This document shows, in pieces, positions 1 to 64,000 of a stretch of 64,000 nt of DNA. The number at the start of each line of letters is the position of its first letter. Position 1 is the first letter of the stretch. The notes under the pieces were generated by a model that was not told where the DNA came from, did not search any database, and was given only the letters and a program-made list of their open reading frames with translations. The position numbers were made by a program, and so were the translations under genes. This DNA comes from an uncultured Rivularia sp. Lineage in GTDB: Bacteria; Cyanobacteriota; Cyanobacteriia; Cyanobacteriales; Nostocaceae. The stretch covers positions 736,001 to 800,000 of the forward strand of contig OY762007.1 in assembly GCA_963665115.1 (NCBI GenBank). The letters run 5' to 3'.

Positions 1-2
1 AC

Positions 3-227
3 GAACTTCGTTACTTCTTCCTAACATCTCAAGCAGAAATCTTAGATAATCCCGGAATTGATGATTGTAAACACAAATCCCAGACAGATAACTGGGATAT
101 CGGAGTCGCAAAAGCAGACGGCGAAAAGTGCGATCGATGCTGGAATTACTCTACAAAAGTCGGAGAATTCAAAGAACATCCCTTATTGTGCGAAAGATGC
201 GTTAGTGCATTAGCAGGAGAATTCTAA
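3..227 (+). CDS. ileS: Isoleucine--tRNA ligase, 3' end (partial, runs off window start)
   Basis: Frame from 3 reads ELRYFFLTSQ...GEKCDRCWNY...HPLLCERC...GEF*, the C-terminal zinc-binding motif of bacterial type-1 IleRS. Confidence 0.9.
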   Translation, partial: ELRYFFLTSQAEILDNPGIDDCKHKSQTDNWDIGVAKADGEKCDRCWNYSTKVGEFKEHPLLCERCVSALAGEF

Positions 228-243
228 AACACACAGTCACCAA

Positions 244-308
244 TGTAGAGACGTAGCACTGCTACGTCTCCCCGCATTTAAGGTTTTAATAATAATTTCG
301 TCAAAAAA
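244..308 (+). repeat. REP-like palindrome (GTAGAGACGTAGCACTGCTACGTCTC) plus tail; direct-repeat copy at 1077-1141
   Basis: GTAG-led hairpin; same core also at ~18354-18380 and, inverted, at ~18475-18500. Confidence 0.8.
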
Positions 309-401
309 TTTCTTTTAAATAGTACAGTATTTCACCGGAAGAAAATAAACAAAGTCTAACTTATATTTAATTGACACTCGTTTATTTTTCTTTTTAATGC
401 T

Positions 402-1055
402 ATGGAATTAACATTTATCTTTATTGTCTTTATTCTTACGATTATTTTAGTTCCCTTTGGTATCTATATTCAGTTCAAAGAAGATAAAGAAAGAAGAAAA
501 GCTTACCAAACTTGGGCACAATCATACAATTGGTATTACAATCCGAAACGCGATGGAAAGATTTGCCGTAATTATAAACACTCAAATCTAATCCGGTTTA
601 TCCTTACTATTTCTGTGTTTGACGTTATTAAAGGGACATGGGAAGGGTATTCATTTCTTTCTTTTAATATTCACTGTAAATATAAAAATAAACGTACTAA
701 TTACATCGGAGGAGTAATAATTCATCTTCAGCAATCTTTCCCCAAAATTCTCATACGTCCAAAAAACAGTTTTAATTTATTCGGGAATATTTTAGATTTT
801 AAAGATACTAGAACTGAATCTGTAGAATTTTCAAAACATTTTACTGTGCGTTGTAAAAATAAGGATTTTGCTTACGATTTTTGCAATCCAAGCATGATGA
901 AATATCTTTTATCACAACCACATACATATATGGAAATTGAATTAAGCCAAAATACGCTGATTATTTTTAACTACTATAAATCGGCAATGAAGCCTAATGA
1001 CGTAGAAGAAAATTTAAATCAATTAATTCAACTGCGGAAATTAATGCCAAATTGA
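402..1055 (+). CDS. Hypothetical membrane-anchored protein (N-terminal TM helix)
   Basis: 217-aa ORF with hydrophobic N-terminus; C-terminal ESVEFSKHFTVRC...FAYDFCNPSMM segment looks like a real conserved domain. Confidence 0.75.
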   Translation: MELTFIFIVFILTIILVPFGIYIQFKEDKERRKAYQTWAQSYNWYYNPKRDGKICRNYKHSNLIRFILTISVFDVIKGTWEGYSFLSFNIHCKYKNKRTNYIGGVIIHLQQSFPKILIRPKNSFNLFGNILDFKDTRTESVEFSKHFTVRCKNKDFAYDFCNPSMMKYLLSQPHTYMEIELSQNTLIIFNYYKSAMKPNDVEENLNQLIQLRKLMPN

Positions 1056-1076
1056 AAAGGTTATACATATCAATTG

Positions 1077-1141
1077 TGTAGAGACGTAGCAGTGCTACGT
1101 CTCCCCGTGTTTAGGGTTGTACCAACAACTTCGTAAAAAAA
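1077..1141 (+). repeat. REP-like palindrome plus tail, second copy flanking gene 402-1055
   Basis: TGTAGAGACGTAGCAGTGCTACGTCTCCCCG..., near-identical to 244-308. Confidence 0.8.
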
Positions 1142-1178
1142 CATCATTTCAACAAAACACCCAAAAATAACAAATATT

Positions 1179-1278
1179 GTAGGTTGGGTTGAGGAACGTT
1201 AGCGCAGCGTGTCCCGCAAGGACATAACCCAACAAACGGTTGATAATGTTGGGTTTCACTTCGTTCAACCCAACCTAC
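1179..1278. repeat. REPIN-like element (GTAGGTTGGGTT...AACCCAACCTAC)
   Basis: Inverted pair of GTAG-led hairpins of the same family as those around the RAYT at 50400. Confidence 0.8.
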
Positions 1279-1287
1279 CACTACATA

Positions 1288-2766
1288 GTTTCCATCCCCG
1301 TTGAGGGGAATAGGTTTGGAAAGCTGCTGCTTTCACGTCTGAGCCCAAATATGTGATCGTTTCCATCCCCGTTGAGGGGAATAGGTTTGGAAAGTACTTG
1401 CAAGGTGCTTCGTAAAGTTTGCACAAGAAAAGTTTCCATCCCCGTTGAGGGGAATAGGTTTGGAAAGGAGGGAATGTACGGCAAAGCCGTATGGGTGCTA
1501 GATGGTTTCCATCCCCGTTGAGGGGAATAGGTTTGGAAAGAATAAAAAATTTAGAGAAGAAGTAGCAAATTCATGTTTCCATCCCCGTTGAGGGGAATAG
1601 GTTTGGAAAGGATTATCGGTCACTCAAATAGATCCAGTAGGAATGTTTCCATCCCCGTTGAGGGGAATAGGTTTGGAAAGATAATATTGAAAGAAGATGG
1701 CGATTTTACAAATAAGGTTTCCATCCCCGTTGAGGGGAATAGGTTTGGAAAGACGCTGCTTTAGGTTTCGCTGCTGGTGTTGCTTTAACGTTTCCATCCC
1801 CGTTGAGGGGAATAGGTTTGGAAAGTGGTTTGAACGAAAGAAAATATGCTATTATCTGTGGGTTTCCATCCCCGTTGAGGGGAATAGGTTTGGAAAGAAG
1901 GAAATTATATTTTTCTTGCAAAAAAGCAATAGAGTTTCCATCCCCGTTGAGGGGAATAGGTTTGGAAAGTTGTAAGAGTTTCGTGTGAAGATCCTAATAC
2001 GAAACGTTTCCATCCCCGTTGAGGGGAATAGGTTTGGAAAGTTTTCGTATCTAACTGCCCAAAAAGGTGTGTATGTTCCGGTTTCCATCCCCGTTGAGGG
2101 GAATAGGTTTGGAAAGGTTGAAAAAGTTCTCCCAGGAGAGCTTATATTAAAAGTTTCCATCCCCGTTGAGGGGAATAGGTTTGGAAAGAGGAGTAGAAGT
2201 TGCAAAAGCTGACAGTGCACCAGGTAGTTTCCATCCCCGTTGAGGGGAATAGGTTTGGAAAGGAAGGGTCTAAATTGTTTAAGTAAAACAACTAGAAAGG
2301 TTTCCATCCCCGTTGAGGGGAATAGGTTTGGAAAGAGAAAAGAAGTAAGCCTAAAGCTCCAAGAAGAAAGTTTCCATCCCCGTTGAGGGGAATAGGTTTG
2401 GAAAGAATAAACCTGCAGAAGCTAATACCAAAGAATGGGTGTTTCCATCCCCGTTGAGGGGAATAGGTTTGGAAAGAATTCATACAGTTAGTAACGACTA
2501 CATGGATTATGTTTCCATCCCCGTTGAGGGGAATAGGTTTGGAAAGTGCCCCATGCATTCTGGAAAACCTTTCGTTGGAGAAAGAGTTTCCATCCCCGTT
2601 GAGGGGAATAGGTTTGGAAAGTGTAAGAGTCAATTTGAACTCTTCCATATTTCTGCCAGTTTCCATCCCCGTTGAGGGGAATAGGTTTGGAAAGAAGCAT
2701 CTAATAATTCTGTTTTTGTAGGACTTTAATGTTTCCATCCCCGTTGAGGGGAATAGGTTTGGAAAG
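1288..2766 (-). CRISPR. CRISPR array: 21 identical 36-bp repeats, 20 spacers of ~34-39 bp; no cas genes in window
   Basis: Repeat on + is GTTTCCATCCCCGTTGAGGGGAATAGGTTTGGAAAG; on - it is CTTTCCAAACCTATTCCCCTCAACGGGGATGGAAAC with a CCCC/GGGG hairpin and an 8-nt ATGGAAAC handle; leader on the right side. Confidence 0.98.
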
Positions 2767-2990
2767 AGTTCACTTCTAGAACCGTTACACAGCAGGGGTT
2801 TGGAATACCCCAATCGACACACTCTGAAAAAATGGAAAAATTTTTCGGAGAATTGATGATTTTTGTCGTCTGAAAGCCTTACTGGGCAAGCAATCGACAC
2901 ACTCCAACGAAGTTATAGGGTTTTCAAGGTTCTGGCGGAGTGTGTCGATTTTGATGTATCGCAACTCTATGAATAATCTAAGTGTAATCA
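2767..2990 (-). promoter_or_regulatory. CRISPR leader
   Basis: Non-coding region abutting the last repeat, with AATCGACACACTC motifs at 2812, 2892 and inverted at 2938; distal boundary approximate. Confidence 0.75.
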
Positions 2991-3257
2991 AATTCATAGT
3001 CAACTACTTAGAAACAAATTGAAACAATTAAATAGGGGAAACATTTCGTGGAAGAGGAAATTAGGAATCTATGATGATTTATAAGTCGATTTAAATTAGC
3101 ATTGCATATTGTCATATATAATACAATTCTGAACTAACAAACACTTAACCAATATTAATATAATTTTTTCCATTAAAATTATAGGTTGGATTGAAGGTCT
3201 TGTAAATCGAGCTTTCTTAGCAGAGAAATGTCCATTTGCCCCTCTCAATTTTCTTTA

Positions 3258-3596
3258 TTAACAACTAAGCAAAGTTGTAAGCATTCCTACCATATAATCA
3301 GTCAAATCTTGGTCAATAACAACACCAGTGGTTTCCCAGCATCGATCGTTTAGGTCTAAATTTCGCACCTGTTCTGTATCAACCGATCCTGTAATAGATA
3401 AATTATCTGGTAATGGCACTAAGGTTTTAATTTTGGGCTTGATAGTGTTAGTTATGGGTAAAACAATAACCATCTTGCGCCGATGATTGAACTTAGTATT
3501 ACTAATCACTAAGTAAGGTCTGGTTTTTCCTTGTTGCTCCCTACCTGAAGTTGGATTAAGGTTTATTCTGATAATTTCTCCTCTTTGAACGCTCAA
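3258..3596 (-). CDS. mazF: Type II toxin, PemK/MazF family
   Basis: RGEIIRINLNPTSGREQQGKTRPYLVIS...VLPITN...EQVRNLD motifs; start overlaps antitoxin stop. Confidence 0.88.
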   Translation of the reverse strand: MSVQRGEIIRINLNPTSGREQQGKTRPYLVISNTKFNHRRKMVIVLPITNTIKPKIKTLVPLPDNLSITGSVDTEQVRNLDLNDRCWETTGVVIDQDLTDYMVGMLTTLLSC

Positions 3597-3850
3597 ATTA
3601 ACTCTCTCCCCTGTGGTTCCGACTGAGGAAAGTCCTGTAAGTCTTCTGGATGTCTGTAATCTTCAGGAATACTATCTAAAATTTCATCCAAAGTTGGCAA
3701 TGTTTTATCTTGCTCTATAATCAAGCGATCGCCTTCTATACTTACCAAAATATTGCTGTTAGCCTCCAGTTTGAGATCGTTGACTATCGAACTAGGGACG
3801 ATTAACCCTAAGCTATTCCCCCATTTTTTGATTTGACTTTTGATTTTCAT
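3593..3850 (-). CDS. mazE: Antitoxin, AbrB/MazE family
   Basis: IKKWGNSLGLIVP AbrB motif and C-terminal PQGREL. Confidence 0.88.
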   Translation of the reverse strand: MKIKSQIKKWGNSLGLIVPSSIVNDLKLEANSNILVSIEGDRLIIEQDKTLPTLDEILDSIPEDYRHPEDLQDFPQSEPQGRELI

Positions 3851-3851
3851 A

Positions 3852-3883
3852 AATTAGACATAGTATAATTAGACATAGTATAA
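3852..3883. promoter_or_regulatory. 15-bp tandem direct repeat (AATTAGACATAGTAT x2) just upstream of the antitoxin; possible operator or local duplication
   Basis: Repeat seen directly; role inferred from position only. Confidence 0.35.
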
Positions 3884-3923
3884 CAAATTAAGGGAGCTTT
3901 CCGGCTTCCATTGCAATTACCCG

Positions 3924-3976
3924 TTACCAATTACCAATTATCAATTACCAATTACCAATTACCAATTACCAATTAC
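3924..3976. repeat. STRR heptamer array (TTACCAA)n
   Basis: About 7 tandem copies; similar array at 6559-6593. Confidence 0.85.
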
Positions 3977-4172
3977 AATTCCTGAGTTAATTGAGTAAAC
4001 GCTGGGAATTTGACGAAGATAAATACTTCACATAACTTATCAAGCAACGCCTCCATCCTTATATTCCATATAATGATAAGAATTGCTGTGACACAAACTT
4101 TAGCCTACACAATCTCCTCAAGTAAAATCTCAAACTAAACCATCACAACAACTATAGAAAGGACTGAACTAA

Positions 4173-6458
4173 ATGAACAACAACCCTACTGACGCTCCCG
4201 CACAATGCCCCTTTCGTGGAACCCGCGTTGGAGGAGCGCTCGGTTCTAAGCCGCAAACTGATGACTGGTGGCCGAATCGACTTCAGGTGGAGCTGCTTCA
4301 CCAAAATTCACCTCTAGCTAACCCGTTAGGAGATTTCAACTATCAAGAAGCGTTTCAAAAGATTGACTTCCAACAGTTGAAGAAGGATATCAAAACTCTA
4401 CTCACAAATTCAAAAGACTGGTGGCCAGCCGACTACGGCAACTACGGACCTCAGATGATCCGCATGGCATGGCACGCTGCGGGAACCTACCGCATCGCAG
4501 ACGGTCGCGGGGGAGCGAGCCGAGGTATGCAGCGCTTTGCCCCGATCAATTCTTGGTGGGATAACGGCAACACAGATAAATCACGACGGCTGCTGTGGCC
4601 AATCAAGCAGAAATACGGCGCAGCACTAAGCTGGGCAGATTTAATGATTTTGGTCGGCAACTGCTCGCTGGAAATCATGGGTTTGAAGACTTTTGGCTAC
4701 GGCGGTGGTCGCATTGACGCTTGGGAAGCAGATCGCGCTACCTACTGGGGGCCTGAGTTCTGGAACGGTGAACCCTTCGGAGAAAATGGTAAGGAACACG
4801 AGGGACATCCAGATGAGATGGTGACTCGAACAATTCGCTGGGTTGGCGAACCGAAAGACGAATACTACGACCTGGAAAACCCTTTGGGAGCTTCGCACCA
4901 GGCTTTAATTTACGTCGATCCAGAAGGTCCTGATGGCAGCGGAGACCCGATTGCATCTGCCCGCGACATCCGCGAGACTTTTGCTCGCATGGCAATGAAC
5001 GATGAGGAAACTGTAGCGTTGATTGCGGGTGGTCATGCTTTTGGTAAAAGCCACGGTATGGTTGCGGCAGGCAAGATTGGGCCAGCCCCCGAAGGTGCGC
5101 CGATTCAGGCAATGGGCTTGGGGTGGCAGAATCCCGAAGGTACTGGGTTTGCCGAATATACAATGACAAACGGGATTGAAGGCTCATGGACACCAAACCC
5201 CACCCAATGGGACAACAGCTACCTAGAAAATCTCTTTAAATACGATTGGGAAAAAGACAAGAGTCCAACTGGTGCGATTCAGTGGAAGCCAGTTGATCCT
5301 AGTGCGCCAAAGACACCAGATGCCCATAAATCTGGTGTCGAGCATTCCTTAATGATGATGACTTCAGACGTTGCGTTGAAGGAAGATTCTGCTTATCATC
5401 AAGTCTGTAAAAGCTTTCTGGGTGACTTCGAGTACTTTAGCGATACATTTGCGCGTGCTTGGTATAAGCTGACTCATCGGGACATGGGACCAAAAGTACG
5501 CTATCTTGGCCCAGAAGTTCCACAGGAAGACCTGACTTGGCAAGACCCGATTCCACAACTCGACCACGATGTTGTCAATGATGCCGATATTAGTTCTCTT
5601 AAAAACAAGATTTTGGCGAGCGGTCTTTCAGTATCGGCGCTAGTGTCGGCAGCTTGGGCTTCCGCATCAAACTATCGCGACTCAGACAAGCGCGGTGGTG
5701 CGAATGGCGCTCGCGTTCGTTTAGACCCCCAAAAAGATTGGGAAGTAAATCGTCCGCAAGAACTCAGTCAGGTTTTATCCACTCTTGAGCGAATTCAGGC
5801 GGACTTTAACGGCACCCAGTCAGGTAACAAAAAAGTCTCGATGGCAGACCTGATTGTCCTCGGTGGCTGCGCTGCTGTCGAAAAAGCTGCCAAAGATGCT
5901 GGAATTGACACCAGTGTTCCATTCACACCAGGTCGAATGGATACTACTCTAGAAGTGACAGATGTTGAAAGCTTTGAATGGCTCAAACCAGTCTCCGACG
6001 GTTTCAGAAATTATCATAACGAGGCTGTGGGCTATAAGGTGAAGGCAGAGCGCATCTTCCTCGATCGCGCACAGCTGCTGACACTGACCGCACCCGAGTG
6101 GACGGTTCTTGTTGGTGGACTTCGCGCCCTCGACCAAAACTGGGATAATTCCAAGCATGGTATATTCACTGACCGACCAGGTGTTTTAACCAACGACTTT
6201 TTCCGTGTCTTGACCAGCATGGACTACGAGTGGAAGCCAATTGACAATCGCGAGATGCTCTTTAATATTTGCGATCGCGAAACAGGCGAAACCAAGTTTA
6301 CCGCGACACGCTGCGACTTGATTTTCGGTTCTAACGCCGAACTGCGTCAAGTAGCTGAAGTCTACGGAGCCGACGACGGTAAAGAGCGGATGGTTAAAGA
6401 CTTTGTTGCAGCTTGGAATAAAGTGATGATGCTCGATCGCTTTGACGTTAGCGCATAA
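4173..6458 (+). CDS. katG: Catalase-peroxidase
   Basis: [11 protein letters not shown] distal motif, [28 protein letters not shown]-terminal [12 protein letters not shown]. Confidence 0.97.
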
Positions 6459-6483
6459 AGGTGAAATTGTTGTACTGGATTTT

Positions 6484-6551
6484 GTAGGTTGGGTGAAGCG
6501 TTAGCGCAACCCACACAGATATTGGGTTACACTCCGTTCAACCCAACCTAC
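6484..6551. repeat. Short REPIN-like element between convergent katG and parA-like gene
   Basis: GTAGGTTGGGT...ACCCAACCTAC inverted ends. Confidence 0.75.
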
Positions 6552-6593
6552 CACTCGATTACCAATTACCAATTACCAATTCCCAATTCCCAA

Positions 6594-7478
6594 TTAAAGT
6601 TTTTTCAACAATTCCTGAGTCAATTGATTAAAAGCTTTTGAACCTCCAGATTGCGGACTATTTAACACCACTGGCATAAAACTATCAACTGCTTTAGCAA
6701 CATTTACATCAACTGGTATTTGCGTTTGACAAATTTTTTCAGCACCATAATCTTGATAAACGCGATTGATTACTTGTTTATAATATCTTCCAGTTAACAT
6801 ATTGCTGTTGGACATTGTAAACACAATTCCCAACATTGATATATCTATATTTGCCTCGTTCTCGTGACTTTCTTTTAACTGAGCAATGCGTCTTTCTAAT
6901 AACTGAATACCAACCACAGATAAAGGTTCTGGTTTCGCAGGAAGAACGTAAAAATCGCTGGCAGCTAAAGCGCTACGAGTTAAAAGATTATAGCCGGGAG
7001 CGCAATCGAGAAGAATGAAATCATACTCATCACGTACTGGTTCTAAAATCTTACCCAGCAACACTCTTTCAAAACGATTCCAAATTGCTTCAAAATTATT
7101 TTCACCCAAACTTACTGCTTGTTGGTGCAGCATTTGCGACACAATGAATTCATCGTATAAATCGATATCTCCCGGCAGCAAATCAAGTCCTGAAAGGTTA
7201 TTAAGTGAAGGTTGAATAATCTCTTGAATCGATAATTTTTTCCGATTTGGTGATTTGACAATATCATCGATCAAATATCTTAAAGTCTGTCTTTTTTTCC
7301 GCAGTTTAGCAAACTCAATCGGCGACATCAAACTTAGAGTAGCGCTGATTTGAGTATCTAAATCCAACACAAGCACCCGCTTACCGTGATTTTTCGCCAA
7401 ACAAGTAGCCAAATTAACAGTAAGAGTAGTTTTACCAACCCCACCCTTCATATTTGCCGTCGAAATTACATATCCCAT
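6594..7478 (-). CDS. ParA/Soj family ATPase
   Basis: Deviant Walker A KGGVGKTT, LVLDLD, ILLDCAPG. Confidence 0.92.
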   Translation of the reverse strand: MGYVISTANMKGGVGKTTLTVNLATCLAKNHGKRVLVLDLDTQISATLSLMSPIEFAKLRKKRQTLRYLIDDIVKSPNRKKLSIQEIIQPSLNNLSGLDLLPGDIDLYDEFIVSQMLHQQAVSLGENNFEAIWNRFERVLLGKILEPVRDEYDFILLDCAPGYNLLTRSALAASDFYVLPAKPEPLSVVGIQLLERRIAQLKESHENEANIDISMLGIVFTMSNSNMLTGRYYKQVINRVYQDYGAEKICQTQIPVDVNVAKAVDSFMPVVLNSPQSGGSKAFNQLTQELLKKL

Positions 7479-8014
7479 TCTTACAGTTCCTCTGTTAACG
7501 CATTCCGATTTAAGTCAAGCAAACGTATCTATAAAATTCAAAATTACAGCGAGATTTAAGATTTTTTATACTCCAGAAATTGGCATTGATAATGTTTTAT
7601 TATTTAAGGCAGTCAGATTATACCTGTGAGTTGATTATTGGTAAAGCCAATTCATGTATTTCTTTAGATATATAAAATTTCTCTGTAAATCCTCACACTC
7701 GCCTTGGAATAAATTCCCAGGCTAATATACGAAGTCGTCTAAAGACGACTGCATAGGGAATTGAGTAGGTTTTAACTCTTAAGGAACCTAAAACTAATTG
7801 CGTTAAGATTAATAACTTACAAAATTCTTAAAAAGCACAAATAAACCCGATTTCTTGCTGGTTGTATAACGAGATAATTATATTTTTACAAATAGAAACC
7901 CGGTTGCTATAACTGCTGATGTGCAATTAAACGGCGTTTCAACGTACATCTTGCACCATTGTTGTTAAGCCCACATTCCAAGGTGTGAAAGCCAATCGCG
8001 GATACTGCAAAAAA

Positions 8015-10631
8015 TCATTTCAAATCAATATTCTTCGCATACAAACTTTGCAAACGCTGCAACTTAGCCCCAACCTGGTATAGCAAATCACCTTTACCCA
8101 GCAAATAAGCAGCAGCAGTTTTTTTACCACCTAAAACGATTGCAGAATCCGCTTCACTTGCGGTACGTAAAGCAACTCTTCCCGGTAAATTGGAGCGAAT
8201 TATCGGTGTAACCACCTTAGCTTCCGGACGTTGAGTAGCAATTATCAAATGAATTCCCGCAGCCCGTGCCATTGCACCCAAGCGTTTTATACTTTGTTCC
8301 AAAGCACTACGAGATTCTTTCTCAGCCATAAAATCGGCATATTCGTCAAAAATGCAGACAATCCGAGCTAAAGGTTTATCAGCACGTTGATTGTAAGCAC
8401 CCAAGTCAGCACACTCGGTTTTTTCAAATTGCTGATAGCGATATTCCATTTCCGAAACCAACTTATCCATCAGTTTCGATCGCATCTTCACTGTCTTTAA
8501 CTATTTGTGAATACAGCCAAGGCATTTTTTCAAACTCTGGAAAAGTCACCCGTTTGGGATCTACCAGAGCAATTTTTAACTGTTGGGGAGAATAGCGTTT
8601 TAGTAAACTTAAAAGTTGCGATCGCAAAAATTCGCTTTTACCGCTTCCGGTTGTACCGCCGACTAAAAAGTGGCAGGTATTGGGATCTGATAAATCGGCT
8701 TCTATTAACTTTCCTTCTAGATTTACACCGATAGCAATTTTTACCGATGTATTTTCAGCTAATTTTTGTGGCTTCAGATAATCATCGAATAAAGCTGCCT
8801 TCCGATTCGGATTAGGTAAATCGACACTAACATATCCAGCTTGTGGAGAAATCAACGGCGGATTTTCCAATCCCATTTGTATCTGTAAATCCGCATATAA
8901 TTTCTGAATAGAATTAAATTTAACACCCAACTGAGGCTTTAACTTCACCCGAATAAAACTTGGAGCAACAGCAGCCTCAATAAAATCTACACTAATTCCA
9001 AACGACTGTAGAGTAGTTACCAACTCCTCACCAACAGCACCAGCGTTAACAGAATTACTTTCTTCCCCCTTCTCTCCACCTCTTTCCTCTGCGCTCTCTG
9101 CGCCTCTGCGGTTTTTAAATCCATAATCTTCTTTATCTACAGGGATTTGATGAGAATCTACCTCACCACCAAAATAACTTTGACACTTCTCCTGCTGAGA
9201 ACAAATTTCACATAAATAAGGCTGAGTTGTAGCTGGGGGAGAATTAGGCTGAGACGGTTGCCAACTCAACCACTCTTGCATCTGCTGTAACTTGTAGGGA
9301 ATTAGCTGATTTACAGTATCTTCCAATTCTTCCCAGCCATAATAATACTCCTTGAATTCCGGCAAAACGCAGTAAACAGCCGAATCTACAGGTACTTGCT
9401 TTTTCTGCCACAACATATAGCCATACAAAGAAACTTGGGCTAATTGCGCCGAAGGATCGACAGGTTGGTAAGTTTTAAATTCCAATAAACACAACCGCTG
9501 ACGTTCAAAATTATAAATTAAACAATCATATTCTCCCCTAACTTGCTGTCGGCTTCCATTAGGTAAATCAAAATAATGTTCTAGCTGCCGCTCTCCCGAA
9601 ATAAAAGTCTTGCGAATTACGCTGGCAGCACTGCAATAACCTCTATTTACTACGAGAATTTCGGCAAAACGTTTAATAATACCTTGCAATCCCTGCCAAA
9701 CTTGGAAAAGCGGTTGAGCTTTACTAATATCCTTTTTAGTAACTTGCTGTAAATAAGGATAAAATTTAACTTGATAGAAAATCTGCTGCATTTCCGAAGC
9801 AACTTTTTCTACATCTAACTGCGATGCTTCTGGTTTAAATAATTCTTTAAATCTAGCTTCACGCAAAGCTAAACTAACAAATTCATCGGCGGAAGTATGA
9901 AAAACAGAACCAATTCCAGTTACAGTATTGCGAGGAATAAATAATGTCTTCCCGCCAAATTTATCGTTAAGATAAAATAAACGCGGACATTCAAATGCAA
10001 CTCTAACTTTAGTAACGGTTAAAGAAGAACTATCAGTTTTTTTCGCGAACCTGTTTGTATTAGCTTTCATCTTAAACAGAGTATTTTCATTATCAGAATT
10101 AAAATCTAATAAATAGCGATGTACGGCAGCTAAATAAACCACATCCATCGCCGCATAATGTAATTGTTTACTTGAAAGAGGTCGTCGTCTCCAGTCGCTA
10201 GCTCCCCCTTCTGCATCAACATCGGTAAATTGACAAAGTTCTGCTGCTAAAGTTTTAAGCTTTAAATTAGAAGTTTTTAATTTGTAACGAGTAATTTTTC
10301 TAGATATTTTCAGCGTACAGGTGACATTTGGGATTAACTTTCCTCCCAGATATTTTAAATCGAAGCTGGAATTATGAAATACCTTTTCTATCTGAGGATT
10401 AACCATAATTTGGTTAATAAAATATGCTGTTAAATCGGGTTTATCCAACACATCAAAAATATAAGCAAACTCACCCATTGAATCATTAGGGTTAGCCAAT
10501 ACCTGAATTAAAGATAATCTGGGATTGGGAGTCCGACAGTCAGCAACTTCCGTATCCAGCCATAGGATTTTAGAAGAGCGGAATCGATCGATTTGAGTTT
10601 TTATTTGAGTCGCATCTGTCAGGTAGTGCAT
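8015..10631 (-). CDS. Fusion of 3'-5' exonuclease (RNase D-like DEDDy), PD-(D/E)XK nuclease and FtsK/SpoIIIE ATPase; split by one extra base near 8474
   Basis: LWLDTEVAD...FHNSSFDL...YAAMD exonuclease; EYDCL...LEFKT nuclease; GGTTGSGKS, LVDPK, IFDEYAD, IIATQRP FtsK motifs. Removing one A after GCGATCG joins ORFs 8463-10631 and 8015-8491. Confidence 0.85.
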
Positions 10632-10702
10632 TTGATTTTTTTAAGATAAACGGCGAATATAATTCGCTTCTACACCGCACATTTCTCGGCAAGCTGGACA
10701 AA

Positions 10703-10809
10703 TACAGCCCTTTGCAGCTAAATGAGGTACAAAGCTATATTCCGAAAGTTTTGTGGGATGGGCATCCCTGCCCGTCAGAATGTACTTCACCAAAACTAAA
10801 TATGCTGTA
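10703..10809. mobile_element. MITE-like element with TACAGC...GCTGTA ends and an internal GTGGGATGGGCATCCCTGCCCGTC hairpin
   Basis: Imperfect terminal inverted repeats (TACAGC..TGAGGTACA / TGTACTTCA..GCTGTA); the internal hairpin recurs inverted at ~49932 and ~50069. Confidence 0.55.
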
Positions 10810-10918
10810 TTTGAAACTCGTACAGATAAATTGATTTTGATAGGTTCGTAGTAAGGACTAAAGTCCTTAGATTGAGCGATAAATCGCTGACTACGAACCT
10901 TAATTACCCTTGAGAAAA

Positions 10919-13021
10919 CTAAGCAATCAAACAAATCAATTGATCTTCTAACTTCGCTTTAGGGTTCATAATTTTTACTTTCCTTTCATCACATAAAGAT
11001 TGAATTAGCAATTTAACATCACTTTCACTCACATCAGAGAATTCTGCGATACATTGTGAAATTAAAGTCATAATTCCCATAAAACTTTGAGTTTTGATAA
11101 GATTGAATAAGAACTCTTTGATTGGTGCAAAATCTATTTCATCGCCATTACCAGTATCTTCCGATTTATCAATAATTTCTAAATTCTGCAACAAAACACA
11201 TTTATCCAATAATTTAGATTCCCGAATTAAGGTTTGTAGTTTTGGTAATTTAATTGTGTTACCAGCAATAACTAACTCCGCCGCTAAAGCAGAATCTACC
11301 AAACTATGATAAGTAGCTAACAGATGGACGGAAGATAGACTTGGCTTAATATGAATATTTTTACTACCTGTAAAAATTTGCTGATAAAGTTGATAACCTT
11401 TAAGCTTTGATGTTCCTAAGTTAGCATTTCTAATCAGATATAGTTTATCGGAAAGCTGTTTATTTATTACTTTATGAGAAGCATTCATAACATTAAAGAA
11501 ACTGATCATGTTAGAATCTTCCGTCCAAACTATTCCTACCCGTTCGCGTTTATCGGGCTGTTGATAGCTCAAAGAATAACCAGCATATTTTCCACTAATA
11601 AGTTTTGGTTCAATCCCGTTAATTTGTAATGCTTCTAAGGTTTCTTTTAACATCCCAATTAAATCGGGTGCTGATAAAAAAGTAATTTTAGAGATTTTAT
11701 CTTTGATTTTCTTAGATTCTTTTTGCCATAGTAGTTGAAATTCAGCTGCAATTGTTTCCTCGTCTTTCGTTCCCTTTGTCGTAGTAATAACTATGGGAGG
11801 TTTATTTTGTCCGGGAATTTTAACAGCAATTGTGCTATTTGCAGCACTACTTTCTTGTCGCGGTATCTCACTACTATCTATCAGCGATAGTTTATATCTG
11901 TGATACTCATTTCTTGCCAAAATTAATGCATTTCTTGGTAGAGTTTTACCACCGAGAAAACTTGATTCTAAAAATTGACGATTTAATGGAAATATATCTA
12001 ATTTAGGTTGTGGTTTGGCTTGTTGATTTAACGGTTTAAGACGATAAGCCCAAAGCGCTTCTACTTGTTCTAAATTGATCCGTTTTAACCTTACCGCTTT
12101 ATCAATTCTAACTCTGTCAGCTTGCTGAATGCGGTCGCAATTTCTATTCCAAGTATTAGTAATGACGCTAATAATAACTAAAAAGTTTTTTAAATAGCTA
12201 TTATGAATAGTTGTATTGATATTAAATAAAGATTGAAAATCCTGAGAACCATCTGCGACACGAGGAATATTGTCCAAATTGTCAAAACATAAAACAATTG
12301 GTTGAGTTTCAATGGAAATTCTACCAAAGTTGGCTAAAATGTTTTTCGCTGCATTTTCTGAATCAATACAGCTATTAACCTTCAAAGCTTGCATCGACTC
12401 TTCACTTAAGTCATCTCCCCGCAACCACTCGCAAGCAATGGGATATAATTCTGGGTTAGTTAAATCGTGCAGTACACCAAAAAAAAAGTCAGGATTGTAA
12501 AGTCCAGTTTGACTGTAAGTTGTTTTGAGATGATGAATAAACTTACGGCGATCGCTCCGCATAAACTGCCAAATACTATCGCTAAAAAGTCGTTGATCTG
12601 AGTTGATTCTAGTAAAGGCTGATAGGCTTTTGAGCCACACGATCAACTGCGACTCTTGCTGTCCTTCCGGAATTTGAATTAAGCTATCAACAGTAGAACG
12701 TAAAACGTGTCGCCAAATATAATCGCTATCAGCCCAAGAACCGATATAAGCAAAAAAGGCTTTAGGATTAAGGGTGTGTTTGAGACGACCTAATAAATAA
12801 CTTTTACCAGAACCAGAATCACCCAAAAGTAACAGGCTGCGGCTACGATTGTCTTTATTAACTAAATCGAGAAAACCTTCAACTTCACTTATTACTTCTT
12901 GATGAATTGAATCAACGCTGTTAGTTGAATCTTGTTTTTCTCCCCAGAAGTTACCCGGTTTCAAATTTATGAGGTCAAAAGGATTAACCTCGCGCTTAAT
13001 AATATTGTTGATAGATGTCAT
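10919..13021 (-). CDS. P-loop ATPase (AAA-type), probably RcaG-like
   Basis: GDSGSGKS Walker A, VLCFDNLD Walker B; lies directly downstream of the RcaD-like gene. Confidence 0.8.
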   Translation of the reverse strand: MTSINNIIKREVNPFDLINLKPGNFWGEKQDSTNSVDSIHQEVISEVEGFLDLVNKDNRSRSLLLLGDSGSGKSYLLGRLKHTLNPKAFFAYIGSWADSDYIWRHVLRSTVDSLIQIPEGQQESQLIVWLKSLSAFTRINSDQRLFSDSIWQFMRSDRRKFIHHLKTTYSQTGLYNPDFFFGVLHDLTNPELYPIACEWLRGDDLSEESMQALKVNSCIDSENAAKNILANFGRISIETQPIVLCFDNLDNIPRVADGSQDFQSLFNINTTIHNSYLKNFLVIISVITNTWNRNCDRIQQADRVRIDKAVRLKRINLEQVEALWAYRLKPLNQQAKPQPKLDIFPLNRQFLESSFLGGKTLPRNALILARNEYHRYKLSLIDSSEIPRQESSAANSTIAVKIPGQNKPPIVITTTKGTKDEETIAAEFQLLWQKESKKIKDKISKITFLSAPDLIGMLKETLEALQINGIEPKLISGKYAGYSLSYQQPDKRERVGIVWTEDSNMISFFNVMNASHKVINKQLSDKLYLIRNANLGTSKLKGYQLYQQIFTGSKNIHIKPSLSSVHLLATYHSLVDSALAAELVIAGNTIKLPKLQTLIRESKLLDKCVLLQNLEIIDKSEDTGNGDEIDFAPIKEFLFNLIKTQSFMGIMTLISQCIAEFSDVSESDVKLLIQSLCDERKVKIMNPKAKLEDQLICLIA

Positions 13022-13084
13022 GCTAAAACTATGGTGTGAGTCGCGAATCGAAATTAAAAATAGTCCAAAAAGTACCTATGATAG

Positions 13085-13948
13085 CTATTCAACTGAGATA
13101 AAGAACAACGGACCGCCAACATTTTGCTCAATTCCACTCTCAATTTGTTCGGAAGTATAAGCATTAGCTTCCTGTAAAGTACTCAACTCAATTTTGTCGT
13201 CAGCTTGTAGTTGAAAAAGAACTTGATCTAATTCATCCCGTGACAACGGTGGCTGCAACTTTTCTCGCAAATAGAAGATAGGTAAATAATCCTTTGTACC
13301 TAACTCTTTATCTAATTTCTGGATAATTTGTAAAATATCTTCATCAGTTAAACTGTTACTCTTCTCATTAACCTGCTCCTGCTCGCTAGTAATAACAGGT
13401 GCAGCAACAATAGCTTCTTCCGACTTTCCTTTCAAAGACTTCCGCAAAAAGCGCAGGTAATTATTTAATAAATCCAAACTTATCGTCGGATTAGTCCCCT
13501 TCTTCGGGCTAAAATCATCCCGTAAAAACTCAATACCTCGTTCAGTCAGCCAAACTTCCGCTTTCGTCTTCTTCAGCTTGATTTCAGTCTCAATCAAACC
13601 ACGACTGCCCAAACTTCTTAAAATCTCTTCCTTCTGTGCAGCCTTCAACGAAGACTTAATCTTGCTTGGTGCAATTTTACCTGAAGCTTTACTAACATTC
13701 TCCAGCACCTTAAGTTCCTTATCTGTAATCGGAATCTCAGCCGCATCCAGTTCCAACAACGCTTGCCCCGGAGGTAAAATCTTTACACCAGCAACCTCAC
13801 GGGAGTAATCGACTATTTCGCGATCGCCCAAATTTTGGCAAATAGTATTTTTACCTTTAAATGATTTAAAAATATTGCCGCTCAAGCTTGAACGGTAATT
13901 TTCGCACCCCAATAGCTTAAGTAAGAACTTTAACTCGTTTGTATCCAT
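13085..13948 (-). CDS. rcaD: Winged-helix DNA-binding protein resembling cyanobacterial RcaD
   Basis: MDTNELKFLLKLLG start, WLTERGIEFL and LPIFYLREKL...LSRDELDQ wHTH-like segments; name from my recollection of Calothrix RcaD, not verified. Confidence 0.55.
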   Translation of the reverse strand: MDTNELKFLLKLLGCENYRSSLSGNIFKSFKGKNTICQNLGDREIVDYSREVAGVKILPPGQALLELDAAEIPITDKELKVLENVSKASGKIAPSKIKSSLKAAQKEEILRSLGSRGLIETEIKLKKTKAEVWLTERGIEFLRDDFSPKKGTNPTISLDLLNNYLRFLRKSLKGKSEEAIVAAPVITSEQEQVNEKSNSLTDEDILQIIQKLDKELGTKDYLPIFYLREKLQPPLSRDELDQVLFQLQADDKIELSTLQEANAYTSEQIESGIEQNVGGPLFFISVE

Positions 13949-14530
13949 ACAATTAATCTTGCCTGTATATCAGCCAGCACTATTTGACCGAGAAGGTCAT
14001 TAGTTTGTTTCCTTTTTTATACTAACCGTCATGTGCTGTTAATACGCTGCAAGATTAATAATTAAAAAGAGTGAGGAGTTATGAATACTTAATTGTTTCT
14101 TTGTCTCCCCCTTCGGGTAAGGCTAACGCCTCGCTCCGCTAACACCACTTTGCTCGTACTGCGGGAACCTCCGCACACAAGTGGATTCACCATCCCCCAT
14201 CCACCTGTAAAAACCATAAAATTTATGTGATTTTTTGCATCAGTAGCTTGAGGTTGTATTTATTACATACAAAAGTAATGTGGCTGTGAGATAATCAGCA
14301 AATTACCAGTTATTTTCTGCGTTCAAAGAGTTATAGAGGTTATTCAGATTGCCTTTTAATCCAGAACTTTGCCGTAACGAAAGCGAATCAGATTATTGCG
14401 ATGTAGTTAATTCGGTTAAAGGATTAGGTGATAAAACAATATTAACTATCATTGACGAATGGTCAAAATAACTCCTAATTCCTAACTCATAACTGTTCAC
14501 TGTTCACTGCTCACTGCTCACTGTTTCCCC

Positions 14531-15475
14531 TCACCCCTTAACTTTCCGCAAAGCATCAAACGCTCTAGCCCTAACGCCCAAAGGTAACAAAGACAACCCC
14601 AAACCAGTCCAGGCTTTAGCCGTAGAAAAAGATTTACCTTTCCTAACCAACTCTCTTCCTTTATCAGTTTCACCAGTTTCAATTAATCGCAAACCCAACA
14701 ATAATTGAGTTTCGTGCAAACGTTTTAATCTAATATTCTCCAACTTCTCAGAATCAAATTTATAGCTTTGTAAATACTGCTGCTTACCTGTAAAATAAGG
14801 AATTGCGCGATTAATTCCTTGCTGCTCTGCATGAACTCGATATTCCATCAACAACTTCGGCAAATAATAACCCTTCTTCCTAGCCAAAGCTAACCGCACG
14901 AATAAATCATTATCCTCACAATTTTGCCAATTCGGCTGCATAAATCCGACTTCGACAACAGTTTGACGGCGAAATAAAGTTGCACCAATTTGAAAGCTTT
15001 GATTTACAAACACGGCTTCCAAAAGATTATTTACCACACCTGACGCTAAATCTTCTCTTCCCCATTTACGGGAATTTTCCTTAGTCTGAGCTTCATCGCG
15101 CTGATTATTAATATCAATTATCCAATGGTCAGTACCAACAAAATCTATAGTAGAATCTTCCAAGATTGCAGCAGTTTCCGCAATAAAATCTGGAGTTAAT
15201 CTGTCATCATCATCAAACTTGATAAAATAATCGCCAGTCGCCGCATCAAAACCGGAACGCATATTATTACTTTTACCAATATTTTGATGATGGCGAATAT
15301 ATTTAATTCGATTATCTTTATACTTAGACATTAAATCCGCAGTACCATCGCTAGAACCATCATCGCAAACAATCAATTCAAAATCTTGATAAGTTTGTTT
15401 GAGTACGCTATCAATCGCAACAGGTAGTAAATCAATGCGGTTAAATGTAGGAATGCAAATACTTACTTTAGGCAT
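14531..15475 (-). CDS. Glycosyltransferase family 2
   Basis: KVSICIPTFNR, VCDDGSSD, FDDDD motifs. Confidence 0.92.
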   Translation of the reverse strand: MPKVSICIPTFNRIDLLPVAIDSVLKQTYQDFELIVCDDGSSDGTADLMSKYKDNRIKYIRHHQNIGKSNNMRSGFDAATGDYFIKFDDDDRLTPDFIAETAAILEDSTIDFVGTDHWIIDINNQRDEAQTKENSRKWGREDLASGVVNNLLEAVFVNQSFQIGATLFRRQTVVEVGFMQPNWQNCEDNDLFVRLALARKKGYYLPKLLMEYRVHAEQQGINRAIPYFTGKQQYLQSYKFDSEKLENIRLKRLHETQLLLGLRLIETGETDKGRELVRKGKSFSTAKAWTGLGLSLLPLGVRARAFDALRKVKG

Positions 15476-15523
15476 AATATTTAATTAGGGAATTGGGGAT
15501 TGTGAATTGGGAATCGGAAGTTT

Positions 15524-15777
15524 GTAGTGCGAGCATCTTGCTCGCTGTAAATAAAAATCTTACTCGCGATTTCTAAAAATCCTGCTTACTGTAAATAAAA
15601 ATCTTACTCGCGATTTCTAAAAATCTTGCTCGCTGTAAATAAAAATCTTACTCGCGATTTCTAAAAATCCTGCTTACTGTAAATAAAAATCTTACTCGCG
15701 ATTTCTAAAAATCCTGCTCGCTGTAAATAAAAATCTTGCTTGCTGTAAATCAATAGGGAGCGAGACGCTCCCACTAC
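15524..15777. repeat. REPIN-like element with internal 44-bp tandem repeat (4+ copies)
   Basis: Ends GTAGTGCGAGCATCTTGCTCGCT and AGGGAGCGAGACGCTCCCACTAC; unit CTGTAAATAAAAATCTTACTCGCGATTTCTAAAAATCCTGCTTA. Confidence 0.85.
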
Positions 15778-15853
15778 GGTATAGCTCCTAATTTTTTAAT
15801 CCTCCATGCCCCATGCCCCATGCCCAATTTTAACAAGTAGATATGTACACTTA

Positions 15854-16906
15854 TTAGGCTTTAAAAATCAACTCAACCCCTTCTTTCGCTGTCTTAGATT
15901 CATTTAAAATAAATTCATTTGGTCTTTGGTATTCTCTGAAGAGTTTTTCAATAGTATGTAATTCTATAGGTTCCATAAAATCGAACAATCTTAACTCAGG
16001 AAGCATTTCTGTTTTATCAATATAATGGTGAATTTTTGTATTTGCAGCGCTAATTCCAATGCTAGGTATGCCGAGGATATCAGCTAAAATAACAGAGTGC
16101 AAGCGGTTGCCAAAGTGTAAATCCATATCGCTTAAAATTTCTACAAACTCTATTGGCTTCTCCCAAGAGTGCAGTTTATAGTTAGATTCGGGTAAATATT
16201 TTTTAAGTAAGTGATGAAACTTATTATCGTTTCTTTCTTCTCCTACATGGGCTGGTAATAAATGAATGACTGAATTGTATTTTTCAATCAAGGGCATTAA
16301 CTGTTGCGCGTAAAATTCCCCTCTGCCATCTCCCCACCAAAATTTACCAGAAAAAGAAATATTTTTGATTTCGTTCTTATTTTTTTCTTTTATATAAGAT
16401 TGGTAATAATTTAAATCTAAAAATGCTAAATCGCCACCCAAACAACAGGCTTTAACTGGCTTGAGCTTTTGCAGAGCCGATTCGTAAGATTGTTTGTCTC
16501 TTAAATAGAGTAAATCGGCATTTTGAAAAACTTGGCTTTTATTTTCTTTTTCATCTGAATTAATAGTTTCCAAACCCACGCCAAGGAAGCCGAAACGTTT
16601 CCCAGTCCATTTTGATAATGACTGCAATCTTAACAAATTGGTGGGTTTCTCTTCGATATTTAAAGTTCCACCACCCCACATCAAGCAGTCGCTTTGTAAA
16701 ATAATCGCAAGTCTTTTTAATTTATTTAAATTACTTGCAGCAAAAAACTTAACTTTATCTGTGGTGCGTTCGTAATAATCTTCTTGGCAAAAAACGAATA
16801 TCTTTTTAACATCTTGTTTTTTAGCAAAATAATCGATTAACTGACGTAAAAATAAATCATCACCAACATTGTGAAAACCATAATATCCCATCAATAAAAT
16901 ATTCAT
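15854..16906 (-). CDS. Polysaccharide pyruvyl transferase family protein
   Basis: MGYYGFHNVGDD, WGGG, YLRDKQS, RLHSVILA motifs. Confidence 0.88.
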   Translation of the reverse strand: MNILLMGYYGFHNVGDDLFLRQLIDYFAKKQDVKKIFVFCQEDYYERTTDKVKFFAASNLNKLKRLAIILQSDCLMWGGGTLNIEEKPTNLLRLQSLSKWTGKRFGFLGVGLETINSDEKENKSQVFQNADLLYLRDKQSYESALQKLKPVKACCLGGDLAFLDLNYYQSYIKEKNKNEIKNISFSGKFWWGDGRGEFYAQQLMPLIEKYNSVIHLLPAHVGEERNDNKFHHLLKKYLPESNYKLHSWEKPIEFVEILSDMDLHFGNRLHSVILADILGIPSIGISAANTKIHHYIDKTEMLPELRLFDFMEPIELHTIEKLFREYQRPNEFILNESKTAKEGVELIFKA

Positions 16907-17129
16907 TTTAATTCTCCTTACGAAAAAATAGATGTTTAATCTTATTCAGAACAATATTTACTAAATTATTGACATTAATTAATTAGCAAATATATCATAG
17001 TGTTTTAATAAAACAATTATTATTAATATTCAAATAAATTGAAATCTTTCCGGATATTAATAAACTAAATATTGCAAATTATATAGACAATAAGTCTAAT
17101 TATTTCAATTCAAAACAACACAAAATCCT

Positions 17130-18347
17130 ATGAACATCTTAATGCTGTCTTCTACATTTCCTTATCCACCTACTCGCGGTGGAACTCAAGTTAGAACTTT
17201 TAATTTACTTAAGTATTTAACGAAAAATCATCACATTACCCTGGTGACTCAACCCGAACCCGGAGTTACTGAAACAGAAATCGAAGGATTGCGCGATTGT
17301 GTGGATAAACTAGTCCTTTTTAATCGTCCCCATGACTCCGGTACCACCGGAGGAATACTGAAAAAAATTCAGCGTCTGAATAAATTTGTCAGTGAAGGTA
17401 TCCCCCCAAGCGTATTCAATCGCTACTCTGTGGAAATGCAAAACTGGATTGATAACTACGTAGAAGCAGGTAAATGCGACACCATTACCAGCGAACACAG
17501 CGTTAATGAAATTTATATCCGCCCTAGTTTCCAAAAAAAGATACGTACCGTAGTTAACGTTCACAGTTCAGTATACGGTAGCTGTCTCAATCAATTACAA
17601 AACGGAATATCTGAAAATGCTTTAAGAGATAAAATTAATTTACCTTTATTGCGTCGTTATGAAAAAACCTACTGCAATAAATTTTCGGCAATTGTAGCGA
17701 CAACCGAAGAAGACAAAATTCAGCTAGGGGAATTTAACTCACAAAGCGAAATGATGGTGATTCCCAACGGTGTAGATTTAGTCATGTTTCCCAATCGTAC
17801 AGCAGATCCAGGAGGACACCGTTTAGTTTTCATCGGTGCAATGGATAATTTAGCAAACATTGATTCTGTATGCTTTTTCTGTAACGAAGTATTACCCGAA
17901 ATTCAAAAAAAATATCCCGACACAACCTTTGATATAGTAGGCTCTCGCCCTGTTGCAGAAGTATTAGCGCTCAAAGAGAAACCCGGAGTTAACGTAACCG
18001 GAAAAGTCCCTTCAATGGCAGAATACTTACACAAATCCACAGTTTGCGTAGTGTCAATGCGGACTGGTTTCGGAATCAAGAACAAAACCTTAGAAGCAAT
18101 GGCTGCTGGTATACCCGTCGTCGGCAGCGACAGAGGTTTAGAAGGATTAGCTGTAGATGGTGAAAATGTAGAATTAAAGGCATTACGAGCGAATAAACCG
18201 CAAGAATATGTAAATGCCATTAGTAAGTTATTTGAGAATCCGCAACTAAGAGCAGAATTATCTCACAACGCCAGAAAATTAGTAGAAACAGAATTTACCT
18301 GGGAAAGTGCTGGAAAACGTTACGAACAAGTTTGTGTTGGCAAATAA
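17130..18347 (+). CDS. Glycosyltransferase family 4
   Basis: FPYPPTRGG, VIPNGVD, KNKTLEAMAAGIPVV. Confidence 0.92.
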   Translation: MNILMLSSTFPYPPTRGGTQVRTFNLLKYLTKNHHITLVTQPEPGVTETEIEGLRDCVDKLVLFNRPHDSGTTGGILKKIQRLNKFVSEGIPPSVFNRYSVEMQNWIDNYVEAGKCDTITSEHSVNEIYIRPSFQKKIRTVVNVHSSVYGSCLNQLQNGISENALRDKINLPLLRRYEKTYCNKFSAIVATTEEDKIQLGEFNSQSEMMVIPNGVDLVMFPNRTADPGGHRLVFIGAMDNLANIDSVCFFCNEVLPEIQKKYPDTTFDIVGSRPVAEVLALKEKPGVNVTGKVPSMAEYLHKSTVCVVSMRTGFGIKNKTLEAMAAGIPVVGSDRGLEGLAVDGENVELKALRANKPQEYVNAISKLFENPQLRAELSHNARKLVETEFTWESAGKRYEQVCVGK

Positions 18348-18353
18348 ATTGGT

Positions 18354-18500
18354 GTAGAGACGTAGCAGTGCTACGTCTCCCGACGTTTGAAAGAAAACAA
18401 ACCATTGATAACAAACGAAGAATAGTAGTCAAACGCATTAATTATAATGGGTTAGTTTTTCTACAAACCGTAAAGAGACGTAGCACTGCTACGTCTCTAC
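18354..18500. repeat. Inverted REP pair (GTAGAGACGTAGCAGTGCTACGTCTC...GAGACGTAGCACTGCTACGTCTCTAC) between convergent genes
   Basis: Two inverted hairpins of the family seen at 244 and 1077. Confidence 0.8.
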
Positions 18501-18559
18501 ATTTAATTACATCGATTTATTTATTCGTTACTTTGTCTTCAACCCCTAACTATTTACCT

Positions 18560-18859
18560 TTACTGTTTCAATCCGAAGCCAATCCGACTGTATACCGGAA
18601 TCCTGACACGTTCAGCTTTCTGGATATTAGCGGTTGCAGATGAGGGTTGTGACTGGGAAATATTAATAACCTCATTTTGATTTACAGCTTTAGATTTTTT
18701 CAATCTTGATATTATGCTTTCATTAGTTATGGAAGATTGAGAAGATGCAATAATATCCGCGTTTGTTTCTGCTGCCGTTTGAGCTTGAGATGGCATTGCA
18801 ACCAAAGCAGAACCAACCGCTAAAGCTAATGCAAGCAGACAAGAAGTATTTTGATGCAT
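18560..18859 (-). CDS. Small secreted hypothetical protein
   Basis: Signal-peptide-like N-terminus ending SQA; co-oriented downstream of the porin. Confidence 0.65.
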   Translation of the reverse strand: MHQNTSCLLALALAVGSALVAMPSQAQTAAETNADIIASSQSSITNESIISRLKKSKAVNQNEVINISQSQPSSATANIQKAERVRIPVYSRIGFGLKQ

Positions 18860-19457
18860 ATTTGTTCTAGTTGCTTATAAAATTGGATAAAAGTCTTGTT
18901 TTTAATATCATCATTGCGTTGCAAAAAAAGGTTTTTTTTATCAAGCAAGTGGATACAGCACAAGAAAAATGAAAAATGTTGATTTGTAAATGATTTGCTG
19001 CGCCTTTCTAACCGATATAAATACGATTCATAAATGCGCTCTGAAAACCCGATCGTTATTAAGATATGCGTTTATAGCGCAACTACTTAAAATGTAATGC
19101 TCGATCAATATTCTTTTCAAGAGGAAAAACACTGAAATGAGGTATCTATTTTATGGCTGAGATATTATAAATGCCACTGCCGCATATTTGACTATTTTAT
19201 TTAACTATATGAATTCTTTATATGGTAATAGGATAGGGCATTGGGCATAGTAAATTAACTTTTTAACAGATAAACATTAAAATGAATGCTCGTTTAACTG
19301 ATATAAAATGATAGATGAAAATTAGTAGCAAAAATGAAGTATATTTTTCGACGGTTAGCGGGTTGATTGCCCTGATAACTAGATTTATTATTAATAGGAA
19401 ACACTAATTTCTTATCCAATGCCCAATACCCAATGCCCTATCCCCAATTCGCAATTA

Positions 19458-21183
19458 TTAAAACGTAAAACTAGTCCTTAAAATACCAATAGTAATTGAA
19501 TCACTATCGGGTGTATGACCGGGTTCTATAATGTGAATAATTCCTGGAGTTAAACTCATATTATCGTTCAATCGCCAACGATAAAAAGCTTCGATATGAG
19601 TAGTAGTACCGGGTTGTCCACCTTCGCTTCCATTACCACCGTCTAAAAGGTCTGGTACATTATTACCTACAGGTAAGTTGCTACTAACAATTTTTGGTGG
19701 CTGCCCTACATAAACTCCACCTAAATTACCTTTACCAAATAAGTCGGGAAAATTAAGATAAACCATATAGTTAGTCATTTCTACATCTCCCGATTCTCCA
19801 GGAATACGAGAATTAGTATAACCAGCCCAGCCACCCAACGTAACCCCTCGTGAAATATCCCAATTGACGGTAGCGCCAAAGCCATTAGTTTGTAAAGGTC
19901 TTCCGGGAACTGCAAAACAATTAACGGCAGTTAAACAACTATCACCTGCGTAACTAAACAAAGAGCCATTGGGCGAATAATTATTAACGTAATATAAACC
20001 GACATCAAAAGTCTTAGCAGGTGTCAGTAACAATTGTGCTGCTGCCGTTGTGCTTCCATCAAATAACCCTGCGCGTTTTCCCGGATTTCCTATATCTCTG
20101 GCGCTATAAATTGCTTGCACGCTCGCACGTTTGGCGAATTGCCAATCAAAAGCGATACCACCATTTTCAAAATCCAGATTTAAAATTGGGTTTCGTTGTG
20201 CAAAGAATGACAAAGGGCCCGTTGGCTGCATTTTCAGCACGGTTGGGACCTCTAAATGAACGCACCATATCAACTCCTTTAGTTCCCACCATCATCGCTA
20301 AATTTTTAGTCAGAAGTTGGTGAAAATGCAAATCGCTTAAAACAAAATCGTTTCCCAAAGGAGGTTCGTAGCCAAGTATAAAGTCATTAGTTAATTTCGG
20401 ACTTGTCGAACCATTCGCAGTAAAAAGACCTGTTACCAAGAAACTACGCGGGTTGAATTGACTGGTTAAATATAGCTGATTGAAGTTAATAATATTAGTG
20501 TTAGTCCCTGGGTCATTAGTATCTTTTACACCGTCTCTTGGAGAAGTATCGGCGCGGTTTTCACCTCTACCATGAATACCAACGATTGCAATTCCCCTAA
20601 GTTTAGTTGTTACCGAAAATTTATTAGCTTCGATATCAGCAGCGCGAGATTCCGCTTCATCAACTCTTCCTCTCAATGTTGCTAATTCAGCACCAAATTC
20701 TTGCTGCAATTTTTGTAAAGTTGCTAAATCATCACGGGTGACTATATTACTCGCTGCTGTAGCGATCAACTCATTTACTCTTTCCAAACAAGCATTCAAA
20801 CCCGCAGCAAATTCATAGCGAGTTAAAGCACGATTTCCGCGATAAGTTCCATTCGGATAACCTGCAATACATCCGTAACGCTCCACCAAAGACTGCAATG
20901 ATTGAAACGCCCAATCTGCTGGCTGTACATCTCTAAATTGAGAAACCGAATTAACTTGTCCCATCGGATTTACATCCAATGAGTTGTCAGGTTCAATAAG
21001 TGGCTGAGAAATCTTAAACTGTTCTGTATCTTGTATCTCGAATTTTGTCTCCACCGTTCCTTGATTAGGGATAGTGAAATCTAATTCAACAGAAGCCAGT
21101 TCCTTAGACATTGCTTTATCTGGAAATCCGGTAATTCCCGCAGCCAAAAAACAGATAATTAGAGAAATTTTACTTGTTTTCAA
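19458..21183 (-). CDS. Cyanobacterial outer-membrane porin (SLH + OprB-like barrel); split by one extra base at ~20215-20220
   Basis: SVSQFRDVQPADWAFQSLQSLVERYGCIAGYP SLH motif and C-terminal LRTSFTF; frames join at GGGCCC. Confidence 0.9.
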
Positions 21184-21486
21184 CTTTTTACACTGTTGTA
21201 TATATACAACGGTTGAGCGTATCTAATAATTTTTCATAATGACATGGGTGATGATACGGATTTTTAACAAAGGTCATTAAGTTAATTTTTAAGTAATATC
21301 TCTGAAGCGCGAGTATAAAAGAAAAAGCTAGTACTGTTACGGGGAATTTAAAATCAAAGATTTATAAAGTGATTTAAAGGGCTTATGTTTTATTTTGATT
21401 TTCAACGATGTTTTATCGTGACACAAGCAATTTAAGATTTCAGATCGAGTAAGAGTATCTTTTGTGACTGGAATATAGTTTTAACA

Positions 21487-23076
21487 GTGGAAAAAAAGCA
21501 GCAGAGTCAATCCAAAATCCGTCTTGGAAAGTTTGCTCAACGGGGGGAATCCCCGCAGCGCAACTTTCCCCAAGATGCAAATTCCTCGCCTTCATCAAAA
21601 CCATTAAAAAACGGTAAAACGCAGCCCAATACAAAGGTTCGCAAGCTTCGTAAAAGAATAAAAAAATCTAAACAAAATCTCAAAAAGAAAACTGCCCCTA
21701 CTAAAGGAAATCGTTCCTATTCGGGCGATCGCCCGAAAGTCAAAAAACCAAAAAGTTTAGTAGCATCAATGTTTGCTGTTGCAATCTTGCTCTCAAGTGC
21801 GGGTTTAGTTATAACTCTGAGCTGGATCAGCATTATGTTTATATTTAATCCCCTTTCTGTAACTTGGTTAAATCCTTTTTTACCGGAATGGGCTAAGATT
21901 GCCTCGAATTTAGAAGACAAACCGCATACCGTAGAGCAAATTCAAGCAGAGATTAAAAAACAAAACCGTATAGCCGGAGAAATTCTTCCTTTAGAAACCG
22001 AAACAAACGAATCTTTTTTACTACCTATTTATCGTAATCGCAACAATTGTAATTCTGACTGTAAATACATAGTCGAACTTAGAACTTACCAGCTAGCAAC
22101 AGATTTTGAGTGGCAGTCGCTCTCCAAAAAATACTATCACCTCACCACTCAATTACCCGTTACGGGACCAGAAGAATTTGAAGTCATAGCTCCCTTGGTA
22201 GATGCAGGTGTAGAAGAAAACCCCGGTTCAACCATTCCTCTAGCCGTAACAGAAATAAAACGCGTTGGAAAAGATGCACCGAAGCCTGGAATTTGGTACT
22301 ATCTAATCGGAAACCGTTCTTCAGGTTCAAATACTACAGCTTACGGCTACATCCTTCACTATAATCCAGAACGCCGTAACTTACGAAGAGTCATATCCTG
22401 GACGAGTCCAACTGGAGATTTACCCCAATGGCAGCAGATAACTGGTGATGGTGAAAAAGAACTAGTAGTACGTCAAACAGTTGGTTTAGAACCTCGTCTG
22501 CGAATTTACCAAATTAAACCCGGCGAATTTATCGTGAACCCAGTCAAATTATCTGAAATCAACCTTAAACCAACAGCTTTTAAAGATGGAGGTTACAAAG
22601 ATGCGCTGTTAATTGCCCAAAATGGACTGTGGACACCCGCTCATAAATGGCTGCAATTTATCAAGAAACAGCACAAAGGGAAAATATCATCCGAAGTACA
22701 AGCACAAATCGACTTCATTAACGAACATTCTCAACTCACCAAAAAATTAGCCGATACAAGCTGGGCAAGTCCCTCTCAAGAAGTTTTAGCTAACTTAATT
22801 GATGGTAGATGGGGAGAAGCCTTGAAAGTATTTGAAGCATCACCGGAAAATCCAGAAGAAATCAAAAATTTACTAAAATCCGATACGGGAAGAATAGAAA
22901 GTCGGATTGATGCAGCATTAAAAGCAAATCCCAATCGTTCCGAAGTACAAGCATGGAAAGCTTTAGTGATTGCATCCCAACAAAATACAAACCAGGCTTA
23001 TTACTGGCTCAAAACACAATCTAATATTTCTAAAAATTCACAAACCTATATTCAGAAGCTTTTAGCGCAAATTTAA
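21487..23076 (+). CDS. Hypothetical membrane-anchored protein
   Basis: 529-aa ORF with basic N-terminus and one TM segment; start uncertain. Confidence 0.75.
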   Translation: MEKKQQSQSKIRLGKFAQRGESPQRNFPQDANSSPSSKPLKNGKTQPNTKVRKLRKRIKKSKQNLKKKTAPTKGNRSYSGDRPKVKKPKSLVASMFAVAILLSSAGLVITLSWISIMFIFNPLSVTWLNPFLPEWAKIASNLEDKPHTVEQIQAEIKKQNRIAGEILPLETETNESFLLPIYRNRNNCNSDCKYIVELRTYQLATDFEWQSLSKKYYHLTTQLPVTGPEEFEVIAPLVDAGVEENPGSTIPLAVTEIKRVGKDAPKPGIWYYLIGNRSSGSNTTAYGYILHYNPERRNLRRVISWTSPTGDLPQWQQITGDGEKELVVRQTVGLEPRLRIYQIKPGEFIVNPVKLSEINLKPTAFKDGGYKDALLIAQNGLWTPAHKWLQFIKKQHKGKISSEVQAQIDFINEHSQLTKKLADTSWASPSQEVLANLIDGRWGEALKVFEASPENPEEIKNLLKSDTGRIESRIDAALKANPNRSEVQAWKALVIASQQNTNQAYYWLKTQSNISKNSQTYIQKLLAQI

Positions 23077-24945
23077 CCATAACAGCAGAAGTCCCACATC
23101 TGACCGTCGTCGGCAGTGTGGGATGAATGCGAGTGAGACGACGACTATATTCCTGACCAATGCGTAGCGAGGGAAGGAATATGTGGAGGAGACGAACACT
23201 ATTCGGGCTTTTGTTGACCTTCGATGTATTTTCGTAAAGTTGATATAGTGACACCGCCACAACTAGCCACAAAATAAGAACCGCTCCAAAATACATCCTT
23301 CCAGTATATTTTTGATAAATACTCAGAGAATTCCTGACGTAATTTTCTGGAAGACACTGACTTAAGATTATTGACTAATTTACTTAGTTCTAAGTCCGGA
23401 TGATATTGAAAAAGACAGTGTATATGGTCTTCTTCGCCGTTAAACTCTATAAGCTTGCAATCCCACTTGAGTAACAATTCCTCGATTATGACGTGAAGCC
23501 TTTCTAACATCTCACCAGTAAAGGCTTTGCGCCTATATTTTGTGACTAAAACTAAATGCACTTTCAAGTCACTGACAGAACGTCCTTTAGAAAAAAAATC
23601 ATTTTTCACAGTAGTTTCGGAATATTTATAAAGTTTGGTGTATACTTATATGGTAACACTAATTAAATAACAAGGAGGTGATGAACAAGTGCGAACAAGC
23701 TATCAATACCGATTAAAGCCTAATAAAGAGCAACGTGAAATTATTGATCACACGTTAGATATGTTGCGTTGTCAATATAACTATGAATTAGCTCAAAGAT
23801 TTGATTGGTACGAGCAGAATCGATGCTCTATTGACAGGTGTCCTCTTGTTTGTCATCTTCCAGAATTAAAAGACCAACCTAACCGTTTTAGTCAGCAAGC
23901 ATCATTAAAGCAGCTCAAAAAAGAACGTTCTTGGTACAAAACTATTCACAGCCAAGTATTGCAGGAGGTTCCTAAAAAGGTTGAGATTGCATTTGATAGA
24001 TGGTTCAAAGGTGATTGTAACGGTAAAAAATCTGGTAGACCAAGATTTAAAGGTGTAGGACAATATAAGACTTTTACTTATCCTCAATTCAAGCAACATC
24101 ACTTTGTTGGTAATAAAATTACCTTGTCAAAAATTGGAGATGTAAAAGTAATTGTTCACCGTCCTATACCGGATGGTTTTGCTATAAAAACCGTATCAGT
24201 TACTAAAAAGGTAAACGGTTATTATGTAACTCTAAGCCTTGAGAATAAAGAAGCTCCAACGATTAAGCCTGATTTCAATGCGGATAATATTGTCGGCATT
24301 GATGTTGGATTGATTGATTTTTATGTAGCTTCTGATAATACCCGAATTGCTGCGCCAAAACATCTCCGTAAAGCTGAACGTAAATTAAAGTCAGCACAAC
24401 GCAAAGTATCGCGTAGAGAGAAAGGTTCCAAACGTAGTAAGATAGCTATTAAACAATTAGGTATTAGACATAAAAAAGTAGCTGATACCCGTAAAGATTT
24501 CCACTTCAAAACAGCTAAAAAATTGCTATCTAAATATGATGTAATTGCTGTTGAAAAGTTGAATGTCAAAGGACTTGCCAAGTCTCGATTGGCTAAGTCT
24601 ATACATGATGCCGGATGGAGTCAGTTTGTAAATATACTTTCATTCAAAGCCGAAAATGCTGGGCTGAAAGTAATAGCTGTTTCTCCAAACGGTACAAGCC
24701 AAGAATGTTCTAGTTGCGGTCACGTAGTGAAAAAGCCGTTATCCCAAAGAATGCATAACTGCCCGGTATGTCATACCAGTATTTGCAGGGATTGGAATGC
24801 GGCTATAAATATCAGGAATCGTGGGACGCACGACCTGTATAAACAAGCTCAGCGGAGTCGGAGACACTCCGCCTCCGGTCAATGTCTTCAAAGAAGAGTC
24901 GCTGAGAAGCCCGCACTCACCCGAAGGGGAGTGAGGGTACGTCAC
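23077..24945 (+). mobile_element. IS200/IS605-family element (divergent tnpA and tnpB)
   Basis: Left-end hairpin CCCACA..TGTGGG (~23093-23122) and right-end hairpin followed by GTCAC (24941-24945); TTTAA precedes the left end; exact ends inferred. Confidence 0.8.
23199..23609 (-). CDS. tnpA: IS200/IS605 HUH (Y1) transposase
   Basis: HLVLVTKYRR, EDHIH (HUH), FWSGSYF, RKYIEGQ. Confidence 0.95.
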   Translation of the reverse strand: MKNDFFSKGRSVSDLKVHLVLVTKYRRKAFTGEMLERLHVIIEELLLKWDCKLIEFNGEEDHIHCLFQYHPDLELSKLVNNLKSVSSRKLRQEFSEYLSKIYWKDVFWSGSYFVASCGGVTISTLRKYIEGQQKPE

Positions 24946-24957
24946 GAGAAAGGGTAA
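23689..24957 (+). CDS. tnpB: RNA-guided endonuclease TnpB
   Basis: GIDVG, IAVEKL and RDWNAA RuvC residues; CSSC/CPVC zinc finger. Confidence 0.95.
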   Translation: MRTSYQYRLKPNKEQREIIDHTLDMLRCQYNYELAQRFDWYEQNRCSIDRCPLVCHLPELKDQPNRFSQQASLKQLKKERSWYKTIHSQVLQEVPKKVEIAFDRWFKGDCNGKKSGRPRFKGVGQYKTFTYPQFKQHHFVGNKITLSKIGDVKVIVHRPIPDGFAIKTVSVTKKVNGYYVTLSLENKEAPTIKPDFNADNIVGIDVGLIDFYVASDNTRIAAPKHLRKAERKLKSAQRKVSRREKGSKRSKIAIKQLGIRHKKVADTRKDFHFKTAKKLLSKYDVIAVEKLNVKGLAKSRLAKSIHDAGWSQFVNILSFKAENAGLKVIAVSPNGTSQECSSCGHVVKKPLSQRMHNCPVCHTSICRDWNAAINIRNRGTHDLYKQAQRSRRHSASGQCLQRRVAEKPALTRRGVRVRHEKG

Positions 24958-24962
24958 TGGGG
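24830..24962 (+). ncRNA. Putative TnpB omega/reRNA (scaffold overlapping tnpB 3' end, guide from 24946)
   Basis: Position expected from TnpB biology; hairpins are visible; boundaries approximate. Confidence 0.5.
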
Positions 24963-25352
24963 GATAGGGAATAGCAATAATTCAGGAATGGCCGCGATTG
25001 TCACAAGACTCGGATGGTGCGTGACACGACTTCCCACTCCCCAAGCCAAAAATAATAAAAATAAATCAAACGTAGAAGCAAAAAATATCGCTTCTACGTA
25101 CCCTAATAGTGACTAATAGTGCTAAAGTAAAATAAAGCAATATTAATAAGAGTGCGATATGCATTTATGCATCACGCTCCGCGTATCGCAAAAATAGCAG
25201 TAAAGCTAAAAATCGCTCTACCAATAAAATATAGCCATAAATATATATTCAACGCCGGTAGAAAAATCAGCGTTTTAGCTAGCAGTGCTTGCCATCGGTT
25301 TAATTACATAGTAATTACATATTAAGTATAGGCAAGCACGCGAAGAATAAAT

Positions 25353-25538
25353 TTAACAAGACTGTTCGCGAGTACAAACATCTTTTTGCTGCTTAAGTTG
25401 TTGCAACTTGATCAACAATAAATCCACTTCAGCTTGCAAATCCATTAACTTAGCTTGCTGGTCAACCTGATAGCAAGTACTAGTCGAGGTTGCGTGAGAA
25501 TATTCGGGTTTACGTTCTGAAACACTAGATACAGACAT
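25353..25538 (-). CDS. Small coiled-coil hypothetical protein
   Basis: YQVDQQAKLMDLQAEVDLLLIKLQQLKQQ; likely ATG at 25538. Confidence 0.6.
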   Translation of the reverse strand: MSVSSVSERKPEYSHATSTSTCYQVDQQAKLMDLQAEVDLLLIKLQQLKQQKDVCTREQSC

Positions 25539-25945
25539 ACTACTAATTAAGTCCAAAACTCTACTCAACACCATTAGAGATATAATAGTGTAATTTAAAG
25601 AATCATTAAATCTTTGTGTAGCTGGTATTAGTTGCTGCAATATTAATGATTTTTTTTGCTATGCAACATCTATGAAATGACAATACACACTAAGATTTTG
25701 TTCCAAAAATAAAAATGGATTTGAGCATAGGGCATTTGATTTTGGATTGAGGTTAAAGGTCAAAGTTTAAAATTGCCCTTGTCTCTCCATCACCAATTCC
25801 CAATGCCCAATTCCCAATGCCCCATTCCCCATTCCCAATTCTCAAATTGTGATAAAAGTTATCCTAATGCTTCCCATTGATATAGTAAAAAGGATAAACT
25901 GTCATTCGACATTGCAGTAAAAACTAAGTAGCTCTATAAAATCCC

Positions 25946-27040
25946 GTGACCTTAAGCCTGTCTGCTGTAAAATCTCATCGCCAACCTTGGCAGGGATTAA
26001 TTGAACAGTATCGCCAATACTTGCCCGTCAGTGAAAATACGCCGGTTGTTACGCTTTTTGAAGGTAATACACCTTTAATTCCCGTGCCATCAATTGCGCG
26101 TCTAATCGGCAAGCAAGTACGTGTTTTTGTGAAATACGATGGTTTGAACCCTACTGGTAGCTTCAAAGATAGGGGAATGACAATGGCGGTTTCTAAAGCG
26201 AAGGAAGCTGGGGCTAAGGCTGTGATTTGCGCGAGTACTGGTAATACTTCGGCAGCAGCAGCAGCTTACGCTAGGCGCGGAGGGATGCGTCCTTTTGTAA
26301 TCATTCCCGATGGTTATGTGGCGCTGGGTAAATTGGCGCAAGCGTTGGTGTATGGTGCGGAAGTACTGGCAATTAAAGGAAATTTTGACGATGCTTTGGA
26401 AATTGTCCGGGATATAGCCGAGGAATATCCGGTAACTTTGGTTAATTCGGTTAACCCTTACCGTTTGGAAGGACAAAAAACTGGGGCTTTTGAAGTAGTA
26501 GATATTTTGGGTGATGCTCCAGACTGGCTGTGTATTCCGGTTGGCAATGCGGGTAATATCACGGCCTATTGGATGGGTTTTTGTCAATATCATCAAGATG
26601 GTAAATGTGGACGTTTACCCAAGATGATGGGTTTTCAAGCTGCGGGTGCTGCTCCTTTGGTAAATGGTGGAGTTGTGAAGAATCCGGAAACCTTAGCTAC
26701 AGCAATTAGAATTGGTAATCCTGCAAGTTGGGATAAAGCAGTAGCGGCTGCTGCGGCGAGTAAAGGTGAATTCAACTCCGTTACCGATGAAGAAATTTTA
26801 GAAGCTTATCGAATTTTGGCTGGGGATGAAGGCGTTTTTTGCGAACCAGCGAGTGCGGCTTCTGTGGCAGGTTTATTAAAGGTAAAAGATCGAGTTCCCA
26901 CAGGTGCAACTGTAGTTTGTGTATTAACTGGTAATGGATTGAAAGATCCAGATACAGCAATTAAACATAATAAAAGTCAGTTTACCCAAGGTATTGAAGC
27001 GGATATTAAAACTGTTGCCAAGGTGATGGGGTTTGAGTAA
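25946..27040 (+). CDS. thrC: Threonine synthase
   Basis: [13 protein letters not shown] lysine motif, [16 protein letters not shown]. Confidence 0.96.
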
Positions 27041-27044
27041 GGCT

Positions 27045-27099
27045 CGTAGTTGCGCGGTGACTCGCCTCTTAACCGGAAGCGCTAAAGCGCAACTACGAA
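27045..27099. repeat. Short GTAG...CTAC palindromic element between convergent genes (possible terminator)
   Basis: TCGTAGTTGCGC...GCGCAACTACGA; related element at 35891-35944. Confidence 0.65.
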
Positions 27100-27103
27100 C
27101 AAA

Positions 27104-29024
27104 TTACAAATTTTCTATTTCCACCGTCTGTATCTCTTCAACAACATCAAATCCAAATACCCGCGAATAAAAATATAATTCTGCTTCCAAAGCGCGTTTA
27201 ATATTTTCTGAGTTGCGAAAACCATGTTGTTCTCCGGGAAAGGGAAGGTAAGCAACGGGTAATCCCTTGTTTCGCAAAATATCAATCATGGTTTCAGCTT
27301 GATTTGGTGGCACAACTTTGTCTTCTAAGCCTTGGAGAAAAATTACCGGGCAAGTTAAATTCTCGGCAAAGTTAATCGGGGATCTTTGTACGTATAATTC
27401 CTTCTTTTCTGGATAAGCACCCACCAATCTATCTAAATATCGGGATTCAAATTTATGGGTATCTCTGGCTAAAGCTTCTAAATCGCTTACGCCATAATAA
27501 CTAGCACCAGCTTTGAAAGTATCGCGAAAAGTTAACGCGCATAAAGTTGTATATCCTCCCGCACTTCCACCAGAAATTGCTAGGCGATCGCCATCTACTA
27601 AATTTTGTTCTACGAGATATTTGGCACCGTTAGCGCAATCATCTACGTCAACAATTCCCCAATTTCCATCCAAACGCTGACGGTATTCTCTTCCGTAACC
27701 AGTACTACCGCCATAGTTAACGTCTAAAACGGCAATACCGCGACTCGTCCAATATTGAATTCGATAGCTCAAACTTGAAGATGTAGCCGCAGTGGGGGCC
27801 ACCATGACTTTTAACTAATAATGGTGGTTTTTCGTTCTCCGGTGCGGTGAAATCTTTGTTTTGCGGTGGGTAAAATAATCCATAAGCTGTTTTCCCATTG
27901 CTGGTAGGAAATTCTATCGGCTGCACTTGGGAAAGATAGCCGTTATCTATGGCAATATTGCTAGAACGTTGCAAAACTTGGATTTTTCCGCTTGTTAAAT
28001 CGAGTTGAACCAGTTCGCTGGCTTGAGTTGGTTGTCCTCCGGTGAATAAAACCTTTCCTGGTGTTGCTTTTATCCCGCTAAATTCCGTGTAAGGTAAATC
28101 GAAAATATCAAGTTTTTTTGTATTTACATCTAAGCTTGCTAAATACCAAATTCCTTTCTGGGTATAGCTGCAAATAATTCTATCAGTTGATTCAATTGCG
28201 TAGGTAGAGGAGCCTAAACCCCATTGCGGCTTGCCAAATTCTGTTGACATCGGGGTCAAATTTTCTACTTTTCCCTGTTGCCAAGAATATAAATTCCACC
28301 AGCCAGTTTTTTCCCAAATAAAATATAAAGTTCCATCATTTGACCATTCCGGTTGCCCAGCAGACTCATTCACACCACCTGCAATTTTTTGAGCATCACC
28401 AATCGAACCATCAGCTTGAACCGTACCCACCCACAATTCGGCGCTATCCCAAGGCATATTTGGGTGATTCCAAGTTAACCAAGCTAAATATTTTCCATCC
28501 TTACTCAAGCGAGGTGAAATATAGAAATCATTACCGGATACAATCACTTGCGGGTTATTATTTTCTGTTAAATTTACAGCGACTATTGTATTTGTCGGCT
28601 CTTTTCCCTGTTGCGTATGGTCTTCACAAATGCATATAATCCGCTGACGCTGACTGTCAACAATTCCATCACCGTAACGCATTGATAATTCAGGTGTTAT
28701 TGGTTGCGGTTCGGAGCCGGGTTTCTGCTGATAAAGACGTTGATCGATAAAGTTAGAAAAATAGACGACACCATCAGCAATAAAATAGGAACCACCACCA
28801 TACTCGTGAACCCGACTACGCACATTGAAACCATCCGGTGTCACAGTGGTTTCACCATCGGGGTTGCGTCGGACAATAACAGTACGTCCCTTATCCCAAG
28901 CCCGTAACTCGCTCCAATAGATATTATCGCCATCAACAGCAATTTGTCCGAGTCCGATTGTTGTTGAGGTAATTAAATCAGTAGTGATGGGTGATTTCCA
29001 AGAACCGTAAGGTGCTATTGTCAT
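27104..29024 (-). CDS. S9 family (prolyl oligopeptidase-like) peptidase; split by one extra base at ~27794-27800
   Basis: [10 protein letters not shown] start, HGGP(T), GGSAGG nucleophile, [12 protein letters not shown]. Confidence 0.9.
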
Positions 29025-29478
29025 GCTGTGTTTTCAGTTGGTGATGCTAGAACTTTATTGATTTTACAGCTAATGAATTATAGTGATTATTTTTGAAAAG
29101 CGAGAAGATGTAATTGTTTCGTTTATTAGAAGAATACCGATCAAAAAACCGATACTAGACGCAGAGTACGCAGCGAAAAGAAATAAAGAGCTTAAGCCCA
29201 CGTGCAGAAAATTAAAAAACCACAATTTTTCAAAAAAACAGGTTCCTTAATAGCTCAAATTATTACAACTCATATAAAATTGCTATAGAAACCTTCATAT
29301 TTGAAATACTGCTCGTTTTCACAAAAGCGCGTAAATCTTTGCGTGCAATTGCTGGCTTCAGGCAGCTTGGAGTTAAACTTAAAACGATAATTAAAAGAAA
29401 ATCTTTCCGCATATAGTGTTATAACTATTTGGATTAAATTTTTGAGCCAAGAAAGATGAGTAGTAATTATAGATAATA

Positions 29479-29823
29479 ATGGAAGCTGTAAAAAAAAGAC
29501 CCATCAAACCCAAATCCTATATATCGTTCCTCTATATCTACTCAACTAACTGGGGAACTGCCGGTGATATTTGTTTAATCCGCGAAACTGTAGCTGAAGA
29601 GAGTACTTCTAAATTCGTGGGTCGCAAAGTCAAATTAGCCCTTCCGAGAGGAATGGAAAAGCATCGCGTGGAAGGTTATCAGGTAATCAAAGTTGCAGGT
29701 CATGTCGGTGAGGGACATCCCAAAGATCCTGGTTCCGAATGGGAAGCTTATGAAGGTATAGAGCGAGAAGTTGCGACCGCAGTTCTGAAGCCTTGGGGAT
29801 TTAAGTTAGTTGAGCCAGAGTAA
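29479..29823 (+). CDS. Hypothetical protein
   Basis: 114-aa ORF with protein-like composition. Confidence 0.7.
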   Translation: MEAVKKRPIKPKSYISFLYIYSTNWGTAGDICLIRETVAEESTSKFVGRKVKLALPRGMEKHRVEGYQVIKVAGHVGEGHPKDPGSEWEAYEGIEREVATAVLKPWGFKLVEPE

Positions 29824-29845
29824 AGCTTGTCAGGGCAATTTCCAA

Positions 29846-30466
29846 CTAATTAACCGGATGTTGCCCATAAAAAGGTAAAGCTTCCGTCCATTCCGGACGC
29901 TTCCCCTGCTGCCAATCCAAATGCGCCAATTGCAGCATACTCGTTACCGTCGCAGCTAAACCAGAGTTAGCTTCCAAAAGCCGATAATTACCATTCCAAT
30001 CGGCTAATTTTTCTTCCCATATTTCTGGGGTTAATACCACATCAGTCATTACAACCGATAATCCGCTACCATCCGGCATAACTTGGTAAATCGCACCATA
30101 CAACATACCTCGTTGCGCTGGCATTTGTACGGCAATAAAATTATCATCATCAACCCGGTTTTCCCAAGCAAATGCTGCCAAAGTAGAAACCGCAAACACC
30201 GGAATATTCAATTGTTGTCCTAAAGTACGAGCAGCCACAACCCCGATACGAGTTCCCGTAAAACCCCCAGGTCCCTTCGCTACAGCAATAAAAGCCATAT
30301 CAGCCCAAGTTTGAGGTTTAACAAAATCTATTAAATATTGATGCATTAAATTAGAAACATTACGGTCTAATTTCCATACATCAGAACGCGAGTCATCAGC
30401 GAAATTACTGATAGATAAACCTAATTCGGGAGTTGTGGTGTGTAGCGCGAAAGCGTATTTAGGCAT
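29846..30466 (-). CDS. tsaB: tRNA threonylcarbamoyladenosine biosynthesis protein TsaB
   Basis: IAVAKGPGGFTGTRIG motif; upstream in-frame extension is STRR repeat, so start placed at 30466. Confidence 0.92.
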   Translation of the reverse strand: MPKYAFALHTTTPELGLSISNFADDSRSDVWKLDRNVSNLMHQYLIDFVKPQTWADMAFIAVAKGPGGFTGTRIGVVAARTLGQQLNIPVFAVSTLAAFAWENRVDDDNFIAVQMPAQRGMLYGAIYQVMPDGSGLSVVMTDVVLTPEIWEEKLADWNGNYRLLEANSGLAATVTSMLQLAHLDWQQGKRPEWTEALPFYGQHPVN

Positions 30467-30537
30467 TGGGAATGGGGAATGGGGCATGGGGAATTGGGAA
30501 TTGGGCATTGGGCATCCCAATTATTGAAAAATATATC

Positions 30538-31003
30538 GTAGTGGGAGCGTCTCGCTCCCTTGATATATATAGCGAGCAAGATACCTATATATAGCGAGCA
30601 AGATGCTTATATATATAGCGAGCAAGATACCTATATATAGCGAGCAAGATGCCTATATATATAGCGAGCAAGATGCCTATATATATAGCGAGCAAGATAC
30701 CTATATATATAGCGAGCAAGATACCTATATATATAGCGAGCAAGATGCCTTGATATATATAGCGAGCAAGATACCTATATATATAGCGAGCAAGATGCCT
30801 ATATATATAGCGAGCAAGATGCCTTGATATATATAGCGAGCAAGATGCCTTGATATATATAGCGAGCAAGATGCCTATATATATAGCGAGCAAGATACCT
30901 ATATATATAGCGAGCAAGATGCCTATATATATAGCGAGCAAGATACCTATATATATAGCGAGCAAGATGCCTATATATATAGCGAGCAAGATGCTCGCAC
31001 TAC
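30538..31003. repeat. REPIN-like element with 18 tandem copies of a 22-26 bp unit (ATATATAGCGAGCAAGATRCCT)
   Basis: Ends GTAGTGGGAGCGTCTCGCTCCCT and AGCGAGCAAGATGCTCGCACTAC; AGCGAGCAAGAT counted 18 times. Confidence 0.92.
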
Positions 31004-31085
31004 AAATTATATTTTGAATCTAAAATCCAAAATCCAAAATCTAAAATCCCTTAGTTCCTTACTGTTCACTGTTCACTGATAACTG

Positions 31086-31335
31086 TTAAGTGGGTACCAA
31101 TTCACCGGGGACGTAATTTAGACCATTTACCTTGTTCTTCTTTAAAACTTAAACATCCTACAACATCCCATTCCATTTCAATTATTTCGCCTTCGGTGCG
31201 GATATTTACGTTTATACTGGGTTCGTTAGGATCAAAGGTTGGTGTTTCTGTTAAGTGAAGTTGTTGGTGCTGTGTTTCTACTGCATTGTAGGTAGCACAG
31301 CGATCTACATAATGACAATTTACACAAATACACAT
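31086..31335 (-). CDS. ycf34: Ycf34 family protein; one extra base at ~31105-31110
   Basis: MCICVNCHYVDRC...EWDVVGC; removing one base restores C-terminal LRPGELVPT*. Confidence 0.88.
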
Positions 31336-31430
31336 ATTAAAACCAAGTTATAGTTTCAGTTTCGCTTTGTTTTTATTCTAACGATTAGCTACGCTGTTGT
31401 TGCCTAGCCTTTGAGTTTATTTTTATTACA

Positions 31431-32705
31431 ATGTACGGTTCAATTCTGTCTAAATTTACACCAGAATCTTTACCTTTTAATCTGGAATTATTACCAAAAC
31501 CAGCTTACCTGGTAGGTGGTGCGGTACGAGATGCTATTTTAGCAAGAAATCGAGAATATCTGGATTTAGATTTTATTTTACCTTCAGAAGCGGTAAATGT
31601 AGCTCGTAAAATAGCGAAATATCATCAAGCTGGTTTTGTTTTACTTGATGAGCAAAGGCAAATTGCTCGCGTGGTGTTTCCCGATGCTACCGTTGATATT
31701 GCCCAACAGGAAGGCGATTCTTTAGAAACTGATTTGCATCGGCGTGATTTTACAATAAATGCCATAGCTTACAATATTCATACTCAAGAAATCATCGATC
31801 CGTTACAAGGCGGTGCAGATTTAGCAAAGGGTATTTTACGGATGATATCACCTGCTAACTTAGAAGATGACCCTTTACGTTTAATGCGAGGATATCGGCA
31901 AGCGGCACAGTTGGGATTTACCATTGAAGCAGAAACTCAATCTACAATTCGCGCTTTAGCTTCTCATTTAGAAAAAGTTGCTGCGGAACGAATACGGGTA
32001 GAATTGGGCTATATGTTGGCTAATCCTCAAGGTACGCCTTGGTTGATAAAAGCTGTTGAAGATGGTTTACTAAAATCTTCTTTTGAATACGTAACATCGC
32101 TAACTTGTACTTTGATTGCAGAAGTTGACAAAGTAGCTTTGCAGCTTACAGAAGAATTTCCAAGTTTAAAGGAAATACTGCAACAAAATATTAGAGATAC
32201 TGTAAAAATTACTTGGCTAGGTATTGCAAAACTAGCTTGCTTAGTCAATTTAAAGCCAGAAATAGCAGAAGCGGAATTAGAAAAACTTACCTATAGTCGT
32301 GCTGAGATTCAAAGCGTAACTACAGCCTTGAGAACATTTCCCAGATTCGATGCACAATTATCCTTGAGAGAACAATATTTCTTATTTCGAGAAGCGGGTA
32401 GCGTATTCCCGACTACAGCCATTTTAGCAACAGCTTATGACAATGTAGTCAGGGATATGTCCGAAGACAAGCCGCTAACAACATACGCATCTTTACTTTC
32501 CCGCTACTTAAACCCTGATGATCCGGTTGCACATCCCACTCAATTGTTAAGTGGGAAACACATTATATCATCATTAAACATACCTTCGTCACCACTTATA
32601 GGTAAATTACTGACAGAAATAGCAGTGGCACAAGTCGAAGGCAAGATTTCGACATCTTATGAAGCGATTGAATTTGCACGGAAGATGCTTGAAGAAAATG
32701 GGTAA
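31431..32705 (+). CDS. cca: CCA tRNA nucleotidyltransferase / poly(A) polymerase family
   Basis: LVGGAVRD, DLDF, DLHRRDFTINA, DDPLRLMR. Confidence 0.9.
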   Translation: MYGSILSKFTPESLPFNLELLPKPAYLVGGAVRDAILARNREYLDLDFILPSEAVNVARKIAKYHQAGFVLLDEQRQIARVVFPDATVDIAQQEGDSLETDLHRRDFTINAIAYNIHTQEIIDPLQGGADLAKGILRMISPANLEDDPLRLMRGYRQAAQLGFTIEAETQSTIRALASHLEKVAAERIRVELGYMLANPQGTPWLIKAVEDGLLKSSFEYVTSLTCTLIAEVDKVALQLTEEFPSLKEILQQNIRDTVKITWLGIAKLACLVNLKPEIAEAELEKLTYSRAEIQSVTTALRTFPRFDAQLSLREQYFLFREAGSVFPTTAILATAYDNVVRDMSEDKPLTTYASLLSRYLNPDDPVAHPTQLLSGKHIISSLNIPSSPLIGKLLTEIAVAQVEGKISTSYEAIEFARKMLEENG

Positions 32706-32851
32706 TGGGGAATTGGGGATTGGGGATTGGGGATTAGGCATCGGGCGTTGAGGAGATGGGGAAGAGTCGGGAGAAATTTGAAATTTCTTAAATTATTAAT
32801 TACTTACTACTCTCTACTCCTCACTCCTCACCCTGTTGCCTCTTAAAACCT

Positions 32852-33070
32852 TTAATTATTAGCTTTTTCGACTAATTTCTTAAAATACAAATATGCTTCT
32901 TCTGGTGTTAGTGCTTCTGATTTATCATCATGGGCAATAAAGTATTCTCTGCTGTCGGCAAAGAAACGTACTGTAAAGCTTGGTATTAAACCTAGTTTTA
33001 AAGCCTGTTTTCCTAACTCATCGGTTGTATCAGCTAAAGAATATCCGTCGTGAAATTTGGAAGCAGACAT
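32852..33070 (-). CDS. Small hypothetical protein
   Basis: 72-aa ORF with AGGAG RBS upstream. Confidence 0.65.
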   Translation of the reverse strand: MSASKFHDGYSLADTTDELGKQALKLGLIPSFTVRFFADSREYFIAHDDKSEALTPEEAYLYFKKLVEKANN

Positions 33071-33163
33071 TTTTTCTCCTTTTTATTTATTAATTATTTA
33101 TCTATCTATTTACTAATAGTTTTTGATGCCATTTTTTTATAAAAGCACCAAAAACTATAAAAA

Positions 33164-33469
33164 TTACATTTCTTGCTGATATTTCTCTAAAATATCTACC
33201 AAACTGACTTGGCACTGTGAAGGTACCAAATCTAATAAAGATATTTCACTTTTACCGCCACCAACCTTGATGGGGATAGACTGTAAAACATGAATGACAT
33301 CTTCTTCATCCACGGATTTACCGGAACTTATTAAAGGATAAACTTGTTCGGCGACAACGGTATGCAGTTTTGCATCAGACAAATAAAGGTGCCACTTAGC
33401 GATATCTATATAGACATTTTCGCCAATTTCAGCGGCTAGGGCTTCCATGAATTCTGCGTTGTTAGACAT
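33164..33469 (-). CDS. Conserved cyanobacterial protein (DUF3181-like)
   Basis: LAAEIGENVYIDIAKWHLYLSDAKL...VGGG motif. Confidence 0.75.
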   Translation of the reverse strand: MSNNAEFMEALAAEIGENVYIDIAKWHLYLSDAKLHTVVAEQVYPLISSGKSVDEEDVIHVLQSIPIKVGGGKSEISLLDLVPSQCQVSLVDILEKYQQEM

Positions 33470-33594
33470 AGCCTTAAAATAGTTCTATAGAGTTAACGCC
33501 ATAATATTGATAAGTTTTGTGAGAATTATGCTGAAATTCTCAAGTTAACTCTACCACCACAAGTTGCGATCGCCTTCACACTGATAGTCCATCT

Positions 33595-33852
33595 TTAGGT
33601 AGATTTTGGATTATCTGAATAATCAGCAATGACTGAAATATAAATCAGATGGGAGACTAATATTCCTAACCAACTTAATGTCAGAATGGGCAGCCATTCC
33701 CAGTTAGTTGAAAGAAAATTGTGAAAAAACCACAAGCTGGAATTAAATAAACCAAATGTCGCTACGTGAACGGCGAAATTTATCCTATCCTCTAGCTTAC
33801 GGTAAGCTGGGTCGTTTTTGCGGTCTGGTTCGCGGGGCCAACGTGGAGGCAT
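33595..33852 (-). CDS. 2TM domain membrane protein
   Basis: MPPRWPREPDR..DPAYRKLEDRINFAVHVA followed by two TM helices. Confidence 0.8.
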   Translation of the reverse strand: MPPRWPREPDRKNDPAYRKLEDRINFAVHVATFGLFNSSLWFFHNFLSTNWEWLPILTLSWLGILVSHLIYISVIADYSDNPKST

Positions 33853-33882
33853 AAATATTAATTAAAAAATAAACGGTACGGT

Positions 33883-34006
33883 GTAGAGACGGAGGTAGTG
33901 TCACGAGTGAAATGAGTAAGCAAGATGCTGGCACTACAGAAAATTCAGTATTTACCAGTGAAAGCTAGCGAGCAAGATGCTCGCACTACAGAAATTCGTC
34001 TCTACA
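33883..34006. repeat. Nested REP elements (outer GTAGAGACG...CGTCTCTAC enclosing two AGCAAGATGCT(C/G)GCACTAC copies)
   Basis: Direct inspection. Confidence 0.6.
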
Positions 34007-34237
34007 TCATTTCTATAATTTTAATGTTATCCGCGCCACAAATCTAATTTACTTAAGATAGTTGCTCTAAGCCTAAAAGCTGGAGCTACAATTACGAAGC
34101 CCACCTGCGTAGGCTAAATTAAGCGCATCTTTATAAAGATAAGAATCCAAAATCTAAAATCCAAAATAGATATGACTATCTTTGAGCAAATAGATGAAGA
34201 TATGTATTTTCCCAACGGTGACGGCAAACCAATCTTC

Positions 34238-34399
34238 TTATCTCGAATAAATTTTCGTATCTGCCGTGCTGTAATTATTGAATTCTATATGAATGAAACT
34301 GACAGCATATTTCCCTTCTTCCACTTCCCATAAATTCACTTCATAGAGACTTTCGGCATTTACTTGATAATGAAGCCTCGTGCGTTGAATTAAATTCAT
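34238..34399 (-). pseudogene. Truncated WGR-domain-like gene fragment
   Basis: MNLIQRTRLHYQVNAESLYEVNLWEVEEGKYAVSF resembles N-termini of cyanobacterial WGR proteins (recollection). Confidence 0.4.
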
Positions 34400-34611
34400 A
34401 ATTTTTGTTTTACACCCTGAGAATAATATAAAGTCCGTTTAATTCTGGTTTACGCTATAGTTTCTCCTTGCCACAAGAAAGAAACAGTTTAAATATATAC
34501 ATTCAGGTACGATTCAAAATCCATTTTCGCTTACTTTTTCGGAATTCTCCAATGGCAAACTTGTAGTTATCAATTAAACTGAGCTTTTATCAGGAAATCA
34601 TTAATATTACT

Positions 34612-35883
34612 ATGTCGCGCAAAAAGAAAGAGCCGAGCGGGTGCGGATGTTTAAATATTCCAATATCAGTAATTGTACTGCTTTTAGGAGGTGGTATCTG
34701 GTTATTTACTCAGAGAGATAACTTAGGTATTAGCAAAATTATTCCTAATACAGATCGGTTAAATATTCCTTTTATTTCTACAAAACCGACTCCAACTGTT
34801 ACTTCAGTTCCGACTTCAGTTACTTCTTCACCTCCCAAAGAATCACCTCCAAAACTTCCTTTAAATCCGACTCCAATCGCTTCTTCAACTCCTATACCAA
34901 CACTAAAAGTAACACCAACACCTACTTCATCTCCAGAAATAAAAGCTCAGAAAAAACCAGTTGCAGTTAAACCAACACCTGTACCTAAGACACCTTGGGA
35001 GAAAAAAGAAATTAGAGGCATTTATTTAAGTCGTTATAACATCACTAATAATACCAGCGAGAAAGTAATTCGCCAAAGAGTTCGTTACTACAAGAGTAAA
35101 GGATTTAATACTATTATTCATGGTGTTTGGGGAAATGCTTGTACCATGTATAAAAGCGAAGTTATGCAGCAAACTTTGGGCTATAAAAGTTGTCCAAATC
35201 TATTTAAAGATAAATGGTTGGATTGGTTAATTGATGAAGCACATAAACAGGGAATGGAAATTCATGCTTATTTTGAAAAAGGGATAAAAATCGATAAAAA
35301 TAGTCCGATATTCGATTTAGCAGTTGAGAAAAGATGGATTGTTCCCGGTGTAGATAAAACCTATGCAGGCATCGATCATTATGTGCTTGATGTTGAGATT
35401 CCTGAAGTTGCGAATTTCTTTAGAGATATTTTAGCCGAATTTGTAACAAAGTATCCCAAAATCGATGCAGTGCAATGGGATGATTATTTAGGATATCATG
35501 CGGAATTACCGGGAAAAGTTAATCGCACCGATAAATTAACTAAGTTTACACAGCAGATGATAGCAGCGATGAAACAAGCTAACCCTTCAGTTAGTTTTGA
35601 TCTTTGTCATCACAATCCTTATTGGGCTAAACGATATTTTGCAGCAGATTATCAAAAATGGAAAGTTGATAGAATATTTATTCAGGCTTATAACGAAGAT
35701 GGTTTCAACGAAGAAGTGAATTACGCTAAAAAAGTTGATGGCATTGCTATTAGCGATAAACAGTTTCATCGCGTAGAAGAATTAGTAAAAAATAAAGATA
35801 TTAAGAGCATTTTAGTATTTCCGATTGCTGGGAAACCCAAAGAAACTGCTTATAAATTAAATGAATTAATAGAAAAAAAGTAG
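34612..35883 (+). CDS. Glycoside hydrolase family 10-like (GHL10/DUF187) membrane-anchored protein
   Basis: TM helix, P/T-rich linker, EIRGIYL, EAHKQGMEIHAYFE, IDAVQWDDY. Confidence 0.8.
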   Translation: MSRKKKEPSGCGCLNIPISVIVLLLGGGIWLFTQRDNLGISKIIPNTDRLNIPFISTKPTPTVTSVPTSVTSSPPKESPPKLPLNPTPIASSTPIPTLKVTPTPTSSPEIKAQKKPVAVKPTPVPKTPWEKKEIRGIYLSRYNITNNTSEKVIRQRVRYYKSKGFNTIIHGVWGNACTMYKSEVMQQTLGYKSCPNLFKDKWLDWLIDEAHKQGMEIHAYFEKGIKIDKNSPIFDLAVEKRWIVPGVDKTYAGIDHYVLDVEIPEVANFFRDILAEFVTKYPKIDAVQWDDYLGYHAELPGKVNRTDKLTKFTQQMIAAMKQANPSVSFDLCHHNPYWAKRYFAADYQKWKVDRIFIQAYNEDGFNEEVNYAKKVDGIAISDKQFHRVEELVKNKDIKSILVFPIAGKPKETAYKLNELIEKK

Positions 35884-35950
35884 ATGTAGGTTCGTAGTAG
35901 CGCTTTAGCGCATCCGGGAAGAGGTGCTGAAGCGCTACTACGAACCTATT

Positions 35951-36244
35951 TTAATTCAATTCCCACACGATTATTTTAGATTCTTTATCCTTAACTCGAT
36001 TAATAAAATGTAATTTTTCCAAAGTCCGTAAATAGATTTTACAGGTATTACTATTTAATCCCGTTTCCGTAACTATTTCTTCCGTACTTAGTTTACTATC
36101 CGAACTTTTTTGAATCTCTAACAGTATATGATTCGCAGTATTTATATAAGAAACAAAACACAAGTTAGTTATTTCTGAAGCTTTGATTAAATCCTGCTTC
36201 TTTGCTTCTTTCAAAATCGAAAATACTTTTTGTTCGTCTGCCAT
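35951..36244 (-). CDS. Small winged-helix protein
   Basis: LSTEEIVTETGLNSNTCKIYLRTLEKLHFI HTH pattern. Confidence 0.65.
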   Translation of the reverse strand: MADEQKVFSILKEAKKQDLIKASEITNLCFVSYINTANHILLEIQKSSDSKLSTEEIVTETGLNSNTCKIYLRTLEKLHFINRVKDKESKIIVWELN

Positions 36245-36340
36245 TTTTCAATGCAATCCTTTCTAGGGATTTTATCATGCTTTGAAATATCTAATCTCGT
36301 TCGATTCCGCTATCATTTTAATGAGTTTTAAGAAACGCTA

Positions 36341-36445
36341 AGGGCACAACAAGAAGCTCAATGCGCCGATGTTGCAGAACAAAAAGCCCAACAAATGGCG
36401 GAAAAGTTGCGCGAGTTAGGGATAGATCCAGATAGTTTGAGTTAT
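36341..36445 (+). pseudogene. C-terminal remnant of a Uma2-family endonuclease gene
   Basis: RAQQEAQCADVAEQKAQQMAEKLRELGIDPDSL is the typical Uma2 tail; in-frame stop immediately upstream and no start. Confidence 0.6.
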
Positions 36446-36552
36446 TGCAATAAACTCAAGCTCATAATTCATTGAACATTTAAGCCTAGTCTCTTATATA
36501 CTTCCTGAGCAGGAATACCTTTTTTACCATTTTTATGTGCTTCGCGTGAGGC

Positions 36553-36749
36553 AATTAATATGCAGTTTAACTTCTTCTCTAATTTCTTTACCAGCATCAG
36601 CATCGGCAAAAAAATTTAAACCAGTTTTTTTCATTTCACATTTTGCAGCACTATCAGAAACCCGGTTTCTTGCTCGTCTCACACTGAGTTAATTGTGTTT
36701 CACCAAAAAAAACCGGGTTTCTAAAGGCTCGTTAAATTGCATATTAATT
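36553..36749. mobile_element. 197-bp MITE-like element
   Basis: 19-bp terminal inverted repeats AATTAATATGCAGTTTAAC / GTTAAATTGCATATTAATT (1 mismatch); internal AGAAACCCGGTTTCT palindromes. Confidence 0.65.
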
Positions 36750-36843
36750 CCTTCTGTTATTTCTATACAAAGATAAATATAATTAAACCCACCTTAACGA
36801 TGGGCTTTGTTTCTGTAGACTCTACAAAAATGATAAATCCGTT

Positions 36844-37614
36844 TTAAAAGTTGTAACTAAAAACCTGAATTGCGCTATTCTCTGGTAAACTACCAGGACT
36901 CACGCTAATCGTATCGCTTTCACTACGGCGTACATTCATTCCGCCCATTATCGCTAGAAAATCATCTACAGGCGCAATATCACAATTTTCGTTGTCGGCA
37001 GCTTGGGTACGATAATGAGTAGGAACAACTAGCTTCGGATTTAGAACTTGAATTGCCTTTCTAGCTTCCTCAGCATTGTAAGCCTTATCGCTACCACCTA
37101 CAGGTACTAATAGCACGTCAGGACGACCCATCAAAATCTTCTGTTCTAAGGAAATAGGTGCAGCAGCCCCTCCCAAATGTAAGATGTTGACTCCTGCTTG
37201 CTTCCACTGCCAAGCCGTATTTATACCAAAACGTTTTCCACCAACGCGATCGTGATCTATGGCTATTCCTTGAAACTTGATTCCTTTAAACTGGTAAACC
37301 CCAGGCTGATAAATTAATTTAGGTCCTCCCGGCAAACCTTCTACCGCACCTTCATCCAACAATTGGCTGCTAATTAACACCAACTCGGCAGCAACATTGG
37401 GTGGACGATAGCCAGCAGTACAGCCTATAGTACGGAAAGGATTAACTAAGATTTTTGTACCGCCACCCGTAAACAAAAAGCTAGTATGGCCTAACCACTT
37501 AATTGATAGCGAATCACCAGATTGGGCATTTACTCGCAACCCAGAACCTAAGTTAGCAAACAACGCACCTGCTAACCCCGCTCCAGCGTAGCCAATCAAT
37601 TGTCGTCGTTTCAT
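36844..37614 (-). CDS. MBL-fold (Lactamase_B_3-like) exported protein
   Basis: MKRR Tat-like leader, IKWLGHTSF, LLVPVGG, VVPTHY. Confidence 0.85.
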   Translation of the reverse strand: MKRRQLIGYAGAGLAGALFANLGSGLRVNAQSGDSLSIKWLGHTSFLFTGGGTKILVNPFRTIGCTAGYRPPNVAAELVLISSQLLDEGAVEGLPGGPKLIYQPGVYQFKGIKFQGIAIDHDRVGGKRFGINTAWQWKQAGVNILHLGGAAAPISLEQKILMGRPDVLLVPVGGSDKAYNAEEARKAIQVLNPKLVVPTHYRTQAADNENCDIAPVDDFLAIMGGMNVRRSESDTISVSPGSLPENSAIQVFSYNF

Positions 37615-38214
37615 TTACTTATCTGCATATAATTTTTCTAGAAAGTTTTGCAATAATTGCTTTCCCGAATTTGTCAGGATACTCTCTGGATGAAATTGGA
37701 CTCCTTCTATGTGAGAAAAGTTCCTGTGTCGCACTCCCATAATCGTCCCATCTTCAACCCAGGCAGTGATTTCTAACGCATCCGGAATTGTATCTCGCTC
37801 TATTACTAAACTATGATACCTGGTTGCGGTCATCGGATTATCCAATCCGCGAAAAACTCCTACTCCAGTATGAAAAACTTCAGAAGTTTTACCATGCATC
37901 AAACAGGCAGCAGAAACTATTTTACCGCCAAATACTTGACCTATACTTTGATGCCCCAAACATACGCCTAGAATGGGGTACTTCTCCCCCAATTCTTCAA
38001 TTAATTGTAAAGAAATTCCTGCATCTTCTGGTCTTCCGGGGCCAGGAGAAATCACTATCCCATCTGGCTCCAATGCCCGAATTTCATCCAAAGATATTTT
38101 ATTGTTACGAAATACCTCAATTCTAGCTGCCACGGGAAAATTTACAGCCAGTTCACCCAAATACTGTACCAAATTATAGGTAAAGCTGTCGTAATTATCT
38201 ATAACTATCAGCAC
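37615..38214 (-). CDS. trpG: Anthranilate/aminodeoxychorismate synthase component II
   Basis: [32 protein letters not shown] start at 38214 inferred. Confidence 0.93.
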
Positions 38215-38311
38215 AGCGATTAAACTCCCAAGTTTTATCTCTGATGCCAAGTTTATCCGATTGTCTTAACTGTTTGTCCTAACTGTTTGTCTTAACTGTA
38301 AATTTTAAAAG

Positions 38312-38767
38312 TCACAAAGACGATAAAATCAACTCGAACAAAGGAGGCAATATAAGCATAGCAGCTACCAGTAACGCCACCAAAGCCGAAACCAACACCG
38401 CAGCAGCAGCACAGTCTTTAGCAATTTTCGCTAATTCGTGATACTTTTGCTCAACTGTCAAATCAACAACAGATTCAACGGCTGTATTAAGCAGTTCCAA
38501 AGCCATAACTAAACCACTAGTAACTGCGATTACCGCAATTTCGACCGCTTGCAAATGTAAAAAAACGCTCAAGCCAATAGCCAAAGCGCAAACAGATATG
38601 TGGATGCGGAAATTACGCTGAGTTTGAAAAGCGTAAGTAATTCCAGCCCAGGCATATTTAAAACTAACAAACAAGTTGGAGGCAACTGCCCAAGATAATT
38701 CTCTTTGTTTAGACACTACGGTTTCTAAACGGTTTACTTTAGGTGAAGATGAAATTTGCTGGGACAT
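38312..38767 (-). CDS. dgkA: Diacylglycerol/undecaprenol kinase
   Basis: QRNFRIH, ELLNTAVESVVD, AKIAKDCAAAAVL. Confidence 0.9.
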   Translation of the reverse strand: MSQQISSSPKVNRLETVVSKQRELSWAVASNLFVSFKYAWAGITYAFQTQRNFRIHISVCALAIGLSVFLHLQAVEIAVIAVTSGLVMALELLNTAVESVVDLTVEQKYHELAKIAKDCAAAAVLVSALVALLVAAMLILPPLFELILSSL

Positions 38768-38920
38768 AGGCTAATAAGTATGATTGCTACAAGCGTGAGA
38801 TGAATTTTTCCCGAGTTTTAAAGACTAATTAAAAACTAAATCAACGTTTTCCCAATTTTATACAGGAACATTTTTAAAGAGATAATTGAAATATGACATT
38901 AAAAAAATTCATAAGCGAAT

Positions 38921-39463
38921 CTATTCTAGGTCTATATCAATACTCAATGTCTTCAGTAGCATTACCTGCTTTTCCAGCATTCTTCGTAAACTTTCTTCAT
39001 CAGGATGATCCCACCCGATAAGATGTAGCAAACCATGAGATGCTAGCCAAGCTAATTCTGTTTTTAAGGGATGTCCTTGTTGTATCGCTTGCTTACGAGC
39101 AGTATCAACGGAAACAACAATATCACCTAAATATAAAGGTTCATTCTCGGTATCAATTTCTGTAACGTGTGGCGAATCTACTTCCAAAGCCGCAAAAGCC
39201 AAAACATCTGTAGGCTTATCTTGATAACGGTATTGAGAATTTAGGGTTTGAATCTCCGAGTCATCTGTCAAACGCAACCCAATTTCAATAGCAGAAACTG
39301 GGGAGATATCGGATTTCATCATATCCACCCATTCACAAAACCATTTGTCCCAAGTTTCTGCACAAATGCGGACATCTTGATGCTCATTCTCCACAGCCTC
39401 GTTTGGAGAAGATTCATAATAATTATCCTGCACGTAAACTTCAACGGAAAGCCGTTTATCCAC
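38921..39463 (-). CDS. ybeY: rRNA maturation RNase YbeY
   Basis: DKPTDVLAF, LGDIVVS, HGLLHLIGWDH. Confidence 0.95.
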   Translation of the reverse strand: MDKRLSVEVYVQDNYYESSPNEAVENEHQDVRICAETWDKWFCEWVDMMKSDISPVSAIEIGLRLTDDSEIQTLNSQYRYQDKPTDVLAFAALEVDSPHVTEIDTENEPLYLGDIVVSVDTARKQAIQQGHPLKTELAWLASHGLLHLIGWDHPDEESLRRMLEKQVMLLKTLSIDIDLE

Positions 39464-39477
39464 TCAAGCTCCCCTCG

Positions 39478-39633
39478 TCAATGAGTTAGATAAGCAAGAC
39501 CAATTAAAACAGCCAACAGTCCAAAAGTAGTAAGTGCAAAATGCTTGAGCGAGGTGCCACCCTTTTGCACCATATTCCGCATTGCCAGTTTCGTATAGCT
39601 GGGTTTATCTTCCTTGGTAGAAGAGTCGTTCAT
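39478..39633 (-). CDS. Small membrane protein (DUF3285-like)
   Basis: PSYTKLAMRNMVQKGGTSLKHFALT; lies between prfB and ybeY. Confidence 0.75.
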   Translation of the reverse strand: MNDSSTKEDKPSYTKLAMRNMVQKGGTSLKHFALTTFGLLAVLIGLAYLTH

Positions 39634-39853
39634 AAAAATTCCATAACAAACTCTTCTACCAATGTAACAACTTGTTGAGAAATGGAGCGCCAATTTGGCA
39701 TTTTTTAGAATTTGGGCATAGGGGATGGGGGATGGGACATTGTTAAATATTTAGGAGTTAGGAGTAGCAAGTAGAGAGTAGTGAATTAGTTTTATTTTCT
39801 GCCCATCTCCCCCTCTCTCCAATGCCCAATCCCCATTACCCATTTCCAATTCC

Positions 39854-40973
39854 CTATTCCCCATTCTCCGTTACTTGGTTTTCCTGTCGCAGATAGGCTT
39901 GAATGAAGGAATCTAGTTCTCCATCCATCACGTCTGTTATGGCTGTTGTTTCGATGTTGGTACGCAAGTCTTTTACCATCTGGTAAGGATGGAATACATA
40001 GTTACGTATTTGATTTCCCCAACTTGCTTCCACCATATCACCGCGAATTTCAGCGACTTCTTGGGCGTGTTGTTCTTGAGCCACAACCAACAGCTTTGCT
40101 TTGAGACGAGCAAGGGCTTTTTCTTTGTTTTGCAGTTGCGATCGCTCTTCGGTACATCGCACTGCAATACTTGTGGGCAAGTGAACAATTCGGACTGCCG
40201 TTTCTACTTTGTTGACGTTTTGTCCGCCTTTACCGCCTGCCCTGGATGTAGTAATTTCTAAATCCTTATCGGGAATATCCAATTCTACATTGCCGTCTAT
40301 CTCAGGCATGACTTCTACGCCAGCAAAACTGGTTTGTCGCTTACCGTTAGCGTTGAAAGGAGAAATTCTAACTAACCGATGGGTACCCATTTCCGAACGC
40401 AAATACCCGTAGGCATAGCGCCCGGTAATTTCTAGAGTTACCGATTTTATACCAGCTTCATCTCCATCCGATTTATCGCTTATTGCAACCTTATAACCGT
40501 GACTTTCTCCCCAGCGCGTATACATTCGCAGCATCATTTCCGCCCAATCTTGAGCGTCAGTACCGCCAGCACCGGCTGTTATTGTTAGAGAAGCGCCTTT
40601 GCTATCGTAAGGGCCAGAAAGTAACTGCTGTAACTCCCACTGGTCGAGTTCGCGGCTGAGACTTGTAACGTTAGATACAGCTTCATTCAGTAGCGACTCG
40701 TCGGTATCGGACTCTAAAAGTTCGACAACTGCGCGGGTATCTTCTAAGCTAGAATGCCAGTTATGATACTGTTGCAGATAAGATTTAAGTTCGTTAAGCT
40801 CTTGCAGGGTATCTTGAGCTTGATTTTGATCTTCCCAAAATTCCGGCTGTGCTGCAATTTGTTCTAAATCTTGAATTTTAGCTTTGAGTGCGGGTAAGTC
40901 AAAGATAGTCCTGAGTTTTACCCAGGCGATTAGATAACGTTTCGATTTCCCGTTTGATCTCTAGAACTTCCAT
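39854..40973 (-). CDS. prfB: Peptide chain release factor 2 with programmed +1 frameshift (~372 aa)
   Basis: 24 codons MEVLEIK...QDYL, then CTT-TGA-C, then +1 frame DLPALKAK... with SPF and GGQ motifs. Confidence 0.97.
40898..40912 (-). promoter_or_regulatory. prfB +1 frameshift cassette (AGGA internal SD-like, CTT TGA C)
   Basis: Minus strand reads CAG GAC TAT CTT TGA C. Confidence 0.95.
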
Positions 40974-41117
40974 ATTTGTTTGTGATTTTTATTAGCTTTG
41001 ATGCTTCTAGAATCTCAGTGTATTTTATATCCCTTTATGATTCTAGCGAAGGAATTGGGGATTGGCATGGGGGATTGGGGATTGGGGATTGGGGATTGGA
41101 TGTTAAGAATAAAAGAT

Positions 41118-41187
41118 GGTGCGTGACGGCAATTTCAATTTATCGGGCTATGCTTTGATAATTTATCGTAGCCGTCACGCACCCTAC
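41118..41187 (-). repeat. GTAG-led palindromic element (GTAGGGTGCGTGACGGC...GCCGTCACGCACC); copies at 42363-42431 and 43592-43654
   Basis: Three copies delimit the duplicated RF2-paralogue units. Confidence 0.8.
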
Positions 41188-42264
41188 AATTTGAGATAAG
41201 CTTTGGTGAACAAATCAAGGTTTCCTTTCATCACTTCTTCAATGTCAGTTGTTTCTACGTTGGTACGTAAATCTTTAACTTTTTGGTAAGGATGAAAGAT
41301 GTATTCGCGGATTGGGTTATTATCTACATTTTTGGATGATGGTTTTTTGACATCTGTAAGTGCAACACCTTGAGCTTGCATTAATGAAAATAGCTTACTT
41401 TTAACAACAGCTAAGGCTTTTTCCTTATTAAGCAATTGAGAACGTTTATCTCTAGAAGTGAAGGAAATACCAGTAGGAATATGAGTTACTTTCACTAATA
41501 CGCTTCTGCGGTTACTGTTAGGGTTGCTAGGCTGTACATAAAATTCCAAATCCTGTATCGGAATTTCAAATACCGATTCATCTATAATCGGCGTAACTTC
41601 CACCTTTGCAAAACTAGTTTTAATAGCAGCCTTTTTACAAAAAGGTGAAATTCGTTTCAGTTGATGAATTCCTTGCTCGGATTTGAGATATCCATAAGCA
41701 TACTTACCGAAAATTTCTAAAGTCACATAGTTAAAGCCAACCAATTCTCCTATCGACTCGTCCAAAAACCGGAGTTTGCAGTCATGGCGATCGCACCAAT
41801 CATCGTACATTTGTAGCAACATATGTACCCAATCTTGGGAATCTAGATCGTTATTACCAGCAGTAATAGTAATAAAAGCTCCTTTATCATCAAAAGGCTG
41901 ATTCAGCAGGCTGATGATTTCAACGTGTTTGAGTTGGCTGCTTAAGAAATCATAGTTAGTTTGCAATTCTTGCTGTAACTGCTCGTCAGCTTCAGATTCC
42001 AAAAGTTCTAAAGCTGCTTTGGCATTATTCAAACAAGTTCGCAATTCTTGATATTTTTCTTGTTCGTAGAATATCAAATAGGTTAATTCTTGAAGGGAGT
42101 TATGAGCAATTACGGTATCTTGCCAAAATTCAGGTTTTATAAGTAGCTTTTCTAGATCCCTTACTCTTGCACTTATTTTATGGATGTCAAAGACAGTGTT
42201 GAGGTTGGCTGAGGAACTTAGATAATGTTTCGATTTCGCGTTTTACTTTTGATAGTGCCAGCAT
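41184..42264 (-). CDS. RF2 paralogue A, GGQ-less, with CTT-TGA-C frameshift site at 42186-42192 (~359 aa if shifted)
   Basis: 25 codons [25 protein letters not shown], then +1 frame DIHKISARVRDLEK...PEFW...RISPF...YIFHPYQKVKDLRT; GGQ loop replaced by QPSNPNSNRRS. Confidence 0.85.
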
Positions 42265-42433
42265 ATTTTTCTCTTGTTGAGACACGTTAAATGAATTGTA
42301 GTACAAAAATGGGGATTGGTGATAGGGAATTGGGCATTGGGGATTGGGGATTAATAACAGGTGGTGCGTGACGGCAATTTCAATTTATTTCGTTATGTTT
42401 GATAATTTATTAGAGCCGTCACACACCCTACAA

Positions 42434-43514
42434 TTAGAAAGCTTGTTTGAGATACGCTTTGGTAAACAAATCTAAGTTTCCTTTCATCACTTCTTCAATG
42501 TCAGTTGTTTCTACGTCGGTACGTAAATCTTTAACTTTTTGGTAAGGATGAAAGATATATTCGCGGATTGGGTTATTATCTACATTTTTGGATGATGGTT
42601 TTTTGACATCTGTAAGTGCAACACCTTGAGCTTGCATTAATGAAAATAGCTTGCTTTTAACAACAGCTAAGGCTTTTTCCTTATTTTGCAATTGGGAACG
42701 TTTTTCTTTAGAAGTAAAGGAAATACCAGTAGGTATATGTGACATGGTTGCCCAAAAGTATCTTCCGTATGGACACACTTCACTGATTACTTCTAAATCT
42801 TTCATTGGAATCTCAAAATCCATCGACTCATCCACAATCGGGATAACTTCTACATCTGCAAAGCTGGTTTGAATTCTAGAATCTTCACTAAATGGTGAAA
42901 TTTGTCTTAATTGATGAATTCCTTGCTCGGATTTGAGATATCCATAAGCATACTTACCGAAAATTTCTAAAGTCACATAGTTAAAGCCACCCATTTCTCC
43001 TATCGACTCATCCACAAGCCGCGATTTGCAGTCATGGCTTTCACTCCAATGACAATACATCCGTAGCAGCATTTGCACCCAGCATTGAGAATCTGCATCA
43101 TTATTAACAGCAGTAATAGTAATGAAAGCTCCTTTATCATCAAAAGGCTGATTCAGAAGATTAAGAATCTCAACGTGTTTGAGTTCGTTGCTTAAGAAAT
43201 TGAAGTTGACTAGTAATTCTTGTTCTAACTGCTCGTCTGCTTCTGACTCCAGAAGTTCTAAAGCTGCTTGGATATTACCTAAACGAGTTTGCCATTCTTG
43301 ATATTGTTCTTGCTCGCAGAATATCAAATAGATTAATTCTTGAAGGGAGTTATGAGCAATTACGGTATTTTGCCAAAATTCAGGTTTAATAAGTAGCTTT
43401 TCTATATCCCGAATTTTTGTATTTAGTTGATGGATGCTAAAGACAGTCTTGAGGTTGGTTAAGGAACTTAGATAATGTTTCGATTTCGCGTTTTATTCCC
43501 AATATTTCTAACAT
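42434..43514 (-). CDS. RF2 paralogue B, GGQ-less, with CTT-TAG-C frameshift site at 43436-43442 (~359 aa if shifted)
   Basis: GAGG RBS, 25 codons [25 protein letters not shown], then +1 frame SIHQLNTKIRDIEK...QISPF...; GGQ loop replaced by SEVCPYGRYFW. Confidence 0.85.
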
Positions 43515-43808
43515 GATTTTTCCTCGTTAGGTCACATTACATAAATAGTAGTACAAAAATGGGGATTGGGGATGGGGAATTAATAAAAGATGATGCGTGA
43601 CGGCAATTTCAATTTATTTCGTTATGTTTGATAATTAATCGTAGCCGTCACACAACGGCAATAACGCGGGAGGAATATCCACACCGCGTTTTGCCTCCCC
43701 TACAAATAAATTACTTTTTCAGTGACAGGAAAAGGGGATAGGGGGATGAGGAGAAATATTTAAAATTCTTAACTCATAACTCCTCACTCCTAACTCCTAA
43801 CTAATTTC

Positions 43809-44543
43809 TTAGTCTCTTCCGCCGCCGCTAATGGCAATCAATAGACGTAAGATGAAGATGAATAAGTTGATGTAGGTAAGGTACATCGATAAAGCTGCGG
43901 GTAAATATTCGTCATCTTTATAGGTACGGGGTAGTACGTAGAAGTCAACTACCGCAGCACCAACAAACAACAATACACCTAAGCCAGAAATACCGATTTC
44001 CAACCATCCAGGGGTATATACGCCAAATAAGGAAAGTCCTAATTGAATAACTAAAACTGCAACTAAGGCTATTACACCCAAACGAACAGTTTTTGCTAAA
44101 GCCATACCGTCAGTATCAGAAAGGTTAGAACCAATCTGACGAGCGGCGATAAAGGTTATTCCACAACCAAGGGCGGCGATACCAATACCCTCAATGCCTA
44201 CTCCTTGGGTTCTCAACGCTACAAATACTAATCCGCTAAGGGTGTAGCCAGATAAGAGACTGTAGGCTGCTAACAGTGGTAATGCAACTTGCTTATTACC
44301 TTTAGAAGCTACATTTTGAGCAACAAAAAACAAAATTAGTTCTACGATTATCGCGCCAATCAAGGTAGGGAAAAATAGTTCGGGATGATTGCGGATTACT
44401 CCTAACCCACCATAAGTTCCCAAAGCAGTAAGTACTAATCCACCACCTACGTAAGGAAGTGCATTAGCAATTACGTTTGGCCCTACCAGTGCTTGATTTT
44501 TAGCGTCGCGAATGGCGTTTCGGAAATTGCTCGTATTACTCAT
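43809..44543 (-). CDS. Bax inhibitor-1/YccA family membrane protein
   Basis: About 7 TM helices; AALSMYLTYINLFIFILRLL C-terminal motif. Confidence 0.88.
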   Translation of the reverse strand: MSNTSNFRNAIRDAKNQALVGPNVIANALPYVGGGLVLTALGTYGGLGVIRNHPELFFPTLIGAIIVELILFFVAQNVASKGNKQVALPLLAAYSLLSGYTLSGLVFVALRTQGVGIEGIGIAALGCGITFIAARQIGSNLSDTDGMALAKTVRLGVIALVAVLVIQLGLSLFGVYTPGWLEIGISGLGVLLFVGAAVVDFYVLPRTYKDDEYLPAALSMYLTYINLFIFILRLLIAISGGGRD

Positions 44544-44900
44544 ATTTACAATAAGTTCTTAATTGAGATATTGTTCTTTCTCCTATTTTTACGCAATTTA
44601 TTTAATTCTTACTCAGTCATTGGTTCAGTTATTGGTTCTAGAGAGAACAATTTAATAATCTTAAAAGTTACTCTAGCTAAAGTTTTGAGCGAATATTAAT
44701 CGGTTATCTTGACATATAAACAAATTAGTGAACATAGCTTTAATGCGTACAAATACGTACATGAGGGGTCTTGCACCTTGTAATTTCAGTGAAACAACGA
44801 ATGGTGTGAAAAAGGATTCACAAGGAAAATAATTACAGCTTTGATAGAACTTTACTCGGCTCGGTTTTTAACAGGAAAAAGAGTCCCTAAAGGAAATTAT

Positions 44901-45689
44901 ATGGCAGTAATTCAGTCTTCTCTCCGTTCTGATGGTATGGAATTATTATGTATATATCATCAGAATCCTTCGATTAAACTTCGTAACAGACTCGTAAAAT
45001 TGCATAGTGGTTTAGTGCGGAAGATGGCTCATAAATTTAGCCATCAATGTAACGAACCTTATGAAGATTTGGAACAAATTGGTTACTTCGGTTTAATCAG
45101 AGCAATTGAACGTTTCGATCCCACTCAAGGATACGCATTTAGTTCCTTTGCCGTCCCCTATATTAGGGGTGAAATGCTGCACTTCTTGCGCGATCGCAGT
45201 ACTTTATTGAAAATTCCCCGTCGTTGGCAAGAACTATACAACGAAGGACAGAAAATACGTAAAGATTTAGCGCATATCTTAGGAAGACAACCATTAGATT
45301 TGGAAATTGCCCGCGAGCTTAAAGTCTCGGTGCAAGAATGGCAAGAAACCAAGCTAGCGGTTCAAAATCGGATGCCTTTAAGTTTGGATGCAACCGTAGT
45401 TAACTATATCGATTGTCAAATCACCTTGGGTGAAGCATTACCTTGTCCTCAGACAGCGGCTCAGCAACATTTAGAAGAAGAGCGCCAGCAACTTCACGGG
45501 GCTATGGGTATGTTAGAAGAAAAGCCTCGGATGGCAGTGGAATTAGTATTTTTGAAAGAATTTTCTCGTAAAGATGCAGCGAAGAAAATTGGTACTAGCC
45601 CAATGACAGTAACGCGGTACCTGCAAAAAGGAGTAGATGATTTAATGAATTTAATGCAACAACCACAGGCAGTAGCTACTGGAACATGA
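44901..45689 (+). CDS. sigF: RNA polymerase sigma factor SigF
   Basis: YEDLEQIGYFGLIRAIERFDP, FSSFAVPYIRGEMLHFLRD, KIPRRWQEL. Confidence 0.9.
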   Translation: MAVIQSSLRSDGMELLCIYHQNPSIKLRNRLVKLHSGLVRKMAHKFSHQCNEPYEDLEQIGYFGLIRAIERFDPTQGYAFSSFAVPYIRGEMLHFLRDRSTLLKIPRRWQELYNEGQKIRKDLAHILGRQPLDLEIARELKVSVQEWQETKLAVQNRMPLSLDATVVNYIDCQITLGEALPCPQTAAQQHLEEERQQLHGAMGMLEEKPRMAVELVFLKEFSRKDAAKKIGTSPMTVTRYLQKGVDDLMNLMQQPQAVATGT

Positions 45690-45984
45690 TATGAGGAAAA
45701 TGTTGCAAAATTTATTAGTTTAAACATGGCTGTTAACATAGCCATGAAAATTCTATTTCACCGTACATTTTTTTTATCTATTAAAGCTATACATAAAGAA
45801 AGCAACACTTATCGCGTGCAAATTGTACAAAGACTTTACATCTTCCCCAACATCGACAACAGCTTTTTAACTAAATTGAATATTTTAGGAAAAGGTTAAA
45901 GGTAAGGAGTTGAGAGTAAGGAATTAGGAATTATAAATTCTACCCCCTCTACCCACTCTCCCCCCTCTCCCAATCACCTAAGAA

Positions 45985-47648
<1,664 letters not shown>

Positions 47649-47868
47649 TTAAAGTACCAGCGAACAGGTCAAAGGTTAAAGATCAAAGGTCAAAGGTGAA
47701 TAATAAGAGTTAGGAGTTAAGCGAACAGGTTAAAGGTTAAAGGTGAATAATAAGTGTTAAGAGTTAAGAGTTAGGAGTTAGCAGTGACCATTGGGAAAAA
47801 AGAAGGGAGCAAGATGCTCCCACTACGAATAGCTTTATCTCCTTGTCCCCTTGTCTCCCCATCTCCCC

Positions 47869-48831
47869 TCAACCCGGTACTTTCCCCAAGGCTTCCCGCA
47901 CGACTTCCGAACCCACTCCGAAGCGACATGAGTTTTCGGTAATATGCTGCTTCCATGCTCTACTTCCTGGTTTTCCGGCGAAGAGTTGCAGCATATGTCT
48001 GGTAATTTTATTAAGCTTCAATCCTTTGGCAGCCCATTTATCTATGTAATTATACATATTCTCTACGACTTCGTGTCTATTAAAAAACGGGGCTGATTCA
48101 GTGTAAAAATCTTTATCTACGGTAGCAAAAAGGTAGGGATTATCGTAAGCCGCACGTCCAATCATGACGGCATCAACTGACTTTAAGTGCTGCTCTACCT
48201 GAGTTAAAGTTTTAAATCCACCGTTGATTTCAATAAATAAATCAGGAAAATCTTGTTTCAAACGATGCACGTCTTCGTATCTCAAAGGTGGAACATCGCG
48301 GTTTTCTTTGGGACTCAACCCCTGCAACCAAGCTTTGCGAGCATGAACGGTAAAACGCTGACAGCCAGCTTGAGATACAACTTTGACAAAATTTACCATA
48401 TCCTCGTAACTATCTAAGTCGTCAACGCCGATTCGATGTTTAACGGTAACGGGAATTTTAGTAGCGTCAATCATCGCCGCTACACAATCAGCTACCTGTT
48501 GTGGTTGAGCCATTAAACAAGCACCAAAATTACCGCTCTGTACCCGACTGCTGGGACAACCTACATTCAAATTAATTTCGTCATAACCCATACCTTCAGC
48601 AATACGAGCGCATTCTGCCAAATCTGCCGGGCGATCGCCACCGACTTGCAGCGACAACGGCTTTTCTTCCTCAGAGAAACCCAATAAATGCTCTTTATCC
48701 CCATGCATAATTGCCGCACTCGTCACCATCTCCGTATAAAGTAAGGTGCGTTGGGTAATTTGTCGCATAAAATATCGATAATGACGGTCTGTTCTATCCA
48801 TCATTGGGGCGATGCTTAAGGGGTTGGGCAT
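47869..48831 (-). CDS. dusA: tRNA dihydrouridine synthase A
   Basis: IAPMMDRTDRHYRYF, NLNVGCPS, HARKAWLQGLSPKENR; upstream extension is STRR repeat. Confidence 0.93.
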   Translation of the reverse strand: MPNPLSIAPMMDRTDRHYRYFMRQITQRTLLYTEMVTSAAIMHGDKEHLLGFSEEEKPLSLQVGGDRPADLAECARIAEGMGYDEINLNVGCPSSRVQSGNFGACLMAQPQQVADCVAAMIDATKIPVTVKHRIGVDDLDSYEDMVNFVKVVSQAGCQRFTVHARKAWLQGLSPKENRDVPPLRYEDVHRLKQDFPDLFIEINGGFKTLTQVEQHLKSVDAVMIGRAAYDNPYLFATVDKDFYTESAPFFNRHEVVENMYNYIDKWAAKGLKLNKITRHMLQLFAGKPGSRAWKQHITENSCRFGVGSEVVREALGKVPG

Positions 48832-49155
48832 TGGGAATTGGGAATTGGGCATTGGAAATTGGGAATTGGGACAATCCAAAATTTATTGAGCTTTAAGCTT
48901 AAATTAGATGTTGTGACGATTTTAAAATTGTCTACCGCAAGCAATGATGACCTATGGTAATTATTTTATTTCTAAAAAGGTTCTAATGATGATTGAAAGT
49001 ATTACTGGATATAGAAAATAGTCATTCTCACTTTCTGTTTTTTAATAATTACTTACCGTTTGCTTTGAGACAGTAAAGCAAACTGTCTACCATAAAGGTG
49101 GTTTAGTATCGCTTGAGGATAAAGCTATTAGAGGCACTCATACAGAAATCCTCGA

Positions 49156-49770
49156 ATGAATACAGTTGACAATCAACTACCATTTGTGTTTAGGGCATCT
49201 AATATTAACAAAATTCAGAAGCGCAACGCTAGGGTAGATAGAGAATTTACGGATAATAATCTAAATAGCGTTGATTTAAGCGGTACGGATTTGAGTTATA
49301 TCCGTTTAAATGAAGCTCAATTGATAAATGATTGTTTTGCAGAAAGCGATTTAAATTGGAATTTACTAAGCAATAATAATTTGGAAGACTTTGATTTTAG
49401 TAATGCAAACCTCAGTCTTGCTATACTTCGAGGTGCAAGTTTGAAAGGTGCTAATTTCTGTCTTGCTATTTTGCGCGGTACCGATTTGCAAGAGGCAGAC
49501 TTACAAGGAGCTATCTTAAGCGGTAGTATTCTCCAAGGTGCCAATTTGCGAGCAGCGAATCTCAGCAATGCTTATTTATTAGGGACAAATCTCAGTCATG
49601 CTGTTTTGAGTAATGCTGACTTAACTAATGCTCATTTACTTGGTGCAAATCTCTCCGATACCGATTTCGATGGCGCTACGGTTAATAATGCTCGATTTGG
49701 ATGGAATACAGGCATTTCTGAGAAGATGAAATTTGAATTGCAGCAGCAAGGGGCGATTTTTGAGGATTAG
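49156..49770 (+). CDS. Pentapeptide repeat protein
   Basis: A(N/D)Lxx repeats; C-terminal LQQQGAIFED. Confidence 0.9.
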   Translation: MNTVDNQLPFVFRASNINKIQKRNARVDREFTDNNLNSVDLSGTDLSYIRLNEAQLINDCFAESDLNWNLLSNNNLEDFDFSNANLSLAILRGASLKGANFCLAILRGTDLQEADLQGAILSGSILQGANLRAANLSNAYLLGTNLSHAVLSNADLTNAHLLGANLSDTDFDGATVNNARFGWNTGISEKMKFELQQQGAIFED

Positions 49771-49825
49771 GATATCAGGTCAAAGGTTAGAGGTTAAAGG
49801 TTAGAGGTTAAAGGGAAGTGTAATC

Positions 49826-50337
49826 GTAGGTTGGGTTAGACGCACGACAAGATTTAATAATTAACCAATTAATTAATATTGCGTCGTAACCCAACAAAGC
49901 GCGTTTTTATGGTTATTACGAAGTAGATTCAGACGGGCAGGGATGCCCATCCCACAAGAGTGGTAGGTTGGGTTAGACGCACGACAAGATTTAATAATTA
50001 ACCAATTAATTTATATTGCGTCGTAACCCAACAAAGCGCGTTTTTATGGTTATTACGAAGTAGATTCAGACGGGCAGGGATGCCCATCCCACAAGAGTGG
50101 TAGGTTGGGTTAGACGCACGAGAGGATTCAATAATTAACCAATTAATGAATTTTGCGTCGTAACCCAACATCAGTATTTTGATTTCAGATAAAAAAATTA
50201 GATAAAATTGCACAAATCGCTTTGTTGGGTTAGACACACGATAAGATTTAACAATTAACGAATTAATTCAAATTGCGTCGTAACCCAACAAATAAAAACT
50301 CTGATATTGTTGGGCTTCGTTCCTTAACCCAACCTAC
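49826..50337. repeat. REP/REPIN cluster upstream of RAYT, including a 137-bp tandem duplication
   Basis: GTAGGTTGGGTTAGACGCAC...GCGTCGTAACCCAAC at 49826, 49963, 50100 and ~50224; closing AACCCAACCTAC at 50337. Confidence 0.9.
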
Positions 50338-50399
50338 GAATTAAAACCAAAAAATAAAAATACGAAATATAATCGTGTTTTATTTATCTAACAAAATAA

Positions 50400-50942
50400 A
50401 TGGAATACCGTAGAGCAAAAATAGAGGGAGGTACTTTCTTTTTCACGGTTGTAACTCAAAATCGCCGCAAATTTTTGTGTCACGAAGAAAATATTGTATT
50501 GCTAAGAAAGATATTCAAACGGGTAATGCAGCAGCACCGCTTTACAATCGACGCAATAGTAATTTTACCCGAACATTTGCATTGTATTTGGACTTTACCA
50601 CCAAACGATGATGATTTTTCAACTCGTTGGAGCTTGATTAAAGGTGGTTTTAGTCGTCTTTGTCATCCCAAGTATAAAGGAAAAATATCTGCATCGCGCC
50701 AGCGTAAAAAAGAACAAGGAATTTGGCAACGTCGTTTTTGGGAACATCAAATCCAGGATGAAGCAGATTTTATTTACCATGTGGATTATATTCATTACAA
50801 CCCGGTGCGACATGGATATGTAAAAGCACCCAAGGATTGGAAATATTCAAGTTTTCATCGCGATGTTAAACGAGGTATTTATGATATTGATTGGGGTGCA
50901 GGAGTAGAATTAGAATTTCCCGATTGGGTGGGAAATGAATAA
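50400..50942 (+). CDS. REP-associated tyrosine transposase (RAYT)
   Basis: GGTFFFTVVT, LPEHLHCIW (HUH), WQRRFWEHQI, YIHYNPVRHG, WKYSSF; flanked by REPs. Confidence 0.93.
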   Translation: MEYRRAKIEGGTFFFTVVTQNRRKFLCHEENIVLLRKIFKRVMQQHRFTIDAIVILPEHLHCIWTLPPNDDDFSTRWSLIKGGFSRLCHPKYKGKISASRQRKKEQGIWQRRFWEHQIQDEADFIYHVDYIHYNPVRHGYVKAPKDWKYSSFHRDVKRGIYDIDWGAGVELEFPDWVGNE

Positions 50943-50944
50943 TT

Positions 50945-51188
50945 GTAGGTTGGGTTAGACACACGACAAGATTGAGTTATTAACCGACAATTGAAATTGC
51001 GTCGTAACCCAACACCAATATTTTGATTTAATAATGAATTATCAGATATAGATTTTTTTATGAATTATCCAACATACATTTATGAATGAAGCGAGTTGTT
51101 TTGTTGGGTGTTTAATATTTATTTTGGTTTGAATTATTTCGTTGAGTTTTCCAGATTATGTTGGGTTTGGTTCCTCAACCCAACCTAC
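50945..51188. repeat. REPIN-like element (~244 bp)
   Basis: GTAGGTTGGGTT...AACCCAACCTAC ends; internal sequence homologous to the next two copies. Confidence 0.88.
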
Positions 51189-51259
51189 GAACTTTCAACC
51201 TTGGCAAGAATTGTTCGTCATCCATAATTCAATACCTCAAATAACTAACAAATAACATA

Positions 51260-51477
51260 GTAGGTTGGGTTAGACGCACGAAAAGATTTAACGATCAACC
51301 AATTAATTTATATTGCGTCGTAACCCAACATCAATATTTTGATTTCATCTGAAATTACCCAACATACATTTTTTGATGAAGCGCATTGTTTCATTGGATA
51401 TTTAATATTATTTTTAGTTGAATTATTTGGTTTAGTTTTCCAGATTATGTTGGGTTTCGTTCCTCAACCCAACCTAC
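51260..51477. repeat. REPIN-like element (~218 bp)
   Basis: Same ends and internal sequence as 50945-51188. Confidence 0.88.
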
Positions 51478-51500
51478 GAACTATTGATGAAGAATTATCC

Positions 51501-52046
51501 TCATCTCGCATCACGTCCAGTTCCCCACTGCGGACCGTGTATGATAGTTCCATCCGGCATAGTAGTATGCCAAATCAAATTCATGCCTCGGCAGATCAAG
51601 CCGTTACTGGTGTGGGCACCTTCAAAGTTAGCTTCAGCGAGAACAGCATATTCCAAGGTATCAAGATAGGCTCCGCGAAAACTAGTACCTATGCCGTTGA
51701 TACAATCAAGGTCGCTTCCCCGCAAATCGGTATCGATGAAGCCACTATGAGAAACGTTGGCACCATACAAATTGACATCCCGAAGGATTCCTTTGCTCAA
51801 ACAACAGCCACCCAGAAAAATCCCCCCCAAATCGGCTCCAGTCAAATCGGCTCCAATCAAGGCGACTTCATTGAAGTAAGCCCCTCGCAAGTTAATATCT
51901 CGCAAAACCACACCATCAAGATCGCTCCCTTCTCCACCATATTTGGAAGGGCGAAAACCATTCTCAAGCAATCTAATTCCAGCAAAGTTTCGTTCCCCAT
52001 CAGCATACCGTTCCAACAACTCGTCAGCAGTAATTTCCCAGACCAT
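51501..52046 (-). CDS. Pentapeptide repeat protein
   Basis: ITADELLERYADGERNF start, pentapeptide repeats, TTMPDGTI end. Confidence 0.9.
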   Translation of the reverse strand: MVWEITADELLERYADGERNFAGIRLLENGFRPSKYGGEGSDLDGVVLRDINLRGAYFNEVALIGADLTGADLGGIFLGGCCLSKGILRDVNLYGANVSHSGFIDTDLRGSDLDCINGIGTSFRGAYLDTLEYAVLAEANFEGAHTSNGLICRGMNLIWHTTMPDGTIIHGPQWGTGRDAR

Positions 52047-52087
52047 TATTTATTTTTCGCAATAACCAATACATACAACTCTAAACG

Positions 52088-52307
52088 GTAGGTTGGGTTA
52101 GACGCATGAGAAGATTTAATTATTAGCCGATTAATAAAATTGCGTCGTAACCCAACATCAATATTTTGGTTTCATATAAAATTGCCCAACATAAATTTTT
52201 TAATGAAGCGAGCTGTTTTGTTGGGTGTTTAGTATTTATTTTGATTTGAATTATTTCGTTAAGTTTTCCAGATTATGTTGGGTTTCACTCCGTTCAACCC
52301 AACCTAC
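52088..52307. repeat. REPIN-like element (~220 bp)
   Basis: Same ends and internal sequence as the previous two copies. Confidence 0.88.
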
Positions 52308-52359
52308 AAACTTATCATTGCAAGCTCCTTTATTAGTTGAGCCTCAAGCAACAGTTGAT

Positions 52360-52869
52360 TTACCAATCGTAGTCGGTAGTGTCGATAACAGTCCCGTCTT
52401 CCAAAGTCAACTGCATAGGTATACCAGTAAAATCGACGGTCTTGACATTTTTAGCTCCCGTGAGATCGGGACTAAATGGATCGATAACTCTAATTTCGGC
52501 ATAGAGCAAGTTAGCCCCTCTCATATTAGTACAATCCAACTCAGTCCATTCAAGAAAGGCTTCGGTCAAATTGGCTCCACTCAAATTGGCATTGGTAAGG
52601 TTGCTCTTGCTCAAGTCAACACGGGTCAAGTTGGCATTACTCAAATTAGCTCCAGCCAAATTAACCCCCCTCAAGTAAGCCTCAGTCAAATCGGCACTAC
52701 TGAGATTAATTCCACTCAAATCAGAAGTGATTCCCTGACGGTAGGGTTCGGTATAAGAATCAACGTCAAAGCGGCGGTGAACTCCACTAAGGTTAGCTCC
52801 TCTAAGGTCAACCTCACTAAAATCTCTCTCCCCAGCAGCATACCTTTCCAACAACTCCTCAGCAGTCAT
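52360..52869 (-). CDS. Pentapeptide repeat protein
   Basis: MTAEELLERYAAGERDF start, ANLSGANL repeats, LEDGTVI end. Confidence 0.92.
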   Translation of the reverse strand: MTAEELLERYAAGERDFSEVDLRGANLSGVHRRFDVDSYTEPYRQGITSDLSGINLSSADLTEAYLRGVNLAGANLSNANLTRVDLSKSNLTNANLSGANLTEAFLEWTELDCTNMRGANLLYAEIRVIDPFSPDLTGAKNVKTVDFTGIPMQLTLEDGTVIDTTDYDW

Positions 52870-52891
52870 AATTTACCTCTTGAAACAAGAT

Positions 52892-52959
52892 GTTGGGTTA
52901 CGGCGCAATCACATTTCGGGTTGAAAATTATAACTATTCGTGCGCCTAACCCAACCTAC
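52892..52959 (-). repeat. Single REP hairpin of the GTAGGTTGGGTT family
   Basis: GTTGGGTTACGGCGCA...TGCGCCTAACCCAACCTAC. Confidence 0.75.
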
Positions 52960-52985
52960 AAATTACAAATAATCAATCCCTAATA

Positions 52986-55016
52986 TTACATTCTCAAATC
53001 TGCGATCGCACCTTTTGTCATGGCTGCAATGGCTTTATCTGTAGCTTTGGGCAAATGATAATATTTACCTCCGGCATTCTTAGCCAACTCTTTGGCAAAT
53101 CCTGTAGACACAAATTTACTTTCGGTGTCGATTACTAACAGTTGTATTCCTAAAGCGCGAATTTTGGCGGCTACTTCTAATAATTCTCCTTTGATATCTG
53201 GCTTTTCTCCGGGTTCTTGGGGTTCTCCTAGTGACCTAGATAACGGAATGTTACCGCGTCCGTCGGTAATTGCAACTATGACTACTTGTCCAATGTCTCC
53301 GCTTCTTTGGGCGTTTAAGCCGACGTGAGCGGCTTGGGTTAATCCGTGGGCTAATGGTGAACCGCCGCCGCAAGGCATTTTTTCTAAGCGGGTGCGGGCT
53401 AAGGTTATGGAACGAGTTGGTGGTAACATTACTTCTGCTTGTTCTCCTCGGAAGGGAATTAATGCTACTTGGTCGCGGTTTTGATATGCTTCTGTTAATA
53501 ATTGCATTACCGCTCCTTTGGCTGACTGCATTCGATTGAGTGCCATTGAACCGGAAGCGTCTACTACGAATATTACTAATGCTCCGGCTTTCCTTGCCAA
53601 TCTTTTTGCACGAATATCCCCTTGCTCTACAATGACGTTTCTACCGGGATTTCTTTGCCTACGTGCTTTTTGATATGGTGCTGCGGCTCGCAATGTAGCA
53701 TCTACGGCGATGCGACGGACTTTTCCTTTGGGTAGCATTGGTTTGATGTAGCGTCCTCTGTCGTCGGAAAAGATTAAACCGCGACTTCCGGAGTTACCTT
53801 GACGCTGTGCGGTTTGAGCAAAGTAAAGTACGCTTTCATCTAAGATTACGCCTTCTGGATCGAAGACGAATTCTTCGGGAATGCCTGGTGGCTCCTGCTC
53901 TTCTTGATTGGAATCTTCTTCTTGTTCCTGTTCTTCCTGTTCGTCTTGCTCTTGTTCGGATTCGTCTTCTGGCTCGTCTTGGCTTTGTTGTGGTGGGGGT
54001 GGTGGTGGCTGCTGCTCTTCTTCGGGTGGTGTTTGGATTACGGTTGCGCGGGGTACTATAACTAATTCCACCGCACGCCGCAAATCGTCGGGGTTAACTT
54101 TATTTCTGCCGTCGAGGGCTGCGGATGCTTTGGCTACTCGCACTGCAAATAATTCGGCACGGTGTCCCTGCACTACACCACGAATTGCTTCTTCGACAAG
54201 ATAAGTAATTTGTTCTTGGCTGATGGTAACTTCTTTCAACCATTCCCGCGCTAAGACAATTTGAGTTTTGATCGAGTCGATATCTTCTTCGTACTGCTGG
54301 AGAAATTCTTGAGGAGAGCGGGAATAAGAAATCGCTTGCTCTACTGCTTGTACTCTGTCATCTAAACCTAAAACGCCGTCTGCGGAAAGGGAAATGGCGA
54401 TTCTATCGAGTAAATGTTCTCGTAAAGTTCCTTCTTCTGGATTGTAGGTAGCAATAAATAACGATTTGCAAGGATGTTGAAAACTGATTCCTTCGCGTTC
54501 GATTTGGTTGCGCCCTTCGGATAGTACGGTTAAAAGTTGATTGCTAATTTGCTCATCTAAAAGGTTGATTTCATCTACATACAGTACGCCGCGATGTGCT
54601 GCTGCGAGTAAACCCGGTTGAAATACCGTATCTCCCTGCTTTACCGATTTTTCGACATCCACCGAACCCAAAAGTCGATCTTCAGTGACTCCCAAAGGTA
54701 TTTGTAAAAATGGTGCAGGAATAATTTCGGTTTCGACATCTGTGGAAACGTTAGATGATAGATCGTCATCCCATTCTTCTGGTTTGTCGGGGTTGCAATT
54801 ACTAATGGAATCTTTTACAACTTCAATCGGCGGTAGTAAAGCATGAATAGCCCTTGCCATCACTGACTTTGCGGTTCCTCTACGTCCGGCGATCGCCACT
54901 CCTCCAAGTTCTGGATCGACTGCTGCTAATAGTAAAGCTATTTTTATCGCTTCTTGACCAACTACAGCGGTTAAGGGAAAGGTAGTAAAAGTAGAATTAA
55001 CGGTGGATGCAGGCAT
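52986..55016 (-). CDS. chlD: Magnesium chelatase subunit D
   Basis: AAA module, Pro/acidic linker, VWA with DASGS MIDAS motif. Confidence 0.96.
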
Positions 55017-55388
55017 TTTTTATATAATAGTTAGTCTAATTTTATAGCTTACCAAATGTTACTGAAGTTATTCAAAATATAAAGTTTTCTGAGGAATTTA
55101 AGCTAAAACGATCGCGACATTATATGTAACTTTAAATACTGAGGTTTAATTGACAAGAGAGCAGAATATTTATGGTGAAGGCTATGACTTTTAAAGGCTA
55201 TATCTGCATCTGAAGTAGAAATTGCAGAAAAATCTAAGCTCTTATTATCGTATTTCACAGTTAATATGATTTATTAAAATGGTCTTGTTCCTCTGTTCTC
55301 TGTTCTCATTTTTTGCAACTATTAAATTAGCATGAACTTGTACGGCTATAGCCAAGTTTTATTTTTATTGTCCCTTAAATCAACAGAA

Positions 55389-56111
55389 ATGGTTCGCAAA
55401 CAAGAAAAATTAGTAGAAATTATCCAAAAAGCTCAATTTAATGATAATTCGCTTTTACGAAGTGCATTGACTCACCGTTCTTACGTTCACGAAAATCCTC
55501 AAGAAGGCGAACATAACGAACGTTTAGAATTTTTAGGTGATGCTTTATTAACTTATTTGAGTGGAGATTATCTTTACAATCGTCATCCAAAACTCGGAGA
55601 AGATGAATTAACGCGCAGACGTTCGGCATTAGTAGATGAAAAGCAATTATCAAGGTTTGCTTTGGAAGTTGGTTTAAATCAAAAGATGCGGTTGGGTAAA
55701 GGTGCTATCCGTGAAGGAGGATACCAAAATCCAAATTTACTTAGCAGTACTTTTGAAGCGGTGATTGCAGCTTATTATCTCGATAATAATTCAGATATTG
55801 AAGCATTGCGTAATGTTATTGAACCGCTATTTGATTCGGTTCCCGAAGACATAGTTGAATTTCGTTCTAATCTCGATCCAATAAATCAGTTACAAGCATG
55901 GGTTCAGCGCCATATTCCCCAAAATCCGCCCAATCTTCCTAAATATATTATTACTACAATAGGTGGTGTGGCTCACGCTCCAGAGTTCCTTTCCGAAGTA
56001 TTTGTAGATAATAAAAAATACGGAAAGGGTGTAGGTAAAAATACAAAAGAAGCTAAAAAAGCATCAGCAATTGATGCTTTGAATAACTTAAATAAAGAGG
56101 GTTTTATTTAG
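55389..56111 (+). CDS. rnc: Ribonuclease III
   Basis: ALTHRSY, HNERLEFLGDA signature, C-terminal dsRBD; start could be 55332. Confidence 0.9.
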   Translation: MVRKQEKLVEIIQKAQFNDNSLLRSALTHRSYVHENPQEGEHNERLEFLGDALLTYLSGDYLYNRHPKLGEDELTRRRSALVDEKQLSRFALEVGLNQKMRLGKGAIREGGYQNPNLLSSTFEAVIAAYYLDNNSDIEALRNVIEPLFDSVPEDIVEFRSNLDPINQLQAWVQRHIPQNPPNLPKYIITTIGGVAHAPEFLSEVFVDNKKYGKGVGKNTKEAKKASAIDALNNLNKEGFI

Positions 56112-56333
56112 ATTGGGTCATTGGGGAATAGGGCATGGGGCATGGGGCATGGGGCATGGGGCATTGATTTTAAGGTGGTTGTGAAGGCTTAATAAGAATG
56201 GTGTAAGATATCAGATATAACTAACTTGACAATAAAATTCATATTTTAACTTTAGAATAATTTATGATTTAAAATAATCTTCTCCCAATGCCCAATGCCC
56301 AATGCCCTATTCCCTATTCCCAATCCCCTATTC

Positions 56334-57527
56334 TCAATTCGCTATTTCTATGGGTAAAATAACGGTAAAAGTAGAACCATGCCCTAATTGAGAATCTACT
56401 TTAATTTCGCCTTTAATTATTGTAATCAATTGTGAAACTATTGCTAAACCTAAACCGGTACCATCGATAGAGCAAGACTTCCTGTTAGGAGCAGCACGAT
56501 AATAAGGATTAAAAATATTTGGTAAATCTTCTTCGGAAATACCAATTCCTGTATCTGAAACTATAACTTTCCATTTACTCTCGTCTACAGTTTCGCAATT
56601 GATTTCGACTGTTCCCGATTCGGTATAGCGAATTGCATTACTAAGAAGATTGGTAATCACTTGTTGCAATTTGAGTGTATCTGTGACTACTGTTTTAGGA
56701 GCGTTTTGACAATTAGCTAAAATTTGAATATTCTTCTTTCCTAAAGAAGGTTTTAACATATGATGCACTTCATCAATTAATTCACTTGGATTAATTGGTT
56801 CTAACTTCAGTTTTGTCTCTCCTGCTTCCAAACGAGAAATTTCTAATGCGTTATTAATTAAGCGCAATAACTTTCTGCCACTATTTAATACGCGATCGAT
56901 ATGTTCTAAATTTCCATAGGTACTTTTAACTTCAGCTTTTTGTCTTTGTATCCGTAAAAATAAATCGGAATATCCAATAATTGATGTTAGCGGACTTTTT
57001 AGTTCATGAGCTAGATAAGAAAGATTTTCTTGAGAAGTACGAACAAACCGAGTTAATTCTTCATTATGCAAACTTAATTGATTCTGTAAATTTTCTAATT
57101 CTTCAATTCGCTGCTGTGTATAACTGTTAAAACACTGAGCAATTGCTTCATCAACTACGCTATCTATCCAACGCATAGCTCGTATAACTTCCGCTGCCGA
57201 TGCTTTTAATAAGGAATCCTCCAAAGTGGAAAATATGACTTGACGAAATAAATGGTATTCTCTAGCTATTTCAGATGCATCATAACCTTGCTCGGCGCGA
57301 AGAATTCCGTGATTTAAACTTGCTTCTACTATCGTCTGAAAGTTACCTTCCTTATTTTGGGAAAGGACTGTTGCCAAAGCTACAAGAACATGGTCAAGAT
57401 GATTTATGATAGCTGGGCGAGATAAAGCATCGGTGCTTTCAATTTGGCCGTCTTCACAAACTTTTTCCAGCCATATTTGCATGATTTTGTCTTTGTGATT
57501 TAAAAGCGATTGACTAAAATCTTTCAT
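56334..57527 (-). CDS. Sensor histidine kinase with RsbRD-N-like N-terminal domain
   Basis: HGILRAEQGY, LAHELKSPL H-box, NLLSNAIRY, DTGIG, GTGLGL. Confidence 0.9.
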   Translation of the reverse strand: MKDFSQSLLNHKDKIMQIWLEKVCEDGQIESTDALSRPAIINHLDHVLVALATVLSQNKEGNFQTIVEASLNHGILRAEQGYDASEIAREYHLFRQVIFSTLEDSLLKASAAEVIRAMRWIDSVVDEAIAQCFNSYTQQRIEELENLQNQLSLHNEELTRFVRTSQENLSYLAHELKSPLTSIIGYSDLFLRIQRQKAEVKSTYGNLEHIDRVLNSGRKLLRLINNALEISRLEAGETKLKLEPINPSELIDEVHHMLKPSLGKKNIQILANCQNAPKTVVTDTLKLQQVITNLLSNAIRYTESGTVEINCETVDESKWKVIVSDTGIGISEEDLPNIFNPYYRAAPNRKSCSIDGTGLGLAIVSQLITIIKGEIKVDSQLGHGSTFTVILPIEIAN

Positions 57528-58184
57528 AAAACTACGCTAGTTTAAGCAAATTTTAACTTTATTTGCCTTTATTGTAGTTTAGTCACAACAGTATTTAACT
57601 ACTTAAAAAATATGGCTATAGTCGTATTATTCTGCGGCATTAAATTGTTAATTTTATTATAAAAATCTCTACAAGACCTACTGCATATGATTTATAAGAT
57701 TGAATAATCAGCATATCCTTCGTGTTTGGTCTTTTTTATTCGCTGTTTTCTATTCCCTCTTCTTTGATTATTTAAATAGCATATTAAATATTAAATACTG
57801 AATAATCGTTTTTATTTTTAGAGCTTAAGCTCTGGCAACGAGAAATTAAGCGTTCGGAGGAAACTAAATTTTTCCTAATTTATCGACACTATATGTCATA
57901 TTTTTTGCAATATTACAATAATTAATACAGAAAGAAACGGGACTCAAAAATACTGATTTTACTTAGAATAAGTAGTATTAACTACTTATAGTTAAAATAG
58001 ATATTTCCAATGTATAATCTAATGTCAACCTTAAGGAGGATGATTTTTAGGTGTAAATTTTAGGATGCTATCAAATTGAGTAGTTAAAATATACCATATT
58101 AGATAGTATAATAAAGTACACTTCTATGGTATAGACAAATAGGATTACGGGATGAAAAATTTTTATTAGGATGTAGCAGAAAGT

Positions 58185-58787
58185 ATGGAATCTTCGGAAG
58201 AGTACAAAAATAACAATTCGCTTGAAGTTGGGCAAATAGTATCAAGCAAAAATATCAGTAAGCCAATAGAGTATAATAATTCTGAGATTCATGAAAACAA
58301 TAGCTTAAGTAAGGTTCGAGATATTTTAGTTGGCTCTCAAATGCGGGAGTTAGATAAAAAGTTTTCTCGTTTGGAAGATCGTTTAGTTAAAGAATGCAAT
58401 CATTTAAGAGATGAGACAAGGAAGCGACTGGATACGTTAGAAAATTATATTAAAGAAGAAGCAGATTCTTTGAGTTCTAGGGCAAAGAATGAGCAAGTAA
58501 AGCGCGATGAAGCGGTGAAAGCGATTAACGAAGAACAAAGAAAACTTGCTGATTCTTTAGAGAAAAAGATGACTGAAATTGATGAAGAAGCAAGCAAAAT
58601 TCAACGTGAATTGCGCCAGCAGATTTTCAGTCAATCTCAAAGCTTACACGATGATATTCGACAAAAGTACGAGGAAATCGTAGCTTTACTAGAACGAGAA
58701 ACTTACGAACTCAGGAATGAAAAAACAGATCGTACTCAATTAGCGGCTTTATTTTCGGAATTAGCATTGCGTTTGAATTCTCAATAG
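58185..58787 (+). CDS. Coiled-coil protein, first gene of the GTPase operon
   Basis: KVRDILVG start of an extended heptad pattern; ends KTDRTQLAALFSELALRL. Confidence 0.8.
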   Translation: MESSEEYKNNNSLEVGQIVSSKNISKPIEYNNSEIHENNSLSKVRDILVGSQMRELDKKFSRLEDRLVKECNHLRDETRKRLDTLENYIKEEADSLSSRAKNEQVKRDEAVKAINEEQRKLADSLEKKMTEIDEEASKIQRELRQQIFSQSQSLHDDIRQKYEEIVALLERETYELRNEKTDRTQLAALFSELALRLNSQ

Positions 58788-58876
58788 TAATTATTATAAG
58801 TCATTCATTATAATTAACGTAATGAATGACTTTTTTATTTAATGAAGATTGATACATAGATAAGAGAATTTTGCGA

Positions 58877-60670
58877 ATGAGTGAATCTAACGAGAATCGA
58901 TTAACAGAAGAATCTTTAAATAATAATCATAATCAAGATAATAATGATTTAAGCGAATTGGGTGAATTAAGTGAATTGCGGAGTCTGCTTTTAGGAATTG
59001 AGCCACCAAAACTTAATCGTTTTTACGAAAAACTTGATAATCCTCAAGTTGATGCTGAAGATATTAGTGACATACTTCCCGAAGCAATTGTTTTGCGGAC
59101 AATGCAAGATCGGCAGCTATCGGAGGCTATAGTTCCTACCGTTGAACAAGCAATTGATTCTTCCGTTAAGAAAGATATTGACATACTTTCCGACGCGATT
59201 TTCCCAATTATTGGTCCTGCTACCAGAAAGGCAGTTGCCAGTGCTTTGGATGAGATGTTGCAATCATTCAATTATGCTTTGGAACATAGCGTTTCACCAC
59301 AAAGTTTAAGATGGAGAATAGAAGCTAAACAAACGGGAAAATCTTTCGCGGAAGTTGTATTGTTACGGACGCTGGTTTATCGGGTGGAGCAGGTATTTCT
59401 GATTGACAAACACAGCGGATTGATGCTGCAACACCTTGTCGCGCCGAAGATAGAAGCTCAAGATCCGTCTTTAGTTTCAGCAATGTTGACAGCGATTCAA
59501 GATTTTGTCAAAGACTCCTTTGATGTAAACAAACATGAAGGATTGCATACTTTGGAATTTGGCGAACTTACTATTTGGATCGAACAAGGTCCTGTAGGGG
59601 TTTTAGCGGGTATCATTCGAGGAAATGCGCCGGAAGAATTAAGGTCTGTATTTCGGAATGCCATAGAAAAAATACATTTAAAGTTAGGTAGAGAAATCAA
59701 AAATTTCTCTGGAGATACAGAGCTATTTGCAGCTAGTAAACCTTATTTAAAAACTTGTCTGGAATCTCATTATAAGAGTTCTAATAGAACAAGATATATT
59801 TATGCATGGGCTTCTATAGGTGTATTGGCGATAGTATTAGCTAGCTGGGGATTTTTTGCAGTTAGAGAAAATAAGGGCTGGAATAATTACGTACAAAATT
59901 TGCAAGAACAACCGGGAATTGTAGTCACCAAAACAGGGAAAAGAAATGGAAAATATTGGATTACAGGAATGCGCGATCCTTTAGCAATCAAACCAGACAA
60001 GTTAATTAAAAAAACGAATATTAATCCGAAAGCTGTTGTTCATCAATGGAAGCCTTTTCTATCTTTAGAGAGACAAATTGTTTTAAAAAGAGCTTCTAAG
60101 TTACTGCAAAAACCTAAAACAGTTACTTTTAAACTTGATGATAACGGTGTTTTGAACGTTACAGGTTCTGCACCTCGCGAGTGGATTTTGTCAGCAAGAA
60201 AACAAAAATATTTCCTATCTACTCTCGGTATTATAGAATATCGAGATAAAACATTAAGAGATTTAGATATTGACCAGCTTAATGCTTATAAAAAGGAAAT
60301 TGAACAAATTATAGTACTGTTTGAACGAGGTACAACTCAGTTTTCACCTGGTGAAGTAGAAAAACTTTCAAAATTATCATCAAAATTACAAAAAATTATT
60401 AATTTAGGGAAATCCTTAGAAAAAAATATATTAATTGAAATTGTAGGGCATACAGATACCGAAGGAGATAAAGCAGCTAATACCAAGCTCTCTCAATACC
60501 GTGCGGAGACAATTTCGAGCTATCTTACATCTCAAGGTTTTGACAAAAATAAATTTAGTACAAAAGCATTAGCTTCTGAACAGATTTTACGTCCCGAATC
60601 AACTTCAGAAGATAAAAAGTTTAATCGTAGAGTGTCATTCAAAGTTATTATAGACGACGTTGCTAATTAA
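58877..60670 (+). CDS. Membrane protein with C-terminal OmpA/MotB peptidoglycan-binding domain
   Basis: Cytoplasmic N-domain (VEQVFLID..SGLML, SAMLTAIQDFVKDSF), one TM, GHTD..LSQYRA..NRRV OmpA motif. Confidence 0.88.
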   Translation: MSESNENRLTEESLNNNHNQDNNDLSELGELSELRSLLLGIEPPKLNRFYEKLDNPQVDAEDISDILPEAIVLRTMQDRQLSEAIVPTVEQAIDSSVKKDIDILSDAIFPIIGPATRKAVASALDEMLQSFNYALEHSVSPQSLRWRIEAKQTGKSFAEVVLLRTLVYRVEQVFLIDKHSGLMLQHLVAPKIEAQDPSLVSAMLTAIQDFVKDSFDVNKHEGLHTLEFGELTIWIEQGPVGVLAGIIRGNAPEELRSVFRNAIEKIHLKLGREIKNFSGDTELFAASKPYLKTCLESHYKSSNRTRYIYAWASIGVLAIVLASWGFFAVRENKGWNNYVQNLQEQPGIVVTKTGKRNGKYWITGMRDPLAIKPDKLIKKTNINPKAVVHQWKPFLSLERQIVLKRASKLLQKPKTVTFKLDDNGVLNVTGSAPREWILSARKQKYFLSTLGIIEYRDKTLRDLDIDQLNAYKKEIEQIIVLFERGTTQFSPGEVEKLSKLSSKLQKIINLGKSLEKNILIEIVGHTDTEGDKAANTKLSQYRAETISSYLTSQGFDKNKFSTKALASEQILRPESTSEDKKFNRRVSFKVIIDDVAN

Positions 60671-60687
60671 CAAGGGGTATAAGTTTA

Positions 60688-61185
60688 ATGCTCCAGAAAA
60701 AAATCTGTATGGTAGGTGCATTTGCCACTGGTAAAACAAGCTTAGTAGCTAAGTTCGTTTACAGCATATTTTCTGAAAAATATCAAACTACTGTGGGGGT
60801 AAAAATTGATAGGAAAACATTAATGGTGCAAGAAAAAGAATTAAATCTGATTTTGTGGGACTTATATGGAGAAGATGAATTTCAGAAATTGAGAACTTCT
60901 TATCTAAGAGGTTCATCTGGTTACTTATTAGTTGTGGATGGAACGCGAAAAAATACCTTGCAAACGGCTTTTGATTTACAAAAGCGAGCAGAAGATTCAA
61001 TGGGGAAAGTACCTTTTATTTTAGTTTTGAATAAGTGCGACTTAGAAGATGAATGGGAATTAGATTCTGAAAGTATCCAAACTCTTAAAGAAAAGGGGTG
61101 GACTACGATCAAAACGAGCGCAAAAACAGGATTGAATGTAGAAGAAATCTTTCATACACTAGCAACAAAAATACTGGAGGGGTGA
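60688..61185 (+). CDS. Small Ras/Rab-like GTPase
   Basis: GAFATGKTS (G1), TVGV (G2), WDLYG (G3), NKCD (G4), TSAK (G5). Confidence 0.92.
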   Translation: MLQKKICMVGAFATGKTSLVAKFVYSIFSEKYQTTVGVKIDRKTLMVQEKELNLILWDLYGEDEFQKLRTSYLRGSSGYLLVVDGTRKNTLQTAFDLQKRAEDSMGKVPFILVLNKCDLEDEWELDSESIQTLKEKGWTTIKTSAKTGLNVEEIFHTLATKILEG

Positions 61186-61189
61186 ATGT

Positions 61190-61567
61190 ATGGATATCCC
61201 GTTACCTGTAAGTAGTTATCTAATCAATTTTATGAGAGAAAGTCGTTCTCTGGCATATCTTTTTGTCGATAAAGATGGATCTTTAGATAGTTGGGGTGGA
61301 AAGATAAATCAATATGGAATAGCCAATTTACATCAGGGAGAAGATGCCAGTCAGCAAATTTTCTTTCTGGAAGGACTTTTACCGCTCGATGGTTTTCCGT
61401 TGTTTTTACCTTGTCTTAAAACTGAACGTGGAATCTGTGCGGATGTGCATTTATTTCCAGAAAAGGAAGGAGATTGGGTATTACTATTAGATGCAACTTG
61501 GGATGAAATGCAAATATTTAAAATTCAACAGGAAGTAAACTCTGCTTGTTTATTGCAGCGCAAATAA
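61190..61567 (+). CDS. Hypothetical PAS-like protein
   Basis: 125-aa ORF 4 bp after the GTPase; ADVHLFP..WVLLLDA. Confidence 0.7.
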   Translation: MDIPLPVSSYLINFMRESRSLAYLFVDKDGSLDSWGGKINQYGIANLHQGEDASQQIFFLEGLLPLDGFPLFLPCLKTERGICADVHLFPEKEGDWVLLLDATWDEMQIFKIQQEVNSACLLQRK

Positions 61568-61633
61568 GAGTAATATTATATCGGGAATAAATATTAAAAA
61601 AATAAAAAAAACGATTCTGCGACTGTCTTAATT

Positions 61634-62756
61634 ATGAGTGAATCTATCACAGCAGAAATTTTTGCCGCTTTAAATATTTTAGTTTTAGAACGGCTTGATA
61701 TTGGTAAATTTAAGTTTACCGGAGATAAACCAAAATGGATTAGACGATTTTGTCGCAAAAAATTAGAACCAGAAATGGAAATCTTTATTCCTGAAGAAGA
61801 TTTTCCTTTTGTGGAGAACTTCTTAATTGATGCGGAAGAATATTGGCAAAGTAGTGAAAAAAAACCTTTAAAATCGGGAATCTGGAGCGATTTAGATATT
61901 GTTGGCAATGAATTTCATTTTGAAGCTTCAGCTTTGATCGCGAATCATAAAAAAATATTACTGATTGAAATGATGAGCGATGCTTATCTAGAAAAGCAAA
62001 GCTTGATTCAGCAAGCTAGAGAAAATAAACTAAATTATCAACATATTATTAAAGAAAATCAAAAGAAAGAAGTATTAATTCACTGCATTATACATGATGT
62101 CGCCGGACAATTAAGCGGTATAAACTGTTGTTTAGCTCTATTAGAATTAGAAAATTTAACACAGAAAGGTAAACAGCGTTTAGAAATTGGTAGAAAGCAA
62201 ACCATTCAACAAGAAATATTGATTAGGCAAATTTTAAATGCATTTTCTACAGAAGTAAAATCGCTAGAGGGTTTTTCAAACGGCAGGGAAAAAGCACCAG
62301 ATATTTTAGTCTCTGCACGCGATGTGGTTGAATTGCTAACACCAACTTTTACATTAAATAAAATGCGCTTGCAGCTTTCTGAGGATATAGATACTTTACT
62401 CAATTGGCAAGTAGTTGGTGACAAATCACGTTTGGATAGAATATTAGCAAATTTAATCGAAAATGCTTTTCGTCATAGCCCCTCAAACTCTACCGTTACT
62501 GTAAATTTACAGCAAGAAGAAGAATATATTATTGCCAGTGTAGAAGATAGAGGAAGCGGCGTACCTTTAGAAATTGCCGATACTTTATTTCAAAAATTTA
62601 CTCAAGGACAAAAAAAATCGGGTAAATCTGGAATTGGACTTTATTTTTGTAAAATCACAGTCGAACGTTGGGGAGGAGAAATCGGCTTTACACCTCGTGA
62701 AGGTGGGGGTTTCCCGGTTTTGGCTTCGTTTGTTAAAGGTAGGGAATGGGGAATAG
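61634..62756 (+). CDS. Histidine kinase; one extra base at ~62705-62715
   Basis: IIHDVAGQL H-box, NLIENAFRHS, DRGSG, GIGLYFC; removing one base gives GGSRFWLRL and a stop at 62756. Confidence 0.85.
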
Positions 62757-62828
62757 GGGATTGGGAATTGGTAATTGGGAATTGGTAATTGGAGATGGGG
62801 AGACAAGGTGATAAGGGGAAATCAAGTC

Positions 62829-64000
62829 TTAGCTGTTAACTCCTAACTTTTCATCTTTTACTTGATTTAGCGAGTAAATATCGATACCGCGTCCGAAAGC
62901 AAAGCGTAGAGAACTTGATAAATTTTTACTTGATAAAGTGGTGAAGATTATTATTGCACTAAAGGTAATAGCAAAATTGAATCCGAATATATTGCGATAA
63001 CCTATTTCTTGAGCAATTATGCCAAAAATGGGGGCAGCAAGTGCTACACCAACGTCAAAACCAACCATGCACAAGCTGAAGGTTCGTCCTCTTTCGTGGG
63101 GATAACTTCTATCTGTTATCATCGCTGCAATCATGGGAATTATCGTACCACCACCAATTCCTTCAAACATTGCTGCTAATAAGAAATCCACCGAACTATT
63201 GGCAGTCCATAATAATACCATTGCTACACTGTAGCAAATTAGACTTGAAGTAATAAATAAACCACGACCAAATCTATCGCTAGCCCTTCCGCAAAAAAAC
63301 CTCGAACAAAAACTGGCGATCGCGACTGCCGTGTAAAATAATCCAGGGTTTAAATTAGCTTCGGTTGATTTGATAAATAATGGTACGAAAGTATGTAAGG
63401 TTCCGAGCGTTAAGCCGATAATTAGTAAGATAGTAGCGGGAATTCTCATTCTAGGACTAATTAATTTTTGCCAAAATGGAGAATCGCTATTTATAACTTT
63501 TTCCTGTGCTTGAACTATGGGATTGATAATTGGTATGGAAAATAATAATCCCAAACAAGCTAAAGTGGTAGACAATATGAATAATGGCGTATAACCATAT
63601 GCTTCCATTAAATAACCACCTAATGCTGGCCCAATCGCCATACCAACAGGATTAACCAAACTCATATAGCCAATTAATTCACCGCGATTTCCTACAGGTG
63701 CGATATCTGCAACTAAAGCTAAAAACGCAGTAGAAAAAGCTGCGATACTGATACCGTGAAAAGCTCGGATTACCATTAACAGCGGTACAGATTGAACAAA
63801 ATTGTAGCCAATTGGAGCAATTGCGGCTGATACAAGCCCTATTATTAATACAATTTTCCGACCTCGTTTATCTGCTAATTGACCTAATAATGGACGAAAT
63901 AATAATAATCCAATCGCAAAACTGCCCATTACCAAGCCAATTTGCTGCTTTGATGCTCCAATCTCTTCAATATAAAGCGGTAAAGTTGGTAATAACGAAG
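62829..64000 (-). CDS. MFS transporter (5' end outside window)
   Basis: GQLADKRGRK and GRASDRFGRG motif A; multiple TM helices. Confidence 0.92.
   Translation of the reverse strand, partial: SLLPTLPLYIEEIGASKQQIGLVMGSFAIGLLLFRPLLGQLADKRGRKIVLIIGLVSAAIAPIGYNFVQSVPLLMVIRAFHGISIAAFSTAFLALVADIAPVGNRGELIGYMSLVNPVGMAIGPALGGYLMEAYGYTPLFILSTTLACLGLLFSIPIINPIVQAQEKVINSDSPFWQKLISPRMRIPATILLIIGLTLGTLHTFVPLFIKSTEANLNPGLFYTAVAIASFCSRFFCGRASDRFGRGLFITSSLICYSVAMVLLWTANSSVDFLLAAMFEGIGGGTIIPMIAAMITDRSYPHERGRTFSLCMVGFDVGVALAAPIFGIIAQEIGYRNIFGFNFAITFSAIIIFTTLSSKNLSSSLRFAFGRGIDIYSLNQVKDEKLGVNS

Follow-up and report, generated by a model that had tools for sequence, protein, structure and literature searches.

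GGQ-less paralogues of release factor 2 upstream of cyanobacterial prfB, with a frameshift site and an exchanged loop at the former catalytic tip

RESULTS

Two GGQ-less copies of release factor 2 precede prfB

The window, a 64,000-nucleotide stretch of contig OY762007.1 from an uncultured Rivularia sp., carries two full-length homologues of release factor 2 (RF2), here called copies A and B, directly upstream of the canonical prfB gene and, like it, on the minus strand. The two copies repeat with a period of 1250 bp, and coordinates and translation bear out the original prediction that each consists of a 25-codon first frame followed by a 334-codon second frame. Copy A starts at ATG 42264 and its second frame ends at 41184; copy B starts at ATG 43514, downstream of a GAGG ribosome-binding site, and its second frame ends at 42434. 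The features of the locus are the following.

39854..40973, minus strand: canonical prfB (RF2), with the shift site CAGGAC TAT CTT TGA C at 40913-40898 and GGQ at 40220-40228
41118..41188, no strand: REP-like hairpin between A and prfB (z -6.3), whose GTAG end supplies the stop codon of A
41184..42264, minus strand: copy A, GGQ-less RF2 paralogue, PCRF/RF-1 product of 359 aa via a +1 frameshift
41316..41345, minus strand: switch-loop region of A, Trp319 equivalent lost
41487..41543, minus strand: loop of A in place of GGQ, the "NSNR" allele; a near-identical strain (run X4) and genomes G003 and G007 have another loop here
41640..41648, minus strand: SPF motif of A, kept
41829..41861, minus strand: helix-alpha5 tip of A, AGNNDLDSQDW, glycine pair replaced
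42186..42201, minus strand: frameshift site of A, CAACAC TGT CTT TGA C, with an RF2-read stop at 42189-42187 and the Shine-Dalgarno (SD)-like hexamer lost
42363..42432, no strand: REP-like hairpin between B and A (z -4.6)
42434..43514, minus strand: copy B, GGQ-less RF2 paralogue, Pfam PCRF and RF-1, 359 aa via a +1 frameshift
42572..42601, minus strand: switch-loop region of B, Trp319 equivalent lost
42743..42790, minus strand: loop of B in place of GGQ, the "GRYF" allele, identical in nucleotides (100%) to the loop of genome G022
42890..42898, minus strand: SPF motif of B, kept
43079..43111, minus strand: helix-alpha5 tip of B, AVNNDADSQCW, glycines lost
43436..43451, minus strand: frameshift site of B, CAAGAC TGT CTT TAG C, with an RF1-read stop (CTT TAG C, 43442-43436) and the SD-like hexamer weakened
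43594..43654, no strand: REP-like hairpin upstream of B (z -3.6)
43809..44543, minus strand: Bax inhibitor-1 (BI-1) family membrane protein, which usually flanks the site upstream whether or not a paralogue is present, listed as a context gene with no implied role in the system

Copies A and B share 273 of 356 residues with each other (77%) and 163 of 358 and 167 of 358, respectively, with prfB (46-47%). Alignment with prfB confirms that both have kept SPF and lack GGQ; the switch-loop Trp-Gly and the glycines at the tip of helix alpha5 are gone from A and B alike. A prfB-type shift site had been claimed for both copies, which holds for the CTT TGA C of A, whereas B has CTT TAG C with an RF1 codon. 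The second-frame products of A and B score 283 and 271 bits against TIGR00020, under its cut-off of 370 bits, and that of prfB scores 479, over it. The comparison with RF2 structures proposed alongside the original prediction turned out in its favor: the predicted model of A (pLDDT 73.5) has the RF2 fold with 1gqe as its best PDB match, at an rmsd of at least 14 Å to all structure matches listed, and this model and the Pfam domains together indicate that the four-domain release factor fold (PCRF plus RF-1) is retained in the paralogues. An assembly artefact is excluded, since both replaced loops are found again, with 0 differences, in contigs of runs X1-X3; these runs may themselves have supplied this DNA.

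Three REP-like hairpins in all bound the two paralogue units; a REP-associated tyrosine transposase lies at 50400-50942. The neighborhood of the site is made up of housekeeping genes rather than a defense island, and no RtcB was seen among the neighbors. PADLOC 2.0 returned 0 family matches for A, B, a Nostoc member of the family and the BI-1 neighbor, and a scan of the locus for promoters and terminators gave signals at or under chance level.

The paralogues form one clade with a patchy distribution

Among 27 genomes of the same genus, 16 carry a copy or remnant between the BI-1 gene and prfB, 12 of them intact, 1 open to the contig end and 3 broken. Over 61 loci, which include 40 further regions taken, mostly for a second match, from among the matches listed by a search of 251 genomes of the host's family, we found 37 intact copies (34 genomes, 9 genera), 1 open to the contig end and 14 broken or fragmentary, so that the disabled share at these loci is 14 of 52 copies. 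Outside the host's taxonomic family, an intact copy lies upstream of prfB at 13 of the 13 Microcoleus loci found with query P0140, one further genome has a copy upstream of prfB (G319) and another has one on a different contig (G367). In genome G204 the paralogue adjoins BI-1, with no prfB within the fetched region. Altogether, the 52 intact copies that we examined come from at least four taxonomic families and lie nearly always directly upstream of prfB. In an order-wide profile search, 3 of 282 genomes outside the host's family had a second match; that of G460 was rejected as a paralogue, this genome having two ordinary prfB genes. The profile search of the whole phylum (401 genomes) mixes paralogues with prfB among the matches listed. 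The Microcoleus copies came to light only through the P0140 query, so that the counts outside the family are lower bounds. As for the synteny with prfB that the original prediction wished to see recorded, GGQ-less copies lie beside prfB in several groups of cyanobacteria; many relatives have none or a broken one. The paralogue is therefore patchy and short-lived at its locus, often broken or lost in close relatives.

One tree places 37 intact copies on one side of a branch that separates them from 53 prfB sequences (SH-aLRT 100). In a second, rooted with nine distant RF2 sequences, 30 selected paralogues form one clade within cyanobacterial RF2 (support 95). Both are quick trees with long branches, where long-branch attraction is possible, and their rows hold no PrfB3 sequence. 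One old duplication with many later losses is the simplest reading of this distribution. The named close relatives, from Rivularia, Calothrix and Nostoc, are labeled "PCRF domain-containing protein" or "peptide chain release factor 2" in the databases, and such labels hide members of the family in annotations. No phage-borne member was found among six relatives on viral contigs, all of which keep GGQ, or in 30 of 71 phage records listed, none of those 30 being a cyanophage. Likewise, no fusion to an effector domain was found among 7991 longer candidates, which is a weak test.

Elements that act on the ribosome are lost to different degrees

We compared the motifs of the 52 intact copies with those of 68 prfB genes. 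GGQ is present in 1 of the 52 (68/68 in prfB) and in three database proteins, and the switch-loop Trp-Gly-x-Gln in none (0/52 versus 67/68). The GxGG of the alpha5 tip, whose glycines have a role within the codon-recognition domain, is found in six copies (6/52 versus 68/68). SPF is the most frequent survivor of these elements, with 38 of 52 copies against 68 of 68 prfB genes, and with 24 of 37 copies in the 61-locus set. The core motifs RSQ-x-x-NK, IRxY and KDLR of domains 2-4 are largely kept, which could reflect either folding or ribosome contact, and the mean net charge is -9 in the paralogues versus -21 in prfB.

According to the available text of earlier work, GGQ is the hydrolysis center of RF2, and alpha5 and SPF make up the domain that recognizes the codon (PMC3472500, PMC5897788). 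Free RF2 takes a compact form in which about 20 Å separate the motif that reads the codon from GGQ (PMC6561943); on the ribosome Trp319 stacks on A1492 and stabilizes the extended (open) form, while compact RF2 can also bind the 70S ribosome, with its loop toward the P-site tRNA (PMC5378476). From the loss of GGQ we infer that the paralogues cannot release peptides, and in the light of the reported role of Trp319 they probably do not dock on the ribosome in the open state. The original prediction had pictured non-catalytic readers of stop codons. Its first half stands, in that these are maintained, non-catalytic derivatives of RF2; the idea that they read stop codons is weakened by the losses of the Trp motif, the alpha5 tip and, in part, SPF. 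Moreover, these elements vary in many alleles, and such variation is not easily reconciled with a target that stays the same, as the decoding center does.

The frameshift site is kept in all intact copies examined and its stop codon varies

In prfB, +1 shifting rises when the factor that reads the internal stop is scarce, TAG being read by RF1 and TGA by RF2. The CTT-stop is kept in 52 of 52 intact copies, and we found no copy with fused frames. The stop itself is TGA in 30 copies, TAG in 20 and TAA in 2, compared with TGA in 68 of 68 prfB genes; TAG is used by 12 of 13 Microcoleus copies and also occurs in this genus. A published survey, in its available text, records TAG in 0 of 8,164 prfB motifs (PMC12421855). 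Three genomes (G000, G003 and G026) have two intact copies, and in all three a TAG copy comes first and a TGA copy second, with unlike loops. In this genus and in Microcoleus, CAAGAC or CAACAC stands in the place of the CAGGAC of prfB, a weaker SD-like hexamer (the 16S tail is GAUCACCUCCU), and frameshifting may therefore be infrequent. By analogy with prfB, a TAG/TGA pair would respond to shortage of both RF1 and RF2. CTT TAG C is a candidate for an RF1-controlled frameshift. Alternatively, and more plainly, a dead product gives no feedback, so that the identity of the stop may simply drift at low output.

The loop in place of GGQ falls into exchanged classes

The loop that replaces GGQ occurs in discrete classes, which do not track the rest of the gene. 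The loop of B is the same, nucleotide for nucleotide, as that of G022, while other regions of the two genes are 73-89% identical; conversely, A and its G003 orthologue match at 39% of positions within the loop and at 90-100% outside it. The sharpest case is the near-identical strain of run X4, which differs from the window at 10 positions in 1327 nt over prfB: in its A copy, 31 substitutions and 6 gaps all fall within 41440-41548, and none in 41549-41660. In Microcoleus, 6 of 12 comparisons have loops of 55-82% identity between flanks of 85-97%. Within the genus, divergence of the loop (0.45 versus 0.11-0.29) is the highest of all the intervals compared, and its synonymous tree length reaches 6.7 (1.4-3.2 elsewhere) at an omega of 0.28, although this length is inflated by the alignment of unrelated alleles and the alignment of unlike alleles is itself uncertain. 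Taken together, these comparisons indicate that the loop is represented by a few old alleles, each conserved, which move between backbones and genomes, and that it behaves like a balanced specificity locus.

A mosaic signal over the whole gene is modestly above background, with 9 of 101 pairs versus 0-5% in six control genes. Arg (11.7%) and Trp (5.8%) are abundant in the loops, and Asp is almost absent. One observation counts against strict complementarity of paired loops: the database proteins P0018 and P0028, a likely tandem pair whose contigs have equal lengths, share one loop class. Silent donor cassettes were sought elsewhere in the genome, with nothing beyond chance matches of 15-16 nt, and a diversity-generating retroelement was dropped as an explanation, since the alleles differ in length.

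Signatures of purifying selection

Pooled dN/dS is 0.35 for the paralogues (16 disjoint pairs) and 0.06 for prfB (11 pairs). Maximum likelihood estimates of omega for nine segments in two groups lie between 0.19 and 0.62, each below 1 in 18 of 18 fits (2dL 7.8-152). The 23 codons ahead of the shift are under constraint (omega 0.33, p 8e-7), as is the stretch from the shift to the first internal TTG (omega 0.57, p 5e-4); the constraint ahead of the shift indicates that selection sees the frameshifted product and not just one started internally. No class of positively selected sites is supported in either group (2dL 1.5 and 0.0) by a custom grid-mixture test on per-segment trees. The Microcoleus copies are under weaker constraint (omega 0.69), and in their loop omega is 1.9, without significance (p 0.28). 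At synonymous sites, the Microcoleus paralogues are closer to each other than the adjacent prfB genes (dS 0.08 versus 0.24), which suggests lateral spread, with the caveat that the query favored close relatives.

These patterns indicate that the paralogues are maintained as proteins by purifying selection. The argument made at the outset against simple decay is upheld by the omega estimates, each of which stays below 1 for the nine segments in either group, and by the codons ahead of the shift. Of the signs of decay then named, dN/dS near 1 is not seen (it is about 0.35), whereas frequent disabling mutations partly are, given the share of broken copies above.

DISCUSSION

A proposed role as decoys for a variable antagonist of release factors

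Several options had been offered for the function of the paralogues, and the one that fits the allele pattern best is that of a decoy. Old, exchanged alleles at an exposed tip, together with patchiness, frequent gene loss and the disappearance of the ribosome-active elements, fit a partner that varies between environments. We therefore tentatively propose, as a possibility that we hold with less than even confidence, that the paralogues are decoys for a variable antagonist of release factors and are made in larger amounts when termination slows. In the mechanism that we envisage, a dead RF2 copy with neither GGQ nor the Trp switch would, from established RF2 biology, remain in the compact form and do no harm; when termination at the internal stop is slow, +1 frameshifting would rise and with it the amount of decoy; and the variable loop would be the bait surface for a phage protein or the toxin of a rival, the variable elements sharing one face in the compact form. 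The logic has a counterpart in the proposal, offered as such and not as a test, that inactive copies of host enzymes serve as decoys in multicellular bacteria (PMC7159879, available text). The mechanism is inferred, and no antagonist, PADLOC match, defense neighborhood or, among the relatives and records examined, phage member was found.

It is tempting to extend the proposal to the tandem arrangement. A TGA copy would report shortage of RF2 and a TAG copy shortage of RF1, so that the pair could cover both release factors. That A and B are such tandem, self-inducing decoys, one sensing RF1 through UAG and the other RF2 through UGA, with different bait loops that titrate phage or toxin proteins, seems to us unlikely as a complete account. 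If true, it would bring to light an unknown class of weapons directed at termination, along with a natural programmed frameshift under RF1 control.

Alternative functions

Slightly less improbable than this tandem version, though still unlikely, is that the paralogue is a non-catalytic ligand of the ribosome, a compact protein in the A site that protects, parks or delays idle or paused ribosomes, for instance during desiccation. Balon, a hibernation factor derived from aeRF1, occupies the A site of idle ribosomes, and the carriers in Nostoc, Rivularia/Calothrix and Microcoleus are largely terrestrial or mat-forming. The predicted four-domain fold is intact, the core motifs are largely kept, as is SPF in many copies, expression stays tied to termination, and compact RF2 is described as binding 70S (PMC5378476). 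Yet a constant target predicts constant surfaces, and the alpha5 tip, the SPF region and the loop come in many alleles; the gene is missing or broken in many close relatives; and the conserved motifs may be purely structural.

More doubtful is a dead RF2 that binds particular RNAs, stabilizing or regulating them, and owes its choice of target to the basic and aromatic loop. Plant PrfB3 offers a precedent (PMC5897788), and a PrfB3 cluster ranks third among the ESM Atlas feature matches (0.94). The shift in net charge and the Arg and Trp content of the loop would suit such a role. Against it, a host RNA target would not favor allele swaps between near-identical strains, and PrfB3 is described as a land-plant duplication that groups with plastid RF2 (PMC3472500), so that the likeness is probably convergent.

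We consider it still less probable that the paralogue is a conditional poison, in which termination slowed by a phage or toxin leads to more shifting and the resulting dead factor jams terminating ribosomes and stops the growth of the affected cell in the filament. RF2 mutants in GGQ are dominant-toxic, six copies keep the alpha5 GxGG, and the invariable CTT-stop, with no frame-fused copy, would fit a product that is harmful when made constantly. Deletions that fuse the frames are in any case rare, however, a protein that has lost the Trp switch and the alpha5 glycines should bind stop codons less well, and the loop alleles are left unexplained.

Least probable of all is a weakly selected relic of an old duplicate, which has no specific function, is kept by mild selection against misfolding and is reshuffled as it recombines with prfB, tandem copies and REP-bounded units: broken copies, the Microcoleus omega, the weak SD-like element, the hairpins at the unit ends and background-level recombination in neighboring genes all suit it, but not one clade at the same site in at least four families, omega below 1 in every segment including the loop, frames intact through several substitutions per synonymous site of tree length, or the suggested lateral spread in Microcoleus (subject to the query caveat above).

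Relation to known systems

To our knowledge, all class I release factors of bacteria are taken to carry GGQ. Our search of the literature, at the level of listings and abstracts, found no description of a maintained, full-length GGQ-less RF2 family in bacteria, and section 2.4 of a release-factor survey covers RF1, RF2, ArfB and PrfH, with no inactive bacterial RF2 in its available text (PMC6514570).

The closest relative is RF2 itself (PrfB; TIGR00020; PF03462 plus PF00472), which has the same fold, the 25-codon first frame, the CTT-stop-C +1 site and an SPF that the paralogues often keep. The paralogues differ from it in the missing GGQ and switch-loop Trp, the altered alpha5 tip, a score under the TIGR00020 cut-off, a higher dN/dS, a patchy distribution and a shift stop that may be TAG or TAA.

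Plant PrfB3/mtRF2b (AT3G57190) is likewise a full-length RF2 derivative without GGQ beside an active RF2. PrfB3 has lost SPF as well, is encoded in the nucleus, is specific to land plants and binds petB RNA, as far as the available text describes it (PMC5897788, PMC3472500); SPF is kept in A and B, and the paralogues are bacterial, in tandem with prfB, under frameshift control and equipped with an exchanged loop. PrfH (RFH, RtcB2-PrfH) is another sporadic accessory release factor paralogue and has been linked to biological conflict, but in the available description it retains the catalytic glutamine, has no domain 1 and is found next to RtcB (PMC6514570). Identity with PrfH is ruled out for our paralogues by the presence of domain 1, the missing GGQ, TIGR03072 scores of 31-37 against a cut-off of 167, and the lack of an RtcB neighbor among the genes seen. 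Inactive proteins of the baeRF-1/Dom34 type share a poorly conserved, glutamine-less catalytic loop (PMC6514570, available text) but have the unrelated archaeo-eukaryotic fold, are linked to hibernation genes and have no frameshift control. Finally, the decoys of Kaur et al. 2020 share the proposed logic, in which an inactive copy binds the attacker of the active host protein, and differ in being domains fused into NTPase-driven systems; the term "release factor" is absent from the main text available (PMC7159879).

The paralogues are thus real and form an apparently undescribed variant of the dead-release-factor theme, set apart by the TAG shift site and the exchanged loop. That loop, at the old catalytic tip, points to a variable partner of release factors, for which the alleles would be ready-made baits.

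Gene conversion and repeats at the paralogue units

Over their 3' 294 nt (41190-41483 in A and 42446-42739 in B), the two GGQ-less RF2 paralogues of the window are 95% identical, as against about 80% over the remainder of their length. Because of this difference in sequence identity, we regard the 3' ends of A and B as the product of a recent gene conversion, which ended short of the loop that replaces the GGQ. In the Microcoleus loci (L184-L196), the 25-codon first frame of the paralogue is closely similar to the prfB first frame of the same host, suggesting that the 5' end underwent gene conversion from prfB, yet with the TAG of the frameshift site left in place. We also observed the following repeat-related features in the window:

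41118-41188, 42363-42432 and 43594-43654, REP-like hairpins, GTAG-ended
50400-50942, REP-associated tyrosine transposase (NF047646), some 7 kb from the hairpins

Genome-wide, the GTAG-ended hairpin gave 26 blastn matches and 63 matches by pattern, and similar hairpins border the paralogue copies in most same-genus loci. These hairpins may promote both duplication and collapse of the unit.

Neighboring genes and inserts

Several further genes lie beside the paralogues in other genomes:

L184:2122-3705 and other Microcoleus loci, radical SAM + TPR gene between the Bax inhibitor-1 family gene and the paralogue
L139:57-847, Papain fold toxin 2 ORF, then a small unnamed ORF, just upstream of the G319 paralogue copy
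L104 and L106, ~5700-9400, 4.3 kb insert with 868-aa and 276-aa ORFs on the opposite strand

The Microcoleus interval at times holds other inserts as well. The small ORF in L139 is a possible immunity gene. The 4.3 kb insert parts prfB from a broken paralogue copy in two genomes (G261 and G117). Separately, a phosphoglucomutase-like gene in the window (45985-47642) is apparently split between two ORFs, 46890-47642 and 45985-46995, whose frames overlap, and L034 has a similar short 5' ORF.

Variants of the paralogues and of prfB

A minority allele still carries GGQ within the loop (locus L085 of genome G277; proteins P0030, P0035 and P0036), and in these copies the alpha5 tip and switch-loop Trp are altered. 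This allele may represent the ancestral form of the loop, or else a variant with catalytic activity. In G003, a same-genus genome with two intact paralogue copies, prfB (L032:8489-9610) has two additional G ahead of the shift site, giving a single reading frame; this reflects either genuine loss of autoregulation or an assembly error in a homopolymer. Finally, six viral contigs of 40-396 kb (L178-L183) encode RF2 relatives that keep both GGQ and SPF.
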